Assembly (NCBI GenBank): GCA_951406725.2
Contig: OX597819.1
Span: 84,754,001 to 84,818,000, forward strand
DNA length: 64,000 nt
From: Octopus vulgaris
Lineage: Eukaryota
Direction of reading: 5' to 3'
Position numbers and translations under genes: made by a program. Below, piece by piece: positions 1 through 64,000 of the stretch (position 1 is its first letter; each line of letters begins with the position of its first letter). Under the pieces are notes generated by a model, which worked only from the letters and a program-made list of their open reading frames with translations, made no database searches and was not told where the DNA came from.

Positions 1-1188
1 GAAAGCTAAAATATTCCGAAAGCATATTTGATCAAACAATAAAGAATTTTAAATCATGAAGGATGTATGAGTGATATGAGGCCACTGAAATATTTTATCT
101 ATGATCCTGATGATCTTACAAACCAGAAAAAATGTCTTGACACCAATTCCAATAATAATAATACAGAATACCAAGAAATAATTGAATAATGGTTTATACA
201 GAAATGAAGTGAAACCAATATCATTTCAATATTTATACACTGTTAAAAAATACAAAACAATTTGAAGTTTTTCTTTTTAAATATTACAAATAACTTCAAA
301 ATATGATATAGTTAAATCATTTTTTTTTTGTTTGCCCAGAACTATTTTGAAACAGAAAAAGTTTATTTTTAAAGTTAAGAAAAGATGAAAGGAACAATGT
401 GAAATAAAAATGATATATATATATATATTCTGATGTCAAGCTATCATTTTTAACTGATAAATTAATGTGTAGTACATAAGAAGAAAAAAGATAAAAGAGA
501 AAGTGATGTAGCCAACTAAGGTTTGTAACAACAGACTTTCTTTTTCATAGCTTAATCAAAGGATAAAGATAAGATAAGACCCATTTTAGTATTTCTGAGA
601 CTGATGAGAGGAAAGGAAGAAGTTCCCAGACAGGAGACCTGCCCTGAATGCTTACAGCAGTAAGCACCCATCTAGGTTATGGTGATAATGGTCTCAAATT
701 ATAGCATCATTAAAAGCATAATTAAAAAGACTAATTCAATGTATATTGATGCATAACTTGAAGGTGTTTACATATATTGAACTAAAAATTAGTAATATCA
801 GTGTTATATGAAGAGAAACCTATTTTGATTTTATTAAATATATTTATGAATGCATAAATCAACTTTCAAAAACAGGTATCCACAAATTACTGGAAATGAC
901 TTTAAACTTTTCAACTTTTTTTGAAAGGTATTTCTAATGAAAACTCATAGAAGAAATCCAGACTTATATTTACTCAATAGTACACACACACATATTTCTC
1001 TTAGGGATTTCAAGACTAATAACCTGGTGTAGATTCAACATATGCTTTTGAACAAAGCAATTGTCAAGTTTAGAAGAGCAGAAATAAAAAAAGAAATGAC
1101 AAAGGAATAAACGATTATCTTAAGAACTTCGTTAGCTAATGAAGTTCATAAGGTAATCCTTTATTCCATTGTCATCTTTTCTTTCATA

Positions 1189-1236
<48 letters not shown>

Positions 1237-2264
1237 TACATACATACATACATACATACACACGCACGATATTTGATTTCTACAGAAAGTGTATCTTTTC
1301 CCTCTTTTAAATATCAATTGTAATGCAGAACAAGAATTTTCTACAGCTGTTCTCTTTTACTCCTTAACATTTTCACAGATATATATCATCTTTTCCTAGT
1401 GTTTTATCTCTCTTCATTAGCATCAAAGTATTCTCTATTGCACTAATTCAAAATAGGATGCACTTCTTCCAACACTCATATCAGTGAATGACCAGATGCC
1501 ACTGATGATTTGAAAAGATTTAGTGTCAAAGGTATCAAAGACTACCTACATCTCCATTATGTCCAACATAATGAGCACATCTTTGTTCCTGAGTGCCATT
1601 ACCTCTCTCTCAGGTATCTCTTTAAACTTCTGCTCTTTTCTGTAGCTCACAGCAGCTTCTTCCCTCTCCCTTTCTTAAAATTTCTTTCTAGATATTGTCT
1701 CATTACCTTGCAGAGAACAGAACACACAAAATGATATTCCATGTTCCTTTTCATAGCCTCCCATTTCTCTAACATTTTCTTTGATTCCCCTGAGAAGATC
1801 TGAAAAACTTGTCACACCATATCCCTCTTGATTTTGGAAGATCTACAGCATGACAGACCACATATTCACTCTAACACTGCTTCTAGAGTGAATAAAAGAT
1901 TATCACTGGGGTGGGGAGCATATTGAAAATAAGGTAATTTAAAAACAGAGTGGAATGAACACTGTGATGACAGAATATGAAAAACCATAAATTCCATTGG
2001 ATCAAATGTGTTGCAAGACTTACAGGCAACAGGTGAACCCATGCAGTTGTTGAGTAGTATCCAAAGGATTGGAAGGGATCACTTGGAAGACCTCCAAGAT
2101 GATGGTGCAAATAGAAGAGAAGGATACAATCAAAAGGACAATGGAAATGCATTGTAATCAGTAATCTATAGACTGGTCAATAGTGATAGAGTAAAATATG
2201 TAAGTGTACGTGTATGTATATATACACACACATAAAAAAGCTTTTATAAGAGTTAAATCCAAAA

Positions 2265-2830
2265 GTGAAATCACAGCTGTAGCCTACACCAGTTTCGCAT
2301 AACCAGCCCACTCAAAAGAAAAGTACCTTTGGATCATAGGGTGACATGCTGTGCTTGAGGAGACCTACTGAGTCAAGTACATCAACATCAAAATCAAATC
2401 AAACCACAACCAAATGGAAATTGTAGTTGTGGCTGATGCCAGTGCCACCTATCTGGCTCCCCATGCCAGTGACACATAAAAAGCACCATCTGAACATGGT
2501 CAATGCCAGCCCCCTCGCCCCGAGTGGCTCCCATGCCGGTGGCATGTAAGAAGCACAATCCAAACATGGCTAATGCTAGCACTGCCTTGACTGGCTCCCG
2601 TGTCGGTGGCACATAAAAGCACCCTCTAAACATGGTCGATGCCAGCCCCCTCTGGTCCCTGTGCCGGTGGCATATAAAAAGTACCCATTACACTCTCAGC
2701 CATTGGCATTAGGAAGGGCATCCAGCTGTAGAAACACTGCCAGATCAGATTGGAAGCTCCTGGCTTCCCAGACCCCAGTCAAACTATCCAACCCACATCA
2801 GCATGGAAAACGGATGTTAAACAATGATGA
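2265..2830 (+). mobile_element. RTE 3' UTR remnant
   Basis: Homologous to 38810-39400, with repeated ggtggcacataaaaagcacc modules, ttaggaagggcatccagctgtagaaa and a gttaaacaatgatga tail. Confidence 0.75.
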
Positions 2831-3267
2831 TAGGTAAAGCCTATAGTGTGAAAATTAAGAGAGAGAAAAGAGAAAGTAAAAGTATATAATTAATTGGCAG
2901 CTGAAGTTTCACAAATCATTTCTCCAAGTTCTCATTTCTCATCTTGAGATATGAAAAATGAAAATGACATATAAAGTCATCAGTTTGAAATGGAACAATA
3001 AGATTCTTATTGGTTGGCAACATAACTGTTCTTTGATAAATATGAATAAGAATGAGACAGGATATGTTAGCTGGAGAGGGAAATATTCTTGTAAATGTTC
3101 TTTTGGAATAGTGGATCTCTAAGCATATAAATATAAAGCATATAAATATTGAAATGAAAAACCCTTTGCGATAGAAACCCAATATTTACATGTTATTATT
3201 TATAGCGTTATGTTTACACTATACCAAAAAAATAATTTCATGTTCTCTTGAAGGTTTATAAATTCTT

Positions 3268-3690
3268 ATCATCATTTAACATCCACTGTCCACGCTGGCA
3301 TGGATTGGACAGTGACCAGAGCTGGCAAGCTAGGGGGCAGCACCAGACTCCAGTCTGATTTGGCATGGTTTCTACAGTTGAGTGCCCTTCCTAATGCCAA
3401 CCACTTTACAGAGTGTGCTGGGTGCTTTTACGTGGCACCACACAGGTGCTTATATGTGGCACTGCACAGACACTTTTATATGGCATTGCACGGGCACTTT
3501 TATATGGCACCACATGGGCACTTTTACATGGTGCTGCACAGGCACTTTTTGCATGACACCACACAGGCACTTTCAATTAGCACTGCATGGGTGCTTTTAC
3601 GTGATGTCACATGGGTGCTTTTACATGGCACCACATGTGTGCCTGTACATGGCACCACATGTGTGCCTGTACATGGCACTGCACAGTGTC
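3268..3690 (-). mobile_element. RTE 3'-end element with amplified ~24-bp tandem repeat
   Basis: (CAT)n tail motif at 3268, then about 11 copies of ggtgcttttacgtggcaccacaca at 3420-3690. Confidence 0.75.
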
Positions 3691-6484
3691 ACTAACAATA
3701 TATAATTCTCACTAGTAAAAATAAAGTTTCTAAAATGGATAGAGATTCAAAGGAGTGATTGAAACAGTAGAAAGCCTGACATGTCTACAGGAGATGTGGG
3801 TTCAGGTCACATGGACAGCCTTCAACATTTTCGGTCCGAAAGGGGGTTTTGCAACCCTATATTTACATGCTACTATTTATAACTTAATAAGTGCTTTGAG
3901 AGCCACTATTCTGAAAAGAATTATTTTACATTCTCTCAAAAGTTTATAAATTCTTGACTGGTAAATATATTTATGAAAAAAAAAAAAAAATGTGAAAACG
4001 TGCAGATGTAAGCAAGTTAAAGGAAAGAAATTTCTAATTGGAGACAGGAAAAAAAGAAACATCTAACTGAGCAAGGGAAACAGCTAAAACATTTTTAATT
4101 ATTTAAAAAAATAATTCTCAAAAAAAAAAAAAGGATGACAACAGGTCACACAGTTTTGAAAATTACTGAAATTATCCAGTTGGAATTATATAGTAACAGA
4201 GCAAATATTTTGAAGACTTGGAAGCACATTTTTCAACTTGATAAAATGAGTCAGATTCCAAGAAAGTTCATAACTTTCAAAACTCTTTAAATAAGAATTT
4301 TAAATCATTGTGAAATTCCAAAGACACCTATCATTAGAAACAAGACATAAAAGAAAAAAATATGCAACGGTAATAACACAATTACCTGTTAAGATTACTA
4401 ACAGTTTTCTTTTTTAAATCTGGCACCAAAACATACAACTAGATAAAGCTATAAGCTAGAGAAATTGTCACTAGTCTTAATATAAGTAGAACATTTAGCT
4501 CAGTACACTTCACATTTTTTAAAGGTCACTGAGTTAATTTTTCTAACAAATTCTACTAAATACAGGTACTAAATACCCAACAAAAACTGAATCAAGATAA
4601 GTTAAAAAGCATATTCTAAATTCAATTATATTCAGAATAAAAAGCATAATATCCTTCTCATTATCAAATAACAGTATGTTAATAAAGTGGTCAAGCAGAA
4701 TTAACAATGAGCACTATAAATCTACTCAATTTGAGATCCTTTTTTGTTTTCTAATTCATTCTAGGTGGAAAAAAATAATAAAATGAGAGAATACAAGGTA
4801 GTTGAATATGGAAATGATAGTCTTTTTCTCACATATACAAAGATCATGTACAAGATAGGTTTAGTGGAAGATCCTATAAATTATTAATGAAAAAGGTCAA
4901 ATAACAGCTGGTACAAAATATTACTAGTACTTTATGTTTTTTAGATATTACTTTAGCCTTCAGGATTCAGATTGTCAACTGTAATGCTTATTTATTCATA
5001 TTGCTTTGAATAAATCATGCATTAAATTAACACTAATAGTGCTAAAGATTTCCTAAATTTCATTTCTTTTAATTTGCCTACAAATCATAAATATAACATA
5101 TATTTAACTGATGCTCAGCTATGGTTAACTAGCTGCTGTACAAATTCTGTAGGCTCAATTAACCAATTCGAAGACTTTTGGGGCATAAAAATACAGCCTC
5201 TTTTCTAAACTGTAATTGTGTTGCTCCAAACAACTGCCCTCTCAATGATAATTGGCTTTTGAAAGCCTCAGTTTATTGCACTAAGGTACAACTATACAAT
5301 AACAGTATACCAAAAACTTAACATAGTATAAACTGAAAATACACTCAAGGCTTGATTCTTATCACTCATTCAAGAATTTAGATTGTAAAAATTTTCAACA
5401 AGTCTGTCCAAATATAATTGGTTTTTAAAAGAAACAATTCCAACTGAATTTAAAATCAAATGGTCCATCCTAGAACATTCTTTGCTTTATGTGCATAACA
5501 TATTTCACTCAAATATGAGTTGTGGATTCTGCTAAAGTGAGAAGTACCTCATCTTATTTCAAGACTTGCATGGTTTGTATGAAAGGTAAAAGATGTGGGG
5601 CTCCTACAGACATGCTTCAAAACATTTACTTGTAACTATGTATAGCCAAACAAATAATTCAGGAATTCAGGAAATGATAGGTAATTCTTTTACCTCCATT
5701 TTTGGAGTATTATAAATGTTATATTTTTCTTTATACAACTGTGATTATAAATTATTTTTATACAATTCTAATATACGTTTTTTTTTGTTTATGCTTTTTT
5801 TATATCGGTTTTTTTCCCCTCCTTAACTAGCAAATCAGCTCCATATCACTACCACCATCTAAGTTTTCAAATAACAGGTTTATTATCTACCATTAAAATC
5901 CTACTGTTTCATTTTATAATAATAATGAAATTATTGTATACAGTGCTCGAGTGAAAGGTTATGATATCTATTAAATATCATTTGCATGCTCCATTTTTTA
6001 TAAACATAAGATTGAAAATGAGTAACTCATTAAAGATTTGCGAAGTTTCAGCTTCCAATAATATATATCTAGATCTATACACACACACACACACACACCA
6101 AAGATTCTCTAAGATCTATCTGCATTTCTAACCTGTACAGATTTTGATAGAATAAGATTTGAACATTAGGTACAGCAAAAGGGGAAACAAAGATAAAGAA
6201 AAAAATACTTGTGAATTCATTTCATATTTAACTACAAAAATGGGCAGTTGAGTAATAAAGTCGCAATAAGAATGTGCATAATTTAACAATGTTATAGGTG
6301 ATTCACAATTTATTTTTCCCTATTTAAAGACATAAAAAATATAGTAGTCGCTAAGCAAAAGTAAATTTAACAATATTTCTTGGTAATGAAGTTATTAAAA
6401 AAATACAAGGAAAAAATATACTTTTCACAACAAAGTCAAATTAAAAATTGTTAACAGGAAAATAAGCATCAAATTTTTTTTTAC

Positions 6485-6617
6485 CGACTTATCCGATTCA
6501 TATGCATTGGAGGAGGTTTCATGTAAGCATTAGTTGTGCCATGTCCATGAGGTGATGGGGGTGCGGTTGGCGTATGACCAGTTCGTTTTGGTTTTGACTC
6601 GGAACACAGGTTTATGT
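6485..6617 (-). CDS. HNRNPC: hnRNP C/RALY-like protein, second coding exon
   Basis: Acceptor ttcttttag. The phase-1 join gives L-D-INLCSESKPKRTGHTPTAPPSPHG...NRIS, matching hnRNP C 'LDINLAAEPK'. 133 nt, ending CG|gtaaaa (phase 2). Confidence 0.85.
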
Positions 6618-7797
6618 CTAAAAGAATTTTACATACATTTTCCTTGAGAAAGTTCAAGTAAAAGTTTCATTTATTCTAACACATAAGCATTAAAACATTG
6701 AATTTAAATTTTCAAGAGTAAAAGTATTGATTTCTCCACTGGTCAAGAACAATTGGAATGAGTAAATTCAACTGAAAAGACAAACCTATTGAAATTTTAT
6801 GTATTTAGATGTATTGAAACTAACTAGCCACACTCCCTATTCAACTATCCCCACTTATTTCTACTCATCTTGTACCTTGAGGGTTTACATTAAAACCTCA
6901 TCACCAATAACAATGTGAGTAGCCATGTAGCTTCACTGCAGCAAGAAACCTGTTCAGGTCCTTTCTTTCATACTTCAACTCTCATCACCAAGCATAAAAA
7001 GCCACCTCCCTCTCAACTCTAGCCCTATTCACTTAAAGGGGATCTTAGCCCTGCAAGCTGCATGGCAACCTCACTAGTGCTGGTGCCACAAACGAAACAC
7101 CTAGTACACACTACAAAGTGGTTGGCATAAGGAAAAACATCCAGCTGAAGAAACCATGCTGAAGCAGACATTGGAGCACAATGCTGTCCTTAGATGTATA
7201 AGATCCTGTCAATCCATAAAACCCATGCTAATGTGGGAGATAGACAGATAGACATTAAATGATGATGGCAATAACATTGATAATATTGGCATATGTAACA
7301 CATTACATTTACAACTAGAAAAAAATTATATAGACCATATTAAAAAAAAAAAGTACCTTCTTTTTACAAGGTCATATCTTGGGTACAATGACTTCACAAT
7401 ATTAAGTACTTCTATGGAATGGAAATTATTATTAGTCTACAGTTATAATTGTGCATATTAACATTTCAAAACTAAGGAAACGATTATGGCAAAAGAAATT
7501 ATGTAAATGTCACTGTTACATAAATATGTGTCAAAGTCTATTAGAACAAATTTCAACACTGAAAAATACAATACAGAATCTCACAGAACTAAGTACTTTT
7601 AGGTAAATTTGACAGTTTGTAAACACTGTCTAGTACACAAACTTTCACCAAGTCTCAGAGAGGAGAATTATAATACTGGTCAGAAATGGTATGCAAAAAG
7701 CAGAAGTAGAATATCTGCCACATCATAGTCTAATGTAACAAAGATAACGAATAAGTTTTGAAGTATTCACCATCATCATTCTTTACATATATATATA

Positions 7798-8056
7798 TCA
7801 TCATCATCATCATCGTCGTTTAGCGTCCGTTTTCCATGCTAATATATATATCATCATCATCATCGTTTAGCGTCCGTTTTCCATGCTAGCATGGGTTGGA
7901 CGGTTCAACTGGGGTCTGTGAAGCCGGAAGGCTTCATCAGGCCTAGTCAGATCTGGCAGTGTTTCTATGGCTGGATGCTCTTCCTAACGCCAACCACTCC
8001 GTGAGTGTAGTGGGTGCTTTTTACGTGCCACCCGCACAGGTGCCAGACAGAGCTGG

Positions 8057-8096
<40 letters not shown>

Positions 8097-8345
8097 TATA
8101 TCATCATCATCGTTTAGCGTCCACTTTCAATGCTAGCATGGGTTGGATGGTTCAACTTGGGTCTGGGAAGCCAGAAGGCTGCACCAGGCCCAGTCTGATC
8201 TGACAATGTTTCTACAGCTAGATGCTCTTCCTAACGCCAACCATTACGTGAGTGTAGTGGGTGCTTTTTATGTGCCGCCAGCACAGGTGCCAGACGAGGC
8301 TGGCAAACGGCCATGATCGGATGGTGCTTTTTACGTGCCACCGTA
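7798..8345 (-). mobile_element. Cluster of three RTE 3'-end copies separated by (TA)n
   Basis: catcatcgtttagcgtcc...ccatgcta recurs at about 7800, 7852 and 8101. Confidence 0.8.
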
Positions 8346-8600
8346 GTGAGGGATTATCAATCCAGGCAAAATACTTCATAAGCTATCTGTTGGCACACCA
8401 GGCTAACAATATTACTTAGATTAGTGAAGAACTCTACGTAATCTTTTGGTAGAGTTCAAGGTTATGGTTCATCACAATTCTATATTGTAAATCTGTGGAT
8501 GGGCTCAGACAAACTGGCATGGGTTAGACAGTTTGACTGGAACTAGTAAGCCAGAGAGCTGTACTAAGTTTCAGTCTGAATATATATATATATATATATA

Positions 8601-9318
8601 TTCTTTTATTCTATTACTTGTTTCAGTCATTTGACTGCAGCCATGCTGGAGCACCACCTTTAGGCGAACAAATCGACCCCAGGACTTATTCTTTGTAAGC
8701 CTAGTACTTATTCTATAGGTCTCTTTTGCCAAACTGCTATGCTACAGGGATGTAAACACACCAACGTCAGTTGTCAAGCGATGGTGAGGGGACAAACAGA
8801 CACACAAACATTATATATTTACACATATACAGCAATAAGAAAATGGAGGGGATCAAGAGGTGATATTCATCAACTTTAAGACATTATGTCTATTTATTTA
8901 TTTAAAAGAAAATAATTATAGCAATATAACAATATACATACATGTAAACATATTATGCTTTACATATATAATATATAAAAATACCAGTAATTATTTAAAA
9001 AAAATAACGTAGAGCATAGAAAGTAGGATAGTATCTTACAGCTGTTTCAGCCAAGAGGCCATACTACCCCACTCTACTTCCATCCCTTCAGTGAACTGAA
9101 GTATTTGGTAGATAAGATTAAGGTACTTGGGTGTGTATTATATATATATATATATGACGGGCTTCTTTCAGTTTCTACTAACCAAATCCACTCACAAGAC
9201 CTTGGTCGGCCTGAGGTTATAGTGGATGACACTTGCCCAAGGTGCCATGCAGTCGGATTAAACCCGGAACCGTGTGATTGGAAAGCAAGCTTATTACCAC
9301 ACAGCCACGTCTGTGCCT
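8601..9318 (-). mobile_element. Same SINE family, split by an insertion at ~8820-9140
   Basis: 5' half at 9150-9318 and 3' half at 8601-8810 flank the hammerhead-bearing AT-rich insert. Confidence 0.75.
9033..9138 (-). ncRNA. 3' half of a hammerhead motif (same family as 40931)
   Basis: Minus strand reads acccaagtac..atctacc..acttca...CTCTTGGCT-GAAA-C AGCT G-TA-agat. It shares internal sequence with 40951-40990 and complements that copy's stems I and II. Confidence 0.5.
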
Positions 9319-10034
9319 GAAACCTGCAGCAGCTCTCTGGTTTACCAGTTCCACTCAAACCATCTAACCCATGTCAGCATAGAAAGCAGATGTTAAATGA
9401 TGATGATGATATATCTGTGTATGTGTGTTTTGCTGTCTCTTTGCCTTGACTTCATGTAATAGTTCTAAGTAAGAGTTACTATCATGCATGCAGTGTCCTT
9501 CATTTCTAATCTTCCGAGACATGTCTGATCATTAGGAAACATTACCATACTCAGAAACAGGCAAGAGTTGGCAACAGGAAGGGCATCTGGCCATAAAGAA
9601 TTTGCTTCAACTAATTCCTTCCAACTCATTTGAGCATGGAAAAGTGGATAGTAAATAATGATGACTACCTCAGAATTAGAGAATAATAAATATACCATCT
9701 AATGCTAGTGTTGAAATAAAACACTGTAGGTACCTTTAGCAGAGTTCAGTCTGTCACATGCATTTGAATCATACACCAAGTTTGAAGGTAACAGAAGACT
9801 TTTGTAGCTCTGCCAACTATTTGCAACTTTTCTTTGGTAACAAGATTGTTTGTCAGAGGGAAATGGTAGGAAAGGTTTCTCACTAACATAAACATACCAC
9901 AAGGGGCTGTCCTATTAATTTCCAATATCAACAAAACAATAATCAATTTTACAGTGGCTCACCTATAGCACCCCCTTTTTTTTAAAAGTACAGCTAGTCA
10001 TTTTAGACCATTGATAGTAGTATCTTTTTAATGT

Positions 10035-10721
10035 AGATGCCTGTGAGCAAACAGCCATGCTACATGGCAGTGAAACATGGGCTGTGACTGCAAAGAACAT
10101 GTGAAGGCTTCAAAACAATGAAGCTAATATGCTCTGCTGGATGTGCAATGTCAATATGCACATACGACAAAGTGTAAGTGGCTTAAGAGAAAAATTGAGT
10201 ATAAGAGGCATCAGATGTAGTGTACAAGAGAGAAGACTCCATTGGTATGGTCATGTGATGCATATGGATGAGGACAGCTGTATAAAGATGTGTCAATCTC
10301 TAACTGTGGAGGGAACCTGTGGAGGAGGTAGATCCAGGAAGACTTGGAACAAGGTGGTGAAATACAATCTTCAGATGTTGAGTCTCATGGAGATGATGAC
10401 AAGTGACCAAAACTTTTGGCGGTCTGCTGTGCTTGAAAAGACATCAAGCTTAGTGAAATTGTAGTCGTGGCCAGTGGCAGTGACGCGTGAAAGGCACACA
10501 TGCTGGTGACATGCAAGAGTCACCTGTGTGCTGGTGACATGTAAAAGGCATCCAGTATACTCTGTGGAATGGTTAGCATTAGGGAGGACACCCAGTTGTA
10601 GAAACCAAGCCAAAACAGACTGGAGCCTGGTGCAGCTCTCCAGCTTACCAGCACCAGTCAACCTGTTTTACCCATGCCAGCATGAAAAATGTACACTAAA
10701 TGGTGATGATGATGATGATGA
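10035..10721 (+). mobile_element. RTE LINE 3' fragment
   Basis: HGSETWAVT...RRLHWYGHVMHMDEDSCIKMC...GRSRKTW; 3' UTR and (TGA)n tail. Confidence 0.85.
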
Positions 10722-11129
10722 GTGAAGTCTCAAAGATGGAGTACAGATCACAAATCATATCAATCTTGAAGAAAGGTACTGGTAGAAACAGTAAAATGTT
10801 GATTAAAATGCTTCGTGGCATTTAATAGTGGTTTTTTTATTTACAGATTTCAAATCCTAGCAGAGGTGACTTTATCTTTCAACTTTAAAACAAAATACTA
10901 GTCAAATAGAAGTTGATTTAATTATACTCTCATCAAAAATTCAAGACCTTGTGCCTATGCTAGAAATAAATATCATTATATCATCATTTTAGCATCTGAT
11001 TTTCCATGCTGGTACATGACAGGGAGCTGTGTAAATAAATAATTCTTGTGATATTTTAACTCCATCTCCCTTTCAGTGAAACCCAATAATTTTAGATCAT
11101 TCATTATTACATATGTACTTTCTCTGGAA

Positions 11130-11485
11130 ATCATCATCATCATCGTTTAACGTCCGTTCTCCATGCTAGCATGGGTTGGATGGTTTGACCAGGGTCTGGG
11201 AAGCCAGATGGCTGCACCAGGCTCCAGTCTGATCTGGCAGTATTTCTACAGCTGGATGCCCTTCCTAACGCCAAACACTCCGTGTGTAGTGGGTACTTTT
11301 TACGTGCCACTGGCCACAATCAGTTAGTGGCTTTTATATGCCACTGGCACGGAAGCCAGTCAAGGCGGCGCTGGCATCGGCCACGTTCGGATGGTGCTTT
11401 TTACGTGCCACCGGCATAGGTATCACAACTACAATTTCCATTTGATTTTTCTTTTGATGTTGATGTACTTGACTCAATAGGTCTC
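11130..11485 (-). mobile_element. RTE 3'-end copy in hnRNP C intron
   Basis: Same family consensus as 7852-8060 and 29597-29876. Confidence 0.8.
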
Positions 11486-11571
11486 AACAAATTATAAGGT
11501 AACCCAAGGAAACAAACTGTCTCTTCCTTAACAGTGCATTGCAAACAATAAATATCTGAAAATACACTTAC

Positions 11572-11815
11572 CTAGTTGCTGATTTGCGTAAGTTTTTGTA
11601 TTTTCACTGTTGAGTGCTGATCTTGCTTCTTGTTCAGTTGAATACTGGATGAAAGCAAATCCTTTGTGAATGGAAATACCAATAACAAATCCATATCGTC
11701 TAAATATTTGTTCAATATCCTTTTGACTTAGTGCAAATGTATTTAGATTTCCAACAAACAGCCGTGAATTAGCTGTTAATGGATCGTTTGTATTACTACC
11801 AATTTTTCCTGACAT
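11572..11815 (-). CDS. HNRNPC: hnRNP C/RALY-like protein, first coding exon (RRM)
   Basis: ATG at 11815 gives MSGKIGSNTNDPLTANSRLFVGNLNTF...HKGFAFIQY...YANQQL, with RNP2 (LFVGNL) and RNP1 (KGFAFIQY) in the hnRNP C pattern. Acceptor ttcttgttgcag precedes 11844; donor G|gtaagt follows 11572 (phase 1). Confidence 0.9.
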
Positions 11816-12013
11816 ATTAGAATGTTTTATTAAGGACTTGAAGACTGCAACAAGAACAAGAAATAGCATTATACAGAGATGATTTTAAAAAAGTCAGAAA
11901 ATGTGACATGTATGCAGTAACATTATATAACGGTATTTTCTAGGCTAATTGAATTCAATTATAGCATAGTTATGATTCTCATAGTTGTTTCACACACATT
12001 GCAAATATAAAAT

Positions 12014-13181
12014 AGGCAGTGAAATTCTGGTTTAAGCACCCCATATACCCCCTTGTAACTTTTTTTGTTTTTTCTAATTTTCAGAAAATTTTTGCAAATG
12101 TGTTCTACACACAGGAATTCATATGATTATGCAAAAAAAAGAAATGTTTTTTAATTTTTTAAACTATTCCTTCTCCTCTATAAAATCTTAAAAGTTCCAC
12201 TCTTTTACAAATTTTTTTAAACCCTTTGTGAGCCGATGGGGTCCCAAGGGACCCCAACAAATTTTAAAAGTTATGCAACTTTTACATTTTTTTTATTTAA
12301 ACAATTTTATATCTAATGACTTCTATTGTTGCTAGTTTATATTAGTTTATGTGTCGAGTTAAAAAATTCCAGTCATATCGATGTTATAGCATAAATTACA
12401 GTCATTGGGGTTCAGCTGTGAAATTATTTTTTTCTGTTCTTTTTTCAGATATTCTGATGAACTAAAAGTCAATTTTCTTCATATTTGTGCTGGTATGAAT
12501 CGATATATTAAATAATTTTGTTTTATTTCATATTTAGTGCCATAAGTATAGTTTATAAAACTATAAAAAAAATGTTGATTTCTTTCAATAAAGGTTTTTC
12601 TTTCAGTCAATAAATTATATTTTAATTCCCCTACATTAAACGCCAATAATTACAAATATATACCTAAAAGATGCTAAATTTCTTGTTCTGTATCATGCTC
12701 TCACACATATATATACGAGATTAAACAAATATTTCTTTATGGATAGTACAGAAATGAGCAAGAATGAAGGGGGCGGGGATCCCGAGGGACCCCAATGGCC
12801 TTTTGAGTAATTCCAACTCCGCCAGCCCACGAAGGGTTAAATCGGAGTTTAAAATACGGACAGTCTGAATTTTCTGCTTAGATCCTAGCAATGGACCGCC
12901 CTTGGGTGCAGCATCATTCCATTAAAAATGTGTTTATGGGGAGAAAAATATTTAAAACATGAATACATATCAGAGTGACAAAGAAACAAGGAAGGTATCA
13001 GGTAGCCGTGAGATGTGCTAAAAATAACAGCTAAATAGCCCTTAAATCACACACACATTTTTTTTCACATAATCGTATGAATTACCGAGTGTAGAACACA
13101 AATTCGCCAAAATCTTCTTAAAATTTGAAAAGATAAAAAAGTTATGAGGGGTTATATGAGGTGCTTAAACCAAAATTCTGC
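12014..13181. repeat. ~130-bp inverted repeats flanking the MITE (host foldback element)
   Basis: 12014-12140 (ggtttaagcaccccatata...tgtgttctacac..attcatatgattatg) is the reverse complement of 13056-13181. Confidence 0.7.
12222..12836. mobile_element. piggyBac-like MITE
   Basis: Termini CCCTTTGTGAGC / GCCCACGAAGGG; TTAA on the right, TAAA on the left; subterminal palindrome ggggtccc..gggacccc at both ends. Confidence 0.7.
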
Positions 13182-16149
13182 CAAAAAGTATCCCTATAGA
13201 CTGGATACACGACAAATGAAAAAACAAAAACGTGAAAAATGTTTGGGAACAGTTCAAAATTTTTAGTTATACTTTTTAAGAAATTGGACACACACACACA
13301 CAGGGTAAATGAGAAACAGGAATTGAGTAAAACCACACAATTTACATTGTTTTATACTAAAAGTTCTTCGACAGTTAGATCTTCAAAATACAAGACATAA
13401 TATAAATAGACGATAATGTCCTGAATTTCCCCATTTCAGTTTTATTTCGCAGGTTAGGTTTTTGTTTATACATTTTTTATTGTACAAGAATACTCAGGCA
13501 ACTTAGATCTGTCGCTGCAGAGGTCATTTATGCAGTTAAATTAGTTACACAACTAATTATTTCAGAGTATTATAAAATTAATATAGTGAATGAATGATAG
13601 AAAAAAAAAAACAATGGCAGAATAAATTTTGGAGAAAAGTGTTTCATTCTATCTGGCCCTCTCTCCTTTCCGTGTTAAAGGACAATGGCATTTCTTGGTA
13701 TCCATTGAGAAAAAAATGTCATCGAAGCTAAGAGCCGTATATATTTAGAGAAAGCAGACTAACTAACAAGATAAACTAAATGTTAATAAGAATTGCTAAT
13801 ATTTTGAATTTAAAAAAAAAATGCATAATTATATGAAATGTGAGAAACAACGTGGTTTGGTAATGCAAAAAAGAGAACTAATTTCCTGAAAAACATAAAG
13901 AGGAACAAGCATACAACATCATGTCAAAAGACTGTCGGAAATTTAAGGTAATAAAATATAGCTGCATCTTGGAAATATGTAGGTAGCAATTTCTGGTTTA
14001 TTCAAATAAAATCTGATAGTATGCTTTAGACAAATTCTGCAGAGATATAATAACGGACTATCACCGTCTCCATATCTAATTTAATTTTGCACATGAAAAG
14101 CATGTAACAATAATTGGTAATTCGTTAACGTCGACCTGAATAAATATTTTTAATTCAAGCAATAACGTAATGAAGCATTATTGCAGAAAAAGTAACGTAT
14201 CAATTAACAACTGTGTTTCAAAATCATAGCTTTAAATCACAAATTATTTCAACTAACATATGGAACATGAAAAAAACGCTCGAGATTTATGAAGCGATTT
14301 CCTTTATAAGAATAAGAACAGACAAGGCTAAAGTTGAGGGGAGGAGATATTATTAAAGAATAAATAGACAAAATGAAATTGAATTTAGAATAGATTTAAA
14401 AATTAGGAAATTCTTAAAACGGACTAAATATTCATCAAAATAATTCAATTTTCGAGCATTTTACCGCTTACTTACATTGACCGGTGACAATGAATAAATA
14501 TATTGAAAGACAATACCGGAGAAAAAAAAATAAATAATTCTTCAGCACTTTTTTTATTAGTATTTCTTCAAATAATAGCATTTATTGGATATTAAAAATA
14601 TTCTTTATTTTAAATTAGCTGGGTAAATTTAAAATTTTTTAAATGATGAAATACAAAGTAAGGGGAGGATTTTTATATTTTTTTTTTCAGCAATTAATAC
14701 AGTTTAAGCTAATTAAGACTAGGATAAATGTTAAAGCGTGATGTTACAGAGGTCGATGACGAAAATATATATCTTTTCAATCAACTAATCAAGATAATTA
14801 TATGGAAATATTTATTTAAAATCCCACGCTACTAGCCGAAAAAATAAAATGAATTTGCAGAAAGTATATTCAAAATACACCAAATTTACCCGGAAAGCAG
14901 CTAAGAAATATTATTAAAATGTTCTCCGATCTAAGATAATTGAAACACAATGTAAATAAAGACAAAAAGCTACTAATTACTAGAACTGATTTATACAGAA
15001 TAAATATTTATATCGATTTGTTGGTGTTCATGTCTCATAAAAGAAGTAACGTGCTAAATGTCTACAACTGGGAGTAGGAAACGGGTCGCAAACTAGACAG
15101 GCCGAGAGCTTACCTCTACCCTATGGTTACACTGAGAATGCCTTGAGAATATACTACATCGATGAATTTTAAAGGAGAAACAAAAACATTCTGTTTACAA
15201 TCTTCTAGTAGTGCATTTAATTCCACGTATATGAACAGTACATTCAATGTGTCTAATTTAGATTATAAACAAAATTTTCTGTAACCAAACACTTACAGCG
15301 TGATTCGAACACTTGCAACAGAGAAGATTGAATATGATACTCTCTAACACGATTGTATTGACAGTTTTATTTATTTATTTATTTTAGTGCATAAAGTATT
15401 TTTTAATCAGTGACAAATTCGACATCATTATAATAATAAATTCCAAATGTAAATTTAATAAAAAAAAGCACTAAATACATTTAATTAATTCGGACAAGAA
15501 GTATCGGTGTTCCTTTGTACGAGTTCCTTTTCTGCGAATTAACTGAATTTTTTCATCAATTGTTAAAATTATCAAAGATATTCCTCTTTTCCCTGTTGTT
15601 TTGTATAGTTTTCATATATAACAATACAGACAACAAAATGATAACATCTCGCTTAATTTCGATTCAATAGTGTTCACGAATTTTGTCAGTATTTTTTCTC
15701 ATCTATTAGCTAGTAAACACACAATAAACAGGAATAAATATTTTTCTTTTTTATATAATTTATATTAAATGAAGCATGGTGAAAATCAATACCACCGTGT
15801 CAGATATAAGACGAGATAAATTTTGACTTCTCCAAAAGTAACGCATTCAAATTGTTATTGTTTACCATTTATATATCAACTGTTAGAGCGTCAAATATAG
15901 GTGGAGTTCAAACCATTCTTTATGCTTATAGTACTCTTTTACTTTAGTTCGACAAAAATTATTATTATTTAATAGAAATTAAATAATTATTTTGATTGCT
16001 TGATTCATTGATAAAAGAAAAATATATCAAGGTATTCTGATGTGAATGAAAGACATTCTCTTTGAGGCAAAGAACCTTAAGAATATTTGGAAAATATAGC
16101 CATAATGGTTATCTACAAACTATCTTGATATTGCATTGTATCAACTAAT

Positions 16150-16362
16150 TGGCTTCAAATTTTGGCACAAGACCAGCAATTTTTGAGGGGTGGAGGGATA
16201 AGTCAATTACATAAACCCCCCCCCCCTCCCGCAGTGTTCAACAGGTACTTATTTTATCGACACCGAAAGGACGAAAAGCAAAGTCGACTCCAGTAGAATT
16301 TAAACTCAGAGTGCAAAGATGGACGAAATGCCATTAAGCATTTTGCCCGGCATGCTAACGTT
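16150..16362 (-). mobile_element. Third SINE family fragment
   Basis: Minus strand reads cgttagcatgccgggcaaaatgctt...gtcgactttgc..tcctttcggtgtcgataaaataagtacc. Decayed copies at about 10780-10970, 47420-47590 and 50750-50910. Confidence 0.6.
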
Positions 16363-16633
16363 TCCACGTATAGCATTACTTTTAGGAGTAAAAATTGGTC
16401 AGCTTAGTTGTTCAAGTTGAGAGAATTTGAAACATTGTCAGGTGACAGGTACCTTTTTTTTCAAGACGTTTTTCCTCAACTTTCACCCGATTGTAATTGA
16501 GGTTGCCAATAAAATATCTGGATAATTTTTGGTGTTTAACAATCAATATTCTTTCCTCTGTTGGATTCCAAGTCAATCTTTTCCCACACTAATGTCTAAT
16601 TTGATGAGTTTCAATTTTCAGAATGAGTCTAAA

Positions 16634-16963
16634 CTGGGGCAAAATGAGGATCGACTAATTTCAATAATTTCTTCTCTTTAACTGCATGATGTGTAAATAT
16701 GGCGGAAAGACCCACTCCAGCAGATCATGAAGAAGCTATAGAGAATATCTTATATTGAGTTTTTAGATTTAGTCAAGTTTTTTTTATTTCATATCGTGCA
16801 ATTTTCCCATGATTTTCCTTAATTTGACCTAAATATTTAAAATTTTTGTTGCATTTCTGATTTCAAAGTAAGGATATTGATGTCCATGAGTCATTTTTCA
16901 AATGTAATTCTGCAAAAATGAAGAGGCAAATTTACCGTATCTTGTCTACTCATTTTGCCCCAG
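16634..16963. mobile_element. MITE with 15-bp perfect TIR
   Basis: CTGGGGCAAAATGAG (16634-16648) / CTCATTTTGCCCCAG (16949-16963). Confidence 0.65.
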
Positions 16964-17049
16964 CTAACGATGTCTACTATATGCTCAAACAGAACGGTGA
17001 TAATTTTCTGAAATAGTGTTCTGAATATGTTATAGTGTTTGTAATGCAT

Positions 17050-17240
17050 TTAGAGAAGATTGTAGTAGCTTCATGCAGGTAGAGCGTGGATTCGATCCTC
17101 GATCGCCAAATTTCACTTAACAGTTCAACAGCACTTTTCTCACGGTAAAACAATAGTTTTTCTGTGAGTGACAGCTGTTACATTTGAAAGATGCCTTCGC
17201 TAAGCAATATAATGTCTTTGCCACTTGACCCTTCTAACCT
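17050..17240 (+). repeat. Dispersed repeat with inverted homolog at ~50060-50245
   Basis: gtggattcgatcctc..gccaaatttcacttaac..caacagcacttttctcacggtaaaacaat matches the reverse complement at 50140-50215. Confidence 0.75.
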
Positions 17241-17502
17241 CTTCTAGGCCACCAAAAGCTTGAATAGCGATAACAGGTGTACCACCAACAAAATCTGTTG
17301 TTCTCAACAATGTCTACCCTTCTAGCTGGTTTTAGATAGTTATAAATACTTGAACCTTTTATGAAATACTACAAAAGGAAAAAAGTAAGTAAAATTGTTT
17401 ATTGAGAAAAAGGGAAAAAAAGTAAAATTGTTTTTTTTTTTTTTAAAAGAGGAAAAAATGATGATAAGGGGAAAAACAAAGGAAAATGAACGATTGTAAA
17501 CA

Positions 17503-18078
17503 GTCTGCCCACTGTGGTCTCCTCACACAAGACAAAACATCTCCAGAATTGAGTCACCCCAGAGGGCTCTTACTAAACAAATTGAAGGCATGGCTGCTCT
17601 CGACTATTGGGATCGCCTTAAAGCCTTGAAACTTTACTCCCTCCAGCGTCGCCGTGAGCGGTACATCATTTGTACGATGTGGAAAATATACCGCCAACTT
17701 TGCCCAAACGACCTAAACATTAGCTTCAAGGTTCATCCGAGACTTGGACCACGGGCTATACGTCCCCTGCCAAATTCAAGATCACAACATACATGTACAC
17801 TGCAACATAATTTCTTTTCCTCAACAGGCTCTGCCCTATTTAACATTGTCCCGAGGGAGATCAAAGAGGAAAAGGATCCCATCAACTTCAAACAGAGTCT
17901 GGACAGATTCCTTCAAAGAATACCAGACAAGCCACCCATAATTGGATGCAACTCACCCAACAAGAACTCACTACTTGAACAAAACTTGACTTAAACAGGA
18001 TTCGAATAATCCTATCAGGTGGTGCTATTAAGTTAGACATGGCCTGGACCAATCTCTGGTCGAAACATATCTAAGTTT
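17503..18078 (+). mobile_element. CR1-group LINE 3' fragment
   Basis: CPLWSPH...QRALTK..GMAALDYWDRLKALKLYSLQRRRERY...FKQSLDRFLQRIPDKP; close paralog at 39722-40425. Confidence 0.85.
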
Positions 18079-18389
18079 TATTAAACGTTCAAATGGTACT
18101 GTATGGTAGTGGGGCCCATGCAGCCATTTCATTTTCATTGTATAACATCATTCGTTTTATGTTTTTTGTCCCCACAGTGATGTTCTGTCTGCCCTTGTAG
18201 TGCCAAATAAAGAAATAGTTAGTGAGAGTGACCATCAGTTAGTGAACAGAGACTAACTAGAGCCATGGCCACAAGCAGGCAACCACTAAAGACAAACGGC
18301 CAGAGGGAGAAAGAAGGTTACAATCAGCGACTATGAGACACAACTTCCCTAACTTTCACCAGCTCGGTTTCTTTTCTCTTACAACTTCA

Positions 18390-19196
18390 TTCTGTTTTTT
18401 TTTTAAATGGGGTTGGGTGAAAAGGGGATCTTTTGAAGTCGGCGAGAAAGCGAAAGAGACACAGAGAGAGCGCGATTATATGAATGAAGTTCTGAAGTTG
18501 GCGTGAAGCGGAAGAATTGACGTGCGTGCGTGTGTGTGTACTTGATGGGGTGTGCGAAACAGAATGTGTGGTGTGTATGTGAATTGCTTTTGTTAGTGTG
18601 TGTGTGAAGAGAGAGAGAGAGAGAGTAATGTTGCTGGTGTGTGTGTGAGAGAGAGATAACTGAAATTTTTTATTCACTTTTTGTAGTGAGTGATTGACAG
18701 AGAAAAAGCGAGAGAGAGAGAGACGTTATGTATTTATGAATGGCTTCAGTGGCATGCTGGTTATTACGTATGTATGTATACATAGATGTATGTATCTGAG
18801 TATGGCCAAGAGAGAGTCAACTGAAATTTTGTTATTCACTTTTTGTAGTGAGTGAATGTAAGTGACTGACAGAGAAAAGGAGAGAGAGGTTATGTATGTA
18901 TGTACGTATGGCTTTGGCTGACTGTCATCCTGTACTCCCCTTGTTGCTAGCGAAATGGTAGATGCTGGCTGTGTGAACAACTGGTTGTTTTAATGGCGGG
19001 GTAATTCCATTAGAAAAGTTTTAATCGATTTTTTCGGTAAGTATGGGGGCTAGGAAAAAATACAAACCGCATTCCAATCTATGCACCCGTCTCCACATGT
19101 GTGCCATTTTTTCACGATAATCAACCCGGCCGTTTGGCTGTGAACCTCAAGACAAGAAAGAATACACGATCACCCATGTCCAATTTATATTATAGA
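18390..19196 (-). mobile_element. Probable Helitron 5' region
   Basis: Minus strand begins A|TCTATAATATAAA...cagccaaacggccgggttgatt..aaaatggcacaca and contains an internal direct duplication (about 18650-18790 and 18810-18910). Left boundary uncertain. Confidence 0.55.
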
Positions 19197-19424
19197 TTAG
19201 TATAGTATATATACATACATATATGTGTGTGTATTTGTATTTGTCCCCCTGCCATAGCTGGACAACCGATGTTGGTGTGTTTACGTACCCGTAACTTAGC
19301 GCTTCGACAAAAGACACCGATAGAATAAGTACTAGGCTTACAAAGAATAAGTCATGGGGTCGATTTCTTCGACTAAAGGCAGTGCTCCAACATGACCGCA
19401 GTCAAATAACTGAAACAAGTAAAA

Positions 19425-19990
19425 TTCTTAAGCGATACAGTTCTGTTGCCTTTGGTACGATAACATAAATACATCCAATCATTTCTTCTTTAAAAACATT
19501 CAAACTTTTTTCCCCTCACTTTCTTCTTTGCCATTCTTTGTTACTACTGTTCTAAGTGAAATACATGGGTACTTCAGCATAAAGTCATCATTTGCAATAT
19601 CATCACTGATGCACAATGAAAAGAATTCTGTCAATGTTGCTCTCATATGTCGTTCATTGACAGTCATATATATCCTCATTATTTCTTAGTAATATTCTTT
19701 GTTCATCTGGTAGATGAACTTGCAGTTTCGCTATAGCAGGTGCTCTTTCATGAATTGAAAATCCTAAAATGGATGCAGCTACTTCAGATGTTCCAATATA
19801 CCTACTCATTAGATATTGATTAATTTTCTTAGTATTTATTCGAATAGCAGCTTGGTCATTTCCTTTCAGTGTGTATTTGATGACGTACTATCGACCTCAC
19901 TGAGGCAATGATTTCAACGTTTCGGTGGCATTTGAATGCTCTTAAAAGAGTTTCATTATAAAGTAAACCCATTTGTTGACAAAATGAACA
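19425..19990 (-). mobile_element. Helitron RepHel internal fragment (pseudogene)
   Basis: With frameshifts: VNKWV..YNETLLRAFKCH.NVEIIASV.SI.YVIKYTLKGNDQA...YLMSRYIGTSE..ILGFSIHERAPAIAKLQVHLPDEQRI...TLTEFF.LC...LYAEVP.YF...IG.IY.I.P...ELYRLRILL. Confidence 0.85.
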
Positions 19991-20084
19991 ATTAAATTAC
20001 ACCATCTAGAAAATTACATATAATAGAAATATCATTGGTATATTATTGTTATTATATATATGTTATATATACATACATTATAGC

Positions 20085-20612
20085 TGTCCCCTCGTTATCG
20101 AGTATGGCCATTGCACGAAGCTTAACTGTTACTGGTGCTGTGATCGAATGTGACTTTTTAGCCCAGCTAAAGATCTACAATGTCTTGTACAGAATTGACA
20201 ACTAATACCTTTACCGGTAACAGCTGGCTGTAGTTGTAACTGGGCTTCATGTACCTTTGCATGTCGTTTAAGTCCTCCTACCGAATTACACTCTCTTCCA
20301 CATGCCCGACAGATATGATTAGTATGGTGTGTTACACCACCACCAGTGGCCAGGTTGTCACTCATCTATCTCGCTTTATGACTACGAAGATGACTCTTGA
20401 GTCCAGCTTTACTGAGGCAGGGTCTTGCACAGACATTGCATGTCAGCATCAAAGGAAGACCCTTCCCATCTGGAAGTGTAACAGCGATGCCCTTCCTGAC
20501 ATCCCTCCTTACTTTCTCATGTGCAACTCGAGATTTCTCAAAAGTGGCTGTCCCCTCGTGCACAATCCTTCTCCACCTGCTACGATCAATAGCTATGTCT
20601 TCCCATGTGTCA
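20085..20612 (-). mobile_element. RTE/BovB-like LINE 3' end with three C2H2 fingers
   Basis: PDTWEDIAIDRSRWRRIVHEG (RTE C-terminal motif), then CNVC..GLKSHLRSH, an in-frame TAG, CRAC..GLKRHAKVH and CQFC..GLKSHIRSQH. Confidence 0.75.
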
Positions 20613-20635
20613 GGAGAGAACATACATACATATAT

Positions 20636-20886
20636 ATATGTGGTGTTCGGATTAAATTTGCGCAAGCGTAAAAGGGTAAGTAAACAATAAAATTAAAATA
20701 TTTTAAAAGATCATAAAATAACTAAATTATGACTGGTTGATAACAGCTTACTCAATGTAGCTGTCTCCTGCTTCCATCACGGCTTTAAGACAGCTCCGGA
20801 ACCTGGCGTATGTGTTCTCCACTGTTGCTACGGGAAGATCTTAGAACACCTCCTTGATCTTGGTCACCAGCTCGGCCTTTGTATTG
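20636..20886 (-). mobile_element. Tc1/mariner (maT-like) transposase C-terminus and 3' end
   Basis: NTKAELVTKIKEVF*DLPVATVENTYARFRSCLKAVMEAGDSYIE* matches the ...F..RL.AV..A.G..IE C-terminus. Confidence 0.7.
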
Positions 20887-21599
20887 TCAAGTGAACTTTG
20901 AATACTCAGTCATTATTTTCGCCTTCATAGTATATTCTCCGCATTCGGCGTGTTTCTTTTGGAGCCTCGATTCCCAATCATGCTTCTAAACTCTTTTTCT
21001 TTCTAATATGTTAAAGCTCAAGCAATTACTCGAAAACATTAATGTAGTCGAGCTCCATCAAGACTTATTCTTAGAAATTATTTAACTATCACTAAGTTAG
21101 TATACATTTTGAGGATGAGTTTCTCATTCGGCTTCCTGCAACACTCTGACAATTTAATTTATGAAAAACTTGAAAGTTTAGTCAATGTCAAGCTCACTTA
21201 GCTATTGTGTGTTCCGGCAACTGATCGTAAACGATTCAAGGTTTACGCAAATTCTCTTCTCTATCTCTACCCCGCTTCCTTCGATCCATTCATCTTTGTT
21301 CCTCTTTGATGGGCAGCATTCTCTCCTTTCCAACATGGACTGGTTCGAACAGGAAGGTGGATGATGCTCTACAAATGTGGAGGGAGTTTAGATTGTTAGT
21401 CCTGAAGCAGGAAAACTTGATTACGTTTAGGACAATTACCATGAACACACAATTTTTATTCTCTTTTTGATCAATCCTAACGATACTCAAAATACTTTCG
21501 GTGAGTGAGAAACATCGTTTGTTTATTTAGCCGGATGAACTCCACATCAGAATTATTCTTAAGCTCAAATTTATATCGGGAAATTACCCTCAGATGGTG

Positions 21600-21960
21600 T
21601 ACGGAGAGGAATGAGGTGTCGTTATGATAAGCCCTTCAATTTCAGAGACTTCATGGATCGTCATGATGGTTCAAAGTAGGTCGCTACAACGAAATAAACC
21701 TAATCATTAAACGACCCATAATCAGTGGAATTGTCCAAGAACGACGAGGAGCTGGTGAACTGATTCTTTACTTTTGGCTAAATGGCACGAGTATCATACA
21801 GGACGTCACCGTTTGCAATACATTCACCTCATCACTAACTGAACGGAACAAGGTACTTAAACAACGTAATCTATCCGTAAAATACATTTTCCAACCTCAA
21901 GCAAGCTGGACTGACGATAAAGAAGTTTCTGACTTTATTAGCGTCTCGCTGGAGATTATG
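21600..21960 (+). mobile_element. Highly degraded CRE-like (RLE) non-LTR fragment
   Basis: RYNEINLIIKR...WLNGTSIIQDVTVCNTF...ERNKVLK..L..KYIFQP resembles the restriction-like endonuclease domain. Confidence 0.5.
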
Positions 21961-24329
21961 CTTTTTTTCATGGAATTGTTTTCTGAAGAATTTTTATTGT
22001 AATATTCTCAAATGAAATAAACTGGAATAAAAATTTTTTGCCTCTGTCCGGAAAAATAACACTGTCTCATTTTGTGATGCGTCGTAATGTCCGACATTTC
22101 CAGGTGAAACAGTTGGGCGGGCGGAATTAGATTTATCCAAACTGCTGACTTTGTCCCAAATTTCAATAACAATTGGTTCTCATTCTTTGTTCTTCGACAA
22201 TACTTCTCTCAAGTGGGAGAATCAGAAATAGTAAGAGTATTTGCCCTTCACGTGATACGCCAATTATTCAAATAACGTAGAATCGCAACACATTCAAAAC
22301 AAATCCCTTTTAAAAGGTTTTTGAAGAAAATTCATTTTATTTCATTCTATTTGTACTGACACGTGTGACAGTCGGTGGTATGTTCTCGAGATAAATTTAG
22401 TAAATCCCAAAGAAAAACCGTTTCTAAATATTTTAGTGTCACTAATCAATGTTTCAAAGTCGTTTTCGGGTGTTTTCCTTTTCATCCAGTTTATTTTTTC
22501 TTACTTGTCCCAGTAACATATCAATAATTAAATTTCCCGTTATTTCATCGTCTTTATTATCTCACTAATGATCCGGACAAAAATAACTGGGGATTTATTT
22601 GCAGCGGGTTCGTAGGTATTATTGTAGCGCCTCTGTGTGTGATTGATGTTTCCCAAGGGCAGCTAATAAGGTTAGACCATGACGAAAATTTCAGTTGGAA
22701 AGGAGCCATCAATTTTACACAAAATTTCACAAAAGAATACGATTGACGAGGAAAAAGAGCTTTCTGACAATAATAATCATATAAACAATAAATGTTTTAA
22801 TTTTTAACAACACATACAACGAATAATTACCTCTTGACCCAAAAGGTGTTTGTGTTAGAGTATATATGAAATTATATTTAAAAATCAAGTAAACCGTAAT
22901 CATTTATGTACAATTATTTTAGCTTTGGGCTTTTCAGATTTCTAAAACTAGTAAGAAAAATTTTGATCTAAATACTAGACAGCACCTTCCAGTAGCAACG
23001 AACTAACGAGGGAACCCCAACCTGCTTACTTACGGCAATTAAAACTCTCAAATCACTTTTTACTGTCTTAAAAAGGGAAGGACAATCTTGTTCTAGATTA
23101 AATGCTTTGGCTTATAGGTCTGCCCATACAGGGTCAACTTGGAATAAATAACAACATACTCCGTTGGTTATTTCTTTCTATTTAGCTAAACAGGTGTAGT
23201 AGAACACTTGATTATAATGAGACTTATAATATATGTAATGTGTTTAGTTACACTAATGTTGACGTTAAATAATGGGCAGATAACTTAAATTCTAACGTGG
23301 TTTCAATTTTGGCCATTTTATTTTCAGTTAATCCTGCAATGGAAGCATATTTGAATCTTACAAATTAAAAAAGTTCTTTGAAATAATTAATAATTTTTTC
23401 ACGAAATAGATAAACTGCAACCTCAAATGATAGTTCGGTTACATATTTACGACCATTTACTTCGTCGGAAACAATGTACTACTCCAAAGTTGTCCCCCCT
23501 GTTTAGGACCCTCTTCATTTTGTGTTTTTCCGTCTTCATTGGAACAAATTTTGTTCGTTTCATCCTTGTGCAAGATTTATCGGGAGTTATGATATTGGTA
23601 AGAAATCAATTATTGTTCAATATGCGTAAATATTGTATTCTCTGAATTCAATGTGCAGGTAGAATAGTGCTTGTATTATGTAATTTTAATTGGTTTTATC
23701 GTTTTTTTTTAAAGAATTCTTATATGCATCACATGCATATTTCTGAGTTACAGGAAAATTGGCCGAAACATAAGAGTGCCGGATAACGTATTACAAAATA
23801 TTTCGTTTATTTTATCAAGGATCCTGATTTCAAATATCATTTAGGTCGTCTTTTTTTTGCCTTTCATTCGTTTAGAATTGATAATATTCATGCAAATAAT
23901 ATATATATTTACTTGAATCTTTCTGCATAAGCAACTAAAAACCCGCTTTTCTGCAACAACTGGTCTTGTGTCGAAGAAAGCAATCACACGCACACATACA
24001 CAAGCGCATATTCATACACAAAATATTCTTGTAGCTGCTCTTAGTATAAAGTCATTCTTGCACGTGCTACTACATTAAAATATAGCCTAACAGTGATAAT
24101 GATGATTATATTGATGGATTAAAAAAAACAAACAAAAAAACAACTTAGCGTTATTGTTTCTGAAGATTGCATTTTTAATGACTTGTGAAATGTGTATGTA
24201 ACACATTGCAAAAGAAGAGGAGACGTTTTAAGATATTGCAGTAGCAGGAATAACTGAATAGCTGCAAGACCCTCATTAAATTCATATATATAAATATATA
24301 TATTTATAAATTTTATATACAAATATATG

Positions 24330-24619
24330 TGAATTTTATATATATATATATATATAAATGTATATGAATTTTATCTAAATGTATATGAATTTTATATAAA
24401 TGTTTATGAATTATGTATATAAATGAATTTTATATATATATGAATTTTATATTTATATATATATATATATGAATTATATATGTGTGTGTATATATATATA
24501 TATGAATTATATATGTGTATATATATATATGAATTATATATGTGTATATATATATATATGAATTATATATGTGTATATATATATATATATGAATTATGTG
24601 TATATATATATATGAATTA

Positions 24620-24654
<35 letters not shown>

Positions 24655-24665
24655 ATTATATATAA
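24330..24665. repeat. ~30-bp minisatellite (tatgaattatatatgtg(ta)n)
   Basis: Repeated gaattatatatgtg anchor separated by variable TA runs. Confidence 0.9.
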
Positions 24666-27600
24666 TTCAAAATCATATGTGTGCGTGTGTATATTTATTT
24701 GAAATAATATATAAAGATACACGCACACATATATGTATAATGTAAGATTTCATTGTGGAAACTGAATTTGTATGTGTGTAGGGTATCATTATTTACCGCA
24801 TACACACGCATTTATGCATTATATTTGTGCATATGTGAGTATGGTATTAGAAAGAAATGTAGTCTTCTGATATGCTTATGATTTAAGTAACTGCGGCACG
24901 GCATGTTTAATGAAGTGCCGTTTCTAAAGAGTTAGGTTACCTAACCTATTGTATAAATATAATCACACATATTCGTGTGTTTTTAATCTCGCTGTGAAAT
25001 TAGGTCCTCGAGGAGGATTTTTGTAGTGAAGCTGTTAAAAAGTAAATAGGAATACCACGATAAGAAAAAAAAAATTTAATATAAATTCATAAATTAGCCT
25101 GTGCCAAATTTTGATACCATTATTGTTGAAAAAATTCGTTATTACTACATGTTGTTTAGCTTGCAAGTCTGTTTGATCAGAGCAGTTCCAGGCATGACCG
25201 TCCAGTCTTTTTTATCGTGTTCTTAGTGTATGTCTAGAACTATTCTGTCATGTATGCTTCCTTTTTTTTTTTTAAGTCTGTAGAATAATCATTTGGGGAA
25301 AATTTGGTTGGCATTTCTAGCAGATCGTTTGATCGAATGGAGGATTCCTCTGTAAAACATGTTTTTAGTCCCAGGTCAACCCCGATTTAAAAGATTTGTG
25401 ATCAGAGATGCTCCAATCATAACCATCCTGCCCTTTTTTTCATCAGACTCATTGCAACTGGGACTACATTATCCAATGTGTCCTTCTATTTTTAAGATAG
25501 TAGCATGTGAGGAAGCGAAATTTGGCTTCTTTTCTAGCAGGTTGAACGACTACGAAGAAAACAAGGATTATTATTATAATAATGTTATTAATAGTATTAG
25601 TAGTATCATAATCATATCTTGTTTCCAATGTCTATGATATATAATATACATGTCGTAAATAGTAATTCTTGTGTTTCTTATCGCTGTTTTCAACCAAGGA
25701 TTGTTAGTTTAATGCAGAAAAAGTACAATTCTGTATCGTGTTTCTTTTGTATGAAAGATTGAAGGCGCCATATTAAGGTCTAATTATTTTTCTAATGCAT
25801 TAAATAACATTGCTTTTGAAAATTTTAAAATATTCCTTTCAAAATATGCACTCAGTTTTAACATTTCCTAATAGTAATATAGCATTAATAGTTAATATTA
25901 ACCATATCTAACTAAATTTTAGTCAAATTTATAGCGGGGTTCTAAATGCATTATCATTTCTTTCTGCTGATTTAAAAAAATAATAATTTTCCTTGTTTGT
26001 TGTAAAAGAAAAGAAAATCGAAATTTATGTGCAATTCAGTAAGATTTTATAGCATTACAGAAATCGGATAAAATATTGCGATAAAATAAAGACGAGTCAT
26101 ACGTATGTTCACTGACTGAATGTGTAAAAAAAAAAAAAACAACAAAAACGTGCAGTTGAAAATTTTTAGTTAGCTTTTGGTGTTTGTTCTAAAGCTGAAG
26201 AAAGATTTTTTTTCTTGTTTATGAATTATATCTAATCATTACAATCTTAATATCCGCGCATTAACATATGGATCAAATTCTAAACTTCTTTTATACGCTC
26301 GTATCTCTCTTATCGAACATATCGGAAAAGCTCTTTGATTCCATTTTGCAGTCAGTCCGCTACTTATATAATTAATTTATTGAGAATATTGTTGCTTTAT
26401 GTGTGTGCTTATTTTAAAAAATTTCTGTTTTGTATAATTATTTTATTTATGAATATCAAAAATTTGCATTGTTTGATTTGCTTAGTATGTGTTTCATTGT
26501 GGAATGGTATGGAATCATCTTTCCAAGTATTGCCTATGAAAGAATCTGAAGGCCGTACAACTCTACTATTGTAGAGAATATTTGAGATATTTCCATTAAA
26601 AGGGGATGTAGAATATCGAATACCAAAATACCTCGCGGTATTTAGTTGAGACTTTTTATTGAACATTCCAAGTTCAAATGTCGCCGGGACCAATTTTGCC
26701 TGACAACCGTCCTGGATTGATGAATTAAGTACTATTAAAAAAGATAAGTTTATGAACTGTGAGAAGTGAAAATAGACGTTTACAAAAATAATTAAAAATA
26801 TGTAATCAAAAGAAGAATTTAAAAAAAAAATAGGCGGGGAAGATGTCCCGTCAGGTATGTCGATAGTCAAATTTATTGGAGAGAGAGAGAGAGAGAAAAT
26901 ATTCTGCGTATACACATATAGATACGACACATGTATATACGCATATTATTTCATACGTAAGCATACATATGTACTGATACGACACTAGTATATACGCATA
27001 TTATTTCACACGTAAACAAGAAAAATTATAAGGGAATAGTAATTGTCAGTACGAAGCAATACTAACAGTTGCATATGTATAAGCACACACATGCAAGCAG
27101 TAGTACGTGTGTATATATACGTAGACAACAAGAACGCGCACCAAACACGGAAGCTTCATCTTCTAAGAAAAGGGCACATTGAATACATTAAAAAACAAAA
27201 GACGAAGATGGTCGCGACTGGAATGCCCTTGATTATAGGTTTTGCCTGATTTGGACTGAACAACAATGGACTGGAGATGATGAAAGAAAGAAAAATAGTT
27301 GCGGTTGTGGCTGTTGAAAGGTCAATGAATCAACTCGGTTAACAAAGAAACGGAGGGTTAAGCTCATATGGGAATGTGGACAATGTATGGGTGCTTAGTA
27401 ATAAGATAACTTTACAACATTTGAAAATATAGTGTAGAGGAACTCCATGTGTATGAGTAAAATTAAAGGGAGCAAGTGTTCTTTAATAGAAGGGGGAAAA
27501 AAAGTTGTGATGCTGATAGCAGTGTTAAAATTGAAGGGAGCAAGTATCAGGTGATACCATGTACCTAACAGTAGTTTAATTTAACAAATTGAGTGGTTAG

Positions 27601-27939
27601 CCTACGGGTTGGCTGATATAAAGCATTATGAGAAATAACGATTGAGATATTCTAGGAAGAGGTTACCTGAACAGTACCCTAATGCTGAGCTTGCAAACAA
27701 TGCAGTAAATAATAATTGCATTTGTAAATGGTATTTAGTTTTAGTTGTTACTAGTGACCAAGACAAGAGGGTTCAGGAATGTATTTGATACTTATTGACG
27801 GACTGTGGTTAGGGATAAGGGATCGTCTGACTAAAAATGGTTATGTTAACTTCCCTGTTTTGATGACGGGTGTAAAAAAAATTAAGCTGTGTTAAATGGA
27901 AGTAGGTTTATTTTAAAGGGAATGTAAAGGAGGTGAGAA

Positions 27940-28180
27940 TATCTTCTCTTGGGGATCTATGAAAAGCAGTTGTCCATTGACAGTGTTAGGATTATTTGTT
28001 GCTAGTATCCAGGCAAGAATGTCACTAGGTGATTTTATTCTGGTTGTAATGTTGATTTTGGTTTCAGTTTGGATTGCCTGAATGGAAGAGGCAATTTGGT
28101 TCTTGACGTATGACTTGAATAGGTGTTGAATTGTTACTGCAATTGATTCTTGGAGTATTTTGAGCTGGTTTACTTTTTTA
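27940..28180 (-). mobile_element. Possible very old LINE APE endonuclease start
   Basis: LKILQ.NC...AIQ.ETK-like motifs across frameshifts; weak. Confidence 0.3.
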
Positions 28181-28859
28181 TGTAATAAATTAATATGTAA
28201 TGGAAATAAATACTGGAAATATATGAAATAAGAGAGAAAGCAATAAGAAGATATTTAAAAAATCATTTAATTCCATTACAAAGAATACGGTGATGGTTAC
28301 CAAACTGCTAAAATTTATCCAAGGAAAAGAAACCAGCTAAATGAAGAAAAACAGAGATATCAAAGAATTGTTAGAAATGTGGTACACAATTACTATTTAA
28401 AATCATATTTCTTGAAAGCAGTAGTTGTTCATTATTTGAAATTTTAATATCTCAAAGTTTTCTGTTATCTGCTTTGGTTCTTATTTGTCCTTTTTTTGTG
28501 TTTTTGATAAATTTTAAAATAAAGTATTTTAAATGAATAAATTTTAGTTTATTATATAACTATCTATATTCTGTACATGTCATGTTATGGATATTTTGTT
28601 GTTTTGATGTGTTCAGTAACAGAAAGAAAAGAAACTGAAGAAAACAAAACAGACTTTATGAAAGTATGGTTGTAGTCCTAATACACATTTTTGTTTTATT
28701 TGCAATGTTACATTCCATCTATCCATCCATCTTCTCTGTCTACTATTCCTGGGAAAGTCATGGAGATAGAGTTCTCAGACATCTCCTCCATAGGGTCCTA
28801 TCAGAAGCAACTGTCATTAGACTTTTCAGTTGGATTCTCAAGAGCATGACCAACTGACT

Positions 28860-29150
28860 GATGGGAAGCTGGAAACTGAATTGGATGCGAGAATTGTAAG
28901 CACTGGCATAGTCACAGGCTAGTTCCAGCATTCAGTCCTTAAAAGAGGCGAGGTTGGTAAAAAAGACAAAGTCGCTATCTTCAGTTTATGCTCATGAATG
29001 TCGGGTAGTGACTGAAAGAGTACAATCATGAAAACAAGTGGCTGAAATGGGATTCCTGTAGAGGATCTTTGGGTGTAGCTTGGAGGTCAGGGAGTCTCTC
29101 TAGGTTGAGCCACTATTTCTTCACATTGGAAGGTTACAGCTCCAGTGCTA
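28860..29150 (+). mobile_element. Degraded RTE (Expander/Rex3-like) fragment
   Basis: YAHEC.VVTERVQS*KQVAEMGFL*RI...RESL*VEPLFLHIGRLQL; homolog at 58405-58810. Confidence 0.65.
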
Positions 29151-29321
29151 CAAATACTCCATTCCAATTTTCAGTATTTCCTACATGTTAATATTAACAG
29201 AAAGAGAGCGTGTATTTCTTAATGTTTTCTGAATAGTTTATTAACACACCATTTAATAACCTGGTGGTGTTCTAGATTGGAGATCAGTGTTTACGATTGA
29301 TTTATTCGTAACCGCATTTAA

Positions 29322-29537
29322 CCCTTTAGAATTTAAATCAGCCATGCCTGGACAAAGTGTTCTAGCTGTTTTATGTTCAAACTAGCTATATCTGGCCTCT
29401 CACACCAATCTAACGATGTCATTCTAGAAATAGATGGCCATATTGTAAATCTCTAAATTATGAGAGAATGTATGATCTATTCAAGACAATGTGAATAAAT
29501 AAGGATTACATTTGACAGTAATCTGAATGCTAATGGG
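29322..29537. mobile_element. TTAA-flanked ~215-bp MITE (piggyBac-like)
   Basis: TTAA|CCCTTTAGAATT...AATGCTAATGGG|TTAA. Confidence 0.75.
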
Positions 29538-29596
29538 TTAACGATGAAGTGATACATATATGTGTATCCATATATATATATATATATAATATATAA

Positions 29597-29876
29597 CGTG
29601 GCTGATGCCAGCGCCACCTTGACTAGCTTCCGTGTCAGTGGCATGTAAAAAGCACCAACCGATTGTGGCTGTTCCCAGCCTCGCCTGGCACGTAAAAAGC
29701 ACCCACTACACTCACGGAGTGGTTGGCGTTAGGAAGGGCATCCAGCTGTAGAAACACTGCCAGATCAGACTGGAGCCTGGTGCAGCCTTCTGGCTTCCCA
29801 GACCCCGGTTTAACCGTCCAACCCATGCTAGCATGGAAAACAGACGTTAAACGATAATGATGATGATGATGATGAC
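29597..29876 (+). mobile_element. RTE 3'-end copy
   Basis: Near-consensus copy with (TGA)n tail. Other copies lie at about 7040-7268, 30955-31390, 32140-32307, 32725-32885, 33463-33760, 34637-34893, 42130-42505, 46140-46480, 47590-47790 and 59890-60110. Confidence 0.8.
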
Positions 29877-31423
29877 ACCCACATATATATCTGATCTCTG
29901 GATCTTGGACCTCACAGAAGTGATGACAAAGGACGAGAAAGACTGGAACTATGTGGTTCTTGAGAAGATCCACCTACCTTGGCAAAATTGAGATCTGGTT
30001 GAGCTGTGTGTGAGTGTGTGTGTGTTTCTTTGTGTATGTCTTTGTCTTTCACCACTGCTTGACAACTGGTGTTGGTGTGTTTACGTCCCTGTAACTTAGT
30101 GGTTCAGTAAAAGACACTGATAGAATAAGTACCAGGTTTTACAAAAAATAATATGTAATGGGTTTGATAAGTTCGACTAGAATTCTTCAAGGCAGCATCC
30201 CAGCATGGCTGCAGTCTAATGACTGAAAGAAGCAAAGAAAAAAAATGTGTGCGTGTGTGTGTGCGCAGAACTGGGCCCTTTCCCTAATTTTCTTCTTCTT
30301 CAAGATACTCCTATCACCTTAACTACAGCCCTTCCTTGATACTACTTACTTTTCTTACTACCCTGAACCATTTCACTTATTCACCTTTCAACCATCAATG
30401 CTATTCTCTCTACCCACACTTCTAATTTATCATCCTCTTCTTCACTGGGTTAACAGCTATCTTCCCCCACCAGCATGCATTTCCCATCCTTCTTGCACTA
30501 TGCTTGCCTCTCTCTCTCTCTTCCCCACCCACTCCTACAACCTACCCAACACCATCCCTCTCATCCTCCTCTTCACTGTTTCTTTATTATTGTTCTGCTG
30601 TTCAGTATTGTCAGTCATCTCCCACTGTCCCCTTCATCAATCTCTGGCTCAACTCATCACTTCCACCTTCACTTCTGAAGTGTGAGTTGTCATATAGTTC
30701 CTCTATAAGAATCCTGTTCTGGTCTGGTCCAGGATTTGTTGTTTTGTAAATGGCAAAGTAATGGTGGCATGAAGAAAGCATCTACTACATGCTTTAATCT
30801 AGTTGGTGTTAGATAGGGCATCCACCAGTAGACTATGCCTATGCAGACCCAGAAGCACAATGCAGTCTTTGGGTCCTATATCCTCTCAAACTGTTGAACA
30901 TTTGCCAACATTGAACATGGGTGTTAATGATGTTGTACATACATACATACTTATCATCATCATCATTTAGCATCCATTTTTCATGCTGGCATGAGTTGGA
31001 CAGTTTGACCAGCTGAAGAGCTGCCCAGATTCCACGTCTCCTTTGGCATGGGTTCTGCAATTGGATGCCCTTCCTAATGCCAACCACTTTACAGAGTGTA
31101 CTGGGTGCTTTTGTGCAGCACTGGCATGTGTGCTTTTACGTGGAATCAGCATGGGTACTTTTTATGTGGCACCAGCACCCACAAATCTGCAGGATAAGGA
31201 ACACTCGGGTGATGAGGGATGCAGGGTGCCTGCCTGTATGCAAGGATAACCACAATTTTACTTAGCTTCATCAGTTAATGTCCATTTTCCATGCTAGCAT
31301 GGGTTGGATGATTTGACTGGAGGTTGTGAGCCAGAGGACTGCCAAGCTCTGCTATCTGCTTTTGTAAAGTTTCTATGGCTGGATGCCCTTCATAACATTT
31401 CTACAAATATATGTGTGTGTGTA

Positions 31424-31466
<43 letters not shown>

Positions 31467-31513
31467 TAGACATACTTACACACTCACATATTATCATCAT
31501 CAACAGTATCATA

Positions 31514-31890
31514 GGCACAGGAGTGGCTGTGTGGTTAGTAGCTTGCTAACCAACCACATGGTTCCGGGTTCAGTCCCACTGTGTGGCATCTTGGGCAAGT
31601 GTCTTCTGCTATAGCCCCGGGTCGACCAATGCCTTGTGAGTGGATTTGGTAGATGGAAACTGAAAGAAGCCTGTCGTATATATGTATGCATGTGTGTTTG
31701 TGTTTGTCCCCCTAGCATTGCTTGACAACCGATGCTGGTGTGTTTACGTCCCCGTCACTTAGAGGTTCGGCAAAAAGAGACCGATAGAATAAGAACTGGG
31801 CTTACAAAGAATAAGTCCCGGGGTCGATTTGCTCAACTAAAGGTGGTGCTCCAGCATGGCCGCAGTCAAATGACTGAAACAAAAGAAAAG
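31514..31890 (+). mobile_element. tRNA-derived SINE (CORE-like), full length
   Basis: A box gtggctgtgtggt, B box gggttcagtccc, cttgggcaagt core-like motif, internal TA/TG microsatellite, 3' half ending gactgaaac..aaaag. Confidence 0.85.
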
Positions 31891-32334
31891 AAGTACTTTA
31901 ATGCCTACTTTTCGATGTGTACATAGTTTTGATGAAATTCATTGAGGCAGGTTTTCTACACCTTAAGGCCCATCTTATTGCCAACCTTTACCTGTTTCCC
32001 AGTGGTTAAACAAAAATAAAAGACACTGGTTATGTAATGGTTACATTCATTTATAACTTCCTGTGATGTCAAGAGAAGAAATCACAAACACCTGTATGCA
32101 TATGCGCATACATATACATATGTATACATACATATATATAAGCACCCAGTACTCTCTGTAAAGTGGTTGGTGTTAGGGAGGGCACCTAGCCATAGAAACC
32201 ATGCCAAAACAGACATGGAACCTCAACAGTCCTTCAGCTGGTCGGCTCCTTTCAAACTGTCCAACCCATGCCAGCATGGAAAACGAACATTACATGATGA
32301 TGATGATAAGATTATACATATATAATGTATATAT

Positions 32335-32722
32335 GGAGTGGCTGTGTGGTAAGTAGCTTGCTAACCAACCACACGATTGCGGGTTCAGTCCCACTGCGTG
32401 GCATCTTGGGCAAGTTTCTTCTGCTATAGCCCCGGGCTGACCAATGCCTTGTGAATGGATTTGGTAGACGGAAACTGAAAGAAGCCTGTCGTATATATGT
32501 ATATATATATATGTGTGTGTGTGTGTCTGTTTGTCCCCCTAGCATTGCTTGACAACCGATGCTGGTGTGTTTACGTCCCCGTCACTTAGCGGTTCGGCAA
32601 AAGAGACCGATAGAATAAGTACTGGGCTTACAAAGAATAAGTCCCGGGGTCGATTTGATCGACTAAAGGCGGTGCTCCAGCATGGCCGCAGTCAAATGAC
32701 TGAAACGAGTAAAAGAGAGAGT
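32335..32722 (+). mobile_element. tRNA-derived SINE, near-identical to 31514-31890
   Basis: Direct sequence match along the whole length. Confidence 0.85.
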
Positions 32723-32901
32723 ATATCATCATCATCATCATAATCATTGTTTAACGTCTGGCTTCCATGCTGGCATGGGTGGGATGGTTTGACAGAAGCC
32801 TGCACCAGACTTCTGTGACTGTTCGGCAGGATTTTTACAGCTTGATGCCCTTCCTAACACCAATCTCCCAGCAGAGTGGGTAGTGTTATATATTATTATT
32901 G

Positions 32902-32941
<40 letters not shown>

Positions 32942-32974
32942 GTGTGTGTATATATATATATGTATACAGCAATT

Positions 32975-33145
32975 CCTCAACTATTGTGGTTGTTACATTC
33001 CAAAATCTGAGTATACCATGAGGTTTCCAGACATGAGTTCTACTCGTGTCAAATTCCATCATAATCGATAAAACGATGTAGGAGGAATTAACTAACAACC
33101 CTACAAACACACCCACAGACAGAATTTCCCACATATGTAGTAGAT
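32975..33145 (-). mobile_element. Probable Helitron 5'-end fragment
   Basis: Minus strand reads atctactacatatgtgggaaattctgtctgt...atcgatt..aatttgacac; related sequence at about 50580-50700. Confidence 0.4.
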
Positions 33146-33788
33146 ACATATATATAAGAAGGAAAGGATCAAAGGTCCTTCTTAAACCATACCTCATAAG
33201 ATTGGTTTCCTGGTTTCTGTGGTGTACCTATTCCCTCGTGAATAGGATTCCAATCCATTGCAGGATTAATATTTTTGCTGGCTGACTGAACTGGAGCAAT
33301 GTGAAATGAAGTGTTTTCTGGTCAAGAACACAATCCATCACCTGGTTCAGGAATTGAAACCACAATCCTATGATTAAGAGTGCAACTCCCGAACCACTAA
33401 GCCATGTATCTCCATATATATATATTGTGTGTGTGTGTGTATATATATATATACACACAGACATCATTTAACGTCCTCTTTCCATGCTGGCATGGTTGCA
33501 TAGTTTGACTGAGAACTGGTAAGCCGGGGAACTGCACCAGGTTCTGATCTGATTTGGCAAGGTTTCTATAGCTGGATGCTCTTCCTAATGTCAACCACTC
33601 TGAGAGTAGTGGGTCATTTTTATGTGCCACTGGTAAAGGTGCCATTGACCTGACACCAGCATTGGCCATGACTACAGTTTCACTTGGCTTGACAGGTCTA
33701 CACAAAAACAGTATATCACCAAAGATCTTGGTTACCTGTCACTGCCTCCATGAGATGCAGCAATATATACTCATACGTACATATATGT

Positions 33789-34095
33789 GGAGGCACATGG
33801 CCTAGTGGTTAGAGCAGCGGACTCGCAGTTGAGGGTTTGCCGGTTTGAATCTCAGACTGGGTGATATGTGTGTTTATGAGCGAAACACCTTAGCACCATG
33901 CAGATCCAGCAGAAGGTAATGGCGAACTTCTGCTGACTCTTTCGCCACAACTTTCTCTCACTCTTTCCTCCTGCAACTTGCAGCTCACATGTGATGGTCC
34001 TGCGTCCCATCCAGGTGGGGAACCTATACGCCAAGGAAACCAGGAAACCGGCCCTTATGAGCCAGACGTGGCTCAAGAAGGAAAAACAACAACAA
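33789..34095 (+). mobile_element. Second tRNA-derived SINE family
   Basis: ggcctagtggttagagc (A box), ggtttgaatctc (B box), (CAA)n tail. Related heads at 53228-53550 (+), 36660-36870 (+) and 33190-33412 (-). Confidence 0.7.
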
Positions 34096-34149
34096 TATAT
34101 ATATATATATAATAATAGTGTTCATCTAATGACCAGAGACATCACATGG

Positions 34150-34420
34150 GAGAAGATGGGTCACAGTTCATCCAGCTTTGGCTGATCAGGCCAATATATG
34201 GTCTGGACTTTGCACAGCTCATGTTTTCTTTGTGCTCCTGCGATCCTACTCTGTTCATAGGAGGTGGCACCTCTGTTGGTGTAGCTACTTCAGGCTGGAT
34301 GGTCTTATGCTTGGATTTCCCAGGTGTCTGGAAGCACTTCTGTGGGGTTTTGAGTGTATCTTTGAAGCACTTTTTCTGCCCACCCTGTGTGCACTTGCCT
34401 TCTACTAATTCCCTGTAAAA
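34150..34420 (-). mobile_element. Degraded RTE/BovB-like 3' fragment
   Basis: Frameshifted G.R..GGQKKCFKDTLK...WE..A.D...W motif, typical of RTE C-termini. Confidence 0.5.
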
Positions 34421-34895
34421 CAGTATTTTGAGTAGTTGTGTTTATATGTGTACACACACACACAAAAGCATATCTTTTATCTTTTACTTGTTTCAATCAT
34501 TTGACTGCAGCCATGCTGGGGCACTGTTTTGGAGGGTTTTAGTTGAACAAGGACTTATTTTTTAGGCCTAGTTCTTATTCTATTATGCTGAACCGCTAAG
34601 TCAAGCAGTGGTGGGAGATATATACATATACATATATTGCCAGTGGCACATGAAAAGCACCATTCGAACATGGTCGATGCCAATACTGCCTGACTGGCCC
34701 TCATGTCGGTAGCATGTAAAAAGCACTCCCTACACTCTTGGAGTGGTTGGTGTTAGGAAGGCATCCAGCTGTAGAAACTTTACCAGATTAGATTGGAACC
34801 TGGTGCAGCCTTCTGGCTTGCCAGCCCTCAGCCAAACCATCCATCCTTTGCCAGCATGGAAAGCAGACATTAAACAACGATAGTTATGATGATGG

Positions 34896-34938
<43 letters not shown>

Positions 34939-35424
34939 GTATGATGGGCTTCTTTTGGTTTACGTCTATCACCTCCACTCACAAGGCTTTTGTTGGTCAG
35001 AGGCTATAGCAGAAGGTACTTGTCCAAGGTGCCATGCAGTGGGACTGAACCTAGAACCATGTGGTTGGGAAGCAAGCTTCTTATCACACACCCATGCCTG
35101 CACCTATAAGAAAGACAACTGGACATGTGTGTGTGTGTGTGTATATATATTTAGATATATGTATGTAGCCAAAAGAAGTTAATTTTGTAACCACAGAGTC
35201 ACTGGTTTGATTCCAGTCATGACATCTTGTGCAAATATTATTTTCTATAGCATTGGTTTGATCCATGACTTGTGTGTAAAACTGAGGAAGCAGAAACTGT
35301 TTGGTGGATTGTACCTGTAATTAAAAACGTACAGCCACAACTGGACCAAACAACTGCATTCTCATTGTGTGGTATGGTTGGCCATTTTTGTTAGTGGTTG
35401 AGGGTATTGCAGAGACAGTAACAC

Positions 35425-35826
35425 AGGCACAGGCATGGCTGTGTGGTAAGAAGCTTGCTTCTCAACCACATGGTTCTGGGTTCAGTCCCACTGCGTGTCA
35501 CCTTGGGCAAGTGGGTTTTACTATAGCCTTGAACCAACCAAATCTTTGTGAGTGGAGTTGGTAAACGGAAACTGAAAGCCCATATATATATATATATTAT
35601 ATGTGTGTGTGTGTATTTATGTGTCTGTGTCTTTGTGTCAGTGTTTGTCCCTCCCACCATCACTTGACAACTGATTCTGTTTATGTTCCCGGTTTGGCAA
35701 AAGAGACTGATAGAATAAGTACTAGGCTTACAAAGAATAAGTCCTGGAGTTGATTTCTTTAACTAAAACCCATTAAGGCCATGCTCCAGCATGGCCACAG
35801 TCAAATGACTGAAACAAGTAAAAGAA
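35425..35826 (+). mobile_element. tRNA-derived SINE, same family
   Basis: Same head and tail. Further partial copies at about 19215-19425, 30020-30240, 34480-35105 (-), 51290-51670 and 57260-57415 (-). Confidence 0.8.
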
Positions 35827-36436
35827 TGGCCAACTCTGCAGTGTCTGGGCTGTTCTCAGAAGCAAGTACTTATACCTTTCCACTCTTGTATATATATGCC
35901 ATACACCATACAATCAATTCTTGCAGGATCTATGGATCCACAGGGCGAGTCACATATTGGTTAAATACAACCATATATACCTGCCTTAAGGGCCTTCCCT
36001 CTGGATTTTCTATAGGAGTTTACTTCATTATCCTTTTACAAAATGCACACTCAGTATATTATCCCACATGGCAGTAGGGGGTATATCATTTTAGTAGGCC
36101 TGGTTTTTTGTAGAGCCAGTTTTACTCTCTCCAAACTTATATTGGTCTGGTGCAAGAAGTGCCGGATCTGTATAGAGTTACCTTCACCTAGATAAGCAGC
36201 TGCCCTGGGTGTTAGGGTGTCTATCATTGACCTTGGAGGCAATTTTGTGACATCCTAATTGATCCCTAGCATGAACCTTAATAGATGGTACTACTCTAGC
36301 TAAGAGTAGATGTGGGAACAGTACAGGCTAGGAAGTGGTTTCATGTGCATCAAGAGCTTGGACCCATTGAACTAGTGCTACACTACTGGATAAAGTTTGA
36401 AGTCTAACCCAGGAGCCATGTGTGTGCCTGTATATA

Positions 36437-36471
<35 letters not shown>

Positions 36472-36949
36472 AATTAAATATAAAATATAAATTACAAAGT
36501 GGGACAAGAACGCAAAAACACACAAAGAGACGACACAAAAAAACAGATGGGTCACCCAAAGCCTCTAATCTTCAGTCGGAACCGGATCATCTTAGCAATT
36601 TCGGCTGTTTATATATATATATGCACATACACATATATTTACACACACGCAAACTTTTGGAGGCACATAGCTTAGGGGTTAAGGTATTAGTCACAAGATC
36701 GTAGGATAAAGGTTTTCATTCCTGGACTGTGCAGTGTGTTGTGTTCTTGATAAAAACACTTCATGTTATGTTGCTCTAGTCCACTTGCAAAAATGAATAA
36801 TCCCGTAATGGATTGGCATTCTGTCCAGTAGGGAATATATCATTCACAGAAATTGGGAAACTGCCCCTATTAGTCTTGGAAAAGAGTTTTAAGTTTTATG
36901 TGTGTGTGTGTGTATATATATATTTATGTGTGTGTGTGTGTGTGTGTAT

Positions 36950-38022
36950 ATCATCATCATCATGATTTAACATCCACTTTCCATGCTAGCATGGGTTGGA
37001 CGATTTGACTGAGGACTGGCAAACCAGATGGCTGCACCAGGCTCCAATCTGATCTGGCAGATTTTCTACAGCCGGATGCCCTTCCTAATGCCAACCACTC
37101 TGAGAGTGTAGTGGGTACTTTTACGTGCTACCGAAATGAGGGCCAGTCTGGCAGTACTGGCAACAGTCACACTCAAATGGTGTTTTTCCAGCAGCACTGG
37201 CAATGACCTCGCTCGAATGTCTTGTTCACGTACCACCGGCACAAGTGCCAGTAAGGCAACACAGGTAATGATCACGCTCAAATGGTGCTTTTTACGTACC
37301 ACTGGCATGGAAGCCAGACAGCTGCTCTGGCAGTGATCCTGCTCAGATGGAGCTGTTAGTGCTCCACTGGCACGTGTGTCAGTTATCGAATTTGGTTCAG
37401 TTTTGATTTCACTTGCTCCTACAGGTTTTCGCAAGCAGAGTTTAGTGTCCAATGAAGGAAGGTTGGCATGGGTGCCAGTTGAATTTGGTTTGATTTCGAA
37501 TTCAATTTCGATTTCACTTGCCTCAACAGGTCTTCGCAAGCAGAGTTTTGTGTCCAAAGCAAAGGTACGCATAAGTGGGCTGGCTACACCCTTGGTAAAG
37601 GCCATGGGTTATGATCTTACTTGGCTTGTCGGGTCTTCTCAAGCACAGCATATTTCCAAAGGTCTCAGTCACTAGTCATTGCCTCGGTGAGGCCTAATGG
37701 TTGAAGGTCGTGCTTCACCACCTCATCCCAGGTTTTCCTGGGTCTACCTCTTCCACTGGTTCCCTCCACCACTAGGGTGTGGCACTTTTTCACACAGCTA
37801 TCCTCATCCATTCTCGCCACATGACCATACCAGCACAATCGTTTCTCTTGCACACCACAACTGAAGCTTCTTAGGTCCAACTTTTCTCTCTAGGTACTTA
37901 CACTGTCGAGTATGTACATACATTACACATCCATTGGAGCATACTGGCTTCATTCCTTGCAAGCTTATGTATATCCTCAGCAGTCATGGCCCATGTTTCA
38001 CTGCCATGAAGCATAGCTGTTC
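36950..38022 (-). mobile_element. RTE-clade LINE, 5'-truncated, same family
   Basis: RLCWYGHVARMDEDSCVKKC...GRGRPRKTWDEVVKHDL, plus 3' UTR and (TGA)n tail seen as (CAT)n on the plus strand. Confidence 0.88.
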
Positions 38023-39401
38023 ACCAAGTAGGAAGGCAGGCAAACCACAAATCCCTTCAGGTAGATGCCCCTGCTCGATCTGTAGAAAAGGCATAGGTAG
38101 AAACGCTATAAGATGTACCCAGTGTAAGCTATGGACACATAAGAGGTGCAGCAATATCACAGGAAGGCTAACTGTGAAGATAGTTTTTGTATGTAGCAGA
38201 TACTCAGGACCAATAAACACTGAAAATGTGCAGAGAACAACCTGCCACATTCCAGGGAGAAAAACTTGAAGTAGTTGATAGCTTCTGTTATCAAGGTGAC
38301 CCAGTCAGTAGCAGGGTTGGGTGCACTGAAAGTGTAGCTGCTAGAGTAGTTCAGAGAGCTCTTACCTCTGCTGGTGACAAAAGGCCTCTAGCTCAGAGTA
38401 AAAGGTAAACTGTATTACATTTTATACGAACAGCTACATAGCAGTGAAACATGGGCTGTGACTGCTGAGGACATGAGTAAGCTTGCAAGGGATGAAGCTA
38501 GTAAGCTCCGCTGGATATGTAATGTCACTGTGCCTATTCGACAGAGTGTAAGTGCCTTGAGAGAAGAGTTGGACCTAAGAAGCATCAGATGTGGTGTGCA
38601 AGAGAGACGACTGCGCTGATATGGTCATTTGCTGAGAATGGATGTGGATAGCTGTGTGAAAAAGTGCCACACCCTAGTGGTGGAGGGAACCTGTGGAAGA
38701 GGTAGACCCAGAAAGACACATGATGAGGTGGTGAAGCACGATCTTTGATCATTAGGCCTCACCGAGGCAATCAATAGTGACTGAGACCTTTGGAAATGTG
38801 CTGTGCTTGAGAAGACCCGGCAAGCCAAGTAAGATCATAACTCGTGACCTATGCCAGGGTGTAGCCAGCCCACTTATGCGTACCTTTGCTTTGGACACAA
38901 AACTCTGCTTGCGAAGACCTTTTGAGGCAAGTAAAATCAAAATCAAATTTGATGACTGGCATCCATCGTAGTGGAGTGCTAACAGCACCATCCAAGCGTG
39001 ATCATTACTAGAGCAGCTGACAGGCTTCTATGTCAGTGGCATGTAAAAAGCAACATTCAAGTGTGATTGTTACCAGCTTTGGTTTACTGGCACTTGTGCC
39101 AGTTGTACACAAAAAAATATTTCAGCGTGCTTGTTGCCAGTGCCGCTGGACTGGCTCCTGTGCAGGTGACATATAAAAAATACAATTTGAGCATGGCTGT
39201 TGCCAGTACTACCTAACTGGCCCTCGTACTGGCGGCACGTAAAGGCACCCACTACACTCTCGGAGTGGTTGGCATTTGGAAGGGCATCCAGCTGTAGAAA
39301 CTGCCTGATCAGATTCGAGTCTGGTGGAGCCATCAGGTTCGCCAGTCCTCAGTCTAATTGTCCAACCCATGCCAGTATGGAAAGCGGACGTTAAACGATG
39401 A
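38023..39401 (+). mobile_element. RTE-clade LINE, 5'-truncated (ORF C-terminus, 3' UTR, TGA tail)
   Basis: PCSICRKGIGRNAIRCTQCKLWTHKRCS..., LEVVDSFCY, SETWAVT, RRLR*YGHLLRM, GRGRPRKT, with stops and frameshifts; ends cgttaaacgatga. Confidence 0.88.
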
Positions 39402-39444
39402 TTATATGTATATATATATGTGTGTATATATGTACATAAATATG

Positions 39445-39485
<41 letters not shown>

Positions 39486-39542
<57 letters not shown>
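39486..39542. repeat. (GATA)n microsatellite
   Basis: Pure GATA run. Confidence 0.95.
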
Positions 39543-39721
39543 TGTGTGTGTGTGTGTGTATATATATGTTTATGTATGTATATATATGGGTATATATATG
39601 TATATATGGGTATGTGTTCGTCAATTCGTGAATTTCACGTTCTTTATATATAAAGTTTTATTATGTATATATGTACATGTATGTATATATATATATGTGT
39701 ATGTACATATATATATATGTA

Positions 39722-40425
39722 CATAAGGTCGATATAGCTCGTAGGATGAGTTCCTGGATCTTAAGAACTTTCTGGTCCAGAGAACAAGGTGTCATCATAC
39801 CACTTTTCTCCTCCTTTGTACGGCCACACCTCGAATACTGCTGCCCACTGTGGTCTCCTCATACAAGACAAAACATCTCGAGGATTGAATCACCCCAGAG
39901 GGCACTCACTAAACGAATTGTCGGCATGGCTGCTCTCGATTATTGGGACTGCCTTAAAGCCTTGAAACTCTACTCTCTCTAGTGTCGCCGTGAACGGTAC
40001 AGCATTTGTATGATGTGGAGAATATACCGGCAACTTTGCCGAAACGACCTGAACATTAACTTCAAGGTTCATCCAAGACTGGGACCACGGGCCATACGTC
40101 CACTGTCCAATTCAAGATCACAGCATACATGTACACTGCAACATAATTTCTTTTCTTCAACAGGCCCTGCCCTATTTAACATTGTCCCGAAAGACATCAA
40201 AGAGGAAAAGGATCCCATCAACTTTAAACGGAGTTTGGATAGATTCCTTCAAGGAATACCAGATAAGCCACCCATAATTGGATACAATTCACCCAACAAA
40301 AACTCACTACTTGAATGGACCATAAACAAAACTTGACTTAAACAGGATTTAGATATTCCTATCAGGTGGTGCTATTAAGTTAGACATGGCCTGGACCAAT
40401 TTTTGGTCGAAACATATCTAAGTTT
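39722..40425 (+). mobile_element. CR1-group LINE 3' fragment
   Basis: WILRTF..LFSSFVRPHLEYCCPLWSPH...LKLYSL*; same 3' UTR as 17995-18078. Confidence 0.88.
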
Positions 40426-40452
40426 ATATATATATGTCTATGTGTATATGTG

Positions 40453-40484
<32 letters not shown>

Positions 40485-40618
40485 AATGTATGTATGTATA
40501 TATACATATAAATGTATGTATGTATATATACATATAAATGTATGTATGTATATGTACATATAAATGTATGTATATATACATATGTACATATAAGTATGTA
40601 TATATATGTGTGTACATG

Positions 40619-40650
<32 letters not shown>

Positions 40651-40930
40651 CGTATGTATATGTATGTACATATATGTGTGTATATATATATACATGGACA
40701 CATGTGTATATATATGTATAAATATGTATGTATATATATGTGTGTATAAGTTAGAGGTTGTGAATCCAACCCACTAAGGGATAATATCTATCCAATGTAC
40801 TGCTGGTAGAATACCCAATTATTAATACAAGTATTTGTGTATATCTATATATATAAGTATTCAAATGTATGTGTATTTTTATTTATTTTATTTTTATATT
40901 TATTTATAACTTAACATTATGTACTTTATA

Positions 40931-41017
40931 ATCTCTGACGAAGCCTAGAGATATACCCAAGTACTTCATTTTCATCTACCTATTACTTCACTCCACTTGA
41001 GTAATAAAGGTAGAATG
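40931..41017 (+). ncRNA. 5' half of a hammerhead motif with long stem II
   Basis: atct-CTGACGA-AGCCTAGAG followed by hairpin tctacc-tattact/agtaata-ggtaga; truncated at the junction with a Penelope RT fragment. Confidence 0.5.
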
Positions 41018-41200
41018 AGGAAACACTTATAGATAAAAAAGCAGGCACGGTAATGGGAACAAGGGTAGCGCCTACTTTTGCCTACCTTGGAAGTCCAAAT
41101 ATATGAACATGCTAGATTGAAATTTGGAGACAACTTCCAAAAATACTTACTCACCAATTGGAAACGCTACCTGGATGACCACATAACATTGGACAACTCT
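41018..41200 (+). mobile_element. Penelope-like element reverse transcriptase fragment
   Basis: GNTYR*KAGTVMGTRVAPTFAYL, then a frameshift, then EVQIYEHARLKFGDNFQKYLLTNWKRYLDDH. Matches the PLE RT motifs G-x-x-MG-x-x-x-AP and RYxDD. Confidence 0.8.
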
Positions 41201-42545
41201 CAAAATTTAAAAACAACATTGAAACATTTTAATTTGTCAACATTGAAACTTTTAAAGATGTTTTTCTAATTTTAAACTTTTGCCATTGATAAACAAAAAA
41301 AAAATATTGTTGAAATTTGTTTGGTATATATGTGAATAAATGTATTTTAAACACTTAAGAGTTTTTGAAATTTAGGTGCATTTTCAGCAATACATTTTCC
41401 TATATTTTTCCTGCGTGGAAATGTCACCCCCTCTTTTGTTGTATATATATATATGTGTGTGTGTGTGTGTTTATATATATATATATATATGAATGTATAT
41501 ATGTGTATATGTATATATATGTGTATATGCATATATGTATATGTATGTATATATATGTGTATATGCATATATGTATATGTATATATATGTGTAAATATGT
41601 GTGTATATATGTGTATGTTTATATATGTGTGTGTATATATATATATATATGTGTATGTGTGTGTGTGTATATATGTATGCATGAATGTATATATATATGT
41701 TTCCCTCCCTTTTTGTTTTTTCTTTTTTTTTTTCTTCCCATTCTCTCTTCCTGTTTTTGATTTGACCTATCTCCTCTTTCCAGTCATACACAAATCTCCT
41801 CCCTCCATCTATCCATTAAATTTACGAACACATTCCCAAATTTGAATTCACCAAACAACCCCATTGATCGAGCAAGACTGTTTGCAGTGCTCTATGCTTT
41901 GAATGACCAAATGTAACTACCATTCGAACTCACACACCGACTACAAGAAACTTCTTCACCACTTATATACACCATACTACTTGAATAACGAAACTGCAAA
42001 TACAATATCCCTATGTATTTCACTTCTACTTTTATCCTCTTACTTCCCCCTGTATTTCTACAATAATTAATACTCTGATGAAGAATAAAGTGAGTTCACA
42101 GTTGTAACTTAAGTTAGTGTCTCATAATTGCCCACTCAAAACTACCTTGGATTGTAAGGCGACCTATTGAGTCAAGTAAATCAACATCAACTTCAGTATC
42201 AAAATCAAATCAAATTACAATCAAACAGAAATTGTAGTTGTGACCCCTGTGCCGTTGGCACGTAAAGAGCACCGTCTGAACGTAGCCGATGCTAGTGCCG
42301 CCTGGACTGGCTTCCATACTGGGGGTACATAAAAAGGACCATCCAATCGTGGCTGATGCCAGCTCCTCTTACTCCTGTGCTGGTGACATGTACAAAGCAC
42401 CCACTACACTCTCAGTGTGGTTGGAGTTAGGAAGGGCATCCAGCTGTAGAAAGTCTGCCAGATCAGATTGGGGCCTCGTGCAGCCCCCTGGTTTCCTGGA
42501 CCCCAATTATATATACCATATATGTATATACATCTATATATTTGG

Positions 42546-42599
<54 letters not shown>

Positions 42600-42689
42600 A
42601 CGGGAAAGTTTACGAAAATAAACAAAAGATGAAGGCAGGTGGATTACAAACAAACAAATGTATTAGTATAGCGCTCAGGAATAGAAATA

Positions 42690-43038
42690 GAATATATATA
42701 TATATATGTATACGTATATATTTGTATATGTATGTATATATCTATGTATGTCTATATATGTATCAATATGTAGATGTATGCATATATATGTGTATATATA
42801 TATGTATATATATATGTATATGCTTATATATATATATTTATATATATATGTGTTTATGTATATGTACATGTATATTTATATATATATATATATATATCTT
42901 CTTTATCAAAATCAAATCAATATATATGTATATATATGTGTGTATATGCATGTATGTATATATATATGTATATATGTATGTATATATATGTATATATGTA
43001 TATATATGTATATGTATGTATATATATATGTATATATA

Positions 43039-43079
<41 letters not shown>

Positions 43080-43202
43080 ATATATGTATATGTATATGTA
43101 TATGTATATATATATGTATATGTATATATATATGTATATGTATATATATATGTATATGTATATATATATGTATATGTATATGTATATATATATGTATGTA
43201 TG

Positions 43203-43263
<61 letters not shown>

Positions 43264-43335
43264 TTATGTTTATGTATATATGTGTGTATATGTATATATA
43301 TATGTATATATATATGTATATATTTATATGCATAT
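42690..43335. repeat. Long (TA)n/(TATG)n compound microsatellite
   Basis: Directly visible. Similar tracts at 39405-39720, 40425-40750, 41440-41700, 61573-61705 and 1190-1260. Confidence 0.95.
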
Positions 43336-43470
43336 AATTTAGAGAAAAACCTCTATTAAACATTTCAATAAAGAAAGATTTTATTCTCACCATATAGAAA
43401 AGTTATACTGTTAAAAAAAATCTTATTCTAAAAATCAATAAAGTACAGTAAAAATTAAATAGTTGCAAAA

Positions 43471-43592
43471 GCACTACACACGTTTCGTGGCTATATTTTC
43501 AAATAGGTAATAATAATTATAAATTCAATTTGATTTAAAATGAAATCAAATTCATTAATTCTATTTAAATATATAGTCACTCATCAGGTCTA
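43471..43592 (-). ncRNA. Type I hammerhead motif with ~95-nt stem II
   Basis: Minus strand reads agac-CTGATGA-GTGACTATAT...ATATAGCCAC-GAAA-C GTGT G-TA-gtgc. The first 10 bp of stem II pair 9/10 and there are further inner helices; stem I is weak. Confidence 0.68.
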
Positions 43593-43859
43593 AGATAATA
43601 AATAAAAAAAAAACAGTATAAAATGATAATAGAATAAATGTACTTATCTTAACTTATACTAATTATCAAATAAATCTATAAAAATACTTGTATTAACTAT
43701 AAATAATCAAAAGGCATTTAACTATATTTCTTAAAATAACTATGTATATCTATATATTTATATATATATATGTGTGCGTGTGTGTGTGTCTATATATGTA
43801 TATATATCTTGTACATATGTGGGAAATTGTGTTTGTGTGTGTGGTAGTGGAGTTGAAAG

Positions 43860-44122
43860 TAATTGAAATTGAAACAATATAATAGTGAAAGTATTAATAG
43901 AGATGTTATTGTTTCACTTTTAACACAATCCGGAAGCAATGTAAGAGATAAGAGATTGCTCTGGGCTTGCATTAGGCAACAAGTTGAAAATTTTTTTAGC
44001 CCATGAGACTGCATGGACCCTAAGTAAGGCATGTGTAAAATTTGAATAAAGTATGTTGGGTAGTTCTTGAGTTTTAGTGATGCACACATACAGACAGACA
44101 TGCATTCTCAGTTTTATATATA
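43860..44122 (-). mobile_element. 5'-terminal fragment of a second Helitron family
   Basis: Minus strand reads tatatataaaactgagaatgcatgtctgtctgtatgtgtg...aaattttacaca, a typical Helitron 5' region, directly after the CTAG of the preceding element. Confidence 0.55.
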
Positions 44123-45891
44123 CTAGCAGGCATACCCGGCGTTGCCCTCGGCTGTTTGTTAAGCATGCCTGGTCAGTGTAGTCTCCTATGAAGTAGAGTT
44201 GAAGAAACTGAGGCGAGGCAGCGTCATGTGGCTGCAAGGGACCAGTTCTATGGTAAATCTGCCCCTGCACTTTAAAGGAAGGCATGAAATGCTCATCTCG
44301 TATGATATTGGCCCTTAATGAAAGTCATTTGGAACGCGCAGTTGTACGCACATATCCGCTTGAGAAAGTCATCAGAATAAGGAGACGCCCCTGTTAGAAG
44401 ATCAGTCAAAAAGGGTGGAGGATCTTGTAGAAGTGGTACTGTAATCTTACAGCACATGCCAGGAGTTTCTCCAGGCCACTTTTTAACCCCGCAAAATTGG
44501 CAGATTTTGGACATGCAGCCTATTTGAACATCAGGGTGATTACTGTAGTCAATTGTAGGATCATAGTTGAATGCTGTCATTGACCAATGCAAGGAGCATG
44601 GCCTTATGTAGGAATGTCGTGCAGCCCTTTGCAGAGTTGTTGCTTCCAGTTGTTGTCTTTTCCTTATAGTCTCCATAGCGCGTGTAGCAGCTGTTGCTGC
44701 AGCATCTCTTGTAAGTCGAACTGCACATTGTGCTGCAGCTTGTGCAGCAGCAGTTGAGGAAGCATCTTTTGTAAGATGATCTGTGCATTGTGCTGCAGTC
44801 TTTGCAGCTTGTGCAGCAGTAGTTGGGGAAACATCTCTTGTAAGTCGATCTGCACGTTGTGCTGCAGTCTTTGAAGCTTGTGCAGAGTGTAGAGGAAGAC
44901 ATCTTGTTCGGTGTGCTGAACATTGCTTGTTGCTCTGTGCAGCTCATTGCACAGCAATACGTGCTAACCGATCACAACACTGCTTTTCACTTTCCCTTCT
45001 TCGCGCTGAAGCCATCTTAAGTGCATTGAGTGAGTTCCTCCCGGCTGCGTTCTCAGCTGATTCACTTGCATGCATACATTTACTTTCCTTTGCAGCATTT
45101 GTGTGCTGACCTATATTAGATCTTTTGCATAGAGGCATGGTGGAAAATTATCAGTTTATGCAATAGAAAAAGTCCTAAGGAAAAAGCAGTGAATGTGTAG
45201 CACCCAAAAAATAGTAAAATGTAGTTGGCAAAAATGTTAATCAAACAGACTGAATTAAGGATTTTTAATTTTGGGTAAGAGTTTTGAAGTGGCTAGTTTA
45301 AGTTGGAATAATTATATAAAAATGAGCGTTCATGTGAAAACAGAGGCAAATTGTATCTTGCAAATGAAAACTGCTGGCAGTACTGTGCAAGCAGTTGATA
45401 AGAGCTCACCACAGCTGACAAAGTAAAGTATTGATTTTTCCAGCTGGGTGTGTGTCATGTTTTTTTGCTGGCTCAAGCCAAACCCTAGATGAATTGAGAG
45501 TAGTCTATTTATGTTTGGGGACACGGAATTTTGAGGAAAAAATTATAAAAAGACTCCTAAGTCAAAGAGAGCACATGTCAAATTTGGTGAATTTCGGTTG
45601 GAAACTGTAGAAGTGGTTCACACAACACACACACAGACAGACAACTTGCCTTTAAAATATATAAGATCAAACACGTACTGTTGCATAGATGTGGTGGGTT
45701 CAAATCCTAGGCGAATTGGGAGTAGTGCATTTAAGTTGGGGGCGTGGAATTTTGAGGAAAAAATTATAAGAAAAAGCGTCCTAAGTCAAAGAGAGCACAT
45801 GTTAAATTTGGTGAAATTTGATTGAAAATTGTTGGAGTACAAGTGGTTCACACAACACACAGACAGACAACTTGCCATTTAATTTATAAGA
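44123..45891 (-). mobile_element. Internally deleted Helitron
   Basis: 5' A|TCTTAT termini at 45891 and 45666; 3' GC hairpin (CCGAGGGCAACGCCGGG) then CTAG|T at 44123. Encodes the RepHel N-terminus: AFNYDP..IG.MSKIC.FC.VKKWPGETPGMCC, AYNCAFQMT, FKVQGQIYHRTGPL..PQFLQLYFIGD. Confidence 0.9.
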
Positions 45892-47864
45892 TAGAGGTGG
45901 AAGCAACAGTAATGATAGTGGTGGTGGTGGTAGCTGAGGCAGTCAGGGACAGTGGTGATAGCGATGCGAAAGACTGGTGATGGTGGTGTCATTGAAGTGT
46001 CATTGTTGGGCCCAATGAAGAGCTCTCCACAGGAGCTACTTAAAAACCACCTGATAGGGCAGCTTTTAAGCTAGTATCTCCTATTTGCCTTTTAAGTTGA
46101 GGATGCACTTCAGTTCTGTTAGTTACAAGATGGTCTCATTTGTGCTGGTGCCATGAAAACAGCACTCAACACACTCTTTAAAGTGGTTGACATCAGGAAG
46201 GGTATGCAATCTAAGAAACCATGCCAAAACAGGTACACTAGAGCAAGATGTGGTTCTCCAGTGTAATGGATCCTGCCAAAATGTCCAACCTGTGCCAGCA
46301 TAGAAAGTGGTTGTAAAAATGATGTCGACATCATCGTCATCATCATAATTTAACGTTTGTTTTCCATGCTGGCATGGTTCGGATGGTTTGACTGAAAACT
46401 GGTGAGCTAGGGAGCTGCACTAGGTTCTAATCTGATTTGGTATGGTACAATGGCTAGATGACCCTCCTGACGCCAACCACTTCAAGGGTTCCACACACAC
46501 ACACAAATATATGTATATTGTCATATCCTCATTCTCACATCCATTTTTCAATGGTTGCATGGATCAGATGAAATGTTGAGGTGAATTTTTTATGCCTGGA
46601 TGCTCTTCTTATCTGCAGCTCACTTATTGGCAAAGTATTGCAATATTTCCCCTTGTCATTTGAACAATAAGTAACTCAGTGACCAAACATGCTTTTCAGG
46701 AGAATTGCAAATAAGTGACAGTTTATATGACTGTAATTTGTGTTTACAATTAACGTGCAAATATGAAGAGAAGAATACTTCACACTCACTCACAAAGTGA
46801 TGAAGACAAATCTGAAGCTGTTGCACCACATGAAGGGAATGACAAAGGACTGTGCTGACTGGCGGTATGCTGTGTGGGTGAATATAGTTTCCTTCTCCAA
46901 TTAAACAATAATATTAAGAGGAAATCAATACCAGGCTGCAAAACCCATTTACTGAGAACTTACTGCTGCCTCATACACTTGCTACAGAATAATCGTAGAA
47001 TATTGATCAAACATGTGTATTCTGAAGCCAGAAGATATTGTACACACAAGATTTCTCAATTAAATGTTCAGCTCAACTTTGTACTATGCTAATTCTATAT
47101 AACTGTCTTTCTGCTTATTTGCTCTTCATGTTCAACATTATTCTACTAATATCGATATGATGTTGATATAATTTCATTTATTTATTCATTTATTTTTTTT
47201 TTTAACAATTAGGAAAGACTTCATTAAATATAAGATTGTCTCTTGCAGTACTGTTTTTGACTTATAACACTTCAGATTGTGAGCTGGAAAGCTTTATGTT
47301 CTATTTCATGTATTTGTAATTATTTGTAACCTTATATTCTTAACCACCAGATTTCTTCAGATACTAAGTAAAAGCAAAAATAACGAACCATTTGATATCA
47401 GATGTTACAAAGGGCAATGAATTAGTAGAAACAGTAAAATGTTGCATAAAATACCATGAGGCATTTAGTTACGGCCCCTCACATTCAGTGTTCATATCCT
47501 ATCTGGCTTGACTTTACAGTTTATCCATTCTTCCAGTGAATTATTGTGAATAACTATACCTTATTCTCATGCAAGCCCTTGTGTCTAAGTTCATCATTCG
47601 CATATGTTTTCCATGCCAGCCTGGGTTGTACTGTTTGACAGGAGCTGGTGAGCCAGAGGACTGTGTGATGCTCTAATGTCTGCATTGGCATGGTTTCTAC
47701 AGTTGGGTGCCAACCACTTTATACTCTTTGGTGTCGTGGGTACTTTTTATGTGGTGCTTGTACCAGTGAGGCCACCAAGTAACTTACAAGACATGACTCC
47801 TTCAACTGAGGTGGGAGTGTAGTCTTGAGTGAGGTGGCTTTGTGCCAGGCAATGAAAGGGTTAA

Positions 47865-48085
47865 CCCTTTAGCATTTAAACCAGTTATATCTGGCCCAAA
47901 TATTATGCCTATTTTATGTCCAAACTGGCCAAATCTGACTCCTCACACTTACCCTGTAAAGTCATACTAAAAAATAAAATGTCACATCATTGAAATCTCA
48001 TAGCTATGAAATAATGTATGATTAATTCAAAATAATGTGAGTAAATAAGCATTGCATATGACTGAGTAATCTGAATACTAAAGGG
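47865..48085. mobile_element. TTAA-flanked MITE, same family
   Basis: TTAA|CCCTTTAGCATT...AATACTAAAGGG|TTAA. Confidence 0.8.
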
Positions 48086-48332
48086 TTAAAGAATGATTAG
48101 GGGACAAGAACAAGTGTCTTTTTGGGAGAGATACATTGTTATCCCAGTTGGAAGTGAAGAAGTGAAGGAGGATGGTTGTGAAGATGTGTTAGGGCATACC
48201 TTTAACTTATAGGAAGGTGAATAAAGAGAAGTGGTATGGGTGGGTAAAGAAGCTTGTGAGAGAGTGAGGAGTGAGTGACAGATGGATAGGGGGAGATGCA
48301 GTGAGTGTCTGAGTTACAAATTGACGTTAAAT

Positions 48333-49154
48333 CAGGGGTTCTCAACCATTTTTTATCAATGGACACCTTTGATTACTATTTTATTTTGGTGGACCTCCAC
48401 TGGCCTCCACCCACTGTCAAGCTGTCATAATGCTGGCTGCTTTCTACGCCATGCTGCTCTTAAGAAGATCATAAAGCATGACTAGACTGAGAGGACAGTA
48501 GAAGGCCGGATGGTATAATTTTCCCGTTGCAAGGCAGCAGGCCTCTCGTCTAGGATGCCCAATGCTGTGATACCTTCTCCAGTGGCAACTTAGCATGGTC
48601 ATCCACCAGCCCAGGCTCTGCTGCTCGTCAAACTGAGAAAGAAAAAAAAAAACTCAAGATTTCAGTTGCCCTCTGACAGGTTAATGTTTAATCCTATGGC
48701 ACTTGAGACCTCTGGTGTTTTTGGTCTCTAGAGCATATCCCTGCTCACCACTATCGAGACAGATTGCTGTCTGCAAGTGCGAGCCCTGTGAGTCAGAGTG
48801 GCTGTTTCACTATCATTTGGGGCAATGCTTTTCCATTTTGTCTGCTGGTACCATGAAATATGTTTATATTATGAGAGGCAAGATTCTCCATATTTGAGTA
48901 ATATAATGTCTTGCTTCAATGAAATAGTAAACAAAGAAATAAGATATTAGACAAAGAATTTTGTTATTCATACATTAACTTGTGTATGTTGAACTATGTA
49001 AAATGTTAAAAAAAGAAACCAGTTTCTTGCAATAAATATGTCTAAATCAAAACTTTTTCATGAACACTTCATATACTACTGTGGGTCCCCAATTTACTAT
49101 TTTGCTTGTGTGGACCCCACAAAATCATATATGGCCCCCAGTTGAGAACCACTG
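48333..49154. mobile_element. hAT (Charlie-like) non-autonomous element carrying a CRE-like RLE fragment
   Basis: TIRs CAGGGGTTCTCAAC / GTTGAGAACCACTG; 8-bp flanks cgttaaat / cattagat (6/8 identical). Internal 48400-48850 encodes GLHPLS..RHAAL..IIK, RRPDG, CDTF, MALETSGVFG. Confidence 0.75.
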
Positions 49155-51931
49155 CATTAGATTTTATGAACACTTCTGCTCAACTTTCTATCTATAGGTA
49201 CTACTTCAGTCACCTGTGCCTTTTTTTTTTATCATTTTAAAAAATCCTATCTCATATACTTTTATCATTTAAAATATTTATGAATTAAAAGTTATAACAG
49301 ATCTTAGATGGAGAGTTATTAAAATTGCAGTCATATTTTTAAATAATAGATGTAACTAGATTCACATATTTAAAAAAATGTTTTAAAATGAAGAGAAAGT
49401 GTTTTGCTATAGGTGAGAATGTGGATAAGACACACTCTTAATATTGTTTAACCCAGATTTGAGTCTAGACCATCCCATTTCCCCCCAAACATAGTGTACT
49501 TTAAACTGTTTTATTCAGTATGTCTTTCCTTTAAGTTTTTAAGGTACAGTTTGAGGGAGATTTGGCAGTGATTGCTAGTATGCCAGATGACAATATGGAA
49601 GCTCCTTCATTGGCACTTTTAATATTTTGACATTGGGAAGAATGCAGTAAGCAAGTTTGTAACATAGGTGTATATTTACATTATATATTGATTACATTTT
49701 CATAGCCTTTTGTCTATATGAGTGAATAACAATAATTAGCTATGCTTGTAGACATCGATTGTTGTAAGTGCCAACACTTGAAGTTTTTGACTAATGAATA
49801 ATAAAAATAGCCTAAATTTTCTAAGAATATTTTAACTGAAATTTTCCTTAAGGAATCTGCTGTATAACTTTGTATTTATGTATGTACTAGCTGGTGTACC
49901 TGGTATTTCCCAGGGGTGGGGGTGGGGGGTAAAGATGTTCTATTCAAATGCCTTATTACTCTGATATAAGAAAGCAATTTCGTTATAACTTCTGCAAAAG
50001 GTGTATTTTCTGTCGCGAAAAAGTACAAAAAACTGTCAACTGGAGGAGAGAGAAATTGTTGGAGGTTGGCGAGAGGCAAAGACATTATTCTGCTTAGTGA
50101 AGGCATCTGGCAAATGTATAACTGCTATCATTCATAGAAAAATTATTGTTTTACCGTGAGAAAAGTGCTGTTGAAGTGTTAAGTGAAATTTGGCAATTGA
50201 GGATCGAATCCACACTATGTCTGCATGATGCCACTACAAATACGTTGTGGAATAAAAATTTATCTACTGTCATGGAAAAAGGGTAACTGTAAAAATGCAG
50301 AATTATTGGAGTAATGGGCATTCAAAAAAGATGTATGTAAAGAAATGTATGAATGAAGTTTTTAATATTTAAGATTCAAATTAAGGAAGTGCAATAATAA
50401 TGTTTAGCAGTTCAAAACTGTGAGTAGTGAAATGCAGAATTAGGTTGGCTGATCATAAGAATCAAATATTGATTGCTTCCCTAAAATCTGCAGGTGGTAC
50501 GGATTATTTCCCTTGAGTTGTTTAACTAAAATAGGAGTAATATGTAGTAGATAGAAGGATCCATTAGAAGGGCCCTATTATCGATTTTATTCATCAATCT
50601 AAGTATGTCACGAAGTTTCCAGACATGATTTCTCCTCACGTGTCAAATAAAGTATCAGTTTCAACCTCATAAATCCTAGGGCTTGTGACAGACGTAAGTT
50701 TTTAAGTTAGTCTTTTTAAATGGCTGTGCATATAGGAAAACTAATAGTGACAAACTGGCAGAGTTGTTGGAGTACGATGCGTTAGAAATTTTTACAGCAT
50801 TTCTTCCAGCTCTATGATCTGAGTTCAGAGGATTTGAACTCTGCTAAGTTTGACTTTTATCCTGGGTGGTGGTGGTGGGGGATCAATAAATGAAGTACCA
50901 GTCCTGGGCAATGGATTAAGAAAATTATTATAGCCTTGTACAAGGTGTTATTTGGTGTTATTTGTTGTGGCTCTTTGCTTGTGATGATATCTGTGTCAAA
51001 CTGTATTGGTTCTTGCCATGCCTTTCACTTTGGGAGATAGCATCACGGAGGAGGTGGGGGAGTCAGTGACAGAGTAGTTAGAGAAAGGGAGAGGAATGAA
51101 AGTGCAAGAGTTTAGAATAGTATGGTAAAGTATGAAAATTATAGTAGAAATAAAATGTAGAGGGAATAAAAAGGAAAAGAGAGAGAGAGAGAGAGCGAGT
51201 GAGTGAGGTGATAGAAAAGAGATAGGAGAAGAGTAAGCTGCATGCCTAGGTACTGCTGGCCTTCTATTTAAAACAAAAAGAAAAGGCCTTTAGAAACTTG
51301 CTTTGCAACCATATGGTTTCAAGTTCTGTCCCATTGTGCAGCGTCTTAGGCAAATGTCTTCTACTACAGCCCTGAGCTGACCAGTGCTTTATGAGTGAAT
51401 TTAATGGATGGAAACTCTGTGGAAGTCCACTATACATATGTATCATATGTATACACACAAACATGCTACATCCTGCCATGTATGTATGTATGTATATATG
51501 TATCTATCTGTATGTGTGTGTGTCTTTGTGTTCCTGTAACTTAGCAGTTTAGCAAAAGAGACCAATAGAATAAAACAGACTTTAAAAAATAAGTACCGGA
51601 GTTAATTTGACTGAACCCTGCAAGGCAGTGCCCCAGCATGGCTGCAGTCCAATGACTGAAATAAGTAAAAAATATAAAAACCTGCACTTTGAAGAGGAAT
51701 TTACCAGTCGTCTTTGTGTGTTTCTGAATGGCTAAGTTGTGTCCTCCATGCTACTGTTATTATATAATAATAGCCAATATAAATGCTGGGTGGTTGGTTG
51801 ATTGGATGATTTCTCTAGTTGTCCTTTATACTGTATAGAGAGAAGGGAAGAGAGAGGAAAAGAGAGATGCAGAGAGAGTTAACATTGGAGGATGAGTGCA
51901 CATACTTGGTGGCAGGCAATGAGTAAAGAAT

Positions 51932-51981
<50 letters not shown>

Positions 51982-53748
51982 AGAGATATAGAATCTTGGA
52001 GAGTAGGAGGAAGAGGTGGAGTAAATGACAGGGTAGTTAGAGAAAGAAAGACAAGAATGAAAGCACAACAGTTATAATAAAACAAAAATATAATAGAAAT
52101 AAGGATTATAAAACAAATTAGAGGGAGTAAAAAGGAGAGGGAAAAAAGAGTAGGGTGAAATGGTGATAGGTAGAGAGGCAGAGAGAGGAGGGGAAGAAGT
52201 CAATTATAAGTGTATTATAGAAGAAATGAAAATGTATTATATGAGAAAATTTATTTGAAGAACAGTGAAAATGTGTAATAAAATGTGAACAGTCAATTGC
52301 AAAGGTATTTAAACAGTTTGACGTGTAGAGCAATGTTTTATATTTCTCTTCATAAAACAAAGTTTTATAGAGATGAACAAACAAATAAAAATGTTATAAA
52401 ACAAATAGGTTTTTATTAGGTTAAGTGACAGATACACTAAAAAAATGTGTGTAAATGTGTGTAAAATAGGCTCACACACATATATAAACATATACATGCT
52501 CACACGCACACATACACACATCGTCATTGTTTTAATGTCCACTTTTCCATACTTGCATGGGTCAGATGGAATTTGTTGAGGCAGTTTTTCTACAGCTGGA
52601 TGCCCTTCCTGTCACCATCCTTTATTTCCCAGCAAGGTAATATTTCCCTGTGACCATGACACTTACTTGCAACTGTCACATGATATCAAAAGCAAGCAGA
52701 CACACACACAACTAGGCATGTACATATACAGACATATACATCACCTTGATCAACTTGACTGGTCGGATGTTGCTTTCAATCTACTGACCACAATATTTCA
52801 TCCATTCTATTCTTGATCTTGCCCTCCTCCATTGCAGTCTCATTCTCTTTATGTCATTAATCCAACTGAGTGGAGATCTTCTGAGTGGTTGTTTCATGCA
52901 TGTACCACACATATAAATTAATTTTAAGGTAATAAATATTTTTGCTTTTGAAAATTAATATACATTTCATCACTTTGTATAAGTGCCAAGGAATTTGATA
53001 GAAATTTATATCATATTTCCTGATATTACCCATAGCGGCAAAAGTATACTTCCTAATTGAATCCATCATATGATGGGTAACACTTTAGTTTTCTCATATA
53101 TAGTATTTAATTATGCGTTTTATAACCAGTTCCAAGATATTTTACTTTGATTTAGAGCAGTATTATAGATTCCTTATTTGCAGCCTATTCAGCTATTTTG
53201 CTTTCTTTTTTTCACCTTCTTTTAAAGAGTGGCTCAGTGGTTAGAGCATTGGGCTCACAATCATGAGGTAGTGAGCTTAGTTCCCAAACCAGGCTGTGTG
53301 TTGTGTTCTTGAGCAAGACACTTTATTTCATGTCGTTCCAGTTCACTTAGCTGTAGAAATGAGTTGCGACATCACTGGTGCCAAGCTGTATTGGCTTTTG
53401 TCTTTCCCTTGGGTAACATTGGTGGCATGGAGAGGGGAGGCTAGTATGCATGGACAACTGCCAATCTTCCATAAACAGCCTTGCCTGGACTTGTCCCTTG
53501 CAGAGAAACTTTCTAAGTGCAATCCCATGGTCAGTCATGACCAAAAAGGGTAATTTCTTACTTTTACCAACACTAGTTCAACACTTAGTGTTTATTTGGT
53601 CACTTTCCATTGTAGGTTTTTCAAATAGATTTCTTTAGTTTAAATCGATTTTGTAAATTTATTTACAGTATTGTATACAGGAGCTGAGCATTATTATAAA
53701 AGGTGACATAAACTACATACATTAAGTGTTAAGGTCTTGACCGTTTAA

Positions 53749-53959
53749 CCCTTTGGCATTCACATTATGCAATGCTTATTTATTCACATTGTTTTCAACT
53801 AATCATGCACTATATTGCAACTTTGAGATTTCGATGATGTGATTGTTTATTTTTAGAATTACTTTGAAAGGGAGGTGGGAAAGGTCAGTTCTGGCTGGTT
53901 TTGAACTTAAAACGTGTAGAATATTTGGGTCAGATATGATTGGTTTAAATGCTAAAGGT
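53749..53959. mobile_element. TTAA-flanked MITE, same family (reverse orientation)
   Basis: TTAA|CCCTTTGGCATT...AATGCTAAAGGT|TTAA. Confidence 0.75.
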
Positions 53960-54527
53960 TTAACGTACAGTATGTGATTGTTGAAAGAGAACAAAATTCT
54001 ATTATATCTTTGTAGTGTTCACCGTAATAATTAACATCAAGTTTACAATATTTTCTAGTACAAATTTCATACCCAAGTGCTTTGAAAATTACCACTGGCT
54101 GAATCAATAAGGGATGCTGGTCTATTAATTAGACAGACTATTCCATCATTGACTCTGCGCTCTGTCCTTGGCAGAAGTACTTAACTATTAATGGTCTAGT
54201 TCCAGCAGCTTTGCATAGGATCAATAGCAGTGGTGGGTATATTGTATAATTGATGAGTAATTTGTGAGCTTCTGATGTTGAAATCTTTTCTTCCCATGGA
54301 TAAGGAGAAAGCAACAGGAAACCACTTCAGTGTATCCTTTCTCGAATAATCCTCATGGTTCCAGTTACCCAATGAATGGTGGAATTTTTACTTACCAAAT
54401 GCATTAATACAAACTTTTACTTGTTTTGTTTACGAGCTTTTAAACTAACCCAAGTGTTTTTGGTATATTCAAACATTTTTTTTTTGTTTTCTTTCATCAT
54501 TGTAGTATTGCTGACAGTAATTTCAAC

Positions 54528-54582
54528 ATGAGTGCTGATATACATTACAGAGCTTTAACAGCTGGAGAAGAAGGCAAAATAG
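54528..54582 (+). CDS. RRM protein (TDRD10-like RRM?), coding exon A
   Basis: Acceptor ttgtag before 54506; ATG at 54528 gives MSADIHYRALTAGEEGKI; donor G|gtaaat. The frame is also open back to the acceptor, so the true start may lie in an upstream exon. Confidence 0.65.
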
Positions 54583-54714
54583 GTAAATTGATAATATTGA
54601 TTTCTATTGAATGTGTTTATCAATTGGATTTTTCTTCATATCTAATAGGCTTTCTGTTGATTTTATTTATTACTATTATTATTATTATTAATGTAATTTT
54701 TTTTGTCTTTGTAG

Positions 54715-54755
54715 ATATAATCTACATTGGTAATATTCCAACAAATATATCACAA
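54715..54755 (+). CDS. RRM protein exon B (RNP2: IYIGNI)
   Basis: tttgtag|AT...CAA|gtaagt; 41 nt, phase 1 to 0; DIIYIGNIPTNISQ. Confidence 0.8.
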
Positions 54756-57633
54756 GTAAGTGTAAATGTATTTTTCAGTTTTACATCTTTAGGATTTTAA
54801 TCATTTGGTATTTTAAGTCTTTTTTTTCTTTAATATTTTAATATTTTTTTCACCCTATAGGTTTGATGTCTTTTGCAAAGTTTTGATACTGTTAGTAATT
54901 ATTGAATTGTTTATTTGATGCGTTGAGTCAATAATTTTTAGTAAAGTACTTTTTGTTAAATCACTTCACTCACAGATTAATGTTGCCATCTTTTTCTCTT
55001 TTACATTTATCTGTGAGTTGAATGAGTTTATCTAAGCCACATTTTGTCAATAAGTCAACTGCACAAAAACAAGCTATCATTGTATAACATATCAGATTTC
55101 TTTCTCATATTCATCAAAGAATGTTTGAAGTAAAAGAAGTGTTGGGGGAAAATATGTCAATTCTTCTGAATGAGCTAATTTGTAAAATATTGGTTTCTTT
55201 TGACTAAATACAAAGTCAGTTTTTGTTAGGAGTGGAAGGAAAAATCAATAGAATCAATTGTAGTATATTACTGGTACTTGAGTTAGCAAGTTCTTAAAAA
55301 TGGTTCAGTGCCAGATTAAATGCTTTTAATATTTTTAGTTTCTTTTCCTTACATTAGTTCTGACACCCTCTTCCAAAATCTGGCTCAGTGCCACAGATTT
55401 TGGGAGAAGGTGCAGCTAGCATTTTATTTTTTAAACCTTGAAAGGTTCATTGTATTATGAGCTCAGTTCCTGCTTGTATTAACCTTGACATTCATCTCTA
55501 TCACTCATTAAGATAAGTGTTTTTTTTAATAAATTTTAGATGAGAAATATTGGATAAAAACATGTGCTTCTATTTTTTTGTAAGGCAGTATCATTTTGTT
55601 TGTTATTTGTTTTTATATCATTTTCACCCAGTACACAAGTGGATGGCAAATAAACTGAGAAAATGTAGGCTTGTGAGGTCCCTTGAGTCCTGTCTCACTA
55701 AGGACTTATCAAACCTCTTTAGTGCAAGTGCCTTCAGAAAATGCACCCAGAATACTCTGTCAAATGGTTTGCAATAGCGAGGCTATCCAGCCATTGAAAC
55801 CAAACCAAAATGGTATATAAGCACCAGTCTATGAGAGTAGTGGCTCCCCACCCCACCCCAAATGACTAGTCTAGCTCTTGCAGAAAATGGATGTAAAATG
55901 ATGATTATGTGTCAATGTGTAATGGGTGACTATAAAACTTGCCTTTCCACCACACTTTAAACTACAGAGATTTTGATTAGTTACAATTTCCAGAACAAAA
56001 TAAAATGTCATCATGCCAAAAGTCAAGATCGAAATAGGGATCTTTAAATCTTTAAGTTTAATTCTCTCTTAATTGACTATTTAACTATCTTAATTAACTT
56101 AATTCTGACTATCTGCAAGTGACATTATAATTTATGTAGTCATATATATTTACTGTCCTTAAATAAGAATATTTCATTAAAGTATACTGAATGAATTATG
56201 TTAAACGATGAGATGATGATGATATTGATAGAAAACAAATTCATTCCAAATTAAAATGTAAGTCAAAATCTAATAGATCATTTTGTCTTTATACAGTTTT
56301 ACACCTTTTTTTATAGATTTTTGAAATTTGCCTGAAATCTATATATTTAAATAGATTGGAGAACAGACATTGCAGCTAATGAAAATTTCTTCACCAAACA
56401 CTTATCAATAAACACACAAGTGTTACTCAACCTGTGAAAAATAGTAGCCAAATTTCCCTCAAAACATGTCCCCTCATCTCAAATTAGGAAAGGACACTTT
56501 GAAAAATGTAATCCTATATATATACAAACAGACAAGCTAACATGGGGTGTGGAGAGAGATGGTATCTGTCAATCTTGTGAAGTTAGAAAAGCACTTGTAG
56601 AGGTGGCTGAAGAACAGCTTCTGGAATGACTGTGAAGTCCAGATTCCAATCTGTAGCCTCAGTTGCAGCTATTCTAAATAAAATTTAGAAAAATAATTAG
56701 GAAAGAGTAAGAAAATAGTGTTCATCCAATGTCAACAAATGCTACTTGTGATCTTGATAATCTATAAAGAAGTATTTAATTCACATAAAATGACTTCATT
56801 GATCTGTTGACCTGCCACATTTTTTACAAGAAAGAAATGTATAATTTTTGATGTCTGTTAAAATTGAGATCTGTTTTTAATTACAAAATATCACCATTGT
56901 CCTGGTTATATCTTGTAAAAAGGGAGTTCATCTTATCTAGTGTGGAAGCATCAGTAGACCTCATCTTAAAAGGTTTTACAATATTTAAAATTTTGGATCC
57001 AAAGTTGTGTTTTTTTTTATGTGTGTATGTGTGTCATCATCATCAGTTTGACATTCATTTTTCCATGCTTGCATGAGACAGAGTTTATTCAAACAGATTT
57101 TCTATGGCTGGATATCCTTCCAGTTGCTAACCCTTACTTCTTTCCAAGCAAAGTAATATTTCTCATGGCCAGACATGTTTTTGGGGAACATTCGGAATGA
57201 ATGACACTCATTAACATCTACCACACTATGTCATAACAAAGAGGGACACACACAATAGACTTCTTTCAGTTTCCATCTACCAAATCTATCAAAAGCCTTT
57301 GCCCACCCAGCAGCTGTAATAGAAGAAACTCACTGAAAGTGTCATACAGTGGTATTGAACCTGGAACTATGTGGTTGAAAAGCAAACTTCTTAACCATCC
57401 AGTCATGCCTATACCTATATAATATAGATACATTTTATGAACACACTCAGTTACATAGGTCTCTCCAATTGATACAAACCTTGAAACTACAGGCTAGGGA
57501 ACAAGTACTAATTTCCAATTATGGAAAGAATGTTAAAAATATAACAAAATGATATTCAAACAACTAAAATTATAACCCCCAAATCCATCATATTAACAGA
57601 TTAATTAAGCTTTTTTTGTCTTTTAAATTTCAG

Positions 57634-57704
57634 GAAGAAATTGAAAAATTCTTTTCAGAAGTGAAAATTGTTGAATTAAAACTGATTAACAATGGAATTA
57701 AAAC
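57634..57704 (+). CDS. RRM protein exon C
   Basis: tttcag|GAA...AC|gtaagt; 71 nt, phase 0 to 2; EEIEKFFSEVKIVELKLINNGIK (RRM helix 1 and beta 2). Confidence 0.8.
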
Positions 57705-57945
57705 GTAAGTAACCTTCTTAAGGTATATTGATAAATTTTGTTGATAGACAAGTTAAGTTGATGTAAAGATAAACTATTGGATTTCACAGATATTTCACGA
57801 TTTTTATTGCTGTTAAACCTCAAGTTGGCTTAGATCCGCTATGCCTAATTATCCTATCTTTCTGTCTGGAACTGTTTTCAATTTTCATTTTGTAAACTGG
57901 GTAGTGACTATAATTGAGCAATTATATAGGAGAAACTTATTTTAA

Positions 57946-58164
57946 CCCTTTCGTTGCTAAATTTCTCTTGAAATATACTGCCTTTTTTCAAATAATTTTG
58001 AAAAGAATGACGTATTTAGTAAAATAACCATGTCATTATCAAATTGGTGTTTGGAACATAAATTAACAAGGAATTCTGATGGAAGTTTTAATTTAGATAA
58101 CTTTAAAACAGGGAATTTATATCAGAGAGCAAGGGCAGTCTTGAGCAGGTTGGTATTAAAAGGG
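57946..58164. mobile_element. TTAA-flanked MITE, second family
   Basis: TTAA|CCCTTT...AAAGGG|TTAA with an unrelated interior. Confidence 0.6.
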
Positions 58165-58404
58165 TTAACATACACATAACAAGTTTTTATTGTCTTGAAC
58201 CATGCTGTAATGTGCCAACCATCATTGACTTGCTTTTGCCTTACTATATCAACTATTAACTGCTTAAATGCAATGATGTCTGATAAGTAATACAATATTA
58301 TCTGAAATGAATTTAACTTTATTACTATCTTCATTTATGGTCTTATTGGAAAAAATAGTTTCCATAGAGTTTTTATTTTTATTTTTCTCTTTGATTAATA
58401 ATAC

Positions 58405-58810
58405 ATGTGGCAGAAATGGGGTTTCTCTGAAGGATCTCTGGAGTAATGTTACTTGACAGAGTTTGTTGCTCAACCTGAAGAGACTGCTTGACCTCTGGAA
58501 TCTCTCCAGATTGAGCCGCTACTTCTCCACATTGAGAGGTCATAACTCCATACTATGGGCATGTGATTAGAATGTCCCTGGAAAGGATTGTAAGACAGAT
58601 TCTTCAAGCTGAGTCAACCAGCAAGAGATCTAAGAATAGATCAAGAAGGAGATGGCTGGATAATATCCATAGTCTCAGTTGGTCATGCTTGAGGATCCAG
58701 CTGGAAAGTCTGTTGTTGCTTCTGATAGGATCCTGTAAAGGGGTTGCCTGAAAACTCTTCCTCCACAAACCTCCCAAGAATAGTGGGCAGAAAAGATGGA
58801 TGGATGCATT
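58405..58810 (+). mobile_element. Degraded RTE (Expander/Rex3-like) 3' fragment
   Basis: AEMGFL*RISG...ESLQIEPLLLHIERS*L.YYGHVIRMSLERIVRQIL...RSRRRWLDNI; (GATG)n tail. Confidence 0.7.
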
Positions 58811-58943
58811 AAAACTAAAGCCTCCTTCATATTTTTGGTCTTTGCAAGTTTGAAGCAAGAGGTTTGACAAACTGATGGTTCATATGTGATCAGTTTTTTA
58901 AATTCGAGAACATTTTTTAGAATTTTTTCTTTTTGCTGTTTAG

Positions 58944-59050
58944 ATATGGAATGGCTAAATGTATCAATAATGAAGAAGCAGGAAAAGCCTTAGAGTTATA
59001 CCGTGACAAAGAACTAAATGGTCGTCGACTTGTTCTAAGGAAATTTAAAA
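58944..59050 (+). CDS. RRM protein exon D (RNP1-like, helix 2, beta 4)
   Basis: gtttag|A...A|gtaagt; 107 nt, phase 2 to 1; TYGMAKCINNEEAGKALELYRDKELNGRRLVLRKFK, a typical RRM C-terminal half. Confidence 0.82.
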
Positions 59051-60265
59051 GTAAGTTGTATGAAAATGCTTTGTTGTTGTAGTCTGTGTAATTTGTATTT
59101 GTGTGTGTTTCTCTTCCTCACATTTCCACTTCATGTACTATGAATACCTTCTAATCCCCAATCTTATCCTCTTGACCCAATGCCACTGTATCATTACTCT
59201 CTGCTTGCCCTTGATCTGTGTGTTCTACCCACATGCCTTGTCTCACTCTATTATTGCCTCTGCTAGCCCCCGACCTGGGTGTTCCACCCACATGTAACAA
59301 GAAAACTTTCCCCTCACCCTATCCCAACAAACCAATTTACATCTCTTTCTTGCATTTCCTCCTTCATTCACTATGCCTAGCTCTCACTCCCCAATCCTGT
59401 CCTCACACCCCTGTTCCTCTGTATCATTGCTATCCAGTAGCCCCTCCAACTCTATATATACCCAGGTCTTTTGCCACTTACTTGCACTCTTTAATTGCAC
59501 TCTCTTCGCAATATCCTGTCACTTATGGCATTTGAACCTCAAGGGTATGCCCTGGCACTTGCCACTATCTATATCTCTCTCTTCCTTTACTCAACCATCT
59601 TATTTATACTCTGATCCCTGTTCCTTGTAAGTATGCCCAGCATTTTGCCACCATCTCCATCCTGCAGTCTCCCACTCTCTCTCTCTCTCTCTCTCCTGCA
59701 CGTCTCTCAGGTTGGGCAACTGTGTATTTTCTTTGCGGTAGCACACCTGTTTCTGTCTTCATTCCTGATCTTTCTCTTTCTGGCGGGGTAACCTTGTACT
59801 TTCAGCAAGACACCTGTATTTGTTTCACTATAACCACTTCATCATCACCTCCTCCAATGCCTCCTCCCCTTTTTAAAAGTTTTTGTCTTGCAAGTACTTG
59901 GTGACCCTGTCAGTGCAGATGCAACTTAAAAGCACCCAGCCCATACTGTAAAGTGGTTGGTGTTCGGAAGGGCATCTAGCTGTAAAAACTTTGCCAAAAC
60001 TGACCTAGCATGTGCTTGTGCCACATAAAAAGCACTAAGTCCACTCTGATACGGGGTTGGTGTTAAGAAGGGCATCCAGCTGTAAAAATCCTGCCAAAAC
60101 AGTCACAGAAGTCTGTATCAAGGTACATGTAAGTTTTGTATGTCTGCATGTATGTGCCACATATATATATGCTAAAAAAGGCAATTAAGCCAAAACCACG
60201 AAAAAATAATTCTTAAGGCATGATGTTAATGGCACTAAAGTGAACAAAATATAAAAAATTAGTTA

Positions 60266-60339
60266 ATCACATACTCGAGTTTCGCTATTAATGACTAAGT
60301 AAATGAATTTATTTGGCATCCATGGCTCGTCAGAGAGAT
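60266..60339 (-). ncRNA. Type I hammerhead ribozyme motif, mirror copy
   Basis: Minus strand reads ATCTCT-CTGACGA-GCCA...TAGC-GAAA-C TCGA G-TA-TGTGAT. Core intact, palindromic stem III, stem I with two mismatches. Confidence 0.72.
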
Positions 60340-60575
60340 CATTAAAGAATACATGATTATGTATCTTTAATACGTACCGAAAACACATGCGCAACACAGC
60401 TCCATCTTTATACATTATGGATTCAAATTTAGTGCATGAGTGTAGTCAAATGCTGCTGGGCTATTTGACTATGCTCGTGCACTAAATTTGAATCTATAAT
60501 GTATAAAGATGGAGCTGTCTTGCGCACGCACCTGTTTTCAGTACGTATTAAAGATACATACTCATGTATTTAATG

Positions 60576-60649
60576 ATCCCACTGATGAGCTACGGATGCC
60601 AAATTAATTAATTTATTTGGCAATTAATAACGAAACTTGAGTATGGGAT
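60576..60649 (+). ncRNA. Type I hammerhead ribozyme motif (Penelope-like)
   Basis: ATCCCA-CTGATGA-GCTA..(TGCCAAAT/ATTTGGCA hairpin)..TAAC-GAAA-C TTGA G-TA-TGGGAT. Intact core, perfect 6-bp stem I, minimal stem III, GUA cleavage triplet. Confidence 0.8.
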
Positions 60650-60999
60650 TAACTAATTTTTTATTTTGTTCACTCTAGTGTCATTCATACCTTAAGAATT
60701 CTTTTTTCATGATTTGGGTTTAACTGCCATTTTAGCATGTAAGAAGTCCTGTCAAGGGTCTTTTCTCTGTGTATAAATCTTTAAACACTCCAGATGAGCA
60801 GGGGTTGTATCTAACTTTTGTTATGGATTGTTTTGATAAAATAAGTACCTGTTAAAATACTTGAGATAAAGTTATAAAGAATGATATTATGGCTGTATGT
60901 ATGTACAAGGAATTAATACTGCTTAAATCTGTGGATTAGCATTTTGTTTTTTTTCTTTTTTACATTTTCTTGACAAAAGACATTTCATTTCTGTTTTAG

Positions 61000-61179
61000 A
61001 CAAAAAAGGCAATGATGGAGATACATCAGAGGCTGAGAATGTTTCTGAAATAAGTGGAAATTCAGATTCGAGAGATGTAAACAAATTCTCCAAATCTAAA
61101 AATAGCCATTCAGCTGGTGGTAATGAGATGCCCAAGTTGGAAGATTGCAAGCATGATTCCACCAGTTCAGATCATCAAG
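61000..61179 (+). CDS. RRM protein exon E (S/D/N-rich linker)
   Basis: gttttag|AC...CAAG|gtactt; 180 nt, phase 1 to 1, stop-free; NKKGNDGDTSEAENVSEISG...SSDHQ. Confidence 0.75.
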
Positions 61180-61570
61180 GTACTTGTAAGTCTTATGTGT
61201 GTCTGTATGTCTGTGTGCACATGTGCATGTATGTGTCATATGTATGTATGTGTGTGTGTGTGTATTATTTATGTCAGAAGTAGTTAAAAACTTCAAAGCA
61301 TATGAAATAAATCATTTTTGATAATTTATTCCATATATCAAATATTGTGCGACTCAGAATTAGATTATGCTGTAAATGATAGCATGTGGAATATTGAATC
61401 AAAATACCCCTTGGGTGGAAAAAGCTGAAGGTTACCCTTAGGGCATGAACTCATATCTTGTATAAATTGGATGGTCCAGACTTTGACTGCTCATTCAAGG
61501 GGTTTCTTAATCCAATATTTTACACACTATTGTTTATAACTGTGTCTACTTTAAGTTCCATCGTTAAAAA

Positions 61571-61611
<41 letters not shown>

Positions 61612-61648
61612 TACACACATATGTATGTGTGTGTGTGTGTATATATTC

Positions 61649-61706
<58 letters not shown>

Positions 61707-62903
61707 GGTAACAAAAAAAGTTGTTCTTGGTATATTTTCATTAAGAACATTTTTCATCATCATTTCATGTACAGCAGGTTTAATATTTAATTGAACTGGG
61801 TAGGTTTTAATGGGTAGGCCTTCAGATATTCACAGTTGTAAAGACTTGTTAGCTGAAACTTCTGATTGTTCTTTTCTCTGAATGGTTGTGAATATTGTAA
61901 ATGTAGTCGACTGTCTTAATGGGAGAAATTTATTTGCAAGTATAAAATTTTATAACATGCTCTGAAGAGAATTGTTGATATCATTTTTGCCAATAAATTA
62001 GAAGTTTGTAATATTGAGAGGAAGAACGTTTATGGTTATGAGTGAATTAAAAGTGTATTTTCAATTTCAGGATACAGTATTTTCAGTTGAGAGACTTATT
62101 TTAGGAAGCAGTTTGAAAACTTTGCTGAACTTGTCAAGAATATTATGTTGACTGAAGGACTTCAAAGAAGAATGTTTTTATTTTTTTATTGTGTGGTCAT
62201 TTTCAAAATTAGAGAATGTGAGCTTTAACAAGAGAGAAATGGGGTATTTAAGTTAAGCTTAATAGAAATATCTATTGAAAGCAGTCTCAGTGATAATATT
62301 CAACTTGTTAGCATTCTAGATTAGATATCTGTTCGATAAAAAAAAGTATATAGCATTATATAAGAAACAAAAAAAAAAAAGAAAGATACCCCCAAAAGCC
62401 TCGCAATGAAATTATCTGCTAGATTGATTTTCTCAGCTTGAAAACTGAAATTTTAAGAATAAGACAAGGTAGATCTAATTGTAAATGACAAGTTATCATC
62501 AGAATGATTGATCATTACCATTGCTTTGATATTTGTTTTCATATTTTCTCTCTGTTGGTGTGGATTAACTGGATCTGCTTTGTTACATCAAATCTCTAAA
62601 AAATGTTCATATATTGATTTGGTAGCATTTTATGTATTGTAGCAACAACAAATAAAAATATAACACTCAGTGTGAAGGGATGTATGAATGACAAAAAAAA
62701 AAAAAAATTTTAATCTCAAATGTTTAGCGTCTATTTAAAAAATATTTTAGAAACTTATAATGAATGATCTCGTTTGGAATTGACTAGATATTAACTGTGA
62801 CTCTTCTCATTTAAACTGAGAATTATTGCATTTTGATTGCATTATTATTGCTCTTTTTTTTTTTAACATTTATATGATATTGTGTTTATTATATTTATTA
62901 CAG

Positions 62904-63139
62904 ATCGTTCAAGTATTTTCAACAGTCGAAATAAGTATAAACAAAAATCTGTAGTTAACACAAAAAAGTTAAACAAGTTTTCTGGTGGAGCTATAACGAA
63001 TGGATTTGGTCGTGCAGTAGCTAATTCATCTAAGCAAAACCACTTAAGCACTAACATTAAGTGCAATGATACTAGTTCAAGTAAATCAAATGCGCATATA
63101 GCACTGTTGGTTGGTAATTTTCCAATTGGAACTACAAAG
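62904..63139 (+). CDS. RRM protein exon F (linker plus probable RNP2 of a second RRM)
   Basis: ttacag|AT...AAG|gtacgt; 236 nt, phase 1 to 0; ends ...ALLVGNFPIGTTK. The gene continues beyond the window. Confidence 0.72.
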
Positions 63140-63376
63140 GTACGTTACAGCTCAATAATGGTATTGCTTTCATTGTCCTCAGCTTTATTATCATTTTGTT
63201 AATGGATTAAATAAGGTTTAACTGTTCATAAACCCCGAACTTTTAGTATTTGTTTTAGTCTTAGAAAACTTCATATTTTCCATTGGCTGCTATCATTCAC
63301 AAGTACTTGTCATTGTTTGCTTCACTGCTATTCATTTTCATTGTGGGTTTCGACTATTAAAGTCTTTAATCATTAA

Positions 63377-63597
63377 CCCTTTAGCATTCATATTACCCTG
63401 TCAGATGAAATGCTTATTTATTCTCATTTAAAAAAAAAAAATCCTGTTTTATCTTGTAGCTTTGCGATTTCAAAGATGGGATTGTTTATTTTTAGAATGA
63501 CATTGCAGTGGAGATGTGAAAGTCTGGATCTGGCCGGTTTGGACTTAAAATAGGTAGAATATTTAGGCCAGATACAGTCAGTTTAAATGCTAAAGCA
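63377..63597. mobile_element. TTAA-flanked MITE, same family (reverse orientation)
   Basis: TTAA|CCCTTTAGCATT...AATGCTAAAGCA|TTAA. Confidence 0.75.
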
Positions 63598-64000
63598 TTA
63601 ATGTAGTTTGCTGAGGTTTTAATCTAGTTTACCACTTCAGTGTATTGTAACAAAATTCTTACTTACTGGATAGTCAATCATAAATTAACAGTACAAGGAT
63701 TGTACACTGACATTTATCTTGTAAATAATATAGTTTTTCTTTTTTAGTACTGCAAATACCTTACAAACAAGCATTCTGGGCTATGTTATAACTTGTTTTG
63801 AGTAAATAAAATTTTAAAGTGGATATTTCCCTTTCATTATGCCTTTCATCTTTCCAACCAGTAATTCATTTTTGCATTCATCTGTCTCTGTGTATGCATT
63901 TATCGATTCATCATTTTGTATAATTATACCATTTTATTTTTCATTAATGCTACAATGCTCTGGAAGCTGACAGAAAGTTAACTGAAAATAAGATGTCCCA

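Follow-up and report, generated by a model that had tools for sequence, protein, structure and literature searches.

An intronic palindrome of Octopus vulgaris is probably an old head-to-head insertion of a hammerhead repeat without ORFs

Two kinds of mobile sequence come closest to the locus described here. Metazoan non-LTR retrozymes are presented, in the sections of the reports used here, as short, low-GC repeats devoid of ORFs, in which each unit carries one type I hammerhead with a 6-bp stem I, a 2-bp stem III and a palindromic tetraloop, and which form partial tandems and many solo copies in genomes that also contain Penelope-like elements (PLEs) (Cervera and de la Pena, 2020, PMC7229834; Li et al., 2026, 10.64898/2026.07.22.740005). 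The tandem, ORF-less organisation is given as a non-LTR retrozyme trait in these sections and in those of a third report (PMC7761336), and excerpts of a further paper state that the canonical metazoan type I hammerhead form needs a dimer (PMC4209133). For PLEs, the traits given in the excerpts of Craig et al. (2021, PMC8557442) are partial tandems, a 5'-truncated copy in inverted orientation, a one-sided tail of 30-40 bp and a bias towards microsatellites, and those in the excerpts of Arkhipova et al. (2013, PMC3846280) are abundant head-to-head inverted repeats, palindromes at the junctions and a tail on one inverted pLTR. Moreover, according to the parts used of Frangieh et al. (2024, PMC11167929), a purified PLE protein cuts AT-rich DNA on both strands and extends each of them; synthesis begins at two internal positions of the RNA, which delimit the tail, and does not require hammerhead cleavage. 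Penelope repeats are stated to have expanded in coleoids (PMC8967140, excerpt). In the retrozyme reports used here, the link between retrozymes and PLEs in animals has so far been based on co-occurrence and sequence trees.

The window analysed in this study is a 64,000-nt stretch of the Octopus vulgaris genome (contig OX597819.1, positions 84,754,001 to 84,818,000). A first-pass annotation had reported a palindrome with arms of ~280 bp, ending at 60738, within an intron of an RRM gene. The arms are real: aligned to each other, 60166-60451 and 60463-60741 share 242 identities over 290 columns (83% identical, 15 gap columns), with a score of 340 and a maximum of 32 among 300 shuffles, and the loop between them is 11 nt long. 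The intronic position also stands. The host intron (59051-60999) belongs to a plus-strand gene for P0001, a protein of 441 aa with two RRM stretches that is labelled Octopus vulgaris by its source. The right limit had to be moved, since similarity to a dispersed repeat family extends to 60790, on the right side only. The features of the locus are listed below, with reference positions counted on a natural family copy (L009:1466-1935).

58944..59050, plus strand: upstream host exon, P0001 (441 aa), end of RRM1
60158..60169, no strand: short (TA)n run at the left boundary, the usual target of the ~480-bp repeat family
60166..60451, minus strand: left arm, a 5'-truncated copy of the ~480-bp hammerhead repeat, reference positions 46-322, 3' end outward
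60266..60339, minus strand: type I hammerhead in antisense orientation relative to the host gene; complete core, 4/6 pairs in stem I, a single mismatch in stem II
60452..60462, no strand: head-to-head junction loop, 11 nt, among the 3/48 near-symmetric junctions
60453..60790, plus strand: right arm, a 5'-truncated copy, reference positions 36-373, stopping at the commonest family 3' site
60576..60649, plus strand: type I hammerhead in the sense of the pre-mRNA; complete core, 6/6 pairs in stem I, a single mismatch in stem II, predicted cleavage after A60643
60742..60790, plus strand: one-sided extension without counterpart on the left arm, beyond the coordinates first annotated
61000..61179, plus strand: downstream host exon, P0001, phase-compatible

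As the host gene lies on the plus strand, only the plus-strand hammerhead is present in the pre-mRNA. A contig from a run labelled as another organism covers the left junction (60086-60425) with zero substitutions; hence, the insertion is common to both. The runs compared with the locus were contigs dominated by paralogous repeats, and the single run presumed to be RNA covered neither the palindrome nor the exons. Immediately to the left of the palindrome, a short repeat of very high copy number occurs twice in tandem (59928-60115). The window also contains a second long inverted repeat (37496-38952), with 521-nt arms that are 88% identical and a 421-nt spacer.

The full hammerhead core that had been read on each strand is present, with C3-A9, G12-A14, A15.1-U16.1 and H17 complete in both arms. 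The plus motif reads ATCCCA / CTGATGA / GCTA..TAAC / GAAA / CTTGAG / TA / TGGGAT and the minus motif ATCTCT / CTGACGA / GCCA..TAGC / GAAA / CTCGAG / TA / TGTGAT. The lesions differ between the arms, as had been noted: stem I keeps all six pairs on the plus arm and four on the minus arm, and each stem II contains a single C.A mismatch, at positions that differ between the two. Stem III had been described as intact on one arm only. The plus arm does carry a TCGA>TTGA change, which is present in 7/60 family copies, but both stem III pairs are retained and an 8-bp dimer helix remains possible with two G.U pairs, at a computed energy for TTGA of -5.8 kcal/mol (vs -10.7). The assignment to type I hammerheads of the PLE and retrozyme kind, with a palindromic stem III, was confirmed. 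General hammerhead models did not bear the motif out. It has the catalytic core CUGANGA / GAAA / NUH in common with Rfam Hammerhead_3 (RF00008, clan CL00010), but it is a type I motif with a long stem II, and none of the Rfam hammerhead models scores above threshold: Hammerhead_3 alone gave a sub-threshold match (14.8 bits, E 4.4; gathering score 48.5), and a scan of the whole window returned no hammerhead at E<=1. Rfam miRNA matches in the window were discarded as hairpin or microsatellite noise. The plus hammerhead scores 101.5 bits against the family model R1, which was built with that copy included.

The palindrome is a single insertion of a hammerhead repeat whose family is dispersed through the genome; the unit measures ~480 bp and is devoid of ORFs. 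We searched the 2.8-Gb Octopus vulgaris genome and scored the best 40 candidates per query, out of 341 first-look candidates for the palindrome and 838 for a natural full unit; a core-plus-palindrome pattern, which spans several hammerhead families, matched the genome 171 times and a reversed control once. After alignments shorter than 35 nt and overlapping duplicates had been removed, the mapped set comprised at least 117 distinct loci, a sample biased toward query-like copies in which some loci came from a pattern containing part of the core. These loci resolve into 134 insertions, namely 55 solo, 31 tandem and 48 inverted. All 48 inverted insertions are divergent, with their 3' ends outward, and none is convergent (49 and 1, respectively, with a looser joining gap of 400 bp). 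Their 5' truncation points are unequal in 45 cases, and the window's junction is one of the three near-symmetric ones. A whole hammerhead on each strand is found at 15/117 loci. The first-pass annotation had taken the palindrome for a distinct, self-symmetrical ribozyme element; instead, its arms are symmetric because the family inserts head-to-head. That the element is non-coding was correct, the longest stop-free frame of the unit being 50 codons.

On sequence evidence, the hammerhead and retrozyme features are present at the family level. The traits listed above for non-LTR retrozymes are all shared, including a low GC content (32% in octopus). One natural direct dimer (L027) has two consecutive intact hammerheads, the feature that Li et al. 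take as 'active'; at the window locus such a pair is absent, the copies lying on opposite strands and each bearing stem lesions. Compared with retrozymes as portrayed in the sections used, the octopus unit is slightly above the quoted 150-450 bp, its tandems are partial (1-2 units) and not arrays, and its stem II is long and interrupted. Moreover, 36% of the sampled octopus insertions are head-to-head, an arrangement of which those sections gave no description for retrozymes. Among literature titles and abstract openings we found no octopus retrozyme or hammerhead family; the family may already be catalogued in Repbase, in Dfam or in supplements, such as those of PMC7229834 and PMC4209133, which may list cephalopod motifs. 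In one insertion that is both tandem and inverted (L228:4956-5546, C7 near 58297000), five-fold expansion of a 126-bp piece of the unit has given rise to a small satellite.

Sixty copies span the hammerhead and could be aligned. The hammerhead structure leaves 86.8% of cells paired, a value that none of 500 shuffles reached, and controls slid along the alignment gave 23-44%. The genomic copies showed both conservation of the core and stem covariation. Departures affect 39/775 core cells (5%) versus 604/4296 cells in other columns (14%), in a sample that is partly core-selected. Stem I pair 26-97 is C-G in 37 copies, U-A in 18, U-G in 3 and other in 1 (n=59), and another inner stem I pair is A-U in 39 and G-C in 6, although these covarying cells represent a few subfamily-level changes and not independent events. 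Since stem I covaries across subfamilies, the founder copies likely carried working hammerheads. RNAalifold predicted no consensus pairs on the 60 decayed copies. The core is fully intact in 34/60 copies, core and stems together in 16/60, and the stem III palindrome is exact in 29/60. The usually invariant G10.1-C11.1 pair (alignment columns 38 and 81) is G-C in only 19/60 copies and is replaced, by subfamily, by A.G, A.A, A.C or U.U in 33/60; these replacements are possibly functional variants.

The ends of the insertions follow a distinct pattern. Among 182 3' ends, 84 fall at reference positions 360-396 and 65 at 440-470 (149/182 in both windows), which defines two preferred sites ~85 nt apart. 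Only 2/182 lie near the cut site, ruling out that ribozyme cleavage sets the ends. Among the 48 inverted cases, 27 combine an end at each of the two sites, one insertion uses the first site twice, one the second site twice, and 19 show other combinations. A second natural reference, spanning the unit junction and read with strict windows, gave 13 mixed and 1 + 1 same-site insertions of 46, a count lowered because ~21 alignments break 20-30 nt early at the poly-A run of this reference. With this junction-spanning reference 26 ends stay at the internal site, so that the second site is not an artefact of the reference end. Flanks rich in TA, CA or TG accompany 57/110 ends at the two sites and 1/68 other ends, with a background of 10%. 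The family tail is one-sided and ~85 nt long. The left arm in the window stops at reference position 322, where few family ends lie (4/182 at 310-325); hence, this insertion does not itself display the two-site pattern.

These properties recall PLE insertions with an inverted pLTR and a tail, as documented in the sections used of PMC3846280, PMC8557442 and PMC11167929. Partial tandems, 5' truncation, a head-to-head inverted copy, a palindromic junction, a one-sided tail, (TA)n targets and ends away from the hammerhead cut are common to both. Unlike the PLEs described in those sections, the octopus repeat has no RT or GIY-YIG ORF, its tail measures ~85 nt instead of 30-40, and a complete stem I with an outer helix sets its hammerhead apart from the minimal PLE hammerhead. 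The repeat was likely copied in by a Penelope-like RT and endonuclease, and the family would behave as non-LTR retrozyme units that enter the genome with the geometry of Penelope insertions.

Our preferred explanation, to which we assign a probability of about 85%, is that the palindrome is an old, decaying head-to-head insertion of this ORF-less hammerhead repeat, likely copied by a PLE enzyme, with a sense ribozyme that is predicted to be masked. Founder copies would have given rise to tandem RNAs, whose hammerheads would cut as dimers through the ACUCGAGU palindrome. Hammerhead dimers are reportedly the subject of work by Lunse in 2017. The PLE enzyme would nick a (TA)n run, and either both DNA ends would be extended on RNA from internal sites or one cDNA would fold back on itself. 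Two truncated copies would thereby be joined at their 5' ends, in this case by chance 10 nt apart, so that each strand of the resulting near-perfect palindrome would bear a hammerhead. Priming from two ends is favoured over the fold-back of a single cDNA because 45/48 junctions lack symmetry and the ends switch between two sites. More tentatively, and at somewhat less than even odds, the octopus family may be direct genomic evidence that Penelope machinery inserts retrozyme-type repeats, priming asymmetrically at two fixed sites ~85 nt apart and never at the ribozyme cut. In this sense, the 27 mixed against two same-site insertions would fit an RT dimer acting on a single RNA, tandem or circular, which would explain the one-sided PLE tail.

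The family is not an autonomous PLE. The first-pass annotation had proposed a count of palindromic, solo and tandem copies and of any links to PLE ORFs; such copies were found, a continuous ORF was not, as no RT or GIY-YIG ORF lies within the element or is continuous with any of the 117 loci. PLE ORF fragments occur near 4/117 loci, none continuous with the repeat. GIY-YIG/RT PLEs are abundant in the genome (6136 candidates and 148 scored matches in the GIY-YIG search). A comparison with 50 loci from the 148 scored matches, made for sequence shared with GIY-YIG elements, returned one adjacent family copy, in opposite orientation (L105). This GIY-YIG fragment was rejected as a partner, given that orientation, a (TA)n run between the two and an unrelated 3' region; the family copy is 68% identical. 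A PLE ORF near L047 was also rejected, lying 1.6 kb off behind microsatellites and a different hammerhead. Twelve wider stretches (9.5 kb) around divergent subfamily copies, plus four others, yielded one GIY-YIG fragment, 3 kb away and opposite. These results bear on the strongest rival, according to which the unit is a 5'-truncated terminal repeat (pLTR or 3' region) of an autonomous PLE whose coding copies escaped sampling. In the portions of the literature used, 5' truncation affects most PLE insertions, and PLE-type hammerheads are mostly found apart from full elements; in addition, only the best 40 candidates were scored per DNA search. However, at the 12 loci inspected successive units adjoin head-to-tail, at a period of ~450-490 bp and without unique upstream sequence, and the unit offers neither a frame beyond 50 codons nor a continuous ORF at the 117 loci. 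We consider this alternative unlikely.

The two arms are sisters in a 57-copy tree (support 0.88). They have nine minority letters in common, and a loop insertion of 4 nt occurs in both but in no other row of the 60-copy alignment. They differ at 29 sites, 15 private to the left arm and 14 to the right, or ~6.5% decay each. Read from this alignment, both arms come from one template and are evenly decayed, and their complementary lesions arose by independent decay. During transcription of the host gene, the antisense arm would come first and would zip onto the emerging ribozyme. The masking in a long duplex that had been suggested is indeed predicted. The plus-strand transcript folds into a hairpin of -340.8 kcal/mol, versus -275.5 kcal/mol with the hammerhead enforced, a gap of 65 kcal/mol, in a calculation that ignores tertiary contacts, proteins and helicases. 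The predicted probability of stem I in the full plus-strand transcript is ~0, and in growing transcripts ~86% of the ribozyme bases are predicted to pair with the left arm as they appear. Folded alone, the plus copy forms stem I (z -2.1), the minus copy gives no hammerhead (z +0.7) and the intact natural copy L027 reaches z -4.1. Hence, the hairpin is predicted to trap the sense ribozyme, which would then not cleave; a dimer partner would need to be supplied by another molecule. The proposed choice between self-cleavage and masking is disfavoured because the masked state is predicted to predominate at every transcript length tested. The only likely remaining activity would be passive, namely a long imperfect duplex open to ADAR, of which it is, on general knowledge, a plausible substrate.

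A second rival holds that the hairpin has been co-opted, as an editing substrate, as a source of small RNAs against the family, or as a cleave-or-mask switch tuning the splicing of the RRM gene. The predicted fold would lend itself to this, with 257 inter-arm pairs, a 56-bp perfect helix and 171 paired adenosines; the cores are intact in both arms, and the contig labelled as another organism shares the insertion. Yet two intact cores have a chance of ~17% at 6.5% decay per site, in a family where 34/60 copies keep the core, and neither arm belongs to the 16/60 copies with core and stems intact. The even decay of the arms shows no sign of homogenisation, the same arrangement occurs at 15 family loci and masking prevails at all tested lengths, so that co-option appears distinctly improbable.

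Weakest of all, and hardly credible, is a foldback or MITE-like DNA element or a local inverted duplication after insertion: near-perfect symmetry, the 11-nt loop and a single template for both arms would suit it, but 5' truncation is unequal in 45/48 inverted copies with constant polarity, outer ends are unequal and variable, without fixed length or fixed terminal inverted repeats, solo and tandem copies together outnumber inverted ones, and no target-site duplication was found at this insertion.

As a decayed insertion with a ribozyme predicted to be silent, the single locus is of little import. The octopus family, a hammerhead repeat without ORFs, shows the PLE insertion signature in countable form. 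It constitutes a natural template set for mobilisation in trans and for two-site priming with purified PLE protein, and it supplies long intronic duplexes for studies of cephalopod editing.

Head-to-head arrangements are shared by at least two unrelated hammerhead families of this genome. At L110:90-574 (C1 near 183008400), a 485-nt, 96% palindrome bears an unrelated hammerhead family on each strand; its stem III loop is GATC and a PLE GIY-YIG fragment lies ~1 kb away. A third hammerhead family (L138:3637-5174, C15 near 5195200) forms a 560-bp tandem with a 100%-identical head-to-head copy. It has three identical hammerheads with a GTAC loop, is very young and, judging by these features, is a good candidate for an active element. 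Among PLEs proper, a 5'-truncated element with RT and GIY-YIG (L155:821-3983, C14 near 47995000) has a 766-nt, 100%-identical head-to-head inverted copy of its 3' end; the canonical hammerhead pattern was not found in the element. Another PLE family (L108/L164, C16 near 20838000), with a 781-codon open frame in 16 of the 148 scored GIY-YIG matches, was probably active recently. Finally, we observed at least four further hammerhead families (L201, L216, L222, L224 and L245-L247; L109 and L145; L158 and L200; L047), whose stem III loops are mostly palindromic (TCGA, ATAT).
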